Positions 1 through 64,000 of a DNA stretch of 64,000 nt are shown here, piece after piece; the first letter of the stretch is position 1; every line of letters starts with the position of its first letter. Under the pieces are notes generated by a model. It was not told the origin of the DNA. It saw nothing but the letters and a program-made list of their open reading frames with translations, and ran no database searches. Source of the stretch: an uncultured Acidobacteriota bacterium (GTDB lineage: Bacteria > Acidobacteriota > Blastocatellia > RBC074). The position numbers and the translations under genes were made by a program. Location of the stretch: NCBI GenBank assembly GCA_963699175.1, contig OY969418.1:7730689-7794688 (forward strand), in the 5' to 3' direction.

Positions 1-663
1 GGGCTGCGCAATCTGGAGCTGATCAAGTGGTGCACCTATTACGGCATTCACAATTTCTATAACATCCTCGTCAGATTTCCCGGCGAGACCGTCGCCGATT
101 ATCAGTTGCAATGCGAAGTAATCTCCAAGATCGCTCACTTGCAGCCGCCGTATGCGATTGTCAAAGCGCGTGCTGATCGCGGCTCGCCGATGTTCGCCGA
201 GCCTGAATCACAAAGCATCTCGCGGTTGCGCCCGGCGGCCTGCTACGAATACATCTTCCCGCAGCCGCGCTTCAATCTCGAACGCGTGTCTTATTACTTT
301 GATCACGAAATGCAAAATACGGTCACGGATGAGGATTACGAAGATATCTTCAGCCTGGTGGCCGACTGGCAGGAAAGCTGGGAACAGCCTGAGCCGCCAT
401 ATATGCGCTATCGCAAAGCCTGGTCAACCGTCGTGATCGAAGATGGCCGTACGCAGCCAGCCCAGACGTTTACTTTTTCCGCCGGCCCGGCAGAGCTTTA
501 TGAATATTGCGCCGATGCGCGCAGTCGTGGCGATATAGCCACGCGCTTCAATCAAGCGGAGTGGATTGAAGCGGCCTTGCAAGAGTTTATCGAACAAGAC
601 CTGATGATCTTTCTCGACGGTCGCTATCTTAGCTTGGCACTGCCTGAGAATCCGTATTTATAG
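1..663 (+). CDS. C-terminal part of a B12-binding-type radical SAM enzyme (RiPP-maturation rSAM methyltransferase-like); the 5' end is outside the window
   Basis: The frame of listed ORF 106..663 stays open back to nt 1 (GLRNLELIKWCTYYGIHNFYNILVRFPGETVADY...). The FPGET..DY and HLQPP segments resemble the post-core region of class B rSAM enzymes as I recall it. Family call is from memory only. Confidence 0.5.
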   Translation, partial: GLRNLELIKWCTYYGIHNFYNILVRFPGETVADYQLQCEVISKIAHLQPPYAIVKARADRGSPMFAEPESQSISRLRPAACYEYIFPQPRFNLERVSYYFDHEMQNTVTDEDYEDIFSLVADWQESWEQPEPPYMRYRKAWSTVVIEDGRTQPAQTFTFSAGPAELYEYCADARSRGDIATRFNQAEWIEAALQEFIEQDLMIFLDGRYLSLALPENPYL

Positions 664-688
664 CTACGGTCATAAACATGGGCCATCG

Positions 689-775
689 GCATTTTGCATT
701 CTCAACTCTCCATTCAATTGCAGTAAAGCATGCTCTTTTACTGCACAAGAATGATGAATTGAGAATGAAGAATGC
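689..775. repeat. Imperfect ~85-nt palindrome with 7-nt-periodic arms (heptamer-hairpin family, unit GAATGAN)
   Basis: The right arm reads GAATGAT GAATTGA GAATGAA GAATGCC. The left arm is its imperfect complement (GCATTTT GCATTCT CAACTCT CCATTCA). The inner stem is GCAGTAAAG/CTTTTACTGC. The right arm contains the ATG at 772. Confidence 0.7.
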
Positions 776-3753
776 CGATTGATTTGAGTTACCAGTCACC
801 GCAACAGCGCCTCGCACGCTGCCTGGGAGAGTTGGAATTGCGCAAAGCCCTATCCACTATTCTTTCTTCACTACCCACACAGTTTCATGCCGAGCGGGCG
901 GAACTGCTCGACTTCTTGTTGAAGCAGGGAATACTTTATCGCACGGAGACCCAGCCTGTGCTCTCGCGCGACGGCACTTCGGCCAGGTGGATGCTTGATT
1001 CTTTGGCCGTCACGCTCAGCCCGCGCGGCGCCGAATTGGCCGGGCGCTGCTTGCTCGCACTGCTCAAACACTTCGATGGCAGGCAACTCGCCACCTACGG
1101 TCTGACGGGCGCGCCGCTCCTGCAAGCTTGTCTCTTGCAAGCAGGCGGAGATTATCGCGGCTTGCTCGTGCGTAAAGAGAGAAAACAACACGGCTCGCTC
1201 AAGCTCATCGAAGGACGCATTGAGCCTGACGAGCCGGTGATTCTGATTGACGACTCGATCAGTTCAGGCATGTCGATGGACGAGGGTTGCCGGATTCTGG
1301 AAGAAGCCGGACTGCGCGTAGAAGGCGGCGTGGCGTTGGTGCGCTTCGGTTGGGAGAGCGGCTACGCTTCGCTGCAGGAGCGCGGCTACCACGTGGAAGC
1401 AGTCTACGACATTTGGGACGATTTTATGGTGAAGATGGAGGGCGAGGAGACCGCTTTGCCCAATCCCTCGAAGTGGTTTCCCGAATTTCAATGGAGTCCC
1501 ACGCAAGCGCCTGAAGGATTGCATCCGGCACAGCTTGCCCGCGTGGTGCTGCTGGCTTACCTGGAATCGGGCCAATTGCTGCGTCCGCCGCAACGCCTGG
1601 ACAGGGATTACGATGCGGCGGGCGGAGTCTGGGTCAGTCTCAGGTCGCGTGAGGAAATCTACGAGCGCCACGCGCGTGACGGCTTTTGGCACTTTCCCGG
1701 CGAAGCCAGAGGGACGCCGGCTGAAGACCTGGTCAAAGCGTGTTTGAGAACCGCTGATGAACTCCCGCGTGGCGCTGAAGGCCGCGCGCTGGTAGAAAGC
1801 AGTCACCTCGCCGTCACCTTTTTCTCTGCGCTGGAAGAATGCACGGTTGGGCAACTCGATAATGATCGCTATGGCATTGTGGTTTGCAGCCGGGAGCGCA
1901 CCGGGCGCATGGGCGGCGCGCTCCCGCGCATGCCCGGCATCGGCAACGAGTGGGAGCAATTCCGACACGCCGGGCGCAGAAACGGCGAGCTACTTTCTTT
2001 CGAGCCTTATGTGATTTATCGCCACGAAGTGTTCAAAGCGGTCGAGCCGGAGGCAGTATGGCAACCCTCTGGTGTGCCGCTCGAACCCCAACTCTTCTGG
2101 CATCAGAATCCAGCTATCTGTGAGCCAGTAGCGGAGCGCGCGCGCGACATTGTCATCGCTCGCCTGCTCGGCGTGGCTGAAACTACCTCGGCTTTGGCAG
2201 ATGACCTGCTGCCCGCTGACCTGGATTCCGTTTACGTGACAGTTTATCTGCAAGGCCAGGTGCGCGGTTGCATGGGTTCGGTTGTTACAAAGCTCGATGA
2301 AGACATCCGCAAGCTGGCGCTGGCGGCGCTCAAGGACGAACGCTTTGACGACGAAGCACAGGAAGCCGACGCGAACAATGTCGCGGTGACAGTCTCGCTT
2401 CTATTCAACCCGCTGGAACTGGGCGATTATGCACCGGAAGAAGTCGGCTGGCGCATTCGGCACGGCCAGCAAACGCTGATGGTTTATCAAAACCAGCGCG
2501 TCGGTCTGCTGCTGCCTTTCGTAGCCGTCACCCATAACTTTGATCGTGATGAATTCGTCGCCGAACTGATAGACAAAGCCGGCATCACTCGACCGCCTTA
2601 TCAATGGTGCCGTTTTGATTGCGCTACCTGGCGCGCCGATGCGACGGGCATCGCGCTGCTCGAAGGCATGTTTGCGCCCGCGCCGGAAGCGGCTTCCCTG
2701 GATGAATTGATCGAGCGGCTCGCACCCTTGCAGGTGCAATACCTCATCCGTCAGCAAGCGGACAATGGCTCGTTGTATCTGCGCTATGAGCCTTTTCAGG
2801 ATCAGCTTTATCAAGGGATTTCTGCGCCCCGGTTGGCGCACGCCGCCTGGGTGCTGGCGCGCGCCTGCCCAGTTTTCGGCGGAGCGGAGCTAAAAGAAGC
2901 GCGTGACAAGATCATTGATTACCTGGTGAAAACAGTTCAAACAGACGAACAGGGCTGTTGGTTGAAAGTAGGTGACGACGACTCGCCTTCGGTTTCCGAG
3001 CTTGCTTTTCTGTTGCTGGCGCTCTGCCAGCTTCCCGAAGCTGATAGCCGCCGCGCCCTGGCTGCGAGCCTCGCGTCAACTCTCTGGTCGAGTATCAATG
3101 CACACGGGCGCATCAACACTCATCTCGCGCCGGTTGATGATTCTGATGAATTTCAAGATTACTTTCCGGGACAGGCGTTGTTGGCGCTCGGAGCGGCTTA
3201 TCAAGCTGGCGTTACCGAACTACAAGAGAACAAACTTGAGCGCGCCTTCAAATACTACCGACATCGCTTTCGCCACCAACGCGATTTCGGACAAGTATCC
3301 TGGCTGATGCAATGTTTTGCTACTTGGTGGAAAGCAACAGCTAAGCCGCAGTTTTCTGAGTTAGTTTTTGAGATCGGCGATTGGATTCTACAGTATCAAC
3401 AAGAGAAGACCGGAGCGTTCATCAACGATCATCAAGCTGACACGCCCGGTTACACGACGGCCTTATATCTGGAAGGTATTGCGGTAGGTGCGAAGTTGGC
3501 GGCTTTGTCTGGCGATACGGAACGCCATCGCCGCTATCTCGAATCGCTCACGCGCGGATTCAAGTTCTTAGATCGGTTGGTAATTCAGCCACGCGATGCC
3601 TCTTTGTTGCCAAACGCGGAATTTGCAATTGGTGGGTTGCGCCAAAGTTTATATGCCAGTGAGGTACGAGTGGATTTCGTGCAACACTCACTGTCTGCGC
3701 TGCTTGAAGCCTACGCCTTGGCCGAACCTGTTCGGGCAATGGTACAGGGATAG
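772..3753 (+). CDS. Multidomain protein: type I phosphoribosyltransferase + two AMMECR1-like domains + C-terminal QW-repeat alpha/alpha-toroid (terpene-cyclase/prenyltransferase-like)
   Basis: 993-aa ORF with an ATG start. It has a PRPP loop (EPVILIDDSISSGMS) and an AMMECR1 signature (VYLQGQVRGCMGS) preceded by a degenerate AMMECR1-like copy (GGVWVSLRS...GIVVCSRERTGRMGGALPRMPG). QW-like motifs are QQADNGSLY, QTDEQGCW and QQEKTGAF. Confidence 0.6.
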   Translation: MPIDLSYQSPQQRLARCLGELELRKALSTILSSLPTQFHAERAELLDFLLKQGILYRTETQPVLSRDGTSARWMLDSLAVTLSPRGAELAGRCLLALLKHFDGRQLATYGLTGAPLLQACLLQAGGDYRGLLVRKERKQHGSLKLIEGRIEPDEPVILIDDSISSGMSMDEGCRILEEAGLRVEGGVALVRFGWESGYASLQERGYHVEAVYDIWDDFMVKMEGEETALPNPSKWFPEFQWSPTQAPEGLHPAQLARVVLLAYLESGQLLRPPQRLDRDYDAAGGVWVSLRSREEIYERHARDGFWHFPGEARGTPAEDLVKACLRTADELPRGAEGRALVESSHLAVTFFSALEECTVGQLDNDRYGIVVCSRERTGRMGGALPRMPGIGNEWEQFRHAGRRNGELLSFEPYVIYRHEVFKAVEPEAVWQPSGVPLEPQLFWHQNPAICEPVAERARDIVIARLLGVAETTSALADDLLPADLDSVYVTVYLQGQVRGCMGSVVTKLDEDIRKLALAALKDERFDDEAQEADANNVAVTVSLLFNPLELGDYAPEEVGWRIRHGQQTLMVYQNQRVGLLLPFVAVTHNFDRDEFVAELIDKAGITRPPYQWCRFDCATWRADATGIALLEGMFAPAPEAASLDELIERLAPLQVQYLIRQQADNGSLYLRYEPFQDQLYQGISAPRLAHAAWVLARACPVFGGAELKEARDKIIDYLVKTVQTDEQGCWLKVGDDDSPSVSELAFLLLALCQLPEADSRRALAASLASTLWSSINAHGRINTHLAPVDDSDEFQDYFPGQALLALGAAYQAGVTELQENKLERAFKYYRHRFRHQRDFGQVSWLMQCFATWWKATAKPQFSELVFEIGDWILQYQQEKTGAFINDHQADTPGYTTALYLEGIAVGAKLAALSGDTERHRRYLESLTRGFKFLDRLVIQPRDASLLPNAEFAIGGLRQSLYASEVRVDFVQHSLSALLEAYALAEPVRAMVQG

Positions 3754-3908
3754 GACTAACCGATAGTCTCTCGTACTTGCCTATCCAAAAGCCCTTGGAG
3801 AGCGTCACTGCGACCTGCGCCTCGTCAGGACGCCGCTCAGGTTCGTTGGGCGGGCTGTCCATGTAAAATCGAAGTGCACCCAGCGCGATCTTCACTTACC
3901 CTTACATC

Positions 3909-4523
3909 CTAGTCAGCAGGAAAGGCGAGGCGGTCATAAACCTCCGCCAGCCGCAACGTACACCCGATAGCTTGGATGGCAACGCTCTCCGCCAAACCCT
4001 GATACACGTAATGCGACCAGCCGCTAGCGTCCTGGCGAATGTAGTGGTAGACAATTGGCTCTGTTTGCGAAACCAGCAGAAAGTCGGTGAGCGTAGGATT
4101 CCAAAACTGATAACGCCGGAGCTTTTCGGTCGAATCAAAGGTCTCGGTGCTAGGCGAGAGGACTTCGATAATGACTTTGGGATTGACGAGAACGTCGCGG
4201 TGTTCGTCATGAAATTCCGGTTCGCCGCAGACGATGACCAAGTCGGGATAGGAGTAGAGTCCCTTGGTAGTGCGACGCGCTTGCGGGGCAGGGCCGCTGC
4301 GTACCTTGCAATCTTTGGCCCAGACTTGGCAGGGCGTACCTTTCAACTGGAGACTGATCTCACGGGTTAGGTTGGTGCAGATCGTGCCGTGCTCAGGACT
4401 CTCGCCCGCCATCGCGTAAATCTGGCCGTCGAGGTATTCGTGCCGTTCGTCGGTGGCGCGTTCGATAGCCAGATAATCTTCTACGGTGTAAATCAATTTC
4501 GATTCTGGTGTCGCCATTGCCAT
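3909..4523 (-). CDS. Uma2-family (DUF820) endonuclease
   Basis: 204-aa [38 protein letters not shown] is the typical Uma2 N-terminal pattern. Confidence 0.75.
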
Positions 4524-4872
4524 CTCTCCGCCGGAGGTCGTGTGTGACGCAACTATCTTGCGTTGTTTTCGCCGTTGCGGTCAAGGCTAGGCAAGTTGCT
4601 CACTGTTTGGCTTGTGGATTAGCTTCGCGCGCCGCCAATCAGCCCAGTGAGCGAGCCCCCGAAAATGGGATTGCACATTCCCAGCAACACACTCTACATT
4701 CCGCACTGCCGCCGAACCTGCGCGCGACATGCCATAAGATTGGCGAGTTGACGTGGGCGTCTAGCTGATGCGTTGATAGTCGAGCGGTAAAAATGATGGA
4801 AGAAAATCGTCACCATCTCTGTCTAATCTACAAACCGAAATCGTCCGGCATCTATCAACGGAGGTAGAAAGA

Positions 4873-7347
4873 ATGGCCCGTGACCTGCTGCGTTCATTTT
4901 GGCAAGACTTAAGCTACAGCTTGCGCATGCTCGGTAAGAAGCCGAGCTTCACGCTGGTGGCGGTGCTCACGCTGGCGTTGGGGATCGGCGCGAACACGGC
5001 GATCTTTACGGTGATCAATGGAGTGCTGCTGCGCCCGCTGCCTTATGACGAGCCGGAGCGGTTGGTGATGCTCTGGGAGAGCAACCCACGCCGGAAGATC
5101 GAGCAGCAGATGGTTGCGCCGCCGCATCTGGCCGAGTGGCGCGCGCAGAGCCGTTCGTTTGAAAACATCGCTTACTGGACGGGCACTGGCGAATTCAATT
5201 TGGTCACGGCTGAGGGCAGCGAGAAGGCCAAGTGCGCTTACGTCACCTCCAACCTCTTCGCCACTTTGCGCGTCAGGCCGCGGCTTGGTCGCGTCTTCTT
5301 GCCCGAAGAAGATCAGGAAAAGGGGAATCGTGCCGCGTTGCTCAGTTACGAATACTGGCAGCGACGTTTTGCGGCAGACCCGCAAGTGATTGGCCGAACG
5401 TTGACGGTTGATACGTTTGGCCGCCGCGTCTACACCATCGTCGGCGTTTTGCAGCCGGGCTTCCGCTTTCCCAATCAAACAGAGATTTGGTTGCCGGTGG
5501 GTTGGGATGGCATTCCCAGACAGCGACGTGGGAATTGGCTGTCGGTGATCGCGCGGTTGAAAGCGGGCGCGACGCTGGCGCAGGCACAGGCAGAGATGAA
5601 CACGATTCAGCCGCGCCTCGCCGCACAACATCCGCAGGAAGTGCTTAGCACACAAGTTGCCGTTATTCCTTTGCTGGAACAGACGCTGGGTCGCAACTTG
5701 CGCCTGGCTCTGTTGATTCTCTGGGGCGTGGTGGCCTGCGTGTTGTTGATCGCGTGCGCGAACGTGGCGAACCTGCTGCTGGCGCGCGCCGCCGACAGGC
5801 AGAAAGAGATTGCTATCCGGCTCGCGTTGGGTGGAAGCCGCTTCAGGCTGATTCGCCAATTGCTCACCGAGAGTTTGCTGTTGGCGCTGATTGGCGGCGT
5901 AGTAGGCGTGTTGCTGGCGAATTGGAGTTTGAAGCTGTTGATCGCGTTCAACGCCGATCACGTGCCGCGTTTGAGTGAGACGCGGCTGGACGGCTGGTCG
6001 CTGGGCTTTACGTTGTTGGTCGCTTGTTTGACGGGTTTGCTCTTTGGCCTAGCGCCCGCTTGGCAAACGACCGAGCCGGATTTGAACGTCGCGTTAAAAG
6101 ATACTGGCAGAGGCGCGACCGATGGTTTGCAACGCAATCGGCTGCGCAGCCTGTTAGTCGTGGTGGAAGTCGCGCTCTCAATGATCTTGTTGATCGGCGC
6201 AGGCCTGATGTTGCGCAGCTTCGCGCAAATGACGCGCGTTGATCGCGGCTTTGAGCCGGAACGTCTGCTCACTGCGAAACTGGATTTTTCCGTCTCAGGT
6301 TTCGGCACCTGGGTCAGACCGACCGAGACGCGCCCGCAAGTCACCATTCGCGCGCTTGTCGAGCGCCTGAAGAATCAGCCCGGTGTGCAAGCGGTTGCCG
6401 CCGTCAGCGACAAGGCTGGTTTCCAGATCACCGTCGAAGGCCGGCAGACCGGCGTTGAAGAGGATCATCCGCGCACCAGTTTTCAAGGCATCACCTCTGA
6501 CTACTTCCGCGCGATGGGCATCACGCTGTTGCGAGGCCGCACGGTCAGCGAGAGCGATGCGCTGGAATCGCCGCGCGTCGTCATCTTGACCGAATCGCTG
6601 GCCCGCAGGTGTTTCCCCAACGAGAACCCTATCGGCAAACGCATTTACATGGGCCGACTCAATCCCGGCCAAGTCGGAGAGTTTGATCGCTACACGAACG
6701 TGTCAATGTGGGCAGAAGTTGTCGGCGTGGTCGCGGACGTGAAGAGCATGAACCTCGACCCGAAAGTCGAGGCGAACGTCTACGTGCCATATTGGCAATG
6801 GCCGATGCAAACGCCGACGTTGGCGGTGCGAACGGCGGGCAACCCAGCCAATCTGGCGGCGGCGATTTACAGCGAGGTCAAAGCGTTGAACAAAGGACTG
6901 CCCGCGCCGAAGGTGCAGACGATGAACGAGCGGCTCGCTGATGTAGTCGCGGAGCCACGCTTTCAAACTCTGTTGCTCGGTTTGTTCGGGCTGTTGACGC
7001 TGGTTTTGGTGAGCGCGGGCATTTACGGCGTCGTCTCGTATTCAGTAGCTCAACGCACGCACGAGATCGGCGTGCGTATGGCATTGGGTGCGCAAACGCG
7101 GGATGTGTTGAAGCTAGTTATTGGGCAGGGAATGAAGCTGGCGCTCGTGGGCATTGGGTTTGGCTTGGCTGGCGCGCTGCTGTTGACGCGCTTGCTGAAG
7201 ACGCTGCTGTTTGGGGTGAGCGCGACTGATCCGTTGGCATTTGGGTTGGCGGCGTTGTTATTGATGGGCGTGGTATGGCTGGCTTGCTGGCTTCCGGCGC
7301 GGCGCGCGGCGCAAGTTGATCCGATGGTCGCGCTGCGGTGTGAATGA
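4873..7347 (+). CDS. ADOP-family duplicated FtsX/MacB-like ABC transporter permease
   Basis: 824 aa. The N-terminus WQDLSYSLRMLGKKPSFTLVAVLTLALGIGANTAIFTVINGVLLRPLPYDEPERLVMLW is the canonical ADOP start. There are two FtsX-like TM bundles. Confidence 0.9.
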   Translation: MARDLLRSFWQDLSYSLRMLGKKPSFTLVAVLTLALGIGANTAIFTVINGVLLRPLPYDEPERLVMLWESNPRRKIEQQMVAPPHLAEWRAQSRSFENIAYWTGTGEFNLVTAEGSEKAKCAYVTSNLFATLRVRPRLGRVFLPEEDQEKGNRAALLSYEYWQRRFAADPQVIGRTLTVDTFGRRVYTIVGVLQPGFRFPNQTEIWLPVGWDGIPRQRRGNWLSVIARLKAGATLAQAQAEMNTIQPRLAAQHPQEVLSTQVAVIPLLEQTLGRNLRLALLILWGVVACVLLIACANVANLLLARAADRQKEIAIRLALGGSRFRLIRQLLTESLLLALIGGVVGVLLANWSLKLLIAFNADHVPRLSETRLDGWSLGFTLLVACLTGLLFGLAPAWQTTEPDLNVALKDTGRGATDGLQRNRLRSLLVVVEVALSMILLIGAGLMLRSFAQMTRVDRGFEPERLLTAKLDFSVSGFGTWVRPTETRPQVTIRALVERLKNQPGVQAVAAVSDKAGFQITVEGRQTGVEEDHPRTSFQGITSDYFRAMGITLLRGRTVSESDALESPRVVILTESLARRCFPNENPIGKRIYMGRLNPGQVGEFDRYTNVSMWAEVVGVVADVKSMNLDPKVEANVYVPYWQWPMQTPTLAVRTAGNPANLAAAIYSEVKALNKGLPAPKVQTMNERLADVVAEPRFQTLLLGLFGLLTLVLVSAGIYGVVSYSVAQRTHEIGVRMALGAQTRDVLKLVIGQGMKLALVGIGFGLAGALLLTRLLKTLLFGVSATDPLAFGLAALLLMGVVWLACWLPARRAAQVDPMVALRCE

Positions 7348-7378
7348 GCGCATGTGTTGTTAGTAAGCTGTGTAAGAG

Positions 7379-7438
7379 GCCCGCGCGTGACCAAGGATTG
7401 CCGTAGTCTTCAGCTCCTACTCACGCGCGGGCTTTCTT
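7379..7438 (+). terminator. Putative intrinsic terminator after the permease gene
   Basis: A 12-bp GC-rich stem GCCCGCGCGTGA (7379-7390) / TCACGCGCGGGC (7421-7432) is followed by TTTCTT. The loop is unusually large (~30 nt). Confidence 0.45.
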
Positions 7439-7613
7439 ACACAATACGCGCTCAAATACGGAACCTACAGCAATAATCGGGCGTAAGGAAAACCTGAAAG
7501 TTCGTTCAATCTTCGACCAATTTTGCAAATTGCCCCCAATAACCTGAAACCTGAACGAGGCGTACGTCACTCGCAAACCGAGTTTTCCTGTCAGAATAGT
7601 TTGGCTAGTGATT

Positions 7614-10076
7614 ATGAAACCAAATTTGCTGTTGTTGTATCTCTTACTCTGCGCTCCGGTAGTGATTGCGCAAACAACAGCCTCAGCCGCACCGGCGGGA
7701 GAAACAAAGAAAACAGCCAACGGCAAATCAGTCATTGCCTTGCCGCCTGAAAAAGCGCAGCCCGTACAGATCAAGCGTTTCGACCAAGCCCCGACGATTG
7801 ATGGCCGTTTAGATGAGCCGATATGGCAACAGGCAGCCGTGCTCAAGGACTTCTATCAAATCCAGCCCGGCGACAACATCGCGCCCTCCAAGCCCGCCGA
7901 AGTGTTGCTTGGCTACGACTCGAAGTTTCTCTATATCGCTTTTCGCGCGCCTGACGAGCAGGGCAAAGTGCGCGCGACCGTAGCCAAGCGCGATCAAATC
8001 TGGGATGACGATACGGTCGGGATGTTTCTGGACACCTTTGCCGACCAGCGCCGGGCGTATGCACTTTTTTTCAACCCGCTCGGCGTGCAGGCCGATGGCA
8101 TCCTGACCGAAGGCAACGGCGAAGATTACAGCATTGACATCGTGATGGAATCGAAGGGCGTAGTGACCGAAGAGGGCTACACCGTCGAGATTGCCATTCC
8201 CTTCAAGTCGCTGCGTTACGAAGCGGGCAAAGACAAGGTATGGGGCGCGCATTTTTTTCGCCGGATCAAACGCTTCGACAATGAACTCGATTCGTGGATG
8301 CCGGTCTCACGCGACAAATCGGGCAACCTCAATCAAGCCGGGCGGCTCACCGGTTTCGAAGATATTTCTACCGAACGCACGCTCGAATTGATTCCGAGCC
8401 TGACGCTGTCAGAAACGGGCAAACGTGTTTCGGCGCTGCCTGTCGGCGCGCGTGCGTTCAACTCCTCGCTCGATGACCCGGGCCGCATCGTCAACCAGCC
8501 AGTCCAATTCGATCCGGGGCTGACAATCAAATACACTCTCACGCCCGCTGTCACGCTTGATCTGGCTGTCAATCCGGACTTCGCGCAGGTCGAAGCCGAT
8601 CAGACCGTCGTCACGGCCAATCAACGCTTCCCGATTTTCTTTGACGAGAAGCGCCCGTTTTTTTTCGAGGGCATTGATATTTTTCAAACGCCGATTCGCG
8701 CCGTGCACACACGCGCCATCGTTGATCCCGATTACGCCGCCAAACTGACGGGGCGGCGTGGGCGGAATACCTTCGGCCTGTTGCTGGCTTCTGACAACGC
8801 GCCGGGCAATTACAGCGAGGACGAACGTCGCGATCCGAACACGCTGCCGAATATTCAAAAATTTCTCGACAAGAATGCCTACATTGGCGTGCTACGGCTC
8901 AAACGCGATGTCGGCCAGCAATCAAGCATCGGGTTGATTGCGACCAGTTACAACTTCATCGAGCGGCATAATCAATTGGGCGGTATTGACGGACGTTTTC
9001 GGCTCGATCAGCGCACGGTCTTCAGTTTCCAGGCGCTCGGCACGACTTCGCGCCGCTTTTTCAACGATCCCGATCTCGGACGCGAGGTTTACCGCACCGG
9101 CAACGGCTTGGGCTACAGTTGGAACCTGGATATGTCGGGCAGGCATTTCGGTTATTTCATCGGCGGCGAAGGTTATAGCCGCGATTATCGCTCTGACGTA
9201 GGCTTCACACAGCGTACCAACACGAATTCGACCTTTGCCTTCTACCGTTATGCTTCCGAACCAAAACCGAAGGCCAAACTGATTTCGTGGCGGTTCAATC
9301 ACTTCAGCCGGATTGATTACGATTGGCAGGGGCGTATACAAAACTGGCGAACCGGGCCGCAGATGAATTTCCAGCTTAAGCGACAGACCTTTGTCGGCTT
9401 TGGCGGCAACGCCAACTACGAGCGCATCTTTGAAGAAGAGTTTGGCGCAAAACGTACGCTGACGCGCCGGGGCGCTTTTTACGGCAGCGACCCGGAGCGT
9501 TCGACCCGCAGCAAAGGTTTTTTCAGTTTTGTCGAAAGCGAACCGAGCAAGAAGATTTCCGCGTTCGGTGTCATGGGTATGGATTGGGGGGCACTTGATT
9601 ACGATTTTGGCGGTGGGCGGCGCTTCCCGCGCGTCAGCCCAGCAGCGCTGCTCGACCCGGACGCGCCGCTCGATCCGGGCGCAGGAAAATCATTTTTCAT
9701 GGAATCGAACATCACCTACAAACCAGTCAACGCTATGCGGCTTTCGCTCAGATACAACAAAAGCCGACTCGTGCGCAACGATACCGGGCGAATGGCCTTC
9801 GACGAAAATATCTTCTCCTTGAACACAACCTATCAGTTCACGCGCTTCATTTTCTTACGCGCGCGCGCCGATTACGCGACGCTCTCTTCACAACTGCGCG
9901 GGCAGTTCCTGTTTGGCTGGACGCCCAATCCAGGCACGTCGTTTTACGTTGGCTACAACGATGACCTGACGCGCAACGGTCTCAGCCCGTTCACTGGCCA
10001 ATTGGAACCCGGCTTCCGCCGCAATGGGCGCACCTTCTTCATCAAGACGTTTTATTTGATACGGCGCAGCCATTGA
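7614..10076 (+). CDS. Secreted CBM9-like / DUF5916 outer-membrane-type protein
   Basis: Signal peptide MKPNLLLLYLLLCAPVVIAQ. The segment APTIDGRLDEPIWQQAAVLKDFYQIQPGDN...FLYIAFRA is typical of the CBM9-DUF5916 family. A GTG at 7608 is an alternative start. Confidence 0.7.
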   Translation: MKPNLLLLYLLLCAPVVIAQTTASAAPAGETKKTANGKSVIALPPEKAQPVQIKRFDQAPTIDGRLDEPIWQQAAVLKDFYQIQPGDNIAPSKPAEVLLGYDSKFLYIAFRAPDEQGKVRATVAKRDQIWDDDTVGMFLDTFADQRRAYALFFNPLGVQADGILTEGNGEDYSIDIVMESKGVVTEEGYTVEIAIPFKSLRYEAGKDKVWGAHFFRRIKRFDNELDSWMPVSRDKSGNLNQAGRLTGFEDISTERTLELIPSLTLSETGKRVSALPVGARAFNSSLDDPGRIVNQPVQFDPGLTIKYTLTPAVTLDLAVNPDFAQVEADQTVVTANQRFPIFFDEKRPFFFEGIDIFQTPIRAVHTRAIVDPDYAAKLTGRRGRNTFGLLLASDNAPGNYSEDERRDPNTLPNIQKFLDKNAYIGVLRLKRDVGQQSSIGLIATSYNFIERHNQLGGIDGRFRLDQRTVFSFQALGTTSRRFFNDPDLGREVYRTGNGLGYSWNLDMSGRHFGYFIGGEGYSRDYRSDVGFTQRTNTNSTFAFYRYASEPKPKAKLISWRFNHFSRIDYDWQGRIQNWRTGPQMNFQLKRQTFVGFGGNANYERIFEEEFGAKRTLTRRGAFYGSDPERSTRSKGFFSFVESEPSKKISAFGVMGMDWGALDYDFGGGRRFPRVSPAALLDPDAPLDPGAGKSFFMESNITYKPVNAMRLSLRYNKSRLVRNDTGRMAFDENIFSLNTTYQFTRFIFLRARADYATLSSQLRGQFLFGWTPNPGTSFYVGYNDDLTRNGLSPFTGQLEPGFRRNGRTFFIKTFYLIRRSH

Positions 10077-10136
10077 GACTATTTCTTCAGCTATTTTCTG
10101 CGATTGTGTATGATGGCTCGGAGGTTGAGCCTGACT

Positions 10137-11033
10137 ATGTCAAACAAAAATTCATTCTTCTGCGCGATCATCCTCGCGCTTCTGGTGTGGCGCGCGCCCG
10201 GTCAAAATGCGCCGCCAGCGAGTGACATTTTTTTGGCCGGCGTGACGCAGCGCGGCGGTCAGCTTGTGCTCGGCAAGCCCGTCAATATTACGAACCGTGA
10301 CGGCTACGACAACCAGCCATCATTTTTGCCCGACGGGAAAGGTTTGCTCTTCACTTCGATACGCGAAAACAATCAGGCCGACATTTATCGTTACGATTTG
10401 GCGACGCAAAAGGTCGAGCGCGTCACCAATACAGGTGAAAGCGAATACTCGCCGACTGTCACTCCGGATCAAAAATTCTTTTCGACGATCCGCGTCGAGG
10501 CCGACCGCACGCAACGGCTCTGGAAATTCCCTTTGCGCGACGGCGAGCCGAGTTTGGTGCTGACGAACATCAAGCCCGTCGGCTATCACGTTTGGGTTGA
10601 TGACAACACGCTGGCATTGTTTGTGCTCGGCCAGCCGAACAGTTTGCAACTTGTGGATGTGAAGACGGAGAAGGCCGAAGTGTTGGCCAATAATATTGGC
10701 CGCGCGCTCCACCGCGTCCCTGGTCAAGTGAACAAGATCAGCTTCGTTCACAAGGCGGCTGAAAAAGAATGGGTGGTGAAAGAACTTGACGTGAAAACGC
10801 GCCAAATCGCTCCGCTCATCAATACTCTGCCGGGCAGTGAGGATTGTGTTTGGCTGCCGGATGGGACGCTGCTGATGGCGCAGGGCAGCAAGCTCTTCAA
10901 ATGGCAACGTGGCAAAGATAAAGATTGGCAGGAGGTTGCTGACTTGCTCACCGCCGGGGTGACGGGCATCACACGGCTGGCCGTCAGTCCGAAGGGCGAT
11001 AAACTCGCGCTCGTGGCTGCACCGGTGAAGTAG
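10137..11033 (+). CDS. TolB-like / PD40 beta-propeller repeat protein (secreted)
   Basis: GGAGG lies 12 nt upstream of the ATG at 10137, followed by a signal peptide. The repeat DGYDNQPSFLPDGKGLLFTS and similar repeats are present. Confidence 0.6.
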   Translation: MSNKNSFFCAIILALLVWRAPGQNAPPASDIFLAGVTQRGGQLVLGKPVNITNRDGYDNQPSFLPDGKGLLFTSIRENNQADIYRYDLATQKVERVTNTGESEYSPTVTPDQKFFSTIRVEADRTQRLWKFPLRDGEPSLVLTNIKPVGYHVWVDDNTLALFVLGQPNSLQLVDVKTEKAEVLANNIGRALHRVPGQVNKISFVHKAAEKEWVVKELDVKTRQIAPLINTLPGSEDCVWLPDGTLLMAQGSKLFKWQRGKDKDWQEVADLLTAGVTGITRLAVSPKGDKLALVAAPVK

Positions 11034-11052
11034 TAGCAGATTTTCGTGTATT

Positions 11053-11820
11053 TCAACTTGGCTTTTGTACAACGCAGATTGCCGACAGGCCGAACGTCAG
11101 CTTCGCAGTTGGCCGTCGTAGATACCTAGCTTCCAGCAAGAGCGCCTGCTCAAACAACCGATTCAACCACTGCAACGATGGCGACAGCGGCTTCACGTCA
11201 GACCCGCTATCGGCCAGTCCCAGTCGTTTCAACACCAAACGCCGCAACGCCGCAGCCGGAAACAACAAGCTGTTCGCATAAGTCTGTCGCAGCACACGAA
11301 AGCCTGTGCGTTCAAGCTTGCTGCTAAATTCTGCCAGCGTGTAACGCCGCTGCGTATCCAAAGCCGCGTCGTGTCCGCTCTTCATCCATTCGTAGGCTGC
11401 GCCACGCACGAACGCGAGGCCACCAGGTTTTAACACGCGCCACATCTCGCGCATCGCCTGTTCATCTGCGCCTACGCCAGGAATTTGCACCAACACATCG
11501 AAACTCGTCACCAGATCGAATGCCGCGTCAGCAAACGGCAAATCGGTGGCCGAAGCCTGAACCAAAAAACGTTCGCCGTTCTGCCGGCAAAATCGCAGAG
11601 CCGTGTTCATGTAATCCAAGCCCACGACGCGCCCCGCGCCAGCGTAGCGCCGCAGCCAAGCCAAATTGCCGCCCGTGCCACACCCGGCGTCGAGAATCAC
11701 GCGGTCGCACTGCTCAGACAAAAACGGATCGAGCAACACGGCAGCCACTTCGCGCATGCCTGCGAACCACCAGAAAGTCTCTTCGAGCTGATAGAGGTAT
11801 TCGTAATCTTCGGTCTGCAT
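11053..11820 (-). CDS. Class I SAM-dependent methyltransferase
   Basis: SAM motif I is ILDAGCGTGGNLAWL and post-I is VGLDY. 255 aa. Confidence 0.8.
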   Translation of the reverse strand: MQTEDYEYLYQLEETFWWFAGMREVAAVLLDPFLSEQCDRVILDAGCGTGGNLAWLRRYAGAGRVVGLDYMNTALRFCRQNGERFLVQASATDLPFADAAFDLVTSFDVLVQIPGVGADEQAMREMWRVLKPGGLAFVRGAAYEWMKSGHDAALDTQRRYTLAEFSSKLERTGFRVLRQTYANSLLFPAAALRRLVLKRLGLADSGSDVKPLSPSLQWLNRLFEQALLLEARYLRRPTAKLTFGLSAICVVQKPS

Positions 11821-11956
11821 AAACGCCGTGACTTTACCTTGCCAACGCGGAAAGACAAAGGCTTGGCAAGCTGTCAGGTGGGCATTAAACTGCGCGTGCG
11901 AATTTGCCTGTTCTGGCGACTCTCTTCATCAACAGCACCAACGTGGAAGGAAGACG

Positions 11957-14275
11957 ATGGCGACGGAAAATCAGACCGTTAAGCAAGCCTCTGGCTTAAT
12001 CACTGCGCTTTGGGCCAAGCCGCGCGTGCGGACGCTGGCGCGATACGTTGCGGCGCTCGCGCTCTGTCTGCTCGTGCTCGGCGCGGTGCTCAACGTGCGG
12101 CGCGAGGCGCGCAAGTGGCCGTATCTCTATCAGGGCGACACGATGTTCTATCACCTGGTCGTCAAGAGCGTGATTGATCACGGCTGGTTTCTCAACGTGC
12201 CGTTGCTGGGCGCGCCGGGACAGTTGAATCTGCGCGACGTGCCGACTTCGGATAACAACCTGCACGCGCTGCTGCTGCGCTTGTTAGCGTTGAATACATC
12301 GCATTACCCGTCAGTGCTCAACAACTTTTTTCTGCTCACGTTTCCGCTGGTCTTTCTTTGCGCGCTCTGGGTGCTGCGGCATTTCGGCTTGGGTTGGTGG
12401 GCGAGCGTGTGGGCGAGTCTGCTCTACACCTTCACGCCATATCATCTGACGCGCAACGAACATCATCTCTTTCTAGCGGCCTATTGGACGGTTCCATTGG
12501 TTGCGTTAATGGCGTTGTGGGTGAGCCGCGGTGAATTGTGGCCGGGGCAGGCGGAGCGTTCGAGTTGGCGTCACTGGCGGCTGGGGTTGAGTGTATTGAT
12601 TTGTTTGGTGCTGGGCGCGACAGGGTTTTACTACGCCTTCTTTGCCTGCTTCTTTTTGTTGCTGGCGGGAGTGCTGGCCGTGATGCAGCGGCGCGATTGG
12701 CGTGGTTGCTGGCTCGCGCTTGGGTTGATCACCATCATCAGCGCAGGCGTAGTCGTAAACCTCCTGCCGAGCATTCTCTATTTCGCCGAGCACGGCAACG
12801 TGCAAATCGTGCGGCGTCAGGCGGGCGAGGCCGATTATTACGGCTTGCGGATTGCGCAGCTTTTGTTGCCGGTGCGCTGGCATCGCCTGCAAGCGTTGGA
12901 GGATTTGAAAACCGAGTACAACCAGCGCTTGTTTATTAACGAGAACGACGACGCCTCGTTGGGCTTCGTCGGTGTGTTGGGTTTTCTAGGTTTGCTCTGG
13001 TGGTTCTGTTTCCGTAAACCGGCGGCGGAGGGGATGAGCAAAGGCGGCGCGGAGGGCTTGCTGCATCACTTGAGCATCTTCAATCTGGCTGGCCTGTTAT
13101 TTGGCACGATGGGTGGCTTCGGCTCTTTAGTGGCCTTCTTCGGCCTATCACAAGTGCGCGCCTACAATCGCATCAGCATCTTCCTGGCTTTCTTCGTCGT
13201 CTTTGCATTGGCGTTGTGGGTGGAGAGTTGGGCGCAACGCTCTGCCGTCACGCGTGCGCGGCAGGTTGCGTTGGGCGTGGCGCTAGTCGTGTTGACCGTG
13301 TTGGCGCTCTTCGATCAAATCAGCCCGAAGACCTTGCCAGAATACGAGAAGGTCAAAGCCCAATTCGTCAACGACGGCACCTTTGTGCGCGAGATCGAAA
13401 AGAACGTGCCGCACGGCGCGATGATTTTTCAACTGCCCGTGATGTCGTTTCCAGAAAATCCGCCGGTGGCGCGGATGAAAGACTATGACCTGTTGCGTGG
13501 CTACCTACACAGCAATCATTTGCGCTGGAGTTACGGCACCATCAAAGGACGTGAAGGGGATATATGGCTGCGCCAGGTGGCCAGCCAACCGTTGGACGAG
13601 ATGGTCGAGACACTGGCCTGGGCCGGGTTCAGCGGCATTTACATTGATCGCAACGGCTATGCCGACAATGCGGTGAGAATCGAGAAGGAGCTTTATACGG
13701 CACTTTGCGATTATCAGTTCTTCAGCCCGGACGAGAAGCTGATCTTCTACAACCTGAAAAACTACCGCGAACGCTTGCTGCAACGCACGCCGCAGAGTGA
13801 GTGGCAAGCGAAGCGTGAGGCGGCGCTCCATCCAATGTTGGCCGTCTGGCAAAGCGGCTTCTCCGAGTTGGAAGGCCCGTCGAATGACAATTGGCGCTGG
13901 TGTGGCGCGAATGGGCGAATGGCGTTGGTCAATCGCACTGCGCGCCCGCAGCAGGTGCGGCTGGAAATGACTGTGGCGGCGGACTACGGCGGTAACGTGA
14001 CGATCCAAGCGCCATTTTTTACTGAGCAGTTGAAAGCGGATAAGAATGGACAGAAGGTGGGCAAGACTTTCGCATTGCCGCCCGGCGAACACGCGGTCTA
14101 TTTTGCTTCCGACGCGCGGCGCGTGTATCCGGCGAATGATTTTCGCGAGTTGGTCTTTCGAGTGCGGAACTTCAGGCTGACGCCTATGGCGAGCGCGATT
14201 GAAGAGAAGAAGCAGGAGCCAGTAACGCAACCGACGCCGATGCAGAAAGGGAAAGCGGCCGGGGCAGCCCGCTAG
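11957..14275 (+). CDS. Large polytopic membrane protein with a C-terminal soluble domain (function unknown, possibly GT-C-like)
   Basis: The ATG at 11957 follows GGAAGGAAG. There are about 12 hydrophobic segments, then a ~300-aa hydrophilic domain. The function guess is weak. Confidence 0.4.
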   Translation: MATENQTVKQASGLITALWAKPRVRTLARYVAALALCLLVLGAVLNVRREARKWPYLYQGDTMFYHLVVKSVIDHGWFLNVPLLGAPGQLNLRDVPTSDNNLHALLLRLLALNTSHYPSVLNNFFLLTFPLVFLCALWVLRHFGLGWWASVWASLLYTFTPYHLTRNEHHLFLAAYWTVPLVALMALWVSRGELWPGQAERSSWRHWRLGLSVLICLVLGATGFYYAFFACFFLLLAGVLAVMQRRDWRGCWLALGLITIISAGVVVNLLPSILYFAEHGNVQIVRRQAGEADYYGLRIAQLLLPVRWHRLQALEDLKTEYNQRLFINENDDASLGFVGVLGFLGLLWWFCFRKPAAEGMSKGGAEGLLHHLSIFNLAGLLFGTMGGFGSLVAFFGLSQVRAYNRISIFLAFFVVFALALWVESWAQRSAVTRARQVALGVALVVLTVLALFDQISPKTLPEYEKVKAQFVNDGTFVREIEKNVPHGAMIFQLPVMSFPENPPVARMKDYDLLRGYLHSNHLRWSYGTIKGREGDIWLRQVASQPLDEMVETLAWAGFSGIYIDRNGYADNAVRIEKELYTALCDYQFFSPDEKLIFYNLKNYRERLLQRTPQSEWQAKREAALHPMLAVWQSGFSELEGPSNDNWRWCGANGRMALVNRTARPQQVRLEMTVAADYGGNVTIQAPFFTEQLKADKNGQKVGKTFALPPGEHAVYFASDARRVYPANDFRELVFRVRNFRLTPMASAIEEKKQEPVTQPTPMQKGKAAGAAR

Positions 14276-14619
14276 TCCTCATCGGGCCGCTTTGTCCGCG
14301 CGCGTTTACGTTCGCTTTGTTGCCGCTTGCTTTCGAGCCGCGCCTGCTTTGCAGCCGCAGTTGGCTTAGTAGCGCGGCGCTTCTTTTTCACGCGCTGCAT
14401 AGCTTCGAGCTTCTCTGCCATCCGTTCATAAGCCGCGTCGCGATTGGCCGATTGCGAGCGACGTTCGGTCGCAGTGACGATCAGACCCGAAGGCCGATGC
14501 GTCAAGCGCACGCCCGTTTCGACTTTATTGCGATGTTGTCCGCCGGGGCCGCCCGCGACGAAGAATTCCAACTCGCAATCGCGCTCTAAAGCTTCCCGGT
14601 CGGTTGGATAGTGCGGCAT
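14272..14619 (-). CDS. arfB: ArfB-like peptidyl-tRNA hydrolase (RF-1 domain, GGQ motif)
   Basis: GGPGGQHRNKVETGVRL contains the GGQ motif and the protein has a basic C-terminal tail. The ATG at 14619 is preferred over the GTG at 14628. Confidence 0.75.
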   Translation of the reverse strand: MPHYPTDREALERDCELEFFVAGGPGGQHRNKVETGVRLTHRPSGLIVTATERRSQSANRDAAYERMAEKLEAMQRVKKKRRATKPTAAAKQARLESKRQQSERKRARTKRPDED

Positions 14620-14648
14620 AACGGTCACGTTAGGTGCGTTTCACAGTC

Positions 14649-15122
14649 CTACTGCTTCTTTGTTTTGCGCTTGTACTTTGATCGAGCTTGCTGATCTTTG
14701 GGCGGTACCAACTCCCCAAAATTCGGAGATGGTTCAGGCGTTTCAAGATACTTTATGTCTTCTTTCCTGTTGGCATATCTGCCAGTCCCGGCGCAAACAT
14801 CAGTCACGAGCATAGGTTTTTCATCAAGCTTGACTTCATTTGCATACACCAAGTACTTATCACCCTTACCGAAGAAAATATCGCAAGTGGTCTCCTGACC
14901 ACTTCTCGTAATAAGAATCTCCTTTTCAACATTGCCTTTGTACGCGCGCGCTCTCCTTAATTTTACGGCCTTATCATTTATTCCGATTACCGTGCCTGCA
15001 AATATTGCTGTTGCCCGATCAAATCTGATTCTTGGAGAATCTTCCGCGCCGCAGGTGCAGGCATAACCCAAGTTCACTGCCATCACCATAGAAACAGTAA
15101 GCAACAATATCTTGAACTTCAT
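14649..15122 (-). CDS. Secreted TIMP/NTR-like protein (Cys-x-Cys directly after the signal peptide)
   Basis: The signal peptide MKFKILLLTVSMVMAVNLGYA is followed by CTCG, then AIFAGTVIG. The gene is visibly more AT-rich than its flanks. Confidence 0.5.
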   Translation of the reverse strand: MKFKILLLTVSMVMAVNLGYACTCGAEDSPRIRFDRATAIFAGTVIGINDKAVKLRRARAYKGNVEKEILITRSGQETTCDIFFGKGDKYLVYANEVKLDEKPMLVTDVCAGTGRYANRKEDIKYLETPEPSPNFGELVPPKDQQARSKYKRKTKKQ

Positions 15123-15165
15123 ATTTCCTCTACTTCAGTTTTGCGGAATCAATCAAGCACTTAAC

Positions 15166-16317
15166 TCAATCTTTAGTACCGCTGCGAATCAGCTCAAACT
15201 CATCTGTAATGATCGGTTGTGGTTTAATGACCGTCTGTTCGACTTGCAGATCACGCCAATGGCGCAGACCGACCAGCAGCAATGCCATCATCGGCACGCT
15301 CAAAAAAATGCCCGTGATGCCGCCTAACTCGGCGCCACACAAGACTGCCAGAATCACCAGCACCGGATGCATTTCAATACTCCGGCCAATCAGACGTGGG
15401 TAGATGACGTAATCATAAATCAGCCGCAGCAGCACGATAAAAACGATCACCGCCACCATACTAGTCACCGAATGAAAGCTGGCAACCAGCGCGGCAATCA
15501 CGCCTAAAGCCGCTGGCCCGACTACCGGAATAAATTCGAGCAATCCCGCCGTCACACCCAGCACCAGCGAATATGAAACCCCTAGCAGTCGCAACCCCGT
15601 GCCAACCACTACCCCGATCAAAAGGCATGCCAACAATTGCGTGCGTATGTAAGCCGCCAGCGTCTCGCTCACGTCTTGCAAGAAATCGGCCACGCGCACG
15701 CGCATGTCAGCTTTGGGCAACGAGGCCAGAAACCGCTGGCGCAGGCTGCGGCCGTCTTTCAAAAAGAAGAAGCCGATGACCGGAATCAAAATGAGCCAGT
15801 GTGAATAGAAACTCAACTCGACCGTGCGCCAGGCAAGTGATTGCAACCAGCCCCACACACCAGCCACAGCCGTATTGAGCCATTCGGTGGATTCTTGTTG
15901 CCAGCGCGCAGGCAAACGATAACGCGCGGGCAGACTAGTCACCATTCTGGAATATTTGTCGAGTTGTTTGGCGTATTCGGGCGCGTTGCCGATGAAGGAA
16001 CTGATCTGATCAGACAGCAGTGGGGCGAGCCAATCCACGGCCATAAAGCCGCAGTAGAAAATCAGCGTATAAACTCCGATGATCGCCAGCGCGCGCGGCG
16101 CACGCCAGGTGACGACCCACAACCGGCGCGGCCCACTCAGCAAGTCCACCAACGGCGAGATCAGGTAACAGAACAAGACCGTGAAGATGAGTAGCAGGAT
16201 GATCTTGCGCAGCGCATAGAGCAGCCACAGCAAGATCGCAGCACCGATTACAACCAGGATGATTTGCAGCACGCGGCTGCGCAATTCGGCTGGCCTAGTT
16301 TGATGGTCAACAGGCAT
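15166..16317 (-). CDS. AI-2E family transporter (PerM/UPF0118)
   Basis: Multi-TM protein with the typical C-terminal IPVVGPA...LSVP pattern. I moved the start to the ATG at 16317 because the listed N-terminal extension runs through the REP stub and into the IS110 CDS. Confidence 0.8.
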   Translation of the reverse strand: MPVDHQTRPAELRSRVLQIILVVIGAAILLWLLYALRKIILLLIFTVLFCYLISPLVDLLSGPRRLWVVTWRAPRALAIIGVYTLIFYCGFMAVDWLAPLLSDQISSFIGNAPEYAKQLDKYSRMVTSLPARYRLPARWQQESTEWLNTAVAGVWGWLQSLAWRTVELSFYSHWLILIPVIGFFFLKDGRSLRQRFLASLPKADMRVRVADFLQDVSETLAAYIRTQLLACLLIGVVVGTGLRLLGVSYSLVLGVTAGLLEFIPVVGPAALGVIAALVASFHSVTSMVAVIVFIVLLRLIYDYVIYPRLIGRSIEMHPVLVILAVLCGAELGGITGIFLSVPMMALLLVGLRHWRDLQVEQTVIKPQPIITDEFELIRSGTKD

Positions 16318-16366
16318 TGGTGAAGAAGCGGTGCAGTACTGGGAGCGGTAGATACCGTGTTGCTTG

Positions 16367-17347
16367 TCAAGCGGCAACTGCATAATTTGGATCGTAGGCC
16401 CGCTGCTTCTTCAACACGCCATAAGCGAGTCGCACCAGTTTATGCATAGCCGCCACGATAATTTGCATCTTCTTCTTGCCGCGCGCTGTGAGGCGTGCCG
16501 CCAGCTCTTTGAACTCTTTGCTTGAACGTAAGGCCGCCAGCGCGGGCAGGTAGAGCGCGTAGCGCACGCGCGGGTTGCCAATCTTCGAGAGCCGTCCGGG
16601 CGCGTTGAGCGAAGTCCCGGATTGCTGCCGCTGCGGCGTCAACCCCGTGTAGGCCGCCGCCGCCCGCGCTGAGTCGAACTCAGCCAGTTGTGGCATCTCG
16701 GCCAGCAGGCGCGCCGCTGTCTCCGGCCCGATGCCAGGGATCGAATCCAGTAACGCGCGTTGCTGCTTGAGCGTGGGATGCTCGTCGAAGTGCTGATTGA
16801 GTTGCCGCTTGATCTCGGCGATTTGCGCCTCGAGCGTCTCAACTACTTTCTCCCAAGACGCGCGTACGGCCTGCGTCAGCCGCCCGTCGGTCAGCCGGTT
16901 GCTGACTTGCGTGCGCTGCTCGATCAGGTCATCGAGATGCCGCACGAGCGCTTGCAGTTCCTGCTGTGCCGGCGGCAAGGGCGTCCAGGCCGCCGGGTTG
17001 TAGCGCCAGCCGAAGCGCGCGATCAAGACAGCATCGGCCCGGTCGGTTTTGTTGCGTTGCAGTTCGCTTCGGCCAAAGGCTTTGATTTGCGCCGGATTGA
17101 TAATACTGACCGTGTGCCCGGCGGCGTGCAGGTAGGCGGCCAGCGCGTCGCCATAAGCGCCGGTTGCTTCCAGCACGGCGTGGACTTGCGGCACACCTTG
17201 TTGGGTGAGCCAGGCCTGCAAAGCTTGAAAGCCGGCGGGCGTGTTGGCGCACTGCCGTTGTTTCGGCTTGCCTGCTTCCGGGTCGCGCAGCAAAGCTACG
17301 TCAAAGGTCTTTTTGCTAATATCAATTCCGAGTTTGGGCAGTGTCAT
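16367..17347 (-). CDS. IS110-family (DEDD) transposase/recombinase
   Basis: MTLPKLGIDISKKTFDVAL, EATGAYG, and the C-terminal Transposase_20-like IPGIGPETAARLLAEM. The ATG at 17347 is preferred over the listed upstream start. Confidence 0.9.
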   Translation of the reverse strand: MTLPKLGIDISKKTFDVALLRDPEAGKPKQRQCANTPAGFQALQAWLTQQGVPQVHAVLEATGAYGDALAAYLHAAGHTVSIINPAQIKAFGRSELQRNKTDRADAVLIARFGWRYNPAAWTPLPPAQQELQALVRHLDDLIEQRTQVSNRLTDGRLTQAVRASWEKVVETLEAQIAEIKRQLNQHFDEHPTLKQQRALLDSIPGIGPETAARLLAEMPQLAEFDSARAAAAYTGLTPQRQQSGTSLNAPGRLSKIGNPRVRYALYLPALAALRSSKEFKELAARLTARGKKKMQIIVAAMHKLVRLAYGVLKKQRAYDPNYAVAA

Positions 17348-17604
17348 GGTTAAGCTCCGGTTGAAGTCCAGCAACGCCAGGCACAAACTTACTGAGCGCG
17401 GTCTTGCCAATGCAGGCTGCTGCGCGTAGGCAGCGCCTTGAGATACCGTTCGGGCTTGAGCAGTAAGTTAAACGGTGGCAGCCTGAATCTACCGCACAGG
17501 CTCTAGGGCGAAGCGACTTGTCAGGTTGCTGCCACCGCTGTCCCAGGCGTCCCTGGGTATGTGCGCGCTACTTTGAGGTGGCGCGTACATAAACTCAACA
17601 TACA
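17348..17604 (-). ncRNA. Candidate bridge (guide) RNA region in the 5' non-coding arm of the IS110 element
   Basis: Its position matches where IS110-group elements encode their bridge RNA. It contains AGATACCGT (17441-17449), identical to the junction at 16350-16358. It also contains ATCTACCGC (17487-17495), the reverse complement of the junction at 16345-16353. No structure was computed. Confidence 0.4.
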
Positions 17605-17687
17605 AGCGACCGGGTTAGCCGCCGATTTGAGCGATTGGCCATCAAGCCAACCCGGTCGCTACCGCTCCCAGTACTGCAGCAGGTTTT

Positions 17688-18851
17688 TTACACTTTCCTA
17701 AATAGCGCCCCCGCAATGGTCAAGCCCGGTCCAAACGCCAAACTGGCGACCAGCGTGCCAGCCTTGATCATATCTGTTTCCAAAACACGCGCCCAAACGT
17801 GCGGCAAGGTCGCCGACGACATATTGCCGCGTTCGTACAACAGCGCGCGACTCACCGCGGTCTGTTCCCCGTTCAGTTCCAGGAGCGCCTGTACCGCATC
17901 AATGATGCGCGGCCCGCCAGGATGCACGGCAAACAAAGTCTGGGCGCGCTCAGCTTCATAATTTTCGCCCGCCTGCGCAAATATCCGCGCGAGAAATCCG
18001 GGCAGTTCCGCCGCAATCTTCTCTGGCACTTCGCGCGCCAGCGTCATCCTGAAGCCCCACTCCGACAACTCCCAAGTCATGTCGGCCAACGAATCCGGCA
18101 CGATCTCTTCACGCACGGCCAGCACTTCAAACGCCGGTTGTGCAATTTCGGCTTCAACCTCACACAACGTCAACGCGTAACGGATGTGGCCATCGGCGAA
18201 GAGGCTCTGCACCACGAGTTGTTCAGGCCGGTGATCGCGCGGGTTGAAATGGAGCGTGCACAACTCGGTATGCACGATCTCGGCGCGTGGCGGCCCGCCG
18301 TTTTGCGGATTGAGCAGTAGCCCTTTGGCCACGCGCAGCGCCGGCACGGCGGCATAACAACCCATGTGATAAATCTGCGTCGCGCGCGTTTGCGTGTGCC
18401 AACCTTTGGCCGCCAGCAGCCGCTGAATCGCGCTGGGCGAAGCGTAGCCGGTGCAGGTGACGTGCAGCAGATCGCTGGGTGCGTCCGTTTCGCCGACAAA
18501 AAAATCCTGCAAGGCGCGGTGGGCTGTCTCGGCAAAGAATTGACTGCGTACTGCCAGGCTGTGTCCCTCCGGGTTTTCGTGCAGATTGAAAATCTGCATG
18601 CGCGACCAATCCTGATGCAGGAAGTCTTCCAGTTCGGAATATCGCCGCCCGATGCTCGATGGCGCGCAGCCATAACGCCGTACCAGTCTGGACATACGCG
18701 ACACGAACTCCGCCTGCGGTTCGGCTTGTCCATTGGCGGTCGCTTCGGCACGCGAGTGCGCGGCGGTCAACCAGTCAGAGACATACTCCTGTGCGCCGTG
18801 ATAACGCGGCAGGATGATATTGAAATTGCTTAGCACCGTTCGTTGTTTCAT
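17688..18851 (-). CDS. Type III polyketide synthase (chalcone/stilbene synthase superfamily)
   Basis: The catalytic triad contexts are HVTCTGYASPS (Cys), FAVHPGGPRII (His) and GNMSSATLPHV (Asn), plus the C-terminal FGPGLT. 387 aa. Confidence 0.85.
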   Translation of the reverse strand: MKQRTVLSNFNIILPRYHGAQEYVSDWLTAAHSRAEATANGQAEPQAEFVSRMSRLVRRYGCAPSSIGRRYSELEDFLHQDWSRMQIFNLHENPEGHSLAVRSQFFAETAHRALQDFFVGETDAPSDLLHVTCTGYASPSAIQRLLAAKGWHTQTRATQIYHMGCYAAVPALRVAKGLLLNPQNGGPPRAEIVHTELCTLHFNPRDHRPEQLVVQSLFADGHIRYALTLCEVEAEIAQPAFEVLAVREEIVPDSLADMTWELSEWGFRMTLAREVPEKIAAELPGFLARIFAQAGENYEAERAQTLFAVHPGGPRIIDAVQALLELNGEQTAVSRALLYERGNMSSATLPHVWARVLETDMIKAGTLVASLAFGPGLTIAGALFRKV

Positions 18852-18881
18852 TTGGGTGAATTAGGACAAGGAGAATTACAC

Positions 18882-18969
18882 GCGGTACAGACCGGAGCGA
18901 TAGCGACCGGGTCCTTGGGTTGTGTCCAATCGGAGGACCCGGTCACTACTGCTCCCGGTACTGTACCGC
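18882..18969. repeat. REP-A hairpin copy (intact)
   Basis: GCGGTACAGACCGGAGCGATAGCGACCGGGTCC ... GGACCCGGTCACTACTGCTCCCGGTACTGTACCGC. Same family as 17606-17677 and 35978-36066. Confidence 0.8.
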
Positions 18970-18976
18970 ACTTCAA

Positions 18977-20128
18977 TCAAGCGCGTTTGCGCAATTCGCT
19001 GCGCAAACTGCCGCGCGCCACGTCAATTACTACTTCAGCATTGAACACACGCTGGAAATTATCAAACGCGGCCTGCTCGACCGCCGCGACCAGATTCGCA
19101 TGCAAGCCACGCGCGCCTGTGCCACGTTTCAAGCTGCGTTCGATGATGTAATCGAGCGCAGCCTCGGTGATGGTCAGTTGCAAGCTTTCGAGTTGAAACT
19201 CGCGCACGAATTGCGGCAGAACATTTTCGCTCAGAATCTGTTTCAGCGTCGTAGGGGATAACGCTTGAAAACGCACGATGCGCGCGAATCGCCCCATCAA
19301 TTCGGGCAGAAAGCCGTAGCGTTGAAAGCCCTCGATTTCTTCCAACACAGGCGCGTCCTGGGCGTGAGCGCCGGACTTGCCGTGGAAGCCGATGGTTTTG
19401 CTGTGGGACTTCAAGACCTGCTCCATGCCAGAGAAGGTGCCACACGCGATGAACGGCAGGTCGCGCGTCGAAAGCGGCGCGCGTTGGCCGTAGGCCGAAT
19501 AGCCAAAATCCATCGGCACCATCACGTCCGTGCCTTCCAACAGCTTGAGCAATTCGCGCTGTACGCCGTAGCCCGACACATCTTTCGTCGTGCCTTCACC
19601 GGCAAAACGCGCATTGCTGGTGGACGAGGCCAGCTTGTCGAATTCGTCCAGACAGATCACTCCGCATTGCGCCAGCAATAGATCGCCTTCCGCCGCGTAG
19701 ACCAGGCGCGTCAGAATCGTGTGCACGTCATCGCCTACATAACCGCTCTCGGTAAAACTGGTCACGTCCACAATCAGCGTCGGCAGATGAAAGAGCTGTT
19801 GAAAGAGCGATTCGACCAAGAAGGTCTTGCCACTGCCGGTCGGGCCGACGAGCAAGGTGTTCTGTTTGGGCGGCACGTGACGGCGCGGCTCATCGTCTAC
19901 GTGCAGCCGTTTCAGGCGTCGCACGTGACGATAGGCCATCAGCGCGAGCGCGCGGCGCGGCTCCGGCTGCCCTTTATAGCCCAATTGTTCCAACCGCTCG
20001 TAAATTTCCGGCGGCGCAATCAACGGCAGCGCGCGAATGAACTCACGCAGATTTTCGCGTTCCTGCCGCGACGGTTCGCGCGCCGACTGCATAGGGTCAT
20101 CGTCATCAAAAGGGAAGTTCAAAAGCAC
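18977..20128 (-). CDS. ClpX-family AAA+ unfoldase paralogue lacking the N-terminal C4 zinc-binding domain
   Basis: It has Walker A GPTGSGKT, pore loop ESGYVGDDV, Walker B ICLDEFDKL, the IGF-type loop KTIGFHG and sensor-2 GARGL. The N-terminal 90 aa have no Cys and there is no RKH loop. The exact start is uncertain (GTG 20128 / TTG 20122 / ATG 20092). Confidence 0.75.
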   Translation of the reverse strand: MLLNFPFDDDDPMQSAREPSRQERENLREFIRALPLIAPPEIYERLEQLGYKGQPEPRRALALMAYRHVRRLKRLHVDDEPRRHVPPKQNTLLVGPTGSGKTFLVESLFQQLFHLPTLIVDVTSFTESGYVGDDVHTILTRLVYAAEGDLLLAQCGVICLDEFDKLASSTSNARFAGEGTTKDVSGYGVQRELLKLLEGTDVMVPMDFGYSAYGQRAPLSTRDLPFIACGTFSGMEQVLKSHSKTIGFHGKSGAHAQDAPVLEEIEGFQRYGFLPELMGRFARIVRFQALSPTTLKQILSENVLPQFVREFQLESLQLTITEAALDYIIERSLKRGTGARGLHANLVAAVEQAAFDNFQRVFNAEVVIDVARGSLRSELRKRA

Positions 20129-20246
20129 CTCCGGGAAAAACAGACTTCAGCCCCCAGATTTTAGCCCGACAATTCGGTCACGAACATACGAACTGCGACA
20201 AGATCTGATTTTTAATGTCTGTGTCTTTGGTCTGAGGCGCTATCAT

Positions 20247-21530
20247 CTACTTTCGCGTGCTTGCGCGCAAATCTTTTTCCGCACCATGTTGCGTGTGGCA
20301 AGCGATACAACGCACATTACCTTGTTTAAGCGAGTTCGTGGCAGCCCACTGCGCCAGCTCAGCGGCCAGTTCCGGATGTAAACGATGACATTGCGCGCAC
20401 GATTCGCGTACATTGTGCCACAGCTCCTTGCCTTCCATACCACCCAGATGGCAATCGCTGCATTGGGTGCGGCCTTGCTGCCGGCCTTGCGTGTGCAGCA
20501 TGTGGAATTGCTCGCGCAGGTTGTAATCCGCCGTGTGCTTGGGCAAGGCGCGGCGTTGCCATTCGGCTTGCGCGAGACCGTCCCACGACCAGAGGCCGTT
20601 TTTGACCGGATAACGGACTGGCACCTGATGCGGCGAGCCAGCCGGCTTGTTTTCTGTTGTGCCGCTCTCTGCCAGATGGCAATTTGTGCAGACAGCATTG
20701 GCGACTAATCCAGGTTGAAAGGCGCTGCCGCGATGTTCAGCGTGACAAGTCAGACAAGTCAAGCCGAGCTTCGCATGCGTGTTGCCAATCTCAGATCGAA
20801 AAGCAGGTGTGGTGTGACAGCTTGCGCAATTTTTTTGCATTGAGCCAATCAAGACGTGACAGCTTACACACGAGCCGCCGCTGGCGCCCACCGCAACAGC
20901 GGTTGAGTTGGTGAGAGCGTTGCGAGTGTGCGCCGCAGAAAGTGCCGCCGGAGCAAACGCGCGCGGAAAGGCGAAGGCCGCAAAAATTGCAATCAGCGCA
21001 GTGGCCAGCAGGACGCCTACGACTAAACCCCACGTCCAGCGGCGGCGCAGGTCAGCAGTAGGTTGCCAGGCGAATTGTGCGTCGGCGGGCAGGGTTGTCT
21101 GTACCGCTTCAGCCGTTTGCAAGCGACGCGCCCAGTAATTGCTCAAGGCGTTTTCATCTGTGGGTGTGACTTCTTTCGGCGCTACGGTGGCCGCTGTGTC
21201 ACTGGCTGGCTCAAGCAGAAATTCAACGGTGATTTGCAACAGTTCTCCAATCACCGAGCAATGCAGCCGATATGCGCCGAGCAGCAACGCGTCGCCACTG
21301 GTGAGCGGCGCGTGGTTGACCGGTTCGCTGTTGAGCAAGAGACTCGATTCTGCGAGCGCGGAAATCCAATACGCACCATCCTGCAGTGTGATGCCCGCGT
21401 GAAAGGGCTGCACCGTAGGATGATTGAGCTGCAAATCGCACACTGCTGCGCGCCCGATCAGCAAACCTTCGCTATGGAGCGAACTGGGATCAGCCTGGTA
21501 ATCAGTGCGAAGAATGCGGAAAGTAGCCAT
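20247..21530 (-). CDS. FHA domain - single TM - periplasmic heptahaem c-type cytochrome
   Basis: The N-terminal FHA-like segment is LLIGRAAVCDLQLNHPTVQPFHAGITLQDGAYWI. The TM is WGLVVGVLLATALIAIFAAFAF. The seven CxxCH motifs are CVSCH, CASCH, CLTCH, CTNCH, CSDCH, CAQCH and CIACH. Confidence 0.8.
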   Translation of the reverse strand: MATFRILRTDYQADPSSLHSEGLLIGRAAVCDLQLNHPTVQPFHAGITLQDGAYWISALAESSLLLNSEPVNHAPLTSGDALLLGAYRLHCSVIGELLQITVEFLLEPASDTAATVAPKEVTPTDENALSNYWARRLQTAEAVQTTLPADAQFAWQPTADLRRRWTWGLVVGVLLATALIAIFAAFAFPRAFAPAALSAAHTRNALTNSTAVAVGASGGSCVSCHVLIGSMQKNCASCHTTPAFRSEIGNTHAKLGLTCLTCHAEHRGSAFQPGLVANAVCTNCHLAESGTTENKPAGSPHQVPVRYPVKNGLWSWDGLAQAEWQRRALPKHTADYNLREQFHMLHTQGRQQGRTQCSDCHLGGMEGKELWHNVRESCAQCHRLHPELAAELAQWAATNSLKQGNVRCIACHTQHGAEKDLRASTRK

Positions 21531-21533
21531 AGC

Positions 21534-23738
21534 TTAGCGCCAACTGAAATAGATCACCTGCCACAAGTGAATCACGAGCAAAGCAAGCATTGCGCTGGCG
21601 CAGACTATGTGCGGCCACAACCACCACCGCAACAGCCGCTGGCCCAAAATCAAGCGGTTCAAACGCGACAATGACGCGCGCTCTTCGTCCGTTGCCGCTT
21701 GCGCGGCCAACTGCTGGCGCAACGCCGCGCGGCGCTCAAGCAGGTCTTCCAGCAAGAGCGGCTGCTGTTCCCATTTCGTCAGCCAGCGCGGCACGAGCAG
21801 ATACAGCAACTGTCCCAGTCCACCCGTTAAAAACGCCAAGCCGGAAGTCAGCGCCAGCCATTTGGTCAGTGGACTGCTCAAACTTCTGCCGCAGTGCAGC
21901 GCAAAGAGCAACGCCGTCGCCAACCCCGCGTAGTTGTGCGCGAGCAGCCAATAGTGCAGCAAACCCGCGCGGCGCGTCTGGGTTCGTTTGCGCCAGACGT
22001 AGGTCAATACACCGGCTAAGCCTGCCATACCAACCAAACCCGTCAGCCAATGCCAGCCGCGCCCTGTGCTAAGTGGAGGCGCAGCCGCTTGCCGATTCCA
22101 CCAAACCAGCGCGGTCAGCAAGACCGTCACGGCTGCGCCCACTCCGTGCAACAAGGACAACAGCCGGCGATTGCGTCGCGTTTCAGGCAATGAATGCGGC
22201 GCGCCAAGCCGCTTTCGGCGCGCCTGTTGCAGCGTTGCGCCAGTGATCGTGCCGAGTTCGGCGAAGCTTTCGCCAGGCTTGACGCGCTGCAACGCACCTG
22301 TCGGACAATTCTCCACACAGCCATAAAGGTGTCGCTGGTGGCCATTGGCGTTTAACTCCGTGCCCACGCACAAATCGCACTTTACCGCCAACCGCTCTCC
22401 CGCTCTTTCAGCTTCACGCGGTATCAATGCAATTGCTCCATAAGGACAGCGCGCCGCGCAATCGCCGCAGCCGATGCAAGTTTGTGCGTTGATCTCGACG
22501 CGCCCATCGGGCAATTGTTTGATCGCGCTCGTCGGGCAGCCGTGCAAGCATTCCGGCTGCTGGCAATGATGGCAGGCGGCGGGCACGATCAATGTTTCCA
22601 ATGACGCGCGCTCATTCGCTTGAGGCAGTCTGGTAGGGCGGGTGAGTGTGAGGCCGCGCCGGACGAGGCGCGTTTGGCCGTGCAAGGTGTGACAGGCCAG
22701 CGAACAATTGCCGCAGCGGATGCAGGTCTCGGAGTCAATCGTCAGCAGATTGGCGGTGGCGGCCACGCCAGTGGTGATGAGACGGTCTTGTGCGGCGGCA
22801 ATCGGCAAGGGCTGGCGCTGATGAGCGAGTGTGGCAGGCGGCGCGATTTTTTTGAGCGCAGTAGTGATGTCTTCGATCAATTCGGACTCTTCGCGCAAGA
22901 GCGCCAGGGAAATTTCCAGCACTTCGACTCGGCTTATGGCTGTCGCAGTTTGCGGCCAATTTACTTCACCCGTCGCACCTTCCAGCCCGAAACAATAACC
23001 TGCGCCAAGGTATTCTGCCTGCGCTACCGCAGCCCAGTCGGTCGCGTTCATCGCGGCGTCTTCGGCCGTAGCCCCTTCATTGATTTTGCTCAGCTTCACC
23101 CAGCCGGACTTGATGATATAGAGCCGCCGGATCGGCTCGCCCTCACGAAAGAGCGTGTGCTGTTTTTCGTAGGCGTGGAATTGCGACATGGTCGCCAGTT
23201 TGTTGAGCGATTCTGTGTCGAGACGCGTGGCAGAGGCCAAGTCCTGCAGGGTCAGCGCGCGGTTGTTGCGGCGGTAAGCTTTGTCGAGCGCCACTGCAAA
23301 CAGTGGCACTTTGCGCAGTAAGCGCAAGGCCGGGCGTTGCACTTCGAGCACTGTCACGGAGCTGTCTTTGGGTGCGCAGACCGTCGCCGTGCGCGGCAGA
23401 TTGGCCAGTACGGTCATTTCGCCGAAGAGCGCGCCCGCCTGCAACTCGCCCACCTTCGCCCAGCCGCGCCGCACGTAGACTTCCGCCGGGCCGTCCACCA
23501 CGAAGTAGAAACGGTCGCCCAATTCGCCTTCGCGCACGATCTCTTCCGTCGGCTCGTAGATGAGCAGGCGCAGATAGGGCGCGACCGGTTGTCCGGCGTA
23601 GACGTGCCCGCGCGTAAGTGCATCCAGCTCGGCTTCGGCCAGGCCGCTTACCGTTGCCGGTTGCAACATCCCTGCTAATGCGGCAGTCTTCGCTATAGCA
23701 GCAAGCACATCATTGTGATCGGTGTTCTCCTGCGGCAT
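21534..23738 (-). CDS. Two cyclic-nucleotide-binding domains + NrfC/DmsB-like four-cluster [4Fe-4S] ferredoxin module + C-terminal 5-TM His-rich membrane domain
   Basis: The cNMP-like motifs are FGEMTVL...RTATV and YCFGLEG. The cluster motifs are CIRCGNCSLAC, CHHCQQPECLHGCP, CIGCGDCAARCP and CDLC...CVENCP. Five hydrophobic helices carry His residues (LAHNYAG, ALHCG, WPHIV, VIHLW). The stop is 3 nt from the next gene's start. Confidence 0.75.
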   Translation of the reverse strand: MPQENTDHNDVLAAIAKTAALAGMLQPATVSGLAEAELDALTRGHVYAGQPVAPYLRLLIYEPTEEIVREGELGDRFYFVVDGPAEVYVRRGWAKVGELQAGALFGEMTVLANLPRTATVCAPKDSSVTVLEVQRPALRLLRKVPLFAVALDKAYRRNNRALTLQDLASATRLDTESLNKLATMSQFHAYEKQHTLFREGEPIRRLYIIKSGWVKLSKINEGATAEDAAMNATDWAAVAQAEYLGAGYCFGLEGATGEVNWPQTATAISRVEVLEISLALLREESELIEDITTALKKIAPPATLAHQRQPLPIAAAQDRLITTGVAATANLLTIDSETCIRCGNCSLACHTLHGQTRLVRRGLTLTRPTRLPQANERASLETLIVPAACHHCQQPECLHGCPTSAIKQLPDGRVEINAQTCIGCGDCAARCPYGAIALIPREAERAGERLAVKCDLCVGTELNANGHQRHLYGCVENCPTGALQRVKPGESFAELGTITGATLQQARRKRLGAPHSLPETRRNRRLLSLLHGVGAAVTVLLTALVWWNRQAAAPPLSTGRGWHWLTGLVGMAGLAGVLTYVWRKRTQTRRAGLLHYWLLAHNYAGLATALLFALHCGRSLSSPLTKWLALTSGLAFLTGGLGQLLYLLVPRWLTKWEQQPLLLEDLLERRAALRQQLAAQAATDEERASLSRLNRLILGQRLLRWWLWPHIVCASAMLALLVIHLWQVIYFSWR

Positions 23739-23885
23739 AAAATCTAGTTGTAGGTGAATTCAATCAGTGATGCAAAGTCGGAGTGCCTTTTTACTGCAAA
23801 ACGCGCGGCTTGCATAGTGGCAGCCGGCGGTAATCATCAACTTGCACTTGAAATTCTCGCTTGGTGGCAAGACTGGTCATAACAA

Positions 23886-24407
23886 ATGCAGATTAGCACC
23901 CGCTATTTACTCGTCCCGGTCGCCCTGCAGATGTTGTGTATGGCGTTGGATGAGTTCTATTTTCACTGGCAACGCGAACTGCCGCGCTGGGAGCGCCTGG
24001 GGCATCCGCTCGATACCTTGACGGTGTTGGTGTGTTACGCTTGGCTGTTGATGGTGCCACCAGGCGCGCTGGCGCTCGGCGTCTATGCAGGTCTGTGCGT
24101 CTTTTCGTGTTTGTTTGTGACGAAAGATGAATTAGTGCATCGGCAGCATTGCCAAGCGGGCGAGCACTGGTTGCATGCGATGCTCTTCATTTTGCATCCA
24201 CTGAGTCTGCTCAGTGCCGGGTTGCTGTGGCCAGCTTGGCACGAAAGCACACTCTCTTTTATCCGCTACGAAGGATTTGAGCGCGCCTTCTTATTGATCA
24301 ACGCGCTGCTGACCTTCGGCTTCGGACTCTATCAACTGATCTACTGGAACTTCGTATGGCCATTGTCAAATCCGGTCAAGTCAACAACGAGATCTACCAC
24401 CAGCTAG
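23886..24407 (+). CDS. Small His-rich integral membrane protein (possible membrane di-iron hydroxylase-like)
   Basis: 173 aa with about 4 TM segments. The His clusters are DEFYFH, GHPLD, DELVHRQH and EHWLHAMLFILH. The function is an inference only. Confidence 0.4.
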   Translation: MQISTRYLLVPVALQMLCMALDEFYFHWQRELPRWERLGHPLDTLTVLVCYAWLLMVPPGALALGVYAGLCVFSCLFVTKDELVHRQHCQAGEHWLHAMLFILHPLSLLSAGLLWPAWHESTLSFIRYEGFERAFLLINALLTFGFGLYQLIYWNFVWPLSNPVKSTTRSTTS

Positions 24408-25114
24408 GCGAGCAGTGGTATACGGCACGGGACAATCCGGTAGCCTTGCTACGCGCCGAAGCGCGTGCGCGCAATCCGTGGATCACCGGAATGATTCACC
24501 GCGCCTTTCCGGCTGGTGAGGTCAAGGTATTGGACATCGGCTGTGGCGGCGGCTTTCTGTCGAATTATTTGGCGCGCGAAGGTCTGATTGTGACGGGACT
24601 GGATGCGGCGGCTGAGAGTTTGGCCGTCGCGCGGCGCTATGATGTGACAGGCAGTGTGAACTACGAATTGGGCGACGCCTACCGCCTACCTTATCAAGCG
24701 GGCACATTTCAAACGGCCTGCGCGTTGGATTTTCTCGAACACGTGGATGAGCCGAGGCGCGTGATTGATGAGGCGGCGCGTGTGTTGCAACCCGGCGGTC
24801 TATTCTTCTTCTCGACCTTCAACCGCAATCTCATCTCCTGGCTCTTCGGGATCAAGGGCGTGGAGTGGTTTGTCAAAAATACGCCGCCGCGTATGCACCA
24901 GTTGAGCTACTTCATCAAACCAGCGGAATTGCGCGCGATGTGCCAGCGGAGCGGTTTGCACGTTTCCGAACTACATGGCCTTGTGCCGCGCTTGAATCGC
25001 GCGTTTTGGCGCATGCTGGTGCGGGGCGAGGTGGGCGATGACTTTGCTTTTCGTTTCTCGCGCAACACGCTGACCGATTATATCGGGCTGGCAGTGAAGC
25101 GCGAGCTCAAGTAA
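24356..25114 (+). CDS. UbiG-like class I SAM-dependent O-methyltransferase
   Basis: VLDIGCGGGFLSNYLAREGLIVTGLDAAAESLAVAR, ALDFLEHV and LQPGGLFFFSTFNR resemble UbiG. It overlaps the upstream ORF by 52 nt. Confidence 0.7.
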   Translation: MAIVKSGQVNNEIYHQLGEQWYTARDNPVALLRAEARARNPWITGMIHRAFPAGEVKVLDIGCGGGFLSNYLAREGLIVTGLDAAAESLAVARRYDVTGSVNYELGDAYRLPYQAGTFQTACALDFLEHVDEPRRVIDEAARVLQPGGLFFFSTFNRNLISWLFGIKGVEWFVKNTPPRMHQLSYFIKPAELRAMCQRSGLHVSELHGLVPRLNRAFWRMLVRGEVGDDFAFRFSRNTLTDYIGLAVKRELK

Positions 25115-25862
25115 ACACGCTCGCCGCGCGTGCCACAGTCAACACGTTGACAGCCTTTGCGCCGCCTTCCAATAGGGCCTGAGCAATTTCGTGGGCGGTC
25201 GTGCCGGTGGTCATCACATCATCAACCAGCAAGACAACGCGCTGGGCGATCAAGCGCGGAGCGTGCACGCGGAAGGCTCGGTGCAGCGATTTAGCGCGTT
25301 CCCGCGTATCCATCCCGGCGCGATGGCGTTCGGTGGCTTTGACACGCAGCAGGCTGGCCGTATCCACACGCAAGCCCGTCTGCCTGGCTAACACATCGGC
25401 AATCAGTTCAGCTTGGTTGAAGCTGCGTTCAGCTAAACGGGTCGGATGAAGCGGAACAGGGATGATTGATTCACACTGCTGCAACACGGGATGAGCAGCG
25501 AAGGTCGCACAGATCAACTGGCGCAGACGCAAGGGAATTTGCGGATGAGCTTTCAGCCATAAGACACTCTCCAACAGCGCGCCATCATAAACACCACAAG
25601 CGCGTGCTGCGCTAAAAGCAAAATCGCGGCAGCTTCCACACTCGCGTTCAACGAGTCGCAAATGCGGTGCGAGCGGAGGTAGCGGCACGCCACACTTCAC
25701 GCATAGCTTGTGCTGTTGCCAATCGCTGGCTGTTTTCTCCCAACATTGCGCACAAGCCACGCCATCGCGCCAAGACTCGATATGACTGTCACAGACGCGA
25801 CACTCAGTCGGATAAAGCACGCTTAGCGCAGCATCGCGCACGCCAGCCAATGGCCCTGCCAT
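25107..25862 (-). CDS. comF: ComF-family phosphoribosyltransferase-like protein
   Basis: There are N-terminal Cys pairs (CRVC..CAQC, CVKC) and a PRTase loop VVLLVDDVMTTGTT. The ATG at 25862 is preferred over the TTG at 25889. Confidence 0.8.
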   Translation of the reverse strand: MAGPLAGVRDAALSVLYPTECRVCDSHIESWRDGVACAQCWEKTASDWQQHKLCVKCGVPLPPLAPHLRLVERECGSCRDFAFSAARACGVYDGALLESVLWLKAHPQIPLRLRQLICATFAAHPVLQQCESIIPVPLHPTRLAERSFNQAELIADVLARQTGLRVDTASLLRVKATERHRAGMDTRERAKSLHRAFRVHAPRLIAQRVVLLVDDVMTTGTTAHEIAQALLEGGAKAVNVLTVARAASVFT

Positions 25863-25984
25863 TGTGGATAGCTTTTGCAGTTGTCTCAACTCAACTACCG
25901 GCTATGGATGATTTGATGAGCGGAAAGCGGCTGAGCCAGCGATGCTCGAAGCGAATCACGATCTCCAATCCTCAAGCCTCTGGT

Positions 25985-26389
25985 TCAAGCGCGCGGTCGG
26001 ACGTTTTCACGGATGTATTTGATAATCTCTTCGGTAGAAGTGCCGGGCAAAAAGACCGCGTCAACGCCGCGTTCTTTCAGCTTAGGAATGTCGTCTTCAG
26101 GAATGATCCCACCGCCGAAAAGCAGCACATCATCCATTTCCTTTTCGCGCATCAACTCGCGGACGCGCGGAAAGATCGTCATATGCGCGCCCGACAAGAT
26201 CGAAAGCCCGATGATGTCTACATCTTCCTGCAAGGCCGCATTGACGATCTGTTCGGGCGTCTGGCGCAAGCCGGTGTAGACGACCTCCATCCCTGCATCA
26301 CGCAGCGCACGCGCGATGACTTTCACCCCACGGTCGTGACCGTCGAGGCCGGGTTTGGCTAATAGGACTCGGATTTTTGTTTCAGACAT
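25985..26389 (-). CDS. Methylmalonyl-CoA mutase, cobalamin-binding small subunit/domain
   Basis: [36 protein letters not shown] contains the DxHxxG B12-binding motif. 134 aa. Confidence 0.9.
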
Positions 26390-26672
26390 AGCGGTCAGTA
26401 GTTGGGAAACAATGTAGGTTAGCCAGAGCGCAATGGAAAGCGATTATTGTTGCTCTTCCTTCCTATCAGTTCGAGAATGTCGAGGAGATTGTAGCGCAGC
26501 GTACCGAGCATCGCCAGATGTTGCGCCATTTCGATGATGTGCCCGTTCCTCTGCAATATCCCGTAATCTGGTGGCAGCGGTCTCCGACTCAGCGCGCCCG
26601 CCTTTCATCAGCGGCACCAAGGACAGTCAGAAATTTGAAGGCTTAGTCGTAAGGCTTCGTGTGCATAACCGG

Positions 26673-27089
26673 TTACGGCTGTTTCTTGTAATCAATTTGC
26701 CAGACGCGCAACAGTTGCGCGAAGCCGTCATCGTGCGAGGTGGTGAAATCAACAATCTGAAGTTGTGGCAACACCCAGGAGAGATCCCTTTCCCGGCAGT
26801 GTGCGTATCGCAGCGGGACAATCTTGCCGTCAAACCGATCTTGCAATATGGCGTCGTTGAGTTCGTACTTGACCCACCTCGATTTGACTGAATTGGGGGA
26901 GAGAATGACGATAAACCAATCACAACGTTCAAGCGCTGCGCCGATTTCACCCAGCCATTGTTGGGCGGCAGTGATATTGGTTGGACTGTACCAAACAACC
27001 AACCCGTGTTGTCGGAGTGTGTCAGCCACATGCATCGCAAAGGCTTGGTCATCGCTGGAATGGGAGAGGAAAATTTCTTTCGGCAACAT
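26673..27089 (-). CDS. Stand-alone TIR-domain protein
   Basis: 138 aa. The TIR opening is EIFLSHSSDDQAFAMHVADTLRQHGLVVWYS. SPNSVKSRWVKYELNDA contains the SxW..E context of the catalytic Glu of TIR NADases. Confidence 0.8.
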   Translation of the reverse strand: MLPKEIFLSHSSDDQAFAMHVADTLRQHGLVVWYSPTNITAAQQWLGEIGAALERCDWFIVILSPNSVKSRWVKYELNDAILQDRFDGKIVPLRYAHCRERDLSWVLPQLQIVDFTTSHDDGFAQLLRVWQIDYKKQP

Positions 27090-27134
27090 AAGGGTAGCTA
27101 ACCGGCTGGTGTTGACGGCCAGACAAGCGCCTGC

Positions 27135-27938
27135 TTAGGCTGCGGCTTTTAGCGCCGCGACAATTTGATTGAGGTCTTCGCCCTGGCCGTTATTGGGCAG
27201 GGTGATCATGTTTAAGCGCCGCAAAATCCAGGGAATCTTGTTTTGGGGAATTTGTTTAGGATCGCCTACCAGCACTGGAATCAAGCGGTGTTCATAGGCG
27301 CGGTTGCCCAGCGCATACTCGATGTCCTTCTTGACGTCGTCCAGCGAGTCGGGCGAGAGCAGGACGACCATCGCATTGGATTCTTCGAGCGCCTTGCCTC
27401 TGATTTTGGCCCAATTGTCGCCGGGGAAAATTTCGCGGTCGGCATACCACACGTCTAAGTCGGAGTCTTTCAGCCTTGCCTGAATTTTGAGCGCGAGCGT
27501 TTTATCGCTCGGCGAGTAACTGAGGAAAACTTTTAGCTCATCACGTGCGGGCGGGCCAATAACAGCCTCAACTGCTCTCAACAAACTCTCTAGTCCCTCG
27601 CGCTTACTGCATAGAGAAACATTACTTCCATTTGCTGGTGAAAGGAGTTCACGCACTAAATCTACAGTCACCTCCAGATACGCCGTCAAGATGATCTTAG
27701 GCAAAGTGTCATCAAGTTGTTTGGCGAATACCAAACCGGAGAGATCCTTTTCGTCTGCATCATCTTGGAGACGGACATCAAAGATCGCCAAGTCTAGATA
27801 CTTTTGTCCTGCTGTAGTTATTGCTTCTTCAAGGCTTGAAGCTACTAGGACTTGATAACCCTTACGTTCAAGAAATTCTTGAACAGTTTCACGATAATCA
27901 GGATCATTGTCCACCAACAGGATTTTTTTTGTTTCCAT
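27135..27938 (-). CDS. Response-regulator receiver (REC) domain fused to a C-terminal TIR domain
   Basis: The REC domain has KILLVDNDPD (acidic pocket), LAIFDVRL (Asp54 acceptor), IILTAY (Thr85) and Lys112. The TIR domain has KVFLSYSPSDKTLALKIQARLKDSDLDVWYADREI...VVLLSPDSLDDVKKDIEYAL. An AGGAG SD lies upstream of the ATG. Confidence 0.8.
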   Translation of the reverse strand: METKKILLVDNDPDYRETVQEFLERKGYQVLVASSLEEAITTAGQKYLDLAIFDVRLQDDADEKDLSGLVFAKQLDDTLPKIILTAYLEVTVDLVRELLSPANGSNVSLCSKREGLESLLRAVEAVIGPPARDELKVFLSYSPSDKTLALKIQARLKDSDLDVWYADREIFPGDNWAKIRGKALEESNAMVVLLSPDSLDDVKKDIEYALGNRAYEHRLIPVLVGDPKQIPQNKIPWILRRLNMITLPNNGQGEDLNQIVAALKAAA

Positions 27939-28035
27939 CGCGTTTTCTCCTGCGAGCTGTTGGGCTATCTACAAAGGCTCACACGCAAGCTAAACCTAGA
28001 AAAAACATTTTGGCAAACACCGCGCCAGCACGAGC

Positions 28036-29736
28036 CTAAAAGTCCGGCTCTTGATATTCCCCAAACACGGGCCGTAGCGCGTCGCACATTTCACCCAACG
28101 TGCAATCAGCGCGCGCACACTCAATCAGCAGCGGCATCGTGTTGGCCTGCTGGTCTTCCGCGCCTTTACGTAAAGCGTCGAGCGCGCGTTCAGCTTTGGC
28201 TTTATCGCGCCTCTCACGCAGCCGCGCCAGCCGCTCTGCTTGCAGCCCCGCCACCGTTTCGTCAATCAAGAGGATATTCGGCTCGCCGAGTTCGTTGCCT
28301 TCCATTTGATAGTCATTGACGCCGACGATGATCTTCTCACCGCGTTCGACCGCACGCTGATATTGGTAGGCCGATTCATGAATCTCCTTTTGCGGGAAGC
28401 CCAACTCAATGGCCTCGACCATTCCACCCATCGCGTCAATCTTGCGGAAGTACTCCCAGGTTTCCTCTTCGATGTCTTTGGTCAGCCGCTCGATGAAGTA
28501 GGAACCGGCCAGCGGATCAACTGTGTTGTTGGCGCCGGTCTCGTGCGCGATGATCTGTTGCGTGCGCAATGCAATCAGCGCCGCGCGTTCGGTCGGCAGC
28601 GCCAACGCTTCGTCGTAGCCGTCGCAATGCAGCGACTGCGTGCCGCCAATGACACCAGCCAGCGCCTGAATCGCCACGCGGATAATGTTGTTGATCGGCT
28701 GTTGCACGGTGAGCGAGACGCCCGCTGTCTGCGTGTGGAAGCGCATTTGCCACGAGCGCGGATTTTGCGCGTTGAAGCGTTCGGTCATCACGCGATACCA
28801 AATGCGCCGCGCCGCACGGTACTTGGCAATCTCTTCAAAAAAGTCGTTGTGTGCGTTGAAGAAGAACGACAGGCGCGGCGCGAACTCATCCACGTCCAGT
28901 CCCGCGCTGATGCCGTATTCGACGTATTCAATGCCGTCGCGCAGCGTGAAAGCCAATTCCTGCGCCGCCGTCGCGCCCGCTTCGCGAATGTGGTAGCCGG
29001 AGATTGAGATGGAATTCCACTTCGGCATCTCCTGCGCGCAGAACTTGAAGGTGTCCGTGATCAAACGCATCGCCGGGCGCGGCGGATAAATCCATTCCTT
29101 CTGCGCGATGTATTCTTTCAGGATGTCGTTTTGCAACGTGCCGCCAATGTTGTTCCACGCTGCGCCTTGCCGCTCCGCGGTCGCCAGAAAGAAAGCGAAG
29201 ATCATCGAAGCGGGCGCGTTGATCGTCATCGAAGTCGTAACTTGATCGAGCGGGATGCCATCAAAGAGCACTTCCATATCTTCACGCGACGCAATGGCCA
29301 CGCCGCACTTGCCGACCTCGCCCTCGGAAAACGGATGGTCGGAGTCGTAACCCATCAGCGTCGGTAGATCGAAGGCAGTAGACAAGCCTGTCTGGCCGTG
29401 TTCGAGCAGATATTTGAAACGCCGATTGGTATCGAAGGCCGAGCCAAAGCCAGCGAATTGCCGCATCGTCCAGGGCTTTGCACGATAGCCAGTCGGATGA
29501 ATGCCGCGCGTGTAAGGCGGCTGCCCCGGGAAGTTGATGTCGCGCGCGAAGTCAATGTCTGTTACGTCCTGCGGCGTGTAGAGCCGTTTAATCGGGCGCA
29601 GCGAGACGGTCGAAAACTCGCGCTGGCTTTCGGGCAGCTTCTTGAGCGAAGCCGCGAGCGTGGTTTCTTCCCATTCTTGTTGCAGTGCGTCGGGTTGATT
29701 CTCTAAGAGAGTGACATTAGTAGACGAATTGCTCAT
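28036..29736 (-). CDS. Methylmalonyl-CoA mutase large (catalytic, TIM-barrel) subunit
   Basis: It has the typical [33 protein letters not shown] and [23 protein letters not shown] blocks. The ATG at 29736 has an AAGGAG SD. The listed TTG at 29766 lies inside a REP-B arm. Confidence 0.9.
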
Positions 29737-29755
29737 TGTTTGGACTCCTTGGAAA

Positions 29756-29839
29756 ATGTCCGACAAGCTGCCAGCTTGTCGCTGACTTTGCTATGCGTCC
29801 AACCGAAAGACCGCGACAGGCTGGCAGCTTGTCGGACAT
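29756..29839. repeat. REP-B double-hairpin palindrome
   Basis: ATGTCCGACAAGCTGCCAGCTTGTCGC (29756-29782) pairs with GCGACAGGCTGGCAGCTTGTCGGACAT (29813-29839). Each arm is itself a small palindrome (CGACAAGC..GCTTGTCG). Confidence 0.8.
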
Positions 29840-29985
29840 TGCGAGAAACAGCCTGATTTTATTGGCGAAATCGTTCGTTCAGCCTTAAGTGGCGATGATA
29901 GTGGAGCATTACAAGGAGTGTCAAACAAGAGAACTTGGCGGCTACGTGCTTGTGCTGTGCTGAGTAGGCTGTCTGTTATTGCGGC

Positions 29986-31224
29986 TCAGGCGAAACTTTC
30001 CTCCGCCCTACCACGTTGCGAACGATAAATGAAATTAGCCCGGCCAAAGCGCACTTCACAGCCGTCATCCAAGCGCACTTCCTTGATGCGTTTGCCGTTG
30101 ACGAAAGTGCCATTGCTGCTGTCTAGATCGAAGAGCAAGTATTGATCCTCTTCGACGATCAAGCGGGCGTGGCGTTTGGAGACCGAAGGGTGTTCGATCA
30201 CGAAAGAGTTGTTGAGTGTACGCCCGACGAAGATTTCATCGCGGTTGAGGATGAAGGCGATGCGCTCGTCGCCATCCGGCGTGAACGAAACGAAGTGCGG
30301 GCGGTTGTCCAGATTTTCGCGCGCCGGAAGGCGGATGTTTGCGCCGCAGCGCATGCAGAACTTCGCGCCAGGGCGTTGTGGTTCGCTACAGACAGGACAT
30401 AGCTCCAGTTCTTCGGGATCAGGAATAATGACCCCACAACGCGGGCAAGGCATGCCGGCTTTGCCCTTCGCGCCGCATTGCTGGCAGTAACGGCGCGTCG
30501 GCATCAGCATCGTACCTTCGCGGTGTGGCGAAGTCTCGGCGTGATACTTAGTGCGTGAGCGTACCCACAGGAAGAGCGCAACCATCGCAATGACCAGCAG
30601 CACGAAAAAGCCATTGTGCCACTTGGTCGCGCCTTCCAGCATCGTGTTGAAGAGTGCATGCAACATTGCCGCAATCAGCCAGCCTTTGACGACAATGGGC
30701 GCGCGTTCACTGGTCAGGTTGGGTTTGGTCTTGGCTTCGCAGAGCGCCAGACCCCAGACAGCGGAGAAAAGCGCATGGCCAGGGTTCGAGAGTGGCCCGC
30801 GCAGCAATACAAACAGCGGATTGTTTTGCGAGATGTAGAAGATATTTTCGACGGCGGCAAAGCCTAGCGCGGCAGCGGCGCTGTAGATGACACCATCGAG
30901 CGGCTCGTCGAATTCCGGCTGGCGGTAAGCGTAAATCCAGACCATCAGCATCTTGATGCCCTCTTCGACCGGCCCGACGACGCAAAAGAAAAAGAGAATG
31001 TCCGAGATTTGCGTCTTGCCCGCAAACGCATAGAAGAGATTGCGCCCAATGACATTGAGGAAGAGCGCCGGAATCGTCGAGAACGCGCCCAGCGCAAAGG
31101 TGATGGCGATCAGCCGTAACGGCGGGCGTTTGTAACGGCTATGCGTGTAGAAGTAGACCAGCCAGACTACGCAAGGCAGCAGCGAGATGAAGGGGATGAA
31201 GATGAGTTTTTGCAGGTCAGTCAT
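29986..31224 (-). CDS. PrsW-family intramembrane protease + double zinc ribbon + C-terminal FHA domain
   Basis: PrsW motifs are VEEGIKML, GFAAVENIFY, HALFSAVWG and HALFNTMLEG. There are four CxxC pairs (CQQCG, CPRCG, CPVCS, CMRCG). The FHA segment is IFVGRTLNNSFVIEHPSVSKRHARL...LDSSNGTFVNG. Confidence 0.8.
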   Translation of the reverse strand: MTDLQKLIFIPFISLLPCVVWLVYFYTHSRYKRPPLRLIAITFALGAFSTIPALFLNVIGRNLFYAFAGKTQISDILFFFCVVGPVEEGIKMLMVWIYAYRQPEFDEPLDGVIYSAAAALGFAAVENIFYISQNNPLFVLLRGPLSNPGHALFSAVWGLALCEAKTKPNLTSERAPIVVKGWLIAAMLHALFNTMLEGATKWHNGFFVLLVIAMVALFLWVRSRTKYHAETSPHREGTMLMPTRRYCQQCGAKGKAGMPCPRCGVIIPDPEELELCPVCSEPQRPGAKFCMRCGANIRLPARENLDNRPHFVSFTPDGDERIAFILNRDEIFVGRTLNNSFVIEHPSVSKRHARLIVEEDQYLLFDLDSSNGTFVNGKRIKEVRLDDGCEVRFGRANFIYRSQRGRAEESFA

Positions 31225-31226
31225 TC

Positions 31227-31335
31227 GATTTTAGATTTTGGATTTTGGATTTTGGATGGCGGATTTGTTGAAATGCTGCTTGGTCTTGCTGCGCTAAATT
31301 CTCAATCCAAAATCCAAAATCTAAAATCCAAAATC
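31227..31335. repeat. Heptamer-hairpin (unit GATTTTG / CAAAATC)
   Basis: The left arm is GATTTTA GATTTTG GATTTTG GATTTTG GATGGCG GATTT. The right arm is AAATTCTCAATCCAAAATCCAAAATCTAAAATCCAAAATC. It exactly fills the gap between two same-strand genes. Confidence 0.85.
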
Positions 31336-33124
31336 AATTCTCTTCGCTCTTGCGTTTCAAAATCACCATCGTCAGGTCATCCACGCTCTTGGCTTTACCG
31401 ACGAAGCGTTGCAGGGCGTCGTCAATGCGGTCGCGCAGGCCGGCAGCGGTGCGCCCGCGATTGCGCTGGGCGATTTCGATCAGACGAGCTTCGCCGAACT
31501 CTTCTTCTTGCTCGTTGAGGCTTTCGGTCACGCCATCGGAATAGATTACCAGCACATCGCCGGGTTCAAGCTGCACCAAACCTTCATGATAATCGCCGAA
31601 GGGTGTGATACCGACCGGAAAACCGCCGATGTCCAGGCCCGTAACTTCACCCGAGGCGCGCACGAGGAGCGGCGAGTTGTGGCCACCGTTGATGTAGGTC
31701 AATTGATGCGTGCGCGGATCGAGTTCGCTGTAAAAGAGCGTCACATAGCGGTTGGCGGGCGTGTTGTCGTAGATGTAATGGTTGATCTCGCTGACGATCT
31801 CACTTGGCGAGAGCCGTGTGGTGGCTTGCGCGCGCACGGCGGCATGGATGGAAGACATCAGCAGTGCCGCGCCCGTTCCTTTACCCGATACGTCACCAAG
31901 TGCGATGACGTGACGACCGTCGCGCTTCTCGATGAAATCGAAGTAGTCGCCGCCGACTTCGTAACAAGGGAAGCTCACGCCCATCAAATCGTAACCTTCA
32001 ATGGACGGCGACGCCGAAGGGTGCAAGCGCAATTGAATTTCGCTGGCCAGGGCCAATTCGTTGGCAAGGCGCTTCTGCTCCTGCTGCGCGTCGAGCAGGC
32101 GGACGTTTTCGATGCGGATGGCGGCGACGCTCGCGATCAGCGTCAGCAGTTCAAGGTCGCGTTTGGTGAAACGGTTGGTGTGAACGGGGCTGTCAACGTA
32201 GATCATGCCCAGCACGCGCCCTTCGACCATCAAGGGCACGGCCATGATTGAGCGGATGCCGGTGAGCATGATGGATTGATTCGATTGGAAGCGCGGATCT
32301 TGTTGCGCGTCGGAGGTGAGCAGTGATTTGCCGTGCTGCAAGACCTGCTCGGTAATCGAGCGGCTGAGCGAAACTTCATTACTGTTCGGCCCGGTGCTGC
32401 GCAACTTTTGGGCTTTGCAAACGAGTTCGGGCGGCGCGTTCTTCTTGCCCTCCGGCGGTTCGAGCAGCATCACGTAGCCGCGATCTGCCTGGTTCACCTG
32501 AAAGACGCACTCCAGCACTTGCCCCAAGGTTTCGTCGAGCGACATCGGCGAGAGCAGCGTCACGCTCACGCGGCTGATGACGGCCAGCGTGTCGTCTTGC
32601 GAAGCGGTGACCGGCCCACTCGGTTGCACGCCAACTGGCCCGGATTTGTGCAGCGATTGCGCTAGCAGTGTTTGATGGCTGGAATCAATCGTAGTTAGCA
32701 GACTCTCCTTTGAATTGCGCGAGCCGGAGGCAATCGTCACTTCGGGAGCCGATGGATGCGGCGTGTCGGCCAGCAGCACCTGTGTGCGGCCTTTGGTGCG
32801 GCTCGTGTCGGCGCGGTCGTTGAATTCGATCTCAGTCTCGCCGATGCGGATGACATCGCCATCACGCAAGAGGGCTGGGGAAGTCAAGCGCGCTTCATTG
32901 AGCAGCGTGCCATTGGCGCTGCCCAGGTCGCTCAACCAAAAGCTGGTGTCGCCTTTCTTGCGCACTTCAGCGTGTAGGCGGGAGGCGAATGGGTCTTCCA
33001 AACAAAGATCGTTGCGCGCAGAACGGCCAATAGTGACGCGGGGACGATTCAATTCGGCAACCGAATCGCTACCGGGTGCGCTGGCGGAACCAGCGGGGGC
33101 AACACGAACAATCAAACGTGGCAT
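31334..33124 (-). CDS. FHA - GAF - PP2C/SpoIIE-type Ser/Thr phosphatase
   Basis: The FHA segment is VTIGRSARNDLCLEDPFASRLHAEV...LGSANGTLLN. There is a central GAF-like region. The phosphatase motifs are GGDYFDF, ALGDVSGKGTGAALLMS and YSDGVTE. Confidence 0.85.
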   Translation of the reverse strand: MPRLIVRVAPAGSASAPGSDSVAELNRPRVTIGRSARNDLCLEDPFASRLHAEVRKKGDTSFWLSDLGSANGTLLNEARLTSPALLRDGDVIRIGETEIEFNDRADTSRTKGRTQVLLADTPHPSAPEVTIASGSRNSKESLLTTIDSSHQTLLAQSLHKSGPVGVQPSGPVTASQDDTLAVISRVSVTLLSPMSLDETLGQVLECVFQVNQADRGYVMLLEPPEGKKNAPPELVCKAQKLRSTGPNSNEVSLSRSITEQVLQHGKSLLTSDAQQDPRFQSNQSIMLTGIRSIMAVPLMVEGRVLGMIYVDSPVHTNRFTKRDLELLTLIASVAAIRIENVRLLDAQQEQKRLANELALASEIQLRLHPSASPSIEGYDLMGVSFPCYEVGGDYFDFIEKRDGRHVIALGDVSGKGTGAALLMSSIHAAVRAQATTRLSPSEIVSEINHYIYDNTPANRYVTLFYSELDPRTHQLTYINGGHNSPLLVRASGEVTGLDIGGFPVGITPFGDYHEGLVQLEPGDVLVIYSDGVTESLNEQEEEFGEARLIEIAQRNRGRTAAGLRDRIDDALQRFVGKAKSVDDLTMVILKRKSEEN

Positions 33125-33137
33125 AGGGGATTCCTAT

Positions 33138-33264
33138 CAGGGAAAAGCAAAAGGCAAAAAGCAAATATCAAAAGGCAAAAGTGTAAAACCTGCCTTTTAG
33201 TTGAGAGAAGAAGGTGCCGACCTTAACTTTTGATATTTGCCTTTTGCCTTTTGATTTTTGACTG
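33138..33264. repeat. Heptamer-like hairpin (unit approx. CAAAAGG / CCTTTTG)
   Basis: The left arm CAGGGAAAAGCAAAAGGCAAAAAGCAAATATCAAAAGGCAAAAG pairs with CTTAACTTTTGATATTTGCCTTTTGCCTTTTGATTTTTGACTG. It fills the gap between the phosphatase start and the upstream gene's stop. Confidence 0.8.
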
Positions 33265-35061
33265 CTACCGCTCCTGAAAACTATTCTGGAAACTTTTGCC
33301 TGGCACCGGCTCTTTGCGCGCCTCGGCCTGTTTGGCTTGGGTCGCCTTGAGCAGCCCTTTTGACTGCCGCTCTAGTTCTTTTTGCTGGCGCTCTAGTTCT
33401 TTGCGCGCGGGTTTCTCAATCTGCTTGGCGGCATTCTGCGCGATCTGCGCATAAGGCCCCGCTTCACACTTCTTGAAATACTCGAAGGCTTTGATGAGTT
33501 GGCCCAGCCCTTTGTAAGAGCCACCGAGAAAGTAATAAATGTCCTTATCACTCGGCGTCAGCCGCACCGCCTCGTGCAACTCCTTGAGTGCCGCGCCGAA
33601 TTGGCCAATGTTGAAATAGCGCTTGCCTAATTCTTTGTGATGTTGCGCCACCAGCGTAGGATCGGGCGTCTCCAGCGGGCGCAGCGGATTGAAGTTCGAG
33701 AGTGAACGCGCACCAGGCGCGGCAAATGGATTTTGGGGAATCAGCGCAACTTGACTGCGCGCCGTTGTGTTGGGCAGCAGCACTGGCCCCAGGTTTTTCC
33801 GTCCACTCGTACGACGCGGACGCCCGCCCTGAGCGTGATTGCCCGGCGTCGCTTGCGCCAGCGCGTCATCCAATTCTTCGATAGCTTCGAGCGCCCGTGT
33901 CGCTTCCGGGCTGGATTGATTCATTGTGATGATACGTTGGTATTGTGCGCGCGCTTCGCTGAGATTGCCTTTGGCGCGATGCATCTCGGCCACCTTAAGC
34001 CGCGCGCTCAGATTTTCCGGCACCACCTTGAGCAGGCCATTGTAGGCTTTCAGCGCTTCATCTGTACGGCCTGCACCTTCAAAGGTCTCCGCCAGCAACT
34101 GGCGCGGTCCTGGCCGATCGGGCGTTAATTCAATCGCCTTGCTCAAATCTGCCGCTGCCGTTTCGACTTGGCCGCCTTGTCGTGCGCGTTCGGCATTTTG
34201 GATCAACTGCTCACTTTGATCTACGGGCGAAAGCAAGTTACGCCCCGCATTTTGCGCATTAGCTGAGTTGGCTCTTTGATTGTAATAAAGATAAGCCCCG
34301 CTACCCAGCAACAGGCAGGCTAACAGGCCCGCCGCCACGCGCAGGAACAAACCAGCTTGTGGGTGCTCGTGTAAACCAGAGGCCTCGGCCACCGCAACGG
34401 CGGGCGGCATTGATAGCTTGCCGGAATTTAAGCCAGTTGTCTGCAGCGGCCCTGAGTTGCGCGCCGCATTCGGCGGCAATGGCCCGGTTCTCACCTTAGG
34501 GGTTGGGTTGCTAGTCAACGGGCCGGAATTCCTGGCCAGGGCAGATACTACTGGGGGTGTAGCGGTCGTTAGTTGATTGGCCTGCGTGGTTACTTGCGCT
34601 GCCGCCAATTTGTCGGCGGCATTTTGGGCCAGGCGTTGCGATAGACTGCTGGCAGCCGTCTGTTTGATTTGACGCGCATCTTCTTCCTGTTTTTGCTCGA
34701 TGAGGTGCGCGGCGCGCTTACGCTGCTGATCTTTACTAGCTGCCAGCCGCTCACGTCTAGGTAGCGGCGGAGCCGGCGGTGGAGGCGGAATAGAAGTAGC
34801 GGCTTGTTCGGCTACCGGTTCTTCTGTCGCTGCGCTAGTAGCAGATTTACTGCTGGGGGAAGAAACGATGCGAAGTTGCGACTTCGCCGGTGAGGTAGCC
34901 GAATTAGCTGAACCTTGACCGTCAGGATTTGGCGCGTCGGCGCGCGGTTGGGCCGTGCTGGCTTTCGTCGCCTGCGTGTCTAAGTCAGTCCCACACTGAC
35001 GGCAGAATCTGGCGGCCACTCCATTTGCCGCTCCACAACTCCCACAATAATTCACAGTCAT
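33265..35061 (-). CDS. N-terminal zinc ribbon - low-complexity linker - TM - TPR repeat protein
   Basis: The zinc ribbon is MTVNYCGSCGAANGVAARFCRQCG. It is followed by an Ala/Pro/Ser-rich region, the TM LFLRVAAGLLACLLLGSGAYLYY and C-terminal TPR-like repeats. Confidence 0.7.
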   Translation of the reverse strand: MTVNYCGSCGAANGVAARFCRQCGTDLDTQATKASTAQPRADAPNPDGQGSANSATSPAKSQLRIVSSPSSKSATSAATEEPVAEQAATSIPPPPPAPPLPRRERLAASKDQQRKRAAHLIEQKQEEDARQIKQTAASSLSQRLAQNAADKLAAAQVTTQANQLTTATPPVVSALARNSGPLTSNPTPKVRTGPLPPNAARNSGPLQTTGLNSGKLSMPPAVAVAEASGLHEHPQAGLFLRVAAGLLACLLLGSGAYLYYNQRANSANAQNAGRNLLSPVDQSEQLIQNAERARQGGQVETAAADLSKAIELTPDRPGPRQLLAETFEGAGRTDEALKAYNGLLKVVPENLSARLKVAEMHRAKGNLSEARAQYQRIITMNQSSPEATRALEAIEELDDALAQATPGNHAQGGRPRRTSGRKNLGPVLLPNTTARSQVALIPQNPFAAPGARSLSNFNPLRPLETPDPTLVAQHHKELGKRYFNIGQFGAALKELHEAVRLTPSDKDIYYFLGGSYKGLGQLIKAFEYFKKCEAGPYAQIAQNAAKQIEKPARKELERQQKELERQSKGLLKATQAKQAEARKEPVPGKSFQNSFQER

Positions 35062-35430
35062 TGCTTTAATCCCCACAAAAGATCACTACAAGTTGGATGC
35101 TGTTGCACGGGGCTGACCACGCAGGAACGTAGCCATTGGGGCACAGTTTAACCACTCGTTGTTGGCGTGGTATTCAAGCCGGGATGCCATGGGGGATGGC
35201 CGCCGCTTGTGCCAACAAAACTCCGTCCCGGTGGGGAACGATCTTTAGTCTGTTGTAGCTACGGCGCGCTCATCATTGCATGATTGATGATGTGCCGCAA
35301 CCCTGCCGGGACGCCGAAATGATTAAAGCTCGGTTCGGTACAAACTAGAAAAAGGAAACGAGTCGCTCAAACAGAAATTTCAATTGGAGTTACCTTGGTC
35401 GTCAGCAAAAGCGAGTCGCCTGCTTAAGCC

Positions 35431-35949
35431 TTATTCTTTGACGACCAACGTACCGGCTAGCTTGTCGTGCCAGCCTTGCTGCTTTCCATCCCAAAGAGCC
35501 CAGAGTAAACCTAGTCCGCCACACAGCAGCGAGAGCGGGTAACCGATGAAATGCCTGATAGCCAGCGCGCGAAAATCCAGCGGCTGGCCATCGGCACGGA
35601 TCACGCGAATGCCGATAAAGCGTTTGCCAAAGGTCTGGCCATCCCGCTCGGCGTAATAGACCAAATTGAAAAACAGCACGCCTGCTGTGGCCAAATAGCC
35701 CAACAATAGAACGATGTTGGCCAACTCCGTCGCTTCCCATCGGCGTTTGATGGCGTAGGCTACCAGCACCGTCAACGAGAGCACCAGCATCGTCAAAATG
35801 TAATCGAGCAAAAATGCCCCGCAGCGCAAGCCCAAACTGGCCAACGCCGCTTGCTTTTTGCCACCAGCACGCTGACCGGGCGATCTGTCGGCAAAAGCCT
35901 GACTCGAAGCTGCATTGCTCATGCGAACAACGTGGGTGGTTTGGGACAT
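35431..35949 (-). CDS. RDD-family membrane protein
   Basis: CGAFLLDYILTMLVL, RDGQTFGKRFIGIRVIRADG and GWHDKLAGTLVV are typical RDD-domain blocks. Confidence 0.8.
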   Translation of the reverse strand: MSQTTHVVRMSNAASSQAFADRSPGQRAGGKKQAALASLGLRCGAFLLDYILTMLVLSLTVLVAYAIKRRWEATELANIVLLLGYLATAGVLFFNLVYYAERDGQTFGKRFIGIRVIRADGQPLDFRALAIRHFIGYPLSLLCGGLGLLWALWDGKQQGWHDKLAGTLVVKE

Positions 35950-35977
35950 CGCAGTGAATTCCAGAGAGTGTGTGTAG

Positions 35978-36066
35978 GTCGGTACTACAGGGAGCGATAG
36001 CGACCTAGTGATTTAGGTTGCGCTTAATGCGGAGAACCAGGTCGCCATTACTCCCTGTACCGCACC
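35978..36066. repeat. REP-A hairpin copy
   Basis: GGTCGGTACTACAGGGAGCGATAGCGACCT ... AGGTCGCCATTACTCCCTGTACCGCACC. It lies between the RDD and kinase genes. Confidence 0.8.
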
Positions 36067-36079
36067 ACGCGTGCCGGTC

Positions 36080-37609
36080 TCACGAGACGACGAATTTCAA
36101 CATCGTCTCACCGAGCTTAAGCTCGTCACCGCTCACCAGCGCGTGTAATTGTCCCTGTGGCAGTTTCTTGGTGCCATTGATAAAAGTGCCATTGGCGCTG
36201 CCCAGGTCTTCGATGAAGAACTGTGTATCGCGCGCGATGATCTTGGCGTGGCGGCGCGAGACGCGCGCCGCCGGGTCGTACTTCGACAAATCCACTTCGG
36301 GACGAATCCCGCGATTCGGATCCATACGGCCAATCAAGCTTTCGCCTTCGAGATTGAGCATGAACTGCGCGTTCATCTCGTTCGTGCCCAACACGACCAG
36401 CTTGGCCGTGGTGCGCTGGCGATGGCCACAATAAGCGCAAAAGACATCGCCCGTTGCCATCTCGCGCCCGCAGTTGCCACAGGTCTGTATGGGCGCAGGC
36501 GGCGCAGCGTAATCAATTTGCTGGCGCACCGGCCCGGCGTGACCTTGCAAGTGACGCAGGTGCTCGATCAAGTCCGCGCCAAAAGCTTTGGCCGACGCAA
36601 AGCGGTTCTCTGGTTTGTATTCGACCGAGCGGCAAATCAACTCTTCTAATTCCGGCGAGATTTCGGGATTGATCTGGCGCGGTTTCGGATTCTTGGCGAA
36701 ATCGAAGATCAGCAACGGATTGTCTTGCGGGTCTTGTCCCGTGAGCAGATGGAACATCGTCGCGCCGAGCGAATAGATGTCCGAGCGCGCTTCAACATTG
36801 CCCGCAAACAGCTCTGGCGGCGCATAGCCCATCGTGCCGATGGCCGTCACGCCTTTGACCGTCGGCGCGACGAAGCGCGCGATGCCGAAATCCACCAGCA
36901 TGATGCGATTCGTGCGCGCGTCCACCATCAGGTTGGCGGGTTTCAGGTCGCGATAAATGATCGGCGGATTCTGTGAGTGTATGTAATCGAGCACGTCGCA
37001 GATTTCAATGCCCCACTTGGTGACGGTCGCTTCGTCCAACTTACCACCGGCAGCACGTTGGCGAGCGGCCAGGTCGCCGCCGTCAATGAACTTCATCACG
37101 AGGTAGTAGCGGCCACGCGCCGTATCGAAGAAGTATTGCAGGATCGTCGGGATCGAAGGGTGATCGAGTTGCGCGAGCAGTTCGGCCTCGCGTTTGAAGT
37201 CGTCTATCGCTTTCACGCGCGCCGAGTCGTCGGCGAACATCTCGATCATCTCTTTGACTGCGACTTTGCGGTTGGCCAGGTTCTGATCTTCCGCTAGATA
37301 GACCGATCCCATACCGCCGCCGCCAATGCGCCGGACGATCTTGTAACGGTCGGCCAACAACGTCCCTGGCGGAAGTTGAATGCCTGAGGTGTTATTGCCG
37401 GATGCGCTCATACTCAAGTGTGACGTTCGCCCTGATTCTGTGTCTACGCCGGTTCCCATCCCCGCTTGCGTGCCTGCCCAGTTCGCAGCCCCGCGAGCGG
37501 GCGCTTGCGGTGGTGGCGGTGGCGCCGTAATGTCCTGAAGCCAGCCGCATTCGCCGCAATAAGGATCACCGGCTGTGGTGGGCGCGCCACATTCGGGACA
37601 GAATGGCAT
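36080..37609 (-). CDS. Zinc ribbon - Ser/Thr protein kinase - zinc ribbon - FHA domain protein
   Basis: The first zinc ribbon is MPFCPECGAPTTAGDPYCGECG. Kinase motifs are IGGGGMGSVY, VAVKEM, YRDLKPANLMV, DFGIAR and GTMGYAPPE. The second zinc ribbon is CGNCGREMATGDVFCAYCG. The FHA segment is LIGRMDPNRGIRPEVDL...VSRRHAKI...IEDLGSANGTFING. Confidence 0.9.
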   Translation of the reverse strand: MPFCPECGAPTTAGDPYCGECGWLQDITAPPPPPQAPARGAANWAGTQAGMGTGVDTESGRTSHLSMSASGNNTSGIQLPPGTLLADRYKIVRRIGGGGMGSVYLAEDQNLANRKVAVKEMIEMFADDSARVKAIDDFKREAELLAQLDHPSIPTILQYFFDTARGRYYLVMKFIDGGDLAARQRAAGGKLDEATVTKWGIEICDVLDYIHSQNPPIIYRDLKPANLMVDARTNRIMLVDFGIARFVAPTVKGVTAIGTMGYAPPELFAGNVEARSDIYSLGATMFHLLTGQDPQDNPLLIFDFAKNPKPRQINPEISPELEELICRSVEYKPENRFASAKAFGADLIEHLRHLQGHAGPVRQQIDYAAPPAPIQTCGNCGREMATGDVFCAYCGHRQRTTAKLVVLGTNEMNAQFMLNLEGESLIGRMDPNRGIRPEVDLSKYDPAARVSRRHAKIIARDTQFFIEDLGSANGTFINGTKKLPQGQLHALVSGDELKLGETMLKFVVS

Positions 37610-37671
37610 AACCAAATCTGAGTGCCGTGTGCTTGAGCCGCAAGCTTTGCTGACTCCGCACTCGGCGCTTT

Positions 37672-38412
37672 TCAATTCACTACAAATTTCAAAAAAGTTT
37701 TGCCGACGATGATCTCATCGCCGTTCTTCAAAGGTTGCTTGTTGCCGGGCAGCAAGCGCGGGCCGCGATTGACGAAAGTACCGTTAGTGCTGCCCAGGTC
37801 TTCGATCAAAAACTGATTGTTCAAAACCTGAATGCGTGCATGCCGCCGCGAGACTTTGGCTTCGGGGTCGTCCTGATCCAAATCTACATCGGGAAAGATA
37901 CCTCCGTCGGCATCCCAGCGCCCAATCATTGATTCGTCGCTGGTCAACGGAAACTCTTTGCCGACCTTGCCCCCGCGTTGAATGATAAGTTTAGCGCGCA
38001 TCGCAGTGGCCTCTGCATCGCCATCGGCCACTGCCACTCGGCTTGATGATGATGCATGTAAAGAACCCGTTTGCCCTTTGACGACATTGGTCAAATTGGG
38101 CTGATTGCTGACGGCCGTGGGGTTACCCCCCAGCGCCGGATTGACCGACGTATTAACCGGTGTAGACCGCGCAGGCTGGGCCGGTTGGGCAGCGGGTGGC
38201 GGCGCGGTATAGGGCGTCGCCGGTTTCGGCGCGACGTTCTCACGCGCGAACTGCGCTGGCGGCGGCGGCGCGAATTGCGGCGGCGGTGGCACCGCCGGTT
38301 TCTGCGCGGGCACGGAACGCACCGAAGCTGCCGCACTCAGCCGGTTTCCGCATTCGTCGCAAAATTCCGAGCCGTCCAGATTATCAGTGCCGCATTGATG
38401 ACATCTGACCAT
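37672..38412 (-). CDS. Zinc ribbon - Pro/Ala-rich linker - FHA domain protein
   Basis: The zinc ribbon is MVRCHQCGTDNLDGSEFCDECG. The FHA segment is MIGRWDADGGIFPDVDL...VSRRHARI...IEDLGSTNGTFVN, closely paralogous to the kinase FHA. Confidence 0.85.
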   Translation of the reverse strand: MVRCHQCGTDNLDGSEFCDECGNRLSAAASVRSVPAQKPAVPPPPQFAPPPPAQFARENVAPKPATPYTAPPPAAQPAQPARSTPVNTSVNPALGGNPTAVSNQPNLTNVVKGQTGSLHASSSSRVAVADGDAEATAMRAKLIIQRGGKVGKEFPLTSDESMIGRWDADGGIFPDVDLDQDDPEAKVSRRHARIQVLNNQFLIEDLGSTNGTFVNRGPRLLPGNKQPLKNGDEIIVGKTFLKFVVN

Positions 38413-38826
38413 AGTCCTCTTGCCTCCACTCAGGGCAAACCCGACGCAGCTTGGAACGGAGGAGCCTAGTGCATAATCGCCTTGGCTCGTTATCTTGCCT
38501 GGGTTTGCTGCGGGAAAGCGTTACCGCTGCTTGCCGATGATGAGTCAATAGCTCCACAAACGACGCTGCATTCTACAACGTTCATTATGCCTATGCCAGT
38601 TTTGTTTGCAACCGCTAAGTGCTCATGGTTTGCAGTCGCAAAAAGTCTGCGCTGCGCAGGCTTGGACAGGTTGTGTGAGAGATCTGTGAGAGAGCTGAAT
38701 TGATGATTAGCAAGGCAAATTGCTTTGCTTTCCGTCCATCTGTTACCATCCACCGACTTGTTAGTCGCCTGTGAAATGGCTGTAATTCTCCAAACCGTCG
38801 CCGAGCAATTGCTAGGAGTTGCCGCT

Positions 38827-39471
38827 ATGCTGAAACGCCGAATACTATACGTCTTAATTCTGTCGCTGCTCTTCGCGTTGGCGCTCGCCTGTGGGACGCG
38901 TATGGCTACGCGCACACCCAGCGGCACACCGCCCGCTGGGTTGAATGTGGCGCGCGTTCGCCAACTACTGCAAACCATCGGAGGCAGCAACCTGAAGCCA
39001 CAACAAATCGAGATTAAGAGCATCTCCACCGGCGTCGGTGCTGACAATGCCGTTGTCGAAGCCAGGCTTGAAACGGCCTTTCGTTTCTCGCGCGCCAGCG
39101 GTGACTGGCAGGTCGCCGAAATAAGGCTTGGCGATCAGCAGTGGGAGTCTATCGAATTGATTGAGACAGCGCTGCGTCAGGAAAAAGGGCGACGCACGAC
39201 GGGACTGCTGCGGCGCGTGGCTGATGGATTGGAAGCTTACCACCGCGAAAAAGGACAGTTCGTCCCGACCGAGGATTTCGGTGTGTTGCTCGATCATCTA
39301 TCGCCGCGTTACCTGACTGACCCGTTGCGCGTTGACTGGTGGGGTACGCAGTTCGTCTATCGCGGCACGGCTGGGAATTATCAACTGCTTTCTGCGGGCG
39401 CGGATCGCAAGGCCGGTACGAAGGATGATCTGGTGATTGAGAACGGCGTGCTGCGCGCTGAGAAAGAATGA
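38827..39471 (+). CDS. Lipoprotein with a GspG (type II secretion pseudopilin) C-terminal-like domain
   Basis: The lipobox is LFALALAC|G after the ATG at 38827. DPLRVDWWGTQFVYRG...YQLLSAGADRKAGTKDDLV resembles the GspG globular-domain signature. Confidence 0.55.
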   Translation: MLKRRILYVLILSLLFALALACGTRMATRTPSGTPPAGLNVARVRQLLQTIGGSNLKPQQIEIKSISTGVGADNAVVEARLETAFRFSRASGDWQVAEIRLGDQQWESIELIETALRQEKGRRTTGLLRRVADGLEAYHREKGQFVPTEDFGVLLDHLSPRYLTDPLRVDWWGTQFVYRGTAGNYQLLSAGADRKAGTKDDLVIENGVLRAEKE

Positions 39472-39513
39472 AATTTGTCGGCTGTTGTGCAAAGCCCCTG
39501 ACCACTGACTGCC

Positions 39514-39987
39514 ATGCAATACATCTCTGTTGAAAATCAGAAAGCTGTAGATCAAACCTACCGTTTGTCGGTCATCATCGTGCTTGCTTTTTGCTTCACG
39601 CCAATTCTATTGATGGCGCTGGGACGCTTCATCCACGCGAGAGCGGCGTACTATGACCCCGCGACGCTCGAACTGATTAAAAAGCTGGCCTACGGGAGCA
39701 CGCTGCTTTTCGGGTTGCTAGTCGTCGCGTTGCGTCGCTTCGGGATGGCCTGGCTCACGGGCAAACGCCAACGTTCGGTGAGCAGCGTACTGAGCAATTT
39801 GCGCTTGCTCACGCTCATCAGCGCAGTGCTGGGTGAGTTGGTGGCGCTCACCGGGTTTGTCGCTTTCTCCCTGACGAGCGATTATGAATATTGCTGGCGC
39901 TTGGGGGTGGTTAGCTTGCTCTTGATTTTGTACAGCTTCCCGCGCCGCTGGGATTGGGATCGTGCGGTCGCCCACGCGCAAGCTTGA
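39514..39987 (+). CDS. Hypothetical 4-TM membrane protein
   Basis: 157-aa ORF with four hydrophobic segments and no recognisable motif. Confidence 0.5.
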   Translation: MQYISVENQKAVDQTYRLSVIIVLAFCFTPILLMALGRFIHARAAYYDPATLELIKKLAYGSTLLFGLLVVALRRFGMAWLTGKRQRSVSSVLSNLRLLTLISAVLGELVALTGFVAFSLTSDYEYCWRLGVVSLLLILYSFPRRWDWDRAVAHAQA

Positions 39988-40030
39988 GTCGCTGCGGCCG
40001 TTCACTTGTTTACGTGTTTTTGAGGTGCAA

Positions 40031-41371
40031 ATGCCTGGGAATGATTTGAAGATGTGCCAGTCCTGTCGCGCGCTGATTCCGGCGAATGCCGCGCGTTGCG
40101 AGATGTGCGGAGCTGAAGGTCACTATGCCGCGCGCGCTGGTGTCAGCACGGGCGAGAGCTTCAGCCTGTTGACCAATTGGCCAGTCACGACGCTGCTGTT
40201 GACGCTCAATGTGCTGATCTATGCGTTGACGCTGCTCTATCAATTGCGGCTCTTTGCGCAATTGGATGATGCGCCGGGCTTCTCGATGTCGCCTTACCCA
40301 ATCGTGAACGACGGCTTCGGAACTTCACATCCGGGCATACGGCAGAACGGCGAATGGTGGCGCTTGCTGGCGTCGTGCTTTCTGCACGGCGGCCCGATTC
40401 ATTTGCTCTTTAACAGTATGGCGTTGATGCAGGCGGGCCGGATCGCCGAAGAAGTTTTCGGGCGTTCGCAATACATCTGCCTGTACATATTGGGCGGCAT
40501 AGGCGGAAATCTGCTGGCCATCATGTTCGGTTCGCGTGTAGTGGGCGCGTCGGGCGCGCTCTTCGCGTTAATCGCGGCGCTGGCGGTCTACGGCTACAAA
40601 CGCCGTGACACGCTGGGGCGGAGTTTGCGGCAGGACATGATCTATTGGCTGCTCTACGGCCTGGCCATCAGCTTTCTGCCGGGCATCAGTATGGCCGCGC
40701 ACGCAGGCGGCGCAGTGGTTGGCGCGGCGCTGGCCTTCTTGTTGCCGGATGAGGAACAGTTGCGGCAAAGCTTCCTACGCATGCGGCTCGCGAAAGTCTT
40801 TGGGACAGTGGCTTGGTTGTTGATTTTGGGTACGGGCGTGCTGATGGCGCGCAACGTTCTCAGACAGGATGAAATGATTCGCGTGGCTACGTCGGCCGAG
40901 CGTGTTTACACGGTCTGGCTCAATCATCTGCAACTCAACAAGCTGGTGGCAGGCGCACGGCTGAAACAAACCGGCGGCGCAGCCGGGAGCGAATTGCCAG
41001 ACCTCGCCACGCTGACCAAGCGCATAGATCAGACACAGCGCGCCCTGTGCAGCGACATCGGCGCGCTCGAACGCTTGCCAGTCACCGATGAAGAGAGTGG
41101 CCAGTTGTATCGCCGCATGGCCAGCAATCTGCGCACGCGTTGCGATAAAATGCCAGCCTTGCCCAAAGAGGATAACGACGCGGCTTTGCAACAAGCCTTG
41201 TCCAATTTTCAAAGTCAGGCTGAGCAGGGCAAAGAATTGGATGAGTTGATGAAGCAGTACGAACAATGGCTGGCGCGCAAAGCTGACGGCTTGCGCATGC
41301 CGGTCAAGGCGTTGAAGCCACGCTTGTCCAGTGAGACAATTACCCCCGACGAGTTGGAGAACAGCAAATAA
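40031..41371 (+). CDS. Zinc ribbon - rhomboid intramembrane serine protease - C-terminal coiled/helical extension
   Basis: GAGGTG SD and ATG at 40031. The zinc ribbon is CQSCRALIPANAARCEMCG. Rhomboid motifs are WRLLASCFLHGGPIHLLFNSMAL, GASGALFALI and AHAGGAVVGAAL. Confidence 0.85.
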   Translation: MPGNDLKMCQSCRALIPANAARCEMCGAEGHYAARAGVSTGESFSLLTNWPVTTLLLTLNVLIYALTLLYQLRLFAQLDDAPGFSMSPYPIVNDGFGTSHPGIRQNGEWWRLLASCFLHGGPIHLLFNSMALMQAGRIAEEVFGRSQYICLYILGGIGGNLLAIMFGSRVVGASGALFALIAALAVYGYKRRDTLGRSLRQDMIYWLLYGLAISFLPGISMAAHAGGAVVGAALAFLLPDEEQLRQSFLRMRLAKVFGTVAWLLILGTGVLMARNVLRQDEMIRVATSAERVYTVWLNHLQLNKLVAGARLKQTGGAAGSELPDLATLTKRIDQTQRALCSDIGALERLPVTDEESGQLYRRMASNLRTRCDKMPALPKEDNDAALQQALSNFQSQAEQGKELDELMKQYEQWLARKADGLRMPVKALKPRLSSETITPDELENSK

Positions 41372-41401
41372 GGCGATTGCGACATTGAGGTGAAGAGAGG
41401 A

Positions 41402-43516
41402 ATGTTGAAACAACAACGAGTCGTGGCGCGCAATTATCTTGCGGCCTTTGTTCTACTCAGCCTTAGTTTAGTGAGCTACGCGCAAACCTCCGGCACGAAA
41501 CCGCCGCCCCCCGCGCCCGCCCCACAGCCGAGTCAGACACCGCGTCCCGCTACCGGCGACACACGCCAACAAGCCCTCTTGCATTTTCTCGAAGCGCGCC
41601 GCTTGAAAGGCGAAGCGCAACACAGCCGCGATAACAAGCTGCTGATTGAGCAAGCCCTCAAAGCCTACCGCGACACGATCTGGCTAGACCCGCAAGCCGC
41701 CGAACCGCGCGTGGATTTGGGCGAGTTGTATTTCTTCTTCAAAAACGACCTGCGTTCGGCGGAATTCGAAGCCCTCGAAGCGATCAGACTGGATAATGAC
41801 TCTGCCGGCGCGCACCAGTTGTTGGCGCGCCTCTCCATTGCCGTCCTCAAATTCGACAATCAGAACAACGCACCGAACAGCCAGACCATGCTCGACCGTG
41901 CGACGAGCGAATATGAAGCCGTCACGCGGCTCGATCCCAGCAATGCCGAAGCCTGGGCGCTGCTCTCCGAGTTGTATCGGATGAAGAATGACACGGCCAA
42001 GCAGATACAGGCGCTGGAACGTTGGGCTAGTGCGCCATTGCCGAGCGATCAGGCTTTTTATTACTGGCTCTCGAACAGTGAACTCACACCCGATCAAGCG
42101 TTCTCGCAGTTGTCGCAAGTCTATCTAAGCCAGGGGCGCAAGCGCGAAGCCCTCGACGCCGCGCGCCGCGCCTACGAATTCAACCCGGAGAACAATGCCT
42201 ACGGGCGCAATCTGATCAGCGCACTGCACGCGGCGACGAAGCTGGATGAAGAATTGAAACTCTACGCGCGTCTGTCGAAGACAGCGCCGAGTCCGGTTTT
42301 GGAGATCGGTTATGGCGCGACACTGATCCGCGCCGGTCGCTATCAGGAAGCGGCCGAAAAATTGAGCGAGCAGTTAAATGGCGACAACACCAATAGCAGC
42401 CTCATCGCTTTGCTGGCGACTGCGCAACGCCGCGCAGGCCAACGCGCCGCCGCTGCCGAAACGCTCAAGGCTGGCATCGCCAAAGCCGAGGCGAACGCGC
42501 GCATCTCGCTGCAACTAGAATTGGCGGAGACCTACGAGGAGTTGGGGCGCAACGAAGAGGCGCTGGCGCAATACGACCAACTTTTGGATGCGCTCGCTGG
42601 TAAAGGCGCAGTCAGCGAGCAAAACGCCGGGCTGTACGGTCACGTCGTCAGCAAACTGGCGCGCCTGTGCCGTCGCACCGGCAACCAGGCGAAGCTGCAA
42701 GCCGTACTCAACCGGGCGCGGCGCGCGATTGACGAACAGAATCCGCTGATTGAAATGGTCACGATCGAAGCCTTGCGTGAAGACGGCAAACGCCGCGAGG
42801 CGCTCGACCTTACGCGCGCCGCCATCCGTCGCGTCCAGGATGATCGCGGCCTGCGCTTGACCGAAGTCCTCATCCTGAGCGAGCTGAAGAACTACAAAGA
42901 AGCCGCCGAACTGCTGCGCGGCATGCTCACCGGACGCGCCGAACACGCCGCCGAGGACGCCAGCGTTTGTTTGATTCTGAGCAACGTGCAGATGCAAGCC
43001 GGACAGTTGCAAGAGGCCGAAGCGACGGCGCGCAAGGCGCTGGAACTCAATCCGGATGATAGCGATGCCTTGCTGCAATTAGGCTCCGTGCTCGACCGCG
43101 CAGGCAAGCAGACAGAAGCTGAGGGAATTTTGCGCGTACTGCTGGAACGCGAGCCTGACAACACGACAGTACTCAACAATCTCGGCTATTTGCTGATCGA
43201 GCGCGAGCAGAAGTTGGCAGAAGCGCAAACACTAATTGAGCGCGCCGTGAGCATTGAGCCGCTCAATGGCAGCTTCCTCGACAGCCTCGGCTGGGCCTAT
43301 TTCAAACAGGGCAAGCTCGACCAGGCACGCGCGCAGTTGGAGAAGGCGCTCAGCCTCGCCCGCCGCAATCCGACTATTCACGAGCATCTCGGCGACGTGT
43401 TGCTCAAGCTGGGCAAACTGGCCGAAGCGCGGCGCGCGTGGGAGAAGGCGTTGGAGTATGCGCTTGAAGCCGATGAGACGGCGCGGCTGAAAGGGAAGTT
43501 GAGAGACGCGCATTAA
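41402..43516 (+). CDS. Secreted TPR-repeat protein
   Basis: It has a signal peptide and many TPR-like repeats (e.g. AEAWALLSELYRMKND, LNNLGYLLIE, LDSLGWAYFKQGKLDQA). Confidence 0.8.
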   Translation: MLKQQRVVARNYLAAFVLLSLSLVSYAQTSGTKPPPPAPAPQPSQTPRPATGDTRQQALLHFLEARRLKGEAQHSRDNKLLIEQALKAYRDTIWLDPQAAEPRVDLGELYFFFKNDLRSAEFEALEAIRLDNDSAGAHQLLARLSIAVLKFDNQNNAPNSQTMLDRATSEYEAVTRLDPSNAEAWALLSELYRMKNDTAKQIQALERWASAPLPSDQAFYYWLSNSELTPDQAFSQLSQVYLSQGRKREALDAARRAYEFNPENNAYGRNLISALHAATKLDEELKLYARLSKTAPSPVLEIGYGATLIRAGRYQEAAEKLSEQLNGDNTNSSLIALLATAQRRAGQRAAAAETLKAGIAKAEANARISLQLELAETYEELGRNEEALAQYDQLLDALAGKGAVSEQNAGLYGHVVSKLARLCRRTGNQAKLQAVLNRARRAIDEQNPLIEMVTIEALREDGKRREALDLTRAAIRRVQDDRGLRLTEVLILSELKNYKEAAELLRGMLTGRAEHAAEDASVCLILSNVQMQAGQLQEAEATARKALELNPDDSDALLQLGSVLDRAGKQTEAEGILRVLLEREPDNTTVLNNLGYLLIEREQKLAEAQTLIERAVSIEPLNGSFLDSLGWAYFKQGKLDQARAQLEKALSLARRNPTIHEHLGDVLLKLGKLAEARRAWEKALEYALEADETARLKGKLRDAH

Positions 43517-43572
43517 AGACAGTGGTGCACCAAGCCACAGCCAGCCGTCTCGGTCTACGAACATTTGTTGGT

Positions 43573-43729
43573 CAAAAAGCTGTAGTGGGAAAACGGGGTG
43601 GGATGATGGTGATGGCGTAGGGGCAGACCTGCGTGCCTGCCCTGCAGCGGCAGGGACGCGAGACCAGGGCAGACACGCAGGTCTGCCCCTACGTCTCACC
43701 CCATTTCCCCGCTACCCAAAAAGCTGTAG
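43573..43729. repeat. MITE-like long palindrome flanked by a 13-nt direct repeat
   Basis: CAAAAAGCTGTAG occurs at 43573-43585 and 43717-43729. The core stem is GTAGGGGCAGACCTGCGTG (43617-43635) / CACGCAGGTCTGCCCCTAC (43674-43692). The outer arms also pair (GGGAAAACGGGGTGGGA / TCACCCCATTTCCCC). Confidence 0.75.
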
Positions 43730-43899
43730 CAATCTGGTGAAGACTTGTTGAACTTCACCAGCTTGCAAGATTTGGAGGAATGGCGGCGGCGGCGCACGCG
43801 GGCGCGCAACCGGGCCAGCGGCGGCGCGTCAGGCACAGTGCAAGGGCCGCGTGATGCCTGAGCCGCGTAGCTGCCTCACGCACCACAGCAAAAAAGACT

Positions 43900-46719
43900 A
43901 TGGCCAAAACAGACCAAACCCCAGACAACAAGCTGACACGCACACCCATCCTGCGGATCGAAACGGGCCGGCATACCGCCGTCATCAGAAGGATCAGCGT
44001 GGATGCGGCGAATCGCTATCTGGTGACGGCTTCGGATGACAAGACGGCGCGGGTCTGGGAACTGGCGACGGGCCAGGGTGAGCCAATGAAGCTGTTGCGC
44101 GTGCTGCGTCCGCCGCTGGGCGCGGGCAACGAAGGCAAGCTTTTCGCAGTCGCGCTATCGCCCGATGGCCGCACCGTTGCGGTCGGGGGATGGACGAGCA
44201 AGGATGGATTGCAAACCAATCTCTACCTCTTCGACCGGGAGAGCGGGCGGCTGGTGCGGCGCATTGCGGGGCTACCCAATGTCATCAATCACCTCGTCTA
44301 CTCGCCGGACGGGGAGTGGCTGGCTGCCACGCTGGGCGAAGGCGGCGTGCGCGTCTACGCCACCGGCAGCTACGCCGAGACGGGCGCGGATCGGGATTAC
44401 GGCAATCAGAGCTACGGCGCGGACTTCGACGCGACGGGGCGGCTGGTGACGACGTGCTTTGACGGCAACCTGCGTCTTTACGATTTGAGCGATGGCGCCT
44501 TGCGGCTGGCGGCGAAGCGCAAGGCGGAAGGCGGTGAGCGACCATTCTCAGTCAGCTTCTCGCCCGATGGGGAACGGGTGGCAGTCGGGTTTGCTGATTC
44601 GACCCGCATAGCCGTGCTGTCGGGGCGCGACCTGACGCAACTCTACGCACCCGATACTAGCGGCGTGGACAATTGGACATTAGATAGCGTCGCGTGGACG
44701 GCGGACAGGCAGGCGCTCGCGGCGGGGGGCAGCTATGGCAAAGGCGGGCAGCGCCAAATCCGCCTCTGGTCGGAGGGCGAGCGCGGCAGTTACCGTGAGG
44801 TGGCGGCGGCAGATAACACGATTATGCACATCCTGCCGCTGCGAGATGGCGGGTTGGTCTACGGCGCGGGTGATCCGGCCTGGGGAGTGATTGATGCGCG
44901 CGGCCAGCGCTCGCACTTCTTCGGCCCGGAGATTGCCGATTACCGGGGAATGCTGGAAAGTTTTTTGCTCTCCGGCGATGGCGCGGGCGTGCAGTTTGGT
45001 TATGAGTCCGGCGGCAAAGCCCCTGCGCGATTTGCAGTGGCTGAGCGGCGGTTGGAGATGGGCGTCCCCGGTTCTGGCGCGCTCGCTGCTCCGCTCATCA
45101 CCGGCCTTGCGGTCAGTGATTGGAAGGACAACTACGCCCCTAAACTCAACGGCCAGCCGCTGAAGCTGGAGCAGTACGAAAGATCGCGCAGCCTCGCCAT
45201 CGCGCCCGACCAGGCGCGGTTTCTGCTGGGAGCAGATTACCGGTTGCGCCTCTTCGACCGCAGCGGCAAAGAGTTGTGGCAGACGGCGATTCCGGGCGTG
45301 GCGTGGAGCGTCAATATCTCCGGCAACGGCAAGCTGGCGGTGGCGGCCTTTGGCGATGGGACGATCCGCTGGTATCGGCTGACGGATGGCCAGGAATTGC
45401 TTGCCTTCTTCCCGCACAACGACCGCGAACGCTGGGTGCTGTGGACGCCGTCGGGCTATTACGATGCGTCGCCCGGCGCGGAAGATTTGATCGGCTGGCA
45501 CGTCAACAACGGCCCGGAGCGCGAGAGCGATTTCTTTCCCGCCAGCCAGTTCCGCGACCTTTATTACCGGCCCGACGTGGTCGCGCGCGCGATGCAGACG
45601 CTCGATGAAGCCGAGGCCGTGCGACTGGCCGACGCCAAAGCGGGGCGCAAGCGGCAAGACCCGGACGTGCTCAAACGGCTGCCGCCCGTGGTGCAATTGA
45701 TCGCGCCGCACGATGGGATGGAGGTGCGGGGGACGGAGTTGACGGTCTACTTCACGGTGCGCGCGCCATCGGGCGAGCCGTTGACGGGAGTGAAGGCGCT
45801 GGTGGACGGGCGTCCGGTCGAGATCGAAAAGGATTTGCAGTGGTCAGCCGACACGCCGCAACACTTGCAAGTGACGCTGCCGGAGCAGGATTGCGAGCTA
45901 CAATTGCTGGCCGAGAACCGCTTTGCCGCCAGCGTCCCCGAAGTGCGGCGGTTGAAATGGCGCGGGCGCACTACGTCAGTCAGCCGACCGAACCTGTACC
46001 TGCTGGCCGCCGGGGTCAGCCGCTACGCCAATTCGGATTACAACCTGAGCTTTGCGGCGAAGGATGCGCGCGATTTTGCAGCGGCGATGGAGCGGCAACA
46101 AGGCTTGCTCTACGGCAAAGTTGAGGCGCGCGCGTTGGAAGACGGAGATGCAACACGTGACGGGATTGTGGACGGGCTGGATTGGATTTGGAAAGCGGCA
46201 AAGAGCACGGATGTGGCGATGGTCTTCCTGGCCGGCCACGGCGTCAACGATGCGCGCGGGCGTTACTTTTTTTGCCCGCATAACATCTCGTTCGAGCGGC
46301 TGTTGAGCACCGGTGTCAGCTTCAGCGACATCAAGAGCGCCGTCGAAGCGATTGCGGGCAAAGCGGTCTTCTTCATAGACACTTGCCATTCCGGCAACGC
46401 GCTCGGCGGCCAGGCGCGGGCGGTGGACATCAACGGCTTCATCAACGAATTGACCAGCGCGGAGAATGGCGCGGTTGTCTTCGCCGCCTCGACCGGGCGG
46501 CAAGTCTCGCTCGAATTTGACGAGTGGGGAAACGGCGCGTTTACGAAAGCACTGGTCGAAGGTATTAATGGCGGCGCTGTGGTTCAGGGAAAAGACAAGA
46601 TCACGATTACCTCACTCGACTTGTATATCTCTGAGCGGGTCAAGGCACTGACTGACAACGCGATTACCGGGAAAAAGTGCTTATTGAAACAGCAAGTTAA
46701 AGAGCGAATAGGCGAGTAA
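43900..46719 (+). CDS. WD40-repeat beta-propeller(s) + caspase-like (peptidase C14) protein; the 3' end is altered by the IS982 insertion
   Basis: WD repeats include TASDDKTARVWEL. The caspase His/Cys dyad contexts are VFLAGHGV and FFIDTCHSGNA. From codon 920 (nt 46657) the frame reads into the IS, giving the IS-derived tail NAITGKKCLLKQQVKERIGE. Confidence 0.85.
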   Translation: MAKTDQTPDNKLTRTPILRIETGRHTAVIRRISVDAANRYLVTASDDKTARVWELATGQGEPMKLLRVLRPPLGAGNEGKLFAVALSPDGRTVAVGGWTSKDGLQTNLYLFDRESGRLVRRIAGLPNVINHLVYSPDGEWLAATLGEGGVRVYATGSYAETGADRDYGNQSYGADFDATGRLVTTCFDGNLRLYDLSDGALRLAAKRKAEGGERPFSVSFSPDGERVAVGFADSTRIAVLSGRDLTQLYAPDTSGVDNWTLDSVAWTADRQALAAGGSYGKGGQRQIRLWSEGERGSYREVAAADNTIMHILPLRDGGLVYGAGDPAWGVIDARGQRSHFFGPEIADYRGMLESFLLSGDGAGVQFGYESGGKAPARFAVAERRLEMGVPGSGALAAPLITGLAVSDWKDNYAPKLNGQPLKLEQYERSRSLAIAPDQARFLLGADYRLRLFDRSGKELWQTAIPGVAWSVNISGNGKLAVAAFGDGTIRWYRLTDGQELLAFFPHNDRERWVLWTPSGYYDASPGAEDLIGWHVNNGPERESDFFPASQFRDLYYRPDVVARAMQTLDEAEAVRLADAKAGRKRQDPDVLKRLPPVVQLIAPHDGMEVRGTELTVYFTVRAPSGEPLTGVKALVDGRPVEIEKDLQWSADTPQHLQVTLPEQDCELQLLAENRFAASVPEVRRLKWRGRTTSVSRPNLYLLAAGVSRYANSDYNLSFAAKDARDFAAAMERQQGLLYGKVEARALEDGDATRDGIVDGLDWIWKAAKSTDVAMVFLAGHGVNDARGRYFFCPHNISFERLLSTGVSFSDIKSAVEAIAGKAVFFIDTCHSGNALGGQARAVDINGFINELTSAENGAVVFAASTGRQVSLEFDEWGNGAFTKALVEGINGGAVVQGKDKITITSLDLYISERVKALTDNAITGKKCLLKQQVKERIGE

Positions 46720-47645
46720 ACACACCAGCAAGTGAATCGCGAAGGCGTAATCCGCCCGATGTGTACTGCGGATCAGGCCGAAACAGCACTTGAGAAATTC
46801 GAACGCCTCTTCAACCCGGTGCCGGGCTTGCAGACACGCTACTTGGAACGGCGTGGCGAGTTTTTTCATGTTCTTGCGGTTTGGGGTGAAGAGCTTGATT
46901 CCACGCCGCCCTAGTTCTTCTGCCCTTGCTTGCGAGATGTAACCGCGGTCGCCCACCACAATGCCGTGCTCGATCCACTCACACAAGGGGTCGAGCAACT
47001 GCCGATCATCCACGTTGGCGGCCGTCAAACGCACGGCACATAAACGCCCACGCTGATCACACTGCACGTGCAGTTTGAAACCATACCAGTAGCCACTCCC
47101 GTTGCGCGATTTGCGCGCGTGCTCTTTGAAGGTACGATGCTGTTTGGCACGGGCCACTTTGCAAACCGGCACGGGCGTGGAGTCTTGCAAGACCACGGGG
47201 TGGCCGTGCTGCGCAGCGCGATTGGCTTGCAATTGCTGACCCAACAGTGCGCCCGCTTCACGCACGACGCGGTTCGTCGCTTCGACAAACTTGCTGTAAC
47301 TGGGCAAGGCCGGAAACTCCGCCCAGTGGTGCCGCTGAAAGTAGTAATAGAGTTTGGCCTTGTCGGTCAGTCCGAGCCAAGCGCCGTAAATCATGATCGT
47401 CAGCACCTCGGCGGCACACAAGCGCGCTGGCCCGCCCCGACGGTCACGCGGCAACTGTTGGGCGGCGAGTTGCGGTTGCAAGGCCTGCAATTGATCGTCG
47501 AGATTAACCAGCAGCTTGAGCAGCATATCGGGTTCGTTTATGGTTTCCTGGATGAGCATAGTGTCCTCCTGAAGCAAAGTGTTTGGTCACACTTTTCTTA
47601 CTTCGGAAGGGCTATGCTCATCAAACTTTTTCCGGTAATCGCGTT
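46657..47645 (-). mobile_element. IS982-family insertion sequence (989 bp) with ~22-bp terminal inverted repeats and a probable 3-bp GAC target duplication
   Basis: The IRs are AACGCGATTACCGGGAAAAAGT (46657-46678) and ACTTTTTCCGGTAATCGCGTT (47625-47645). GAC is found at 46654-46656 and 47646-47648. A hairpin GATGAGCATAG (47551-47561) / CTATGCTCATC (47612-47622) covers the transposase start. Confidence 0.8.
46681..47559 (-). CDS. IS982-family DDE transposase
   Basis: LQDSTPVPVC, GFKLHV and VGDRGYIS are the blocks I recall for IS982 transposases. The ATG at 47559 has an AGGAGG SD. Confidence 0.75.
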   Translation of the reverse strand: MLIQETINEPDMLLKLLVNLDDQLQALQPQLAAQQLPRDRRGGPARLCAAEVLTIMIYGAWLGLTDKAKLYYYFQRHHWAEFPALPSYSKFVEATNRVVREAGALLGQQLQANRAAQHGHPVVLQDSTPVPVCKVARAKQHRTFKEHARKSRNGSGYWYGFKLHVQCDQRGRLCAVRLTAANVDDRQLLDPLCEWIEHGIVVGDRGYISQARAEELGRRGIKLFTPNRKNMKKLATPFQVACLQARHRVEEAFEFLKCCFGLIRSTHRADYAFAIHLLVCLLAYSLFNLLFQ

Positions 47646-47717
47646 GACAGGAAACAGACACCGACGACGACCAAACCGGCGACCGTGCCGGATTTCCCGA
47701 TTGCGGTGCGGCAGTAA
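47646..47717 (+). other. Orphaned original 3' end of the WD40-caspase gene (D-RKQTPTTTKPATVPDFPIAVRQ-stop)
   Basis: It is in frame with 43900.. once the IS and one GAC copy are removed. The stop TAA is at 47715-47717. Confidence 0.7.
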
Positions 47718-47731
47718 TGCGTAAGGCGGAA

Positions 47732-48151
47732 TTATAGCGGTGGCATCAACGTTGGGATGGTTTGATTGTGGTGACGGCGATAAATGTTGAAGTCGCTGTC
47801 AGCGGTGAGCACGAGGCTGTCGGAATGAAGCTCACTCATCCGCACCAAGCAAGCATCGGCGAGCGACATTGGCATGTTGGCGTAACGCGCCATTAGACTT
47901 TTGACTACAGCGAGTTCATCAGCCAGGTTGAAAGCAAGTTTTGCGCCACCTCCCTGAATGAATTCAAGCGCCGGATTGCTGTTGCCCATCAATCGGTAAA
48001 GTAGAAAACACGTTTCGGTCAGCACCGGCTCGCAAAGCAATAATGGCGGTAGAAATCGGTCAATTTGTTTGCGAGCCCATTGGTGGTTCTTGTCGCGGCG
48101 GTAGAAATATGCCACAAACGGCCCGGTGTCGAGCAAGATCGCAGCTTTCAT
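47732..48151 (-). CDS. vapC: PIN-domain toxin (VapC family)
   Basis: 139 aa. ILLDTGPFVAYF carries the first acidic residue. It overlaps the upstream RHH gene by 4 nt. Confidence 0.75.
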   Translation of the reverse strand: MKAAILLDTGPFVAYFYRRDKNHQWARKQIDRFLPPLLLCEPVLTETCFLLYRLMGNSNPALEFIQGGGAKLAFNLADELAVVKSLMARYANMPMSLADACLVRMSELHSDSLVLTADSDFNIYRRHHNQTIPTLMPPL

Positions 48152-48399
48152 TCGCCAAAGCCTTCAAAGTATTTTTTGTTGGTGGACAGATCAGTTGGGC
48201 CGTCAACATCTATGCAACCGGCCAAGTGGCCGACGAGATCACCAACGGTCAGAGGCTTGGCATTGCCGCCGTTTTGCCGCGCCAAGTATTCCTCCAACGC
48301 CTTCCGCGCAATTGCCGTCTTGCTTGAGCGGCGGCGTTTGGCGGCGGTGGTCAATTGCTCATCGAGGGCCTTGGGTAATTTCAACGTCAACGTAGTCAT
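48148..48399 (-). CDS. Ribbon-helix-helix (CopG-like) antitoxin
   Basis: LTLKLPKALDEQLTTAAKRRRSSKTAIARKALEEYL is a typical RHH fold sequence. 83 aa. Confidence 0.75.
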   Translation of the reverse strand: MTTLTLKLPKALDEQLTTAAKRRRSSKTAIARKALEEYLARQNGGNAKPLTVGDLVGHLAGCIDVDGPTDLSTNKKYFEGFGE

Positions 48400-48430
48400 A
48401 AAAGCTTCTCCTTACTGAGTTGATAATCGA

Positions 48431-49339
48431 ATGCTACTTACTCTTCCATCTTTTGCCAAGCTCAATTGGACGCTCGAAGTGTTGGGCAAACGGCCCGACG
48501 GCTACCACGAATTGCGCACGCTGCTGCAAACGATCAGCGTAGGCGATGAGTTGACGTTTGAATTGACCGAGCAAGGTATCGAATTGCAGAGCGCGCACCC
48601 TGCCTTGCCGCTGGACGAAACCAACCTGATTTATCGCGCGGCGAAGCTGCTCAGCGATTTCACTGATTGCCATTTGGGTGTGCGCGTAACTATCAAAAAG
48701 AATTTGCCGATGGCCGCCGGGCTGGGTGGCGGCAGCAGCAATGCGGCGATGACTTTACTCGCCTTACAAAGGCTGTGGGATGTGCGGCTCGACACGCGCG
48801 ATCTGTTCAAGCTTGGCGCGCAGCTTGGCGCAGATGTGCCGTTCTTTTTCATTGGCGGCACCTGCATCGGGGTGGGGCGTGGTGATGAGGTCTACCCAAC
48901 GACGGAGATTCAAGCCGAACATATTTTGCTCGTGAATGCAGGTGTAGCAGTGCCGACGCGCGAAGTCTATGGCAACCTACCGCCTGAGTTGACAAACCCC
49001 GGAGCCGCCACTAAGATGCCGATTTCTTTGAAGGCCGCCTACGACGCCATGTGCAAGGGGCGCGCCTCTTCTGGCGACTCGTTCCCGGAGCTTTATAACG
49101 AGCTTGAGACACCTGTGCTGGCGCGTTATCCGCTGTTGGCGGAGATTAAGCGGCGATTGTTTGCAGCAGGCGCGCGCGGGGTGTTGATGTCCGGCAGCGG
49201 CTCGACCATTTTCGGGCTCTTTGACAGTGAGGCAACGCGCTCCGTCGCGCAGCAGGATTTACAGGCGACCGGTTGGTGGTGCGCGCCAGCGCGCACGCTC
49301 GACCGTGCTGAGTATCGAGCAGCATTGCAATTGAGTTGA
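48431..49339 (+). CDS. ispE: 4-diphosphocytidyl-2-C-methyl-D-erythritol kinase
   Basis: [31 protein letters not shown] and the GHMP motif [14 protein letters not shown]. Confidence 0.9.
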
Positions 49340-49399
49340 GGGTTGTAATATGCTCGCGAGCGTTCAAACGCTACACATTTCTTTGGTTTAGTGAGTTAC

Positions 49400-49477
<78 letters not shown>

Positions 49478-49560
49478 TCCTTTTCTTAAGTCGCTTCTTT
49501 CACGTCGGGCCAGCACCGGCAATCCACTAGCAAGGATCATTACTACCGGGAGAGAATTGC

Positions 49561-50508
49561 TTGAAGAACCTACAGGTATTCTCCGGCAACGCGCATCGCA
49601 CGCTGGCCGAAGAGATTTGCCAGTATCTGGAAATGCCGCTCGGGGGAACCAATACCACGCGTTTTCCTGATGGGGAGTTCAATTTCCAAATTCTGGAAAA
49701 CGTGCGCGGCAGCGATGTCTTCATCGTGCAGCCGACCTCGCCGCCGGTAGACGCCAACGTGATGGAGTTGCTGATTATGATTGATGCCTTCCGGCGTTCG
49801 TCGGCGGAGCGTATCACGGCGGTAATTCCGTACTATGGTTACGGGCGCGGCGACAAGAAGGACAAGCCGCGCATCCCGATTTCGGCCCGCTTGGTGGCCA
49901 ACCTGCTGACGACGGCGGGTGCGGATCGCATCCTGACGATTGATCTGCACGCGCCGCAGATTCAGGGCTTCTTTGATATTCCGGTGGATCATCTCTTCGC
50001 CGCGCCGCTGATGATGAAGTATTTCGCGGACAACCCGATTGAGGAATTGGTCGTGGTGGCGCCCGATCCCGGCGGAGCGGAGCGCGCGCGCGCTTACGCC
50101 AAGCGGCTCAATGCCGACTTTGCCATCGTGGACAAACGGCGCGACAAATCGCAGCCGGGCCACGCCGAGGCTGAAGTGATGAATGTTATCGGCAATGTCG
50201 AAGGGCGCAATGTCTTGATCGTTGACGATATGGTGGACACGGCGGGCACGCTGACCAAAGTCGCCGAGGCGTTGGCCAAGAAAGGCGCCAGGCGCATCGT
50301 GACCAGTTGCGTGCATGCGGTGTTGTCAGGCAACGCGATTGAGCGGATCGAAAAATCGCCGCTCGAAAAGGTGGTCATTACCAACACGCTGCCGACCAAA
50401 GAGGCTTGCCAGGAGCCGCAGTTTGAATGTCTGAGCATTGCGCCGCTGCTGGCCAAAGCGATTCGCTCGATTCACGAGGAAACGTCGGTCAGCGGTTTGT
50501 TCGTGTAG
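49561..50508 (+). CDS. prs: Ribose-phosphate pyrophosphokinase
   Basis: FSGNAHRTLAEEI, RFPDGEF, and the PRPP loop VLIVDDMVDTAGTL. It has a TTG start. Confidence 0.9.
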   Translation: MKNLQVFSGNAHRTLAEEICQYLEMPLGGTNTTRFPDGEFNFQILENVRGSDVFIVQPTSPPVDANVMELLIMIDAFRRSSAERITAVIPYYGYGRGDKKDKPRIPISARLVANLLTTAGADRILTIDLHAPQIQGFFDIPVDHLFAAPLMMKYFADNPIEELVVVAPDPGGAERARAYAKRLNADFAIVDKRRDKSQPGHAEAEVMNVIGNVEGRNVLIVDDMVDTAGTLTKVAEALAKKGARRIVTSCVHAVLSGNAIERIEKSPLEKVVITNTLPTKEACQEPQFECLSIAPLLAKAIRSIHEETSVSGLFV

Positions 50509-50555
50509 GTTTTCTATATCAAATCTCGCAGTTGAGATCATTCGGAGTTTAAGTT

Positions 50556-51200
50556 ATGAGTTTTGATGCCAGTGTTTCATTGAATGTGCAGACGCGCGCT
50601 GAGCATGGCAAGAATGCCGCGCGGCGCTTGCGTGCTGACGGCTTTGTGCCGGTCACGGTCTACGGCGGCGGCAACGAGCCGCTTAGCGGCGCCATCAACA
50701 AGCGCGAATTGGGTGCGCTGCTTCGTGCGCATGGCCGCAACAAAATCTTCAATCTGAATTACGACGGAGCAGCTTCGTCAGTCAAGATCGCCGATATGCA
50801 ACTCGATCCGATCAAAGGCACGCTGATACATCTTGACTTGATGCGCATCTCGTTGACCGAAAAGTCCGAGTTCGAGGTGACGATCAAGATCGTCGGCGAA
50901 CCGGAAGGTGTGAGGACCAACGGCGGTATCCTGGGCATTCCCACTCACGCGCTTAAGGTGCGCTGCCTGCCGGGCGATCTGCCTGATGTGATCGAGGTGG
51001 ACGTCAGCAAGCTGGACATCGGCGGCCACATCTACGTCAAGGATTTGCAACTCGGCGACAAGGTCGAAATCCGCACCAGCGGTGACGTGACCATCGCCAC
51101 GGTCGTTGCGCCGGCGGCTGAAGAAGTTACCGCGCCGACTGAAGAAGCCGCTGCCGAGCCTGAAGTGATCAAGAAGGGCAAGGCAGAAGAAGAGAAGTAG
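50556..51200 (+). CDS. rplY: 50S ribosomal protein L25 / general stress protein Ctc
   Basis: RAEHGKNAARRLRADGFVPVTVYGG is the L25 N-terminus, and the protein has an acidic C-terminal extension. Confidence 0.9.
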   Translation: MSFDASVSLNVQTRAEHGKNAARRLRADGFVPVTVYGGGNEPLSGAINKRELGALLRAHGRNKIFNLNYDGAASSVKIADMQLDPIKGTLIHLDLMRISLTEKSEFEVTIKIVGEPEGVRTNGGILGIPTHALKVRCLPGDLPDVIEVDVSKLDIGGHIYVKDLQLGDKVEIRTSGDVTIATVVAPAAEEVTAPTEEAAAEPEVIKKGKAEEEK

Positions 51201-51203
51201 CTC

Positions 51204-51284
51204 GAATGCGGATTTCAGGTTGCGGATTGCGGATTTCTTGAAATAAGGCGCATTCCGCATTCCGCATTCCGCATTCCGCATTCC
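51204..51284. repeat. Heptamer-hairpin (unit GAATGCG / GCATTCC)
   Basis: Five perfect tandem GCATTCC copies (51250-51284) face a degenerate complementary arm GAATGCG GATTTCA GGTTGCG GATTGCG GATTTC. The repeat ends 1 nt before the pth ATG. Confidence 0.9.
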
Positions 51285-51285
51285 T

Positions 51286-51846
51286 ATGTGGTTGATCGTG
51301 GGCTTGGGCAATCCCGGCGCTGAGTACGAATGGACGCGCCACAACGCCGGTTTCATGGTCATTGACGAATTGGCGCGGCGCACCGCACAAAGCGTGCGTG
51401 TGAAAGAATGCCAATCGCTCACCGCGCGGACGCGTATCGGCGGAGTCGAGGCGTTGCTCGTAAAGCCGCAAACTTTCATGAACCTGAGCGGCGTGGCGAT
51501 CGCGCAGTTGAAAAGCAAATACGAAATTGCCGACACAGCGCAGGTGCTCGCCGTCACGGACGATTTCGCGCTGCCCTTCGGCAAGTTGCGCGTCCGAGCC
51601 AGCGGCAGCGCGGGCGGGCACAACGGCTTGAAGTCGCTGATCGCCAAGCTCGACACGCAAAACTTCCCGCGTGTGCGGCTGGGCATCGCGCCTGATCATC
51701 CGCTGAGCAATTCCGCCGATTTCGTTTTGGCGGAATTCCCGCGCAAAGATCGCGCGGCGCTCGCCACGCTGGTCGAGCGTGCGGCAGACGCCGTCGAAGT
51801 TATTTTGACAAACGGCATCGCGGAAGCGATGAGCCGGTTTAATTGA
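51286..51846 (+). CDS. pth: Peptidyl-tRNA hydrolase
   Basis: LIVGLGNPGAEYEWTRHNAGF and GSAGGHNGLKS. Confidence 0.95.
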   Translation: MWLIVGLGNPGAEYEWTRHNAGFMVIDELARRTAQSVRVKECQSLTARTRIGGVEALLVKPQTFMNLSGVAIAQLKSKYEIADTAQVLAVTDDFALPFGKLRVRASGSAGGHNGLKSLIAKLDTQNFPRVRLGIAPDHPLSNSADFVLAEFPRKDRAALATLVERAADAVEVILTNGIAEAMSRFN

Positions 51847-51849
51847 AAA

Positions 51850-51895
51850 CCGAAGATCGAAGATTGTGGAAAACGCCCACGATCATCGAATCTCC
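51850..51895. repeat. Short heptamer-type hairpin (CGAAGAT x2)
   Basis: CCGAAGATCGAAGATTGTGG pairs imperfectly with CCACGATCATCGAATCTCC, about 13/18 by eye. Confidence 0.5.
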
Positions 51896-51946
51896 TTGCT
51901 TGCTGACTTACGCTCAGCAGGCTCGATTATCCATAAGGAGGAAACA

Positions 51947-52360
51947 TTGAGAACGTATGAAGTCAGCTTCATCGTCAATCCCAACACGACTGAAGATGAT
52001 CTAAAGAAACTCACCGGCCAGCTCGAACATATCATTACCGATCAGGGCGGCAAGATTACCAAGACCGACCACCAGGGCCGCAAAAAACTGGCCTACCGCA
52101 TCGGCAAGTTCGACGAAGGCAACTACACTTTCCTTTACCTCGAAGGTAGCGGGCGCGAGATCGCCGAAGTCGAACGCCGCCTGCGCGTCAACGACGCAGT
52201 CATTCGTTACATGACCGTGCGCACCGATGAGGATTTGAAGCGCGCCGAAAAGATGAAGGCCAAGCGTAAAGGCGCTGCCGCGGCGCCACGCCGCACCGAT
52301 GACGATCTATCCGACCTCGGTCTGAGCGAGGAAGAGCGTGAAGCATTGGAGGAGATCTAA
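51947..52360 (+). CDS. rpsF: 30S ribosomal protein S6
   Basis: The TTG at 51947 lies 7 nt after AAGGAGG. (M)RTYEVSFIVNPN is the canonical S6 N-terminus. The listed longer ORF start is rejected. Confidence 0.9.
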   Translation: MRTYEVSFIVNPNTTEDDLKKLTGQLEHIITDQGGKITKTDHQGRKKLAYRIGKFDEGNYTFLYLEGSGREIAEVERRLRVNDAVIRYMTVRTDEDLKRAEKMKAKRKGAAAAPRRTDDDLSDLGLSEEEREALEEI

Positions 52361-52401
52361 AACCGCTGTTTTACACAGCCGGACATACGAGGTGAATAAC
52401 T

Positions 52402-52671
52402 ATGGCATTCAGAAACGACCAAGATGACGACAAGGGCGGCAGAGGTCCCAAGGGCCGCCCCATGCGCCGCCGCCGCGTTTCCAAACTCACGGCTGAGCGC
52501 ATTGATTACATTGATTACAAAGATGTGAAGCTGCTGCAATCGTTCATCGCCGAGAACGGCAAGATTCTGCCGCGCCGGCTTTCAGGCCTCTCGGCCTACC
52601 AGCAGCGCAAAATCACCGAAGCAGTCAAGCGCGCGCGCAACATCGCGCTGCTGCCTTACACAAAATATTAG
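52402..52671 (+). CDS. rpsR: 30S ribosomal protein S18
   Basis: [53 protein letters not shown]. Confidence 0.95.
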
Positions 52672-52745
<74 letters not shown>

Positions 52746-52763
52746 TGGTGGAGGATTTGAATC

Positions 52764-53231
52764 ATGGCAATGATGGAAGTTTTACTACGCGATGACGTAG
52801 ACAACTTGGGCGCGCGTGGCGAAGTCGTCAAAGTGCGCGCCGGGTACGGACGCAATTACTTGCTGCCGCAAGGACTGGCGGTGCAGGCGACACCCGCCAA
52901 CGTCAAACGAATCGAAATGCAGCGTAAGGTGTTGCTCAAGAAAGCCACCGAAGAGAAAGCGGTGGCCGAACAGCAGGCTGAGCTGCTCAGGGACGTCACG
53001 CTCGAATTCGCCCGCAAGGTCGGCGAGCACGGCCTGCTTTACGGCTCGGTCACTTCGATGGATGTCGCCGAGGCTTTTGCGGCTAAAGGCTACGAGATCG
53101 AGCGCCGAAAGATCACACTGAAAGACCCGATCAAAGAGATCGGCGAATACGAAGTGCCCGTCAAGCTCCACCGCGAAGTCACGACCAATGTCAAAGTCGT
53201 CGTGAAGAGCGAAGCGGAAGCGGCGGCCTAG
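52764..53231 (+). CDS. rplI: 50S ribosomal protein L9
   Basis: MEVLLRDDVDNLGARGEVVKVRAGYGRNYLLPQGLA. A GGAGG SD lies upstream. Confidence 0.95.
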   Translation: MAMMEVLLRDDVDNLGARGEVVKVRAGYGRNYLLPQGLAVQATPANVKRIEMQRKVLLKKATEEKAVAEQQAELLRDVTLEFARKVGEHGLLYGSVTSMDVAEAFAAKGYEIERRKITLKDPIKEIGEYEVPVKLHREVTTNVKVVVKSEAEAAA

Positions 53232-53417
53232 TCAATAATCAATGGCCTGTAGTCAGCCGTTGAGCGCGCAGGCCGCTGCTAGCAGATTGGCAATCATTGG
53301 CCATCTGTCGGCAGTTCAATCAACTTTCCCAAAGCGCACGTGGTCATTGCCTCCGTGCGCTTTGGCTTTTATGATGACGGCGCATTTCAGAAGTCGAACC
53401 ACTGAGCATTATTTTCG

Positions 53418-54782
<1,365 letters not shown>

Positions 54783-54808
54783 TTACGCGCGCCGCGCTCG
54801 ATTTGTGC

Positions 54809-55942
54809 ATGCAGCAGCTTTTCCCGCAACGTCCGACCTGGGTTGAAATCTCGCTTCCGCGTCTCGTCCATAATTGCCACACGATCAAGAAACATTTGCC
54901 GCCGGATGTACAGTTGATGGCCGTGGTCAAAGCTGACGCCTACGGCCACGGCGCGGCGCGTTGCGCGCAAGTATTGGAGCAAGCAGGCGCGGACTGGTTC
55001 GGCGTGGCCTTGCTCGAAGAAGCTCTCGAATTGCGCGCCGCTGGCATCACCAAGCCGGTCTTTTGCCTTGGCGGATTTTGGCCCGCGCAGGCGGATGAAC
55101 TCATCGAGCTTGAATTGACGCCGGTGCTTTTTCGTTCGGATGCGGCGGTGGCTTTGAATGAACGGGCGCGGGCGCACAACCGCGTAGTCAACGTGCACGT
55201 GAAGGTTGACACCGGCATGGGGCGGCTCGGCGTGCCGCTGGCTGAATTGCCGAACTTCATTGCGGCTCTCAAACCGCTTGCGCATTTGCGGCTGGATGGG
55301 TTGATGACTCATCTCGCCAGCGCTGATGACGAAGACGCAACCTACACTGAAACCCAGACCGCTTTGTATGACGAAGCGTTGGCGCTGCTGCACGCGCATG
55401 GGTTTGCGCCCACTTGGCGACATCTGGCGAATACTGCGGGAATGCACGGCCATCCGCAGGCGCGCGGCAATCTGGTGCGTGCGGGAGCGATGCTTTACGG
55501 CTTGACGCGGGACATCTTGCGTCCGGGCAGTGTGCCGTGGCCGGTCGAGCCTGTGCTCTCGCTCCATTCGCGCGTGGCTTGGTTGAAGACGGTTCCGGCG
55601 GGCGCGGCCATCGGCTACGGCAGCACTTTCATCACGCAGCGCGCGAGCCGGATTGCAACGCTTCCGATTGGTTATGCGGATGGTTTGTCACGCGGATTGT
55701 CGAATCGGGGACGCGTGATTGTGCGCGGCTGTCATGCGCCGATTGTCGGGCGCGTGAGCATGGATTTGACGACGATTGATGTGACCGAGGTGCCAGGCGT
55801 GGCGTTGGATGACGAAGTCGTGTTGCTCGGTGAGCAGAATGGTTTGCGCATTACTGCGGAAGATTTGGCTGCGCAGCTTGGCACGGTCTCTTACGAGATT
55901 ATCACGGGCATCTCAGCCAGAGTGCCGCACGTTTATCGGTGA
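54809..55942 (+). CDS. alr: Alanine racemase
   Basis: RPTWVEISL, the PLP-Lys block AVVKADAYGHGA, and PIGYADG. The ATG at 54809 is preferred; a GTG at 54779 is possible. Confidence 0.9.
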   Translation: MQQLFPQRPTWVEISLPRLVHNCHTIKKHLPPDVQLMAVVKADAYGHGAARCAQVLEQAGADWFGVALLEEALELRAAGITKPVFCLGGFWPAQADELIELELTPVLFRSDAAVALNERARAHNRVVNVHVKVDTGMGRLGVPLAELPNFIAALKPLAHLRLDGLMTHLASADDEDATYTETQTALYDEALALLHAHGFAPTWRHLANTAGMHGHPQARGNLVRAGAMLYGLTRDILRPGSVPWPVEPVLSLHSRVAWLKTVPAGAAIGYGSTFITQRASRIATLPIGYADGLSRGLSNRGRVIVRGCHAPIVGRVSMDLTTIDVTEVPGVALDDEVVLLGEQNGLRITAEDLAAQLGTVSYEIITGISARVPHVYR

Positions 55943-55961
55943 CGGTTGCCAGTGAGTTTGC

Positions 55962-57368
55962 TCACTCGCTGGTCGGGTTGGGGACGATGCGATAGCTTTC
56001 GTAGCGGAAGTTGAGCAGAATGCTATCGTCGGTCTCCGCTCTGACCACCACCTGATAAGCCGCTGGGAAAGTCTCGTGCCCGTCTTTTTTCAACTGTTTC
56101 TTCAATTCGAGCAGGTGTTCGGGCGAACTGAAAAACTCCGCCGCTGCTTGTGTGCCAGCCGAATTGACGCCCGAAAAGATCACCGTGCGGTGTTGCTGGC
56201 TGAATGAGCTTTCGCTGGGCAATACCGTAATCAGCCCATAAACCAGCGCCAGCCGATTCTGCTGATCACGTTTCATCGCATAGCGTACTGCCGGAGTTTG
56301 GTTCGGCCCTGTGCTGAAAATGGCATCGAGGTAGTTGACCCGCAACGGGCATTTTTCCAGAAAGTGCGCCACGGCAGGGCTGTACTCAGGCGTGCCGAAG
56401 AAGATCACATTGCGCCGGCGCAAGGTCGGAATGGTGATCACTTTTTCGGGAAACATCTGCGGCGTGACTCCCGCCGTATGCAAAGCTCTGAGCGCCATCA
56501 GCGCGCCCAGCGTATCGCCCCAATAGGTGGCATTGGTGGTTATGGTTAGTGAGAAGGTTGCGTCGGCGCTCGCGCTGTAGCGCGTTTTGTACAAGTCGTA
56601 CAGTGGCGCAGGCATAGGCCGCGCTCCCGGATCGTTGAAGGGAAGTGGAGAAGCGGTGGCCGTCGCTGGCGCAATTAAGGGATGCACTGAAAAGCTGGCT
56701 GGATTGGCAACACAAAGCATTACCTCGGCGTTTGGCGCAAGCAACGGCCCCCAGGCTTCAGCCATAATCGGCACGAGGTTGTGCAGGGCAGCGTTGGAGG
56801 CCTGCCGAGCCACGCTCAACAGGTAGATAGCAGCAGCGAGCAGCCCCATTGCCACCACCCCGGCGCTGAAGGCCAAGAGCCGGCTTCGCTTCCAGCCAGT
56901 CTGTCTTACCTCAGCCGGCAATAGCTCGGCCTGTGCAGTTGCCACGGGCACAAGCTGCTGAGAGACCTGAGCTACCAACGCCCCATCGCCATTCGTGTTT
57001 GGTTGCAACTGCGCTTCAACAAAGTGTGGGCAGTAGGAGCCTTTCGTCAACTCAATATGGAGGGCGGCATCGGGCTGCTCGTGTTCATAAAATTCTTGCA
57101 GCTTCTTGCGCAGCGCAAACGCCCGGTTGCGCACCGCCGAATCATCGCCCGGCGAATAATTAGCGGGCCGCCCCAACGCTTCAATGCCAATCAGATATTC
57201 GGTCAACTCGTGGCCGCGCCCGGCAATCTCCATTTCACAGACGTACTTCAGGAAACTTTTTAATTGATCGGCCCGGGCAAAGGTGTGGCTGTGCAACGCG
57301 GCCTCAAGCGCCGCGCGCTTCTGCTCGCTGCTCACAGACTGGCTGGTGTCGAAGGCCGTCTCGCGCAT
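55962..57368 (-). CDS. Hypothetical single-pass membrane protein (N-terminal cytoplasmic helical domain, large extracytoplasmic domain)
   Basis: The long ORF has codon usage consistent with its neighbours and a TM LLAFSAGVVAMGLLAAAIYLL. I recognise no motif. Confidence 0.5.
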   Translation of the reverse strand: MRETAFDTSQSVSSEQKRAALEAALHSHTFARADQLKSFLKYVCEMEIAGRGHELTEYLIGIEALGRPANYSPGDDSAVRNRAFALRKKLQEFYEHEQPDAALHIELTKGSYCPHFVEAQLQPNTNGDGALVAQVSQQLVPVATAQAELLPAEVRQTGWKRSRLLAFSAGVVAMGLLAAAIYLLSVARQASNAALHNLVPIMAEAWGPLLAPNAEVMLCVANPASFSVHPLIAPATATASPLPFNDPGARPMPAPLYDLYKTRYSASADATFSLTITTNATYWGDTLGALMALRALHTAGVTPQMFPEKVITIPTLRRRNVIFFGTPEYSPAVAHFLEKCPLRVNYLDAIFSTGPNQTPAVRYAMKRDQQNRLALVYGLITVLPSESSFSQQHRTVIFSGVNSAGTQAAAEFFSSPEHLLELKKQLKKDGHETFPAAYQVVVRAETDDSILLNFRYESYRIVPNPTSE

Positions 57369-57622
57369 AAGTGCTTTGGTCAAGTCATTTTTGCCGTAGG
57401 GGAAACAGTGCGGGGAGATGTTAGCAAACGTTTTGTAACGTTCCAATACTTGTCAGACATTTATCGTAGCAGTACAACAATTTCGCTTTGTTGTCGCTTT
57501 CCTACCGTTGTAACTAACAGAAGATAAACAAACCGACTGGCTTTGCTTTTTCCGATTCGTTTTACCCGTCTGCGGCTTTCGCGGCAAGCGTTGCTCACTC
57601 AATTTCACTTGGGGTGGTGATG

Positions 57623-57716
57623 GTTCGACAAGCCGGCAGAACTTGTCGGAGGCTCGGCTAGCGAATCATTGGGTTTGACGATTAAACCTAGGACAAGCTC
57701 TGTCAGCTTGTCGAAC
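57623..57716. repeat. REP-B double-hairpin palindrome copy
   Basis: GTTCGACAAGCCGGCAGAACTTGTCGGA ... TAGGACAAGCTCTGTCAGCTTGTCGAAC. Same CGACAAGC/GCTTGTCG core as 29756-29839. Confidence 0.75.
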
Positions 57717-57727
57717 AGGAGAGGTCA

Positions 57728-58216
57728 ATGCGCTACGTAATGAAAAAGAAGTTGTTCGCCATTGGCGATGACTTCTACATCAAGGACGAAGACGGCAACA
57801 AGGTATTCTACGTTGACGGCAAAGCCTTCAGCCTCGGCGACAAGTTTTCCTTCCAAGACCTTGCGGGCAACGAACTGGCCTACATCAAACAAAAACTGCT
57901 GGCGCTGACGCCGAGCTACGAAATTCATCGCGGCGGCGAATTGTACGCGGTCGTCAAGAAAGACTTCTTCAACTTCTTCATCTGCGGCTACACGGTGGAT
58001 GTGCCAGGGCCGGATGATCTGCGCGCCGAGGGCGATCTGTTCGATCACGAGTACGAATTCAGACGTGGCGGGCAGGTCGTCGCCACCGTAACCAAACGCT
58101 GGTTTTCGTGGACTGACACTTACGGCGTCGAAGTTGCGCCGGGCGAAGACGATGTGCTGATGCTGGCCAGCACGGTCGTCATTGAAATGGCTTGCCACAA
58201 GGAGAAAGAAGATTAA
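57728..58216 (+). CDS. LURP-one-related (DUF567, tubby C-terminal-like) protein
   Basis: KLFAIGDDFYIKDEDGNKVFYVDGKAFSLGDKFSFQDLAGNELAYIKQKLL and YEIHRGGELYAVVKK are typical of the family. Confidence 0.7.
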   Translation: MRYVMKKKLFAIGDDFYIKDEDGNKVFYVDGKAFSLGDKFSFQDLAGNELAYIKQKLLALTPSYEIHRGGELYAVVKKDFFNFFICGYTVDVPGPDDLRAEGDLFDHEYEFRRGGQVVATVTKRWFSWTDTYGVEVAPGEDDVLMLASTVVIEMACHKEKED

Positions 58217-58283
58217 GGCGTGGGGCGCTCACGCCGATTTCAGCAAACACTCTCACCTATCAACCATGCAACAGGAGGCATCA

Positions 58284-61200
58284 ATGCGAAGAAGAATGGC
58301 GGTTTTAGCAGCGATTTTGCTGGCGTGCGTAACGGCGTTCGGGCAATCGGATCGCGGCACGATCAGCGGGCGCATCACCGACAACACAGGCGCGGCTGTC
58401 CCCGGCGCAAAGGTCGTCGTGAGCAATTTGGCGACGGGCGCAGGCTCGACGGTCACGACGACTGGCGAAGGCTTGTACACCGTTCCGGCGCTGCCCGCGG
58501 GCACTTATAAGGTCAAGGTCGAAAAGACCGGCTTCAAGGCGGCGGAAGTAAATGGTGTCACCTTGGTAGTCGGCAACAACGCCAATGCCGATGTGGCGCT
58601 CGAAGTCGGGCAAGTTTCGGAGACTGTCCAAATCACCACCGATGTGGCGCAGGTGCAGACCGAGAACGCCAAAATCTCTTCGCAGGTCTCCAACAAGCAG
58701 ATTGACGAGTTGCCATTGGTCGTGAGCGGCACGATGCGCAGCCCATTTGATCTGTCGTTGCTGACGCCGGAGTCGAAGCCGCTCGGGTTGGGCGGCGATG
58801 CGGGGGTGCAAGGCCCCGGTTACACTTCCAACTTTTCTATCGGCGGTGGCCAGGGCGGCACCTGGGGCATTACGCTCGACGGCGCTTCCTCCGCCACCAG
58901 CCGCTTTGGCTCGACCGAATGGTCCAGTCTGAACACGCCTTCGATTGACGCCATCACGGAATTTTCGGTGGATACCAACGGCTTCAAAGCCGAATCCGGG
59001 CGCGGGCAAGGCGGCACGCTGGTCTTCGCGTCGAAATCGGGCACAAATCAATACCACGGCACGGTCTACGAATACGGGCGCAACAGCTTCTTTGACGCGC
59101 GCAACTATTTCGAGAACACGCGCAGCGTGCTCAAACAGCACGATTACGGGTTGACCTTTGGCGGCCCCGTCTGGATTCCAAAAATCTATAATGGCAAGAA
59201 CAAGACCTTCTTCTTCGGCTCGGTGGAATGGTTCAAGAACCGCGCCGGATCAGGCGCCTTCACCACCACCGTGCCGACACCCGAAATGTACAAGGGCGAT
59301 TTCAGCAAGTGGGTGGATTCGACCGGCAAACAGCAGATCATTTACGATCCGGCAACGACACGCGCCAATCCGAACTACAATCCCAATGCGGCGATCAGCG
59401 AGTCGAACCCGCGCTTTATCCGTGACCCCTTCCCCGGCAACATTATTCCGGCCAACCGCATCAGCCCGCTGGCGCAGAAGTATCTGGACTACGTCGGCAA
59501 CACGGTCTTCCCGAACGCGGCGGGTGCGCCCGGCACCTACGCCTACGTCAACCAGAACTTCAAAAGCTTCGCGGGCAGCTCGCTCTTCCCGTGGACGAAG
59601 TGGAGCGTAAAGGTTGACCACAACTTTAACGAGCGACACAAAATCAGCGGCCTCTACAACTACGGTTTGAGCGAAGTGCTGCCCGGCGTAGATGGTTACC
59701 CGCAACTGCCCGCTTCCGTCAGCAACTTCCGCTTCACACACCAGGACAGCCACGTCTATCGTGCCAACTACACTGCGACGATCACCCCGACGTTGGTCAA
59801 TTACCTCTACGGCGGCGTCAATTGGTGGAAGCAGTTCAACTATACGCCAAACATCGGCGGCGGCTGGAAGGCCAAAGGCATCTGTCTACCCGGCGCTTTC
59901 AATTGCGATGAGGCGCTGTTGCAGCTCGAATACCAGAGCGACGGTTATGCCACCTGGGGCGGCTCGAATGGCGACGGCTCGGAAAATCCGATCTTCACTT
60001 TCGGCGACGATCTCACCTATATCAAAGGCCGCCACACTATCAAGGGCGGCTACCTATACGAGCGGCTGCACTACAACGGCTTCGGACGGCAGACGCTGGC
60101 CGGACTGGTGCGTGTGAGCCGCGCTCAAACGAGCATCCCGCAAAGCAGTAATGCGACGCTGGGTGGTGGCAACAGCTTTGCCTCTTTCCTGCTCGGCGAA
60201 GTCAACAGCGCGCAGACTGAGAACGACCGCTTTGTGCGCCAATACTGGCGCGGCCACGCGGCTTACATCCAGGACGACTGGAAGGTGAACTCTAAACTGA
60301 CGCTTAACTTCGGCCTGCGCTACGACGTGACGTTGCCGCCGCTCGAACGCGACGACAAGTGGAGTGACTTTGATCCGTTCACGCCCAATCCGAGTGCCAA
60401 CAACCGGCTGGGTGCGCTGCGCTTCGCGGGCTTTGAAGCGGGCGAAGTCGGCAAGCGCACGCTGGTTGAAGGTTGGTACGGAGGTTGGGGGCCGCGCTTC
60501 AGCTTTGCGTATGCGTGGAACGACAAGACGGTTATTCGCGGCGGTGTCGGACGCACCTTCGGTTATGTCCGCACCACTTCCGGCAGTACGCACTTCGACG
60601 GCGCGATTCAGATCTACAGCGTCAATTCGCCGGACGGCATCAACCGCCTGTTCAAGCTTGATGAGGGTTTCATCGTCAACGGCGCCAACACCGTGCCGCA
60701 GCCGCCGAGCACCAATCCCGGCTTTAACACCAACGCCGATGTGCCCTGGTGGCAGGGGCAGGAAGTCTCGCGCCTGCCGGAGAATTGGAACTGGACTTTG
60801 TCGGTGCAACGCGAATTGCCGGGCAAGTTCCTGGTCGAAGCTTCATACAATGCGAGCATCGGCGTTCACCTGATCGCTGGCTTGGTCAACGTCAACCAAT
60901 TGGATTCGAAGTACGTCTACGACCCGCGCGTCAACCCGTTGCGGGGTCTGGCGATTACCAACTCGGCGGTCGTGGCGGCGGGCTTCACCAAACCTTACGC
61001 ATCTTTCCCGGACAACCTCGCGCTGGAGCGCGCACTGCGCCCGTTCCCGCAATACGCGAACATCAACACGTGGGCTGGCAACGGCGACCGCAGCGGTCAT
61101 TCGACCTATCACGCAGCGGTGCTGAAGATGGAGCGGCGCGTGTCGGACGGTGTTTACCTGCAAGGCTCTTACGTTTTCTCAAAGATGCTGAGCAACGCCG

Positions 61201-61868
61201 ATGTGGTGGACGCAGGTGCGCCACGGGCACTGGATCAGTACAACCGCCAATGGGAGAAGTCGGTCAGCCAATTTGACCTGCCGCACAACTTCAAGTTCAG
61301 CTACATCCTCGACGCGCCCTTCGGTAAAGGGAAGAAGTTTGATATGGGTCGCGCTGGCAACCTGATCGTCGGCGGCTGGCGCTTCTCGGCGATTCACGTC
61401 TACACCAGTGGTCAGCCGATCCAATTGACGGGCGGCGCGGTCAGCTTGGGCGGGCGGAGTGCGGCGCTCGTCAAGACGCTCGACGGTTGGGTGGTAAACA
61501 TCCCTGATAATCCAAACATCCGGGCTACGAGCGGGTTCACTAGCTACTTCGCCAACGTCTGCTCAATCGCGCAGTTCTGCAATGCCGCCGGGACAGTAGT
61601 GGGGCAAACCGACCGGCTGGGCAACGCACCGCGCTTTAACGGCAAGGCGCGCCGCCAGGCCAACCTGGGCGAGAACATCTCGCTGCAAAAAAGCTTCCAG
61701 TTCACCGAGCGCTTCAAACTGGACTTCCGCTGGGAGGTCTTCAACGTCTTCAACCGAGTGGTCTTCAACGCGCCAGACAGCAGTATCACCAACCAAACCT
61801 TCGGACGCATCACGAGCCAATTCAATAGCCCGCGCCAGATGCAGTTCGGGTTGAAGCTCTATTTCTAG
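58284..61868 (+). CDS. TonB-dependent receptor with N-terminal carboxypeptidase-regulatory-like domain
   Basis: AGGAGG SD and ATG at 58284, followed by a signal peptide. GTISGRITDNTGAAVPGAKVVVSNLATG...YTVPALPAGTYKVKVEKTGFK. The C-terminus is QFGLKLYF. Confidence 0.85.
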   Translation: MRRRMAVLAAILLACVTAFGQSDRGTISGRITDNTGAAVPGAKVVVSNLATGAGSTVTTTGEGLYTVPALPAGTYKVKVEKTGFKAAEVNGVTLVVGNNANADVALEVGQVSETVQITTDVAQVQTENAKISSQVSNKQIDELPLVVSGTMRSPFDLSLLTPESKPLGLGGDAGVQGPGYTSNFSIGGGQGGTWGITLDGASSATSRFGSTEWSSLNTPSIDAITEFSVDTNGFKAESGRGQGGTLVFASKSGTNQYHGTVYEYGRNSFFDARNYFENTRSVLKQHDYGLTFGGPVWIPKIYNGKNKTFFFGSVEWFKNRAGSGAFTTTVPTPEMYKGDFSKWVDSTGKQQIIYDPATTRANPNYNPNAAISESNPRFIRDPFPGNIIPANRISPLAQKYLDYVGNTVFPNAAGAPGTYAYVNQNFKSFAGSSLFPWTKWSVKVDHNFNERHKISGLYNYGLSEVLPGVDGYPQLPASVSNFRFTHQDSHVYRANYTATITPTLVNYLYGGVNWWKQFNYTPNIGGGWKAKGICLPGAFNCDEALLQLEYQSDGYATWGGSNGDGSENPIFTFGDDLTYIKGRHTIKGGYLYERLHYNGFGRQTLAGLVRVSRAQTSIPQSSNATLGGGNSFASFLLGEVNSAQTENDRFVRQYWRGHAAYIQDDWKVNSKLTLNFGLRYDVTLPPLERDDKWSDFDPFTPNPSANNRLGALRFAGFEAGEVGKRTLVEGWYGGWGPRFSFAYAWNDKTVIRGGVGRTFGYVRTTSGSTHFDGAIQIYSVNSPDGINRLFKLDEGFIVNGANTVPQPPSTNPGFNTNADVPWWQGQEVSRLPENWNWTLSVQRELPGKFLVEASYNASIGVHLIAGLVNVNQLDSKYVYDPRVNPLRGLAITNSAVVAAGFTKPYASFPDNLALERALRPFPQYANINTWAGNGDRSGHSTYHAAVLKMERRVSDGVYLQGSYVFSKMLSNADVVDAGAPRALDQYNRQWEKSVSQFDLPHNFKFSYILDAPFGKGKKFDMGRAGNLIVGGWRFSAIHVYTSGQPIQLTGGAVSLGGRSAALVKTLDGWVVNIPDNPNIRATSGFTSYFANVCSIAQFCNAAGTVVGQTDRLGNAPRFNGKARRQANLGENISLQKSFQFTERFKLDFRWEVFNVFNRVVFNAPDSSITNQTFGRITSQFNSPRQMQFGLKLYF

Positions 61869-61891
61869 GCTTCGGAAGGAAGCGAAACTAG

Positions 61892-61935
61892 CGAGCGGCT
61901 GTAGACCATTCCACAGCCGCTCGTTCGGCTTTCAC
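61892..61935 (+). terminator. Putative intrinsic terminator
   Basis: An 11-bp stem CGAGCGGCTGT/ACAGCCGCTCG is followed by TTCGGCTTTC. Confidence 0.55.
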
Positions 61936-61976
61936 TGTAATAGCTGCGCAAGCTTCGCGGTTTCATAGGAGAATCA

Positions 61977-64000
61977 ATGGAAAAGAAAATCCGTACAATG
62001 CTGCTCGTGATAAGCAGCGTGTTGCTGCTCTCCACTTTGGCCAGCACCTGCCAAGCGCAAACGCAAGGCGAGATCACTGGCGTCATTACCGATGCTGGCG
62101 GCGCCATCGTGCAAGGCGCGACCGTGACCGTTACGAATATTGCGACCGGCGCGCCGCGCGTCAATACCAGCAACGATGCCGGTGTTTACAGCTTCCCGGC
62201 GCTGCTGCCAGGCGTCTACACGGTGCGCATCGAAAAGAGCGGTTTCAAGTCAGCCATGCGCAACGAGATTCAGTTGCAGGTCCAACAGACTGTGCGCTTG
62301 GACATAACGCTAGAGGTCGGCAATGTCGGCGAGACCGTCACGATCACAGGTGGCGCGCCGCTGCTTTCGCAAGAGAGCACGACCGTCGGCACCGTGATTG
62401 AAAACAAACGCATCGTGGATTTGCCGCTCAACGGGCGCAACTTCCTGCAACTGGTCGCCACCGCGCCCAACGTCAGCTTCGGTTTTCAGAACGCCGGGCA
62501 GGCCGGTTCGCGCCAGGGCGGTTCGCGCGCCGCTCAAAACATCTCGGTCGCGGGGCAGCGCAGCTACTACAACCGCTTCACGATTGACGGCATCGAGAAT
62601 ACGGACGTGAACTTCAACACGCCGATCATCTTCCCTTCGATTGACGCGCTCCAAGAGTTCAAAGTCCAGACCGGCATCTTCCCGGCGGAGTTTGGGCGCG
62701 CCTCGACGCAGATCAACATCTCTACCAAATCGGGCACACGCGAATATCACGGTGCGTTGTTTGAATTCCTGCGCAACGACGTGCTCGACGCGCGCACTTA
62801 CGACTTCACGGGCAGACGCGCGAAGACCGCGCCGAAAGAGCCATTCAAGTGGAACCAGTACGGCTTCACGCTGGGTGGCCCGGTCTGGCTGCCGAAGAAG
62901 CTATTCGGCCCGCTCGGTTACGAGAACAAAGAACGCATTTTCTTTCTGACCAACTTCGAGGGCTATCGCGACCGCAAGGTGCTGCTGGGGCGCTACAGTT
63001 TGCCGCCCGTGGCCTGGTATGACGGCGATTTCTCCAAGCTGGCGAACCCAATTTACGACCCGCTGACGCGCACACAGTTCCCCGGCAACATCATTCCGAA
63101 AAATCGCATTCACCCGACCTCGGTCAAGTTGCTGGAGTTTTATCCGCGTCCGACGCTCAATCCCAACGCGCTCGGCACCAACCACGAGCAGTTGAACCGC
63201 CGCTTGATTGACAAGGATCAGTTCATTGCGCGCGGCGATTTTATCGAGAGCGCGAAGTCCAGTTGGTCGGGACGCTACAGCACGGGCGACGAAGTGCAGC
63301 TCGATCCTGGGTTGAAGCTCAACGGCACGAAGCTGCTGACTACTGTTTACCAGGTGATGGCCTCCAACACGCGCACCTTGAGCGCCAGCATGGTCAACGA
63401 GGCGCGCTTTGGCTACAACTCATTCTTCAACAGCTTGGGGCGCGAACTGGCCAACTCGCGCGATGTGGTCAGCGAGCTAAAGATTCCCGGCATCGAACCG
63501 GGGCCGCCCATCTCGTGGGGCATTCCCAACATCAGCCTGATCGGTTTCTCCGGCTTCGGCGACGATTCCGAAGGGCCGTATGTCAATACCAACAAGACTT
63601 ATCAGTTCGTGGACAACTTTACCTGGACGTTGAGTAACCACAGTCTGCGCTTCGGCGGCGAGTTGCGTTGGGATCAATACAACCAGGTGGGCAATCAGTT
63701 CGCGCGCGCGCAATTCCAGTTCGAGCCGAACGCCACCACGAACGCGGGCGCGGCCAACACCGGCAACACATTTGCTGAATTCCTGCTCGGCTATTCCAAA
63801 CGCTCCGAAGTGTCGGTCTCGTTGGCGCAGGCGCAGTTCCGCGCTTTAGACAAATACTTCTACATAGACGATGCGTGGAAGGTGACGCCGAAGCTAACGC
63901 TCAACGTGGGTTTACGTTATGAATACACGCCGCCGTGGTTCGACAAGACGGGGCGGCTGGTGAACATCCACGTGCCCTTTCTGGACAACACGCCGAATGT
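61977..64000 (+). CDS. Second TonB-dependent receptor with CarboxypepD_reg-like domain; the 3' end is outside the window
   Basis: It is absent from the ORF track because no stop falls inside the window. My hand translation from the ATG at 61977 gives MEKKIRTMLLVISSVLLLSTLASTCQAQTQGEITGVITDAGGAIVQGATVTVTNIATG...DLPLNGRNFLQL. I translated only the 5' part by hand. Confidence 0.8.
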   Translation, partial: MEKKIRTMLLVISSVLLLSTLASTCQAQTQGEITGVITDAGGAIVQGATVTVTNIATGAPRVNTSNDAGVYSFPALLPGVYTVRIEKSGFKSAMRNEIQLQVQQTVRLDITLEVGNVGETVTITGGAPLLSQESTTVGTVIENKRIVDLPLNGRNFLQLVATAPNVSFGFQNAGQAGSRQGGSRAAQNISVAGQRSYYNRFTIDGIENTDVNFNTPIIFPSIDALQEFKVQTGIFPAEFGRASTQINISTKSGTREYHGALFEFLRNDVLDARTYDFTGRRAKTAPKEPFKWNQYGFTLGGPVWLPKKLFGPLGYENKERIFFLTNFEGYRDRKVLLGRYSLPPVAWYDGDFSKLANPIYDPLTRTQFPGNIIPKNRIHPTSVKLLEFYPRPTLNPNALGTNHEQLNRRLIDKDQFIARGDFIESAKSSWSGRYSTGDEVQLDPGLKLNGTKLLTTVYQVMASNTRTLSASMVNEARFGYNSFFNSLGRELANSRDVVSELKIPGIEPGPPISWGIPNISLIGFSGFGDDSEGPYVNTNKTYQFVDNFTWTLSNHSLRFGGELRWDQYNQVGNQFARAQFQFEPNATTNAGAANTGNTFAEFLLGYSKRSEVSVSLAQAQFRALDKYFYIDDAWKVTPKLTLNVGLRYEYTPPWFDKTGRLVNIHVPFLDNTPN

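Follow-up and report, generated by a model that had tools for sequence, protein, structure and literature searches.

Intergenic heptanucleotide-repeat palindromes in Blastocatellia (Acidobacteriota)

What generates and maintains palindromes whose arms are tandem 7-nt repeats, and could they act in the transcripts of the genes that they separate? The question is raised by a protein phosphatase gene with one such hairpin on each side, located in a 64,000-nt stretch of DNA from an uncultured Acidobacteriota bacterium (the window, to which all positions refer). The gene (31334-33124, minus strand) encodes an FHA-GAF-SpoIIE (PP2C-type) protein phosphatase (Pfam SpoIIE 2e-51, FHA 4e-20, GAF 6e-18). 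Its neighbours are a TPR gene and, downstream, a gene for a PrsW-family intramembrane protease with zinc-ribbon and FHA domains (29986-31224, minus strand; Pfam PrsW-protease 1e-42, FHA 6e-20), and the order TPR-phosphatase-PrsW is common to orthologs of 72-91% protein identity. Hairpins of the same design occupy three of the four internal spacers of the rplY(L25)-pth-rpsF-rpsR-rplI cluster (50556-53231, plus strand; Pfam), a gene order kept in 38 Acidobacteriota loci.

Heptamer palindromes of the window

The six palindromes listed in a preliminary description of this DNA are all present, at positions that match exactly or within a few nt. Each has the 7-nt-periodic arms claimed for it, and the expected pairing of the arms is borne out by predicted folds that are far more stable than those of dinucleotide shuffles at all six loci. 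Pfam annotation confirms that the elements span the stop-to-start gaps of same-strand genes. At five of the six, one or both arms contain at least four copies of the unit.

The phosphatase-PrsW spacer is filled by a hairpin of GATTTTG/GGATTTT units opposite CAAAATC units (31227-31335, minus strand). Tandem Repeats Finder reports period-7 arrays at 31227-31257 and 31304-31335, the 40-nt arms found by inverted-repeat search (31227-31266 and 31296-31335) are 88% complementary, and the predicted fold has an energy of -41.6 kcal/mol (z -7.2 against dinucleotide shuffles, as for all z values below). The first unit shares nucleotides with the phosphatase stop codon (31334-31336), and 2 nt separate the last unit from the PrsW start codon (31222-31224), for which there is no Shine-Dalgarno sequence. 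The TPR-phosphatase spacer is filled by CAAAAGG units opposite CCTTTTG units (33139-33263, minus strand; arrays 33139-33181 and 33226-33263; 32-nt arms 33143-33174 and 33227-33258, 94% complementary; -46.5 kcal/mol, z -5.6). A variant unit, CAAATAT, in one arm of this element has its mirror, ATATTTG, in the other. The hairpin begins 1-2 nt past the TPR stop codon (33265-33267) and ends ~14 nt before the phosphatase ATG (33122-33124), leaving an AGGA Shine-Dalgarno sequence free.

The remaining four elements lie on the plus strand. The first (685-779) consists of degenerate GAATGAN units and their complements (array 747-774; 43-nt arms 685-727 and 737-779, 81% complementary; -45.3 kcal/mol, z -8.6); it begins 21 nt past the stop of ORF 106-663, and an AMMECR1-domain ORF (772-3753) has its first in-frame ATG (772) inside the 3' arm. 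In the L25-pth spacer (51204-51284; arrays 51207-51235 and 51249-51284; 30-nt arms 51204-51233 and 51254-51283, 80% complementary; -39.3 kcal/mol, z -5.2), a degenerate GCGGATT 5' arm is followed by a 3' arm of five perfect GCATTCC units (5.1 copies, 100% match). This element is separated by 3 nt from the L25 stop and by 1 nt from the pth ATG (51286), which is likewise without a Shine-Dalgarno sequence. The rpsR-rplI spacer holds a degenerate GGTGACA-like 5' arm and a 3' arm of five perfect CTACTGT units (52668-52745; array 52711-52744, 4.9 copies, 100%; -31.8 kcal/mol, z -2.8), overlapping the rpsR stop (52669-52671) and ending before the rplI Shine-Dalgarno sequence (GGAGGA, 52750) and ATG (52764). 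It is one of two weak members, the other being the short pth-rpsF element (51854-51893; -17.3 kcal/mol, z -4.2), which has only two CGAAGAT units and an imperfect partner. A covariance-model search of the window with Rfam 15 placed no family at the elements, its sole match being a tRNA (49403-49474), and a scan for consensus promoters and terminators found nothing at them beyond chance.

Period, polarity and persistence in relatives

The 7-nt period is a property of the class. When the window was scanned strictly for periods 3-12, arrays appeared at period 7 only (four, against 0.0 in shuffles), and a relaxed scan found 12 period-7 arrays where ~1 was expected, other periods giving 0-5. Across the 38 Acidobacteriota loci (675 kb), 54 arrays have period 7 and at most four have any other period; an inverted partner is present for 39 of the 54. 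Independent contigs (450 kb) contain 200 period-7 arrays, against at most 11 for any other period. Period 7 thus dominates in both sets, and the architecture proposed in the preliminary description, (7-mer)n - loop - (complementary 7-mer)n, defines a genuine class that chance does not explain. It is widespread in Blastocatellia (Acidobacteriota).

By ORF calls, 46 of 50 hairpins are intergenic, while 88.5% of the sequence is coding. Occupancy was 14% for co-directional, 9% for convergent and 6% for divergent spacers, with no significant difference at these small numbers. The arms are ordered with respect to each other: whichever strand carries the element, the G-rich arm lies 5' (G exceeds C in the 5' arm in 45 cases against 9, p=7e-7), and the same order was found in independent contigs (28:0 and 17:1) and in 22 of 22 (GGATTTT)n hairpins in metagenome contigs. 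Solo GGATTTT arrays showed no preferred orientation relative to genes (5 vs 6), a count based on crude, unreliable ORF calls in which many arrays fall inside spurious ORFs.

Orthologous spacers combine persistence with turnover. A heptamer array is present between the phosphatase and PrsW genes in all nine relatives (72-91% protein identity), with a full hairpin in at least seven, and four units occur there: GGATTTT, GGATGAA/GGGATGA, GCGGATT and GCGGAAT. Among seven aligned orthologous elements of this spacer, 16 of 26 consensus pairs show compensatory change on both sides; GGA in one arm and UCC in the other are invariant every 7 nt, and the other three to four positions vary. Orthologous elements thus change their unit in place, keeping the exact stop-to-start position. 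The TPR-phosphatase spacer has the CAAAAGG/CCTTTTG unit also in L081, L084 and L087 and partly in L085; its elements are degenerate or replaced in L082, L083 and L086. Heptamer hairpins occupy the L25-pth spacer in many Blastocatellia, even where Pth is only ~50% identical, and full hairpins are found in the pth-rpsF spacer of seven relatives (L003, L005, L007, L009, L010, L025 and L026). The rpsR-rplI (S18-L9) spacer contains hairpins with other units in L001, L026 and L027. It is 10-40 nt long and has no hairpin in most relatives, so the element is dispensable there. Contigs break at arrays both in the closest metagenome (X1) and in the metatranscriptome of the relative L026.

Units, probable arm-to-arm copying and precedents

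The unit sequences were initially described as unrelated from locus to locus, which is wrong: GATTTTG and GCGGATT share a GGAT/GATT core, and this core is about threefold enriched among the units of related genomes. When distinct units are counted, no tetramer is more enriched than GATT/AATC (18 where 5.1 are expected, and 14 where 5.5 are). The vocabulary is nevertheless broad, with 65 canonical units in 110 arrays, and units that lack GGA or GATT are numerous (CAAAAGG, CTACTGT, AAGACCA, GGCAGTG and others). Units have a GC content of 43%, against a background of 56%, and most are without a run of three or more G. Many unrelated loci and genomes share identical units (GGATTTT, GCGGATT, CCTTTTG, ATTGCCG), and recurrent units stand out in soil metagenomes by depth spikes that reach from several hundred to several thousand. 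Two cases suggested that units are seeded from the flanking sequence, GATTTTG being present in the 3' end of the phosphatase gene and TTCATCC in the 5' end of the PrsW gene, but seeding was rejected as a general rule after a systematic test without significant outcome (11 of 59, against 8.6 in permutations, P=0.22).

The suggestion that the repeats are generated locally fits several observations. Arrays that are perfect in one arm, with five copies, face degenerate partner arms (51204-51284 and 52668-52745). A metagenome contig of a ~89% identical relative has a 7-nt gap at 52707, beside the array of the 52668-52745 element, and orthologs differ in unit number. Of the deviations from a unit's consensus, 48% have a mirrored counterpart in the opposite arm, compared with 15% after a one-unit shift of the arm (p=1e-17), and units are replaced in both arms together in orthologs. 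The downstream arm tends only weakly to be the more perfect one (26 vs 16, p=0.03).

On balance, the elements are probably heptanucleotide simple-sequence-repeat palindromes that are renewed in place and transcribed as intercistronic stem-loops. Replication slippage, strongly biased towards 7 nt as is likewise reported from other bacteria, would expand, contract and homogenise the units within one arm, and template switching or hairpin-templated repair (the quasipalindrome mechanism) would carry changes from arm to arm. Acting together, the two processes would preserve the palindrome through the turnover of its sequence. Both have published counterparts, namely heptamer slippage preference and convergent arrays (PMC4692102) and the homogenisation of inverted-repeat arms by template switching (PMC7202029, PMC8604942). 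The copying of changes between imperfect inverted-repeat arms has been demonstrated, with the pattern observed here, as a mutational process at single loci of E. coli and yeast and does not define an element class; its action in Blastocatellia is inferred. Purely local slippage does not predict the recurrence of GATT-core units across loci and genomes. A dedicated repeat-generating or repeat-reading mechanism, in place of generic polymerase slippage, is an unlikely but conceivable source of the shared vocabulary and of a period that is almost exclusively 7 nt, for example a heptad-reading protein or a templated repeat-adding activity.

The closest precedent is the convergent GGGAATC arrays of Xanthomonas. 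Heptameric repeats of GGGAATC in Xanthomonas and of GGGGA(C/T)T in Nostoc PCC 7120 are mostly transcribed, and their function is not known; in Xanthomonas, 70-75 cases per genome are convergent arrays on opposite strands that are able to form stem-loops (Rehm et al., 2015; PMC4692102). The Blastocatellia elements resemble the repeats of both genera in their tandem 7-nt units, strong intergenic bias and position near ORF ends, and the convergent Xanthomonas pairs in having closely spaced arrays with the G-rich arm first (45:9, 22:0, 28:0 and 17:1 here). However, Xanthomonas has one dominant, G4-capable unit per genome, of which a subset is inverted, whereas Blastocatellia, a class of another phylum, has dozens of mostly A/T-rich units, few of them quadruplex-capable, and its arrays are as a rule inverted (39 of 54). 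The view that the architecture was undescribed is thus incorrect for bacteria in general, but no report of it was found for Acidobacteria. With at least three head-to-tail copies, an excess of period 7, intergenic bias and variable copy number, the arrays also conform to heptanucleotide SSRs of the STRR type. Another described heptamer-repeat class similarly comprises several families of intergenic 7-nt tandem units, for which an origin by polymerase slippage has been proposed, but it has been described mainly as direct arrays, and its description does not include the systematic palindromes, mirrored variants and fixed polarity found here. TAACTGA direct repeats of Beggiatoaceae, cyanobacteria and Bacteroidetes are intergenic heptamer arrays as well; they often end within 1 nt of a start codon, and a role in translation has been proposed (MacGregor, 2015; PMC4679880).

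By-product, RNA element or binding site

If the elements are transcribed in operon mRNAs, they would fold into long intercistronic stem-loops (-30 to -55 kcal/mol) that place the upstream stop codon beside the downstream start codon and that would also hide the start codons of pth and PrsW, both without a Shine-Dalgarno sequence. Such stem-loops would couple or insulate the translation of neighbouring cistrons. Arrays of the heptamer type do sit inside soil metatranscriptome contigs of 1.6-2.1 kb, in which carried-over DNA is possible. The G-first polarity fits selection at the RNA level: the C-rich, G-poor arm would never be single-stranded in RNA, because its partner is transcribed earlier, and exposed C-rich, G-poor single-stranded RNA is what Rho and RNases load on. 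For 34 hairpins that separate co-directional genes, the predicted folds of the sense and antisense strands did not differ in energy (16 vs 17, p=0.49); the G-U signature of RNA selection on one strand is therefore absent.

Equal stability of the two strands is also what would be expected if the elements were functionless by-products of DNA mutation, slippage heptamers made palindromic by template switching that persist or re-form as selfish, self-perpetuating structures in any non-coding DNA where they are tolerated. This explanation is possible, though rather doubtful. Template switching alone yields covariation and mirrored variants (PMC8604942), and homogenisation of the arms at the DNA level alone would yield the same compensatory changes as those seen in the phosphatase-PrsW spacer. 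Similarly, the elements extend as far as the stop and start codons, which an unconstrained repeat would also do, and this abutment is equally expected of a selfish repeat limited only by neighbouring functional sequence. The variable presence of the S18-L9 element among relatives and the decayed forms in the TPR-phosphatase spacer point the same way, and no regulatory role was found for the Xanthomonas repeats in the study that described them (PMC4692102). However, arrays were kept in nine of nine phosphatase-PrsW spacers at 72-91% identity despite complete unit turnover, which counts against a by-product, as bacterial deletion bias is expected to purge neutral inserts of 100 nt. Moreover, the G-rich-first polarity needs either a directional mutational cause or selection, and start codons that abut the 3' arm without a Shine-Dalgarno sequence suggest that expression has adapted to the structure.

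The heptamer palindromes could also be functional polar RNA elements conserved across lineages, with the G-rich arm always the first to be transcribed, which couple translation or shield operon mRNA from Rho. A stop codon and the next start, itself without a Shine-Dalgarno sequence, would lie at the foot of one helix, and since nothing but a periodic palindrome would be needed, the units could change without constraint on their sequence. A function of such generality is unlikely.

The arrays might instead be read heptad by heptad, each unit being a site for a sequence-specific protein on DNA or RNA, as with ribbon-helix-helix repressors on 7-bp heptads, CsrA on GGA or cold-shock proteins on heptamers. 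Adjoining WATCACW heptads, whether arranged as direct or as inverted repeats, are recognised by the omega repressor of pSM19035. For heptamer repeats, binding by CspB has been noted (MacGregor, 2015; PMC4679880). The invariant GGA/UCC of the seven phosphatase-PrsW orthologs, the enrichment of GATT/AATC and the fixed convergent arrangement would suit such a protein. However, a single protein cannot read all the arrays, since many units contain neither GGA nor GATT, and in folded RNA the motifs would be paired and not exposed. Judged on this analysis, binding-site arrays are a distinctly improbable general explanation.

Insertion of non-autonomous mobile elements (MITE- or REP-like) with heptamer terminal inverted repeats into intergenic spacers by a transposase is very improbable. 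It would account for the same units at many unrelated loci and genomes with their metagenome depth spikes, for filled and empty S18-L9 spacers among relatives, and for the further palindromes nested in some loops (L009, L014, L017), and unrelated REP-like palindrome families are present in the window. Like REP/BIME sequences and MITEs such as Nezha, the elements are intergenic palindromes that would form stable stem-loops in operon transcripts, and roles in stabilising mRNA, in termination and in supercoiling have been ascribed to REPs (PMC3733652, PMC3184786). However, those families consist of dispersed copies of one sequence that have a conserved head or terminal inverted repeats, a cognate transposase and, in many cases, target-site duplications, whereas units, loops and flanks all differ here. 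Identical arms enclose loops unrelated in sequence and length (7-166 nt), and no two window elements share a loop, which speaks against a MITE; the arms are 25-45 nt of heptamers without a common head, such as the GTAG/CGTC head of REPs (PMC3733652), and so differ from REP/BIME palindromes, which are 20-40 nt long, occur in many nearly identical copies and are associated with a RAYT. In addition, the unit set is diverse, with 65 units in 110 arrays, the unit is swapped in place at a fixed stop-to-start position in orthologs, no flanking direct repeats were evident by eye at the window elements, and no transposase was annotated among the genes adjoining the elements. The initial view that these are not copies of one mobile element is thus upheld by identical arms with unrelated loops and flanks and by persistence at orthologous spacers.

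Rho-independent terminators or attenuators, which had also been proposed, would explain strong stem-loops downstream of stop codons, and the U-rich 3' arm of the CAAAAGG element (CUUUUGCCUUUUG...) could mimic a stem plus U tract in slipped register, but they are a highly doubtful reading: a consensus scan, which allows loops of 3-8 nt only, gave no canonical terminator-like hit at the elements, in most of them the 3' arm is A/C-rich and a run of U does not follow the stem, three elements lie within the ribosomal-protein/pth cluster, where termination would be harmful, and arrays are interior to long metatranscriptome contigs.

The excess of heptanucleotide repeats in several bacterial phyla has been on record since 1990-2007; the 7-nt preference and the function of the repeats have both gone unexplained so far. 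The elements analysed here add a phylum whose heptamer arrays are as a rule inverted, as hairpins, together with three regularities that open the question to testing: persistence in the same spacer with replacement of the unit in both arms, mirrored variants, and a G-rich-first order independent of strand. In metagenome-assembled genomes, the elements break contigs and cause start codons to be mis-called, as for the PrsW start in L087. If the palindromes are purely mutational, they would provide a clean natural system for slippage and quasipalindrome template switching. If they act as RNA, they would represent a widespread, unannotated layer of operon organisation in a highly abundant group of soil bacteria.

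Architecture and gene context of the hairpins

The heptamer hairpins are intergenic palindromes with arms of tandem 7-nt units, and the sequence matches the preliminary description at all six loci (689-775, 31227-31335, 33138-33264, 51204-51284, 51850-51895 and 52672-52745). Tandem Repeats Finder places period-7 arrays in both arms of 31227-31335 and 33139-33263, with further arrays at 747-774, 51207-51235, 51249-51284 (5.1 perfect copies) and 52711-52744 (4.9 perfect copies). An inverted-repeat search pairs 685-727 with 737-779, 31227-31266 with 31296-31335, 33143-33174 with 33227-33258, and 51204-51233 with 51254-51283. The proposed pairing of the arms holds in fold prediction, where each stretch reaches a z-score of -2.8 to -8.6 against dinucleotide shuffles and is equalled by none of them. 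The period of 7 is likewise upheld: when tandem periods of 3-12 are scanned across the window at a strict threshold, period 7 alone gives arrays (4 vs 0.0 in shuffles), and a relaxed threshold gives 12 period-7 arrays where about one is expected. Two members are weak, namely 51854-51893, which has merely two units, and 52668-52745, in which a perfect 3' array faces a degenerate partner.

The elements occupy their spacers. Pfam identifies a PrsW-FHA protease (29986-31224), an FHA-GAF-SpoIIE phosphatase (31334-33124) and a zinc-ribbon/TPR protein (33265-35076) on the minus strand, and the L25, Pth, S6, S18 and L9 genes on the plus strand. The first GATTTTG unit overlaps the phosphatase stop codon and the PrsW ATG lies 2 nt past the last unit; similarly, the L25 stop lies 3 nt before the 51204-51284 element and the pth ATG (51286) 1 nt after it. 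Both pth (51286) and PrsW (31224) start 1-2 nt past the hairpin 3' arm without a Shine-Dalgarno sequence, an arrangement that recurs for PrsW in all orthologous contigs. The phosphatase and rplI keep a Shine-Dalgarno just beyond the 3' arm, and clear motifs are seen for rpsF (AAGGAGG), rplI (GGAGGA) and the phosphatase (AGGA). Heptamer hairpins can mislead start-codon calls: in one orthologous contig (L087) the PrsW start is called at 11797, inside the hairpin, and 11867 is where the conserved N-terminus (MSNLQQLIFIP) starts.

The window comes from an uncultured Blastocatellia bacterium (Acidobacteriota). Its Pth is 71% identical to that of the best species-collection genome and ~50-55% identical to those of Pyrinomonadaceae and Blastocatellia MAGs, and phosphatase homologs at 69-91% identity carry Blastocatellia or Acidobacteria labels. 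The nearest genome-collection relative, L001 (Pth 71%, L9 75%), is titled 'uncultured Heliomicrobium sp.', a label that looks wrong given its acidobacterial L25-pth-S6-S18-L9 order and its heptamer hairpin.

Unrelated loops, differing units and evolution in place make MITE or REP copies very unlikely, and the earlier statement that the elements are not copies of one mobile element stands on the same grounds. No element matches an Rfam family, and a consensus terminator scan allowing loops of 3-8 nt places no terminator-like site on any element.

Other, non-periodic palindrome families are also present in the window. Two long palindromes that are not 7-periodic, at 29755-29840 and 57623-57716 (-61.6 and -45.9 kcal/mol), have the common core CGACAAGC...GCTTGTCG and seem to form a REP-like family of their own; the L25-pth heptamer hairpin of locus L017 encloses a related GCTTGTCG palindrome. 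The palindromes at 18894-18955 and 35986-36059 (-55.5 and -42.9 kcal/mol), each with GGAGCGATAGCGACC on one arm, are another dispersed, non-periodic family. A near-perfect palindrome at 43616-43693, with 29-nt arms (CGTAGGGGCAGACCTGCGTGCCTGCCCTG) that are 97% complementary (-78.1 kcal/mol), is single in the window. In the L25-pth spacers of L009, L014 and L017 the loop between the heptamer arms contains a second, unrelated perfect palindrome, so other palindromic elements may insert or grow in hairpin loops.

Distribution and turnover

A scan with Pth yields 80 loci, 38 of which have the Acidobacteriota order L25-pth-S18-L9. These 38 loci (675 kb) contain 54 period-7 arrays, 39 with an inverted partner within 160 nt, and at most 4 arrays at any other period (4-12); 43 other loci, mainly Firmicutes (629 kb), contain 9 period-7 arrays, 3 with such a partner, and at most 3 at any other period. 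A slightly relaxed threshold gives 50 hairpins, 46 of them intergenic, with 88.5% of the sequence coding by simple ORF calls. Metagenome contigs were also scanned for (GGATTTT)3; 450 kb fetched from among the matches listed hold 200 period-7 arrays vs at most 11 at any other period. Period 7 is dominant, not exclusive, as a few period-8 hairpins occur. Those of like architecture with 8-nt units lie in L027 (L25-pth spacer; GAGTCATT), L088 (9851-10000; GACAAGGA), L039 (6736-6764) and L052 (14658-14795), and one occupies a spacer where relatives have a 7-nt-unit hairpin. Long heptamer arrays are also found in Oscillospiraceae/Ruminococcaceae gut MAGs, at L029 7376-7642 and L054 16931-17098 (units TTCGGAA; TTAGGAA, about 11 copies); that of L054 has an inverted partner, so the architecture occurs in Firmicutes too.

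Soil-metagenome contigs aligned to the window peak sharply in depth exactly at the arrays, at values from several hundred up to several thousand (5010 at 31270-31363), and the contigs responsible have unrelated flanks and loops that differ between identical arms. Short-read contigs are broken by the hairpins, and those of run X1 end at arrays. At L026 2515-2548, some short contigs of runs X7 and X8 consist purely of mixed heptamers (ATTTTAGATTTT... GGAATTGGGGATTGGGAAATTC); their depth in soil metatranscriptomes is 184-218 vs 3-20 for neighbouring mRNA contigs, which reflects either the merging of many loci in a single contig or an abundant heptamer-array RNA.

At orthologous spacers the elements persist and their units turn over in concert. 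Eight contigs carry phosphatase orthologs (72-91% identity), all in the order TPR-phosphatase-PrsW, and all eight have a heptamer array in the phosphatase-PrsW spacer. The hairpin is complete in at least seven; L082 has a GCGGATT array without a clear partner, and the L086 contig stops within the 3' array. The unit is GGATTTT in the window, GGATGAA/GGGATGA in L081, L085 and L087, GCGGATT in L082, L083, L084 and L086, and GCGGAAT in L088. L087 groups as sister to L084 in the protein tree (93% identity) but has its unit in common with the window's clade, which indicates that the unit has been replaced more than once. The two arms of every full hairpin have reverse-complementary units. Across the seven complete spacers RNAalifold predicts 26 pairs, with both-sided changes that keep pairing in 16, and GGA and UCC are invariant every 7 nt. 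The DnaB helicase gene 3' of PrsW contains an intein (Intein_splicing and LAGLIDADG) in L087 (13164-15509) and is intein-free in its 93%-identical relative L084 (13220-14584).

Other spacers vary more in occupancy. In the TPR-phosphatase spacer, the CAAAAGG hairpin is common to the window, L081, L084 and L087, partial in L085 and degenerate in L083; L082 has an unrelated palindrome instead, L086 a 372-nt spacer and L088 a period-8 hairpin. Roughly half of the Blastocatellia-type loci have a heptamer hairpin in the L25-pth spacer, often with the unit ATTGCCG, one base off the window's GATTGCG; in more distant Terriglobia-type loci this spacer is short and plain. Hairpins with unrelated units occupy the S18-L9 spacer in the window, L001, L026 and L027; this spacer is merely 10-40 nt in most relatives, and a metatranscriptome contig has an empty version beside L026-like flanks. 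In a contig of a ~89%-identical relative, 7 nt are missing at 52707, where the CTACTGT array starts.

Mirrored variants, polarity and unit vocabulary

Variants are mirrored between arms. In 59 hairpins, 48% of 5'-arm departures from the unit consensus are repeated at the paired 3' position, a figure somewhat inflated by register choice, vs 15% with the 3' arm shifted one unit along (Fisher p=1e-17). Within the window, mirroring is plainest at 33139-33263, where CAAATAT faces ATATTTG. Perfect five-copy arrays face degenerate partners at 51249-51284, at 52711-52744 and in L001, so one arm can also expand alone.

As a palindrome reads alike on both strands, the identity of its 5' arm belongs to the element itself and does not depend on the strand. 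In that arm G outnumbers C in 45 hairpins and is outnumbered in 9 (p=7e-7), the exceptions being mostly the balanced unit ATTGCCG. Among the metagenome matches listed, all 22 GGATTTT hairpins read 5'-(GGATTTT)n...(AAAATCC)n-3', and a hairpin caller applied to those contigs gives a polarity of 28:0 for GGATTTT and 17:1 for other units.

The 110 arrays reduce to 65 canonical units, with a GC content of 43% vs 56% for the loci. The claim that the unit sequences are unrelated does not survive this comparison: AATCGGC, AAAATCC, AAATCGT and AATCCGC recur across genomes and loci, and GATT/AATC is the top-enriched tetramer among distinct units (18 vs 5.1 expected; 14 vs 5.5 in a second sample). The simplest idea for this shared vocabulary would be point-mutation descent between units followed by homogenisation.

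The closest description is that of the Xanthomonas GGGAATC and Nostoc GGGGAYT repeats, which include 70-75 convergent pairs per genome; positions are conserved, length varies, and the study found no function (PMC4692102). The 'convergent' pairs of Xanthomonas equal the G-rich-arm-first arrangement seen here. Cyanobacterial STRR and Beggiatoaceae TAACTGA repeats are mostly direct arrays, and the searchable literature yielded no report of heptamer hairpins in Acidobacteria. New with respect to these descriptions are the vocabulary of many units, the predominance of palindromes, the concerted turnover at orthologous spacers, the mirrored variants and the quantified polarity.

Origin and possible function

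The elements are probably generated and maintained by replication slippage within one arm and by template switching, the quasipalindrome mechanism, between arms; homogenisation of inverted-repeat arms by the latter has been demonstrated by experiment (PMC7202029, PMC8604942). A heptamer preference is known, and described as unexplained, in several bacterial groups (PMC4692102, citing Mrazek 2007).

Several points count against a function. Fold stability does not differ between the sense and antisense strands, and the element is absent from some spacers in relatives. Conversion at the DNA level would by itself produce the covariation, and an expanding selfish repeat would fill the spacer too. 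Heptamer arrays inside soil metatranscriptome contigs of 1.6-2.1 kb are the sole RNA evidence and may be carried-over DNA.

The preferred functional reading would have the elements transcribed as intercistronic stem-loops. Since the partner emerges earlier in the G-first order, the C-rich, G-poor arm would never be a free Rho loading site. Each stem-loop would bring the upstream stop and downstream start codons together at the base of a single helix and, in pth and PrsW, may occlude a start codon that has no Shine-Dalgarno. Such placement of both codons could provide either coupling or insulation of translation between neighbouring genes.
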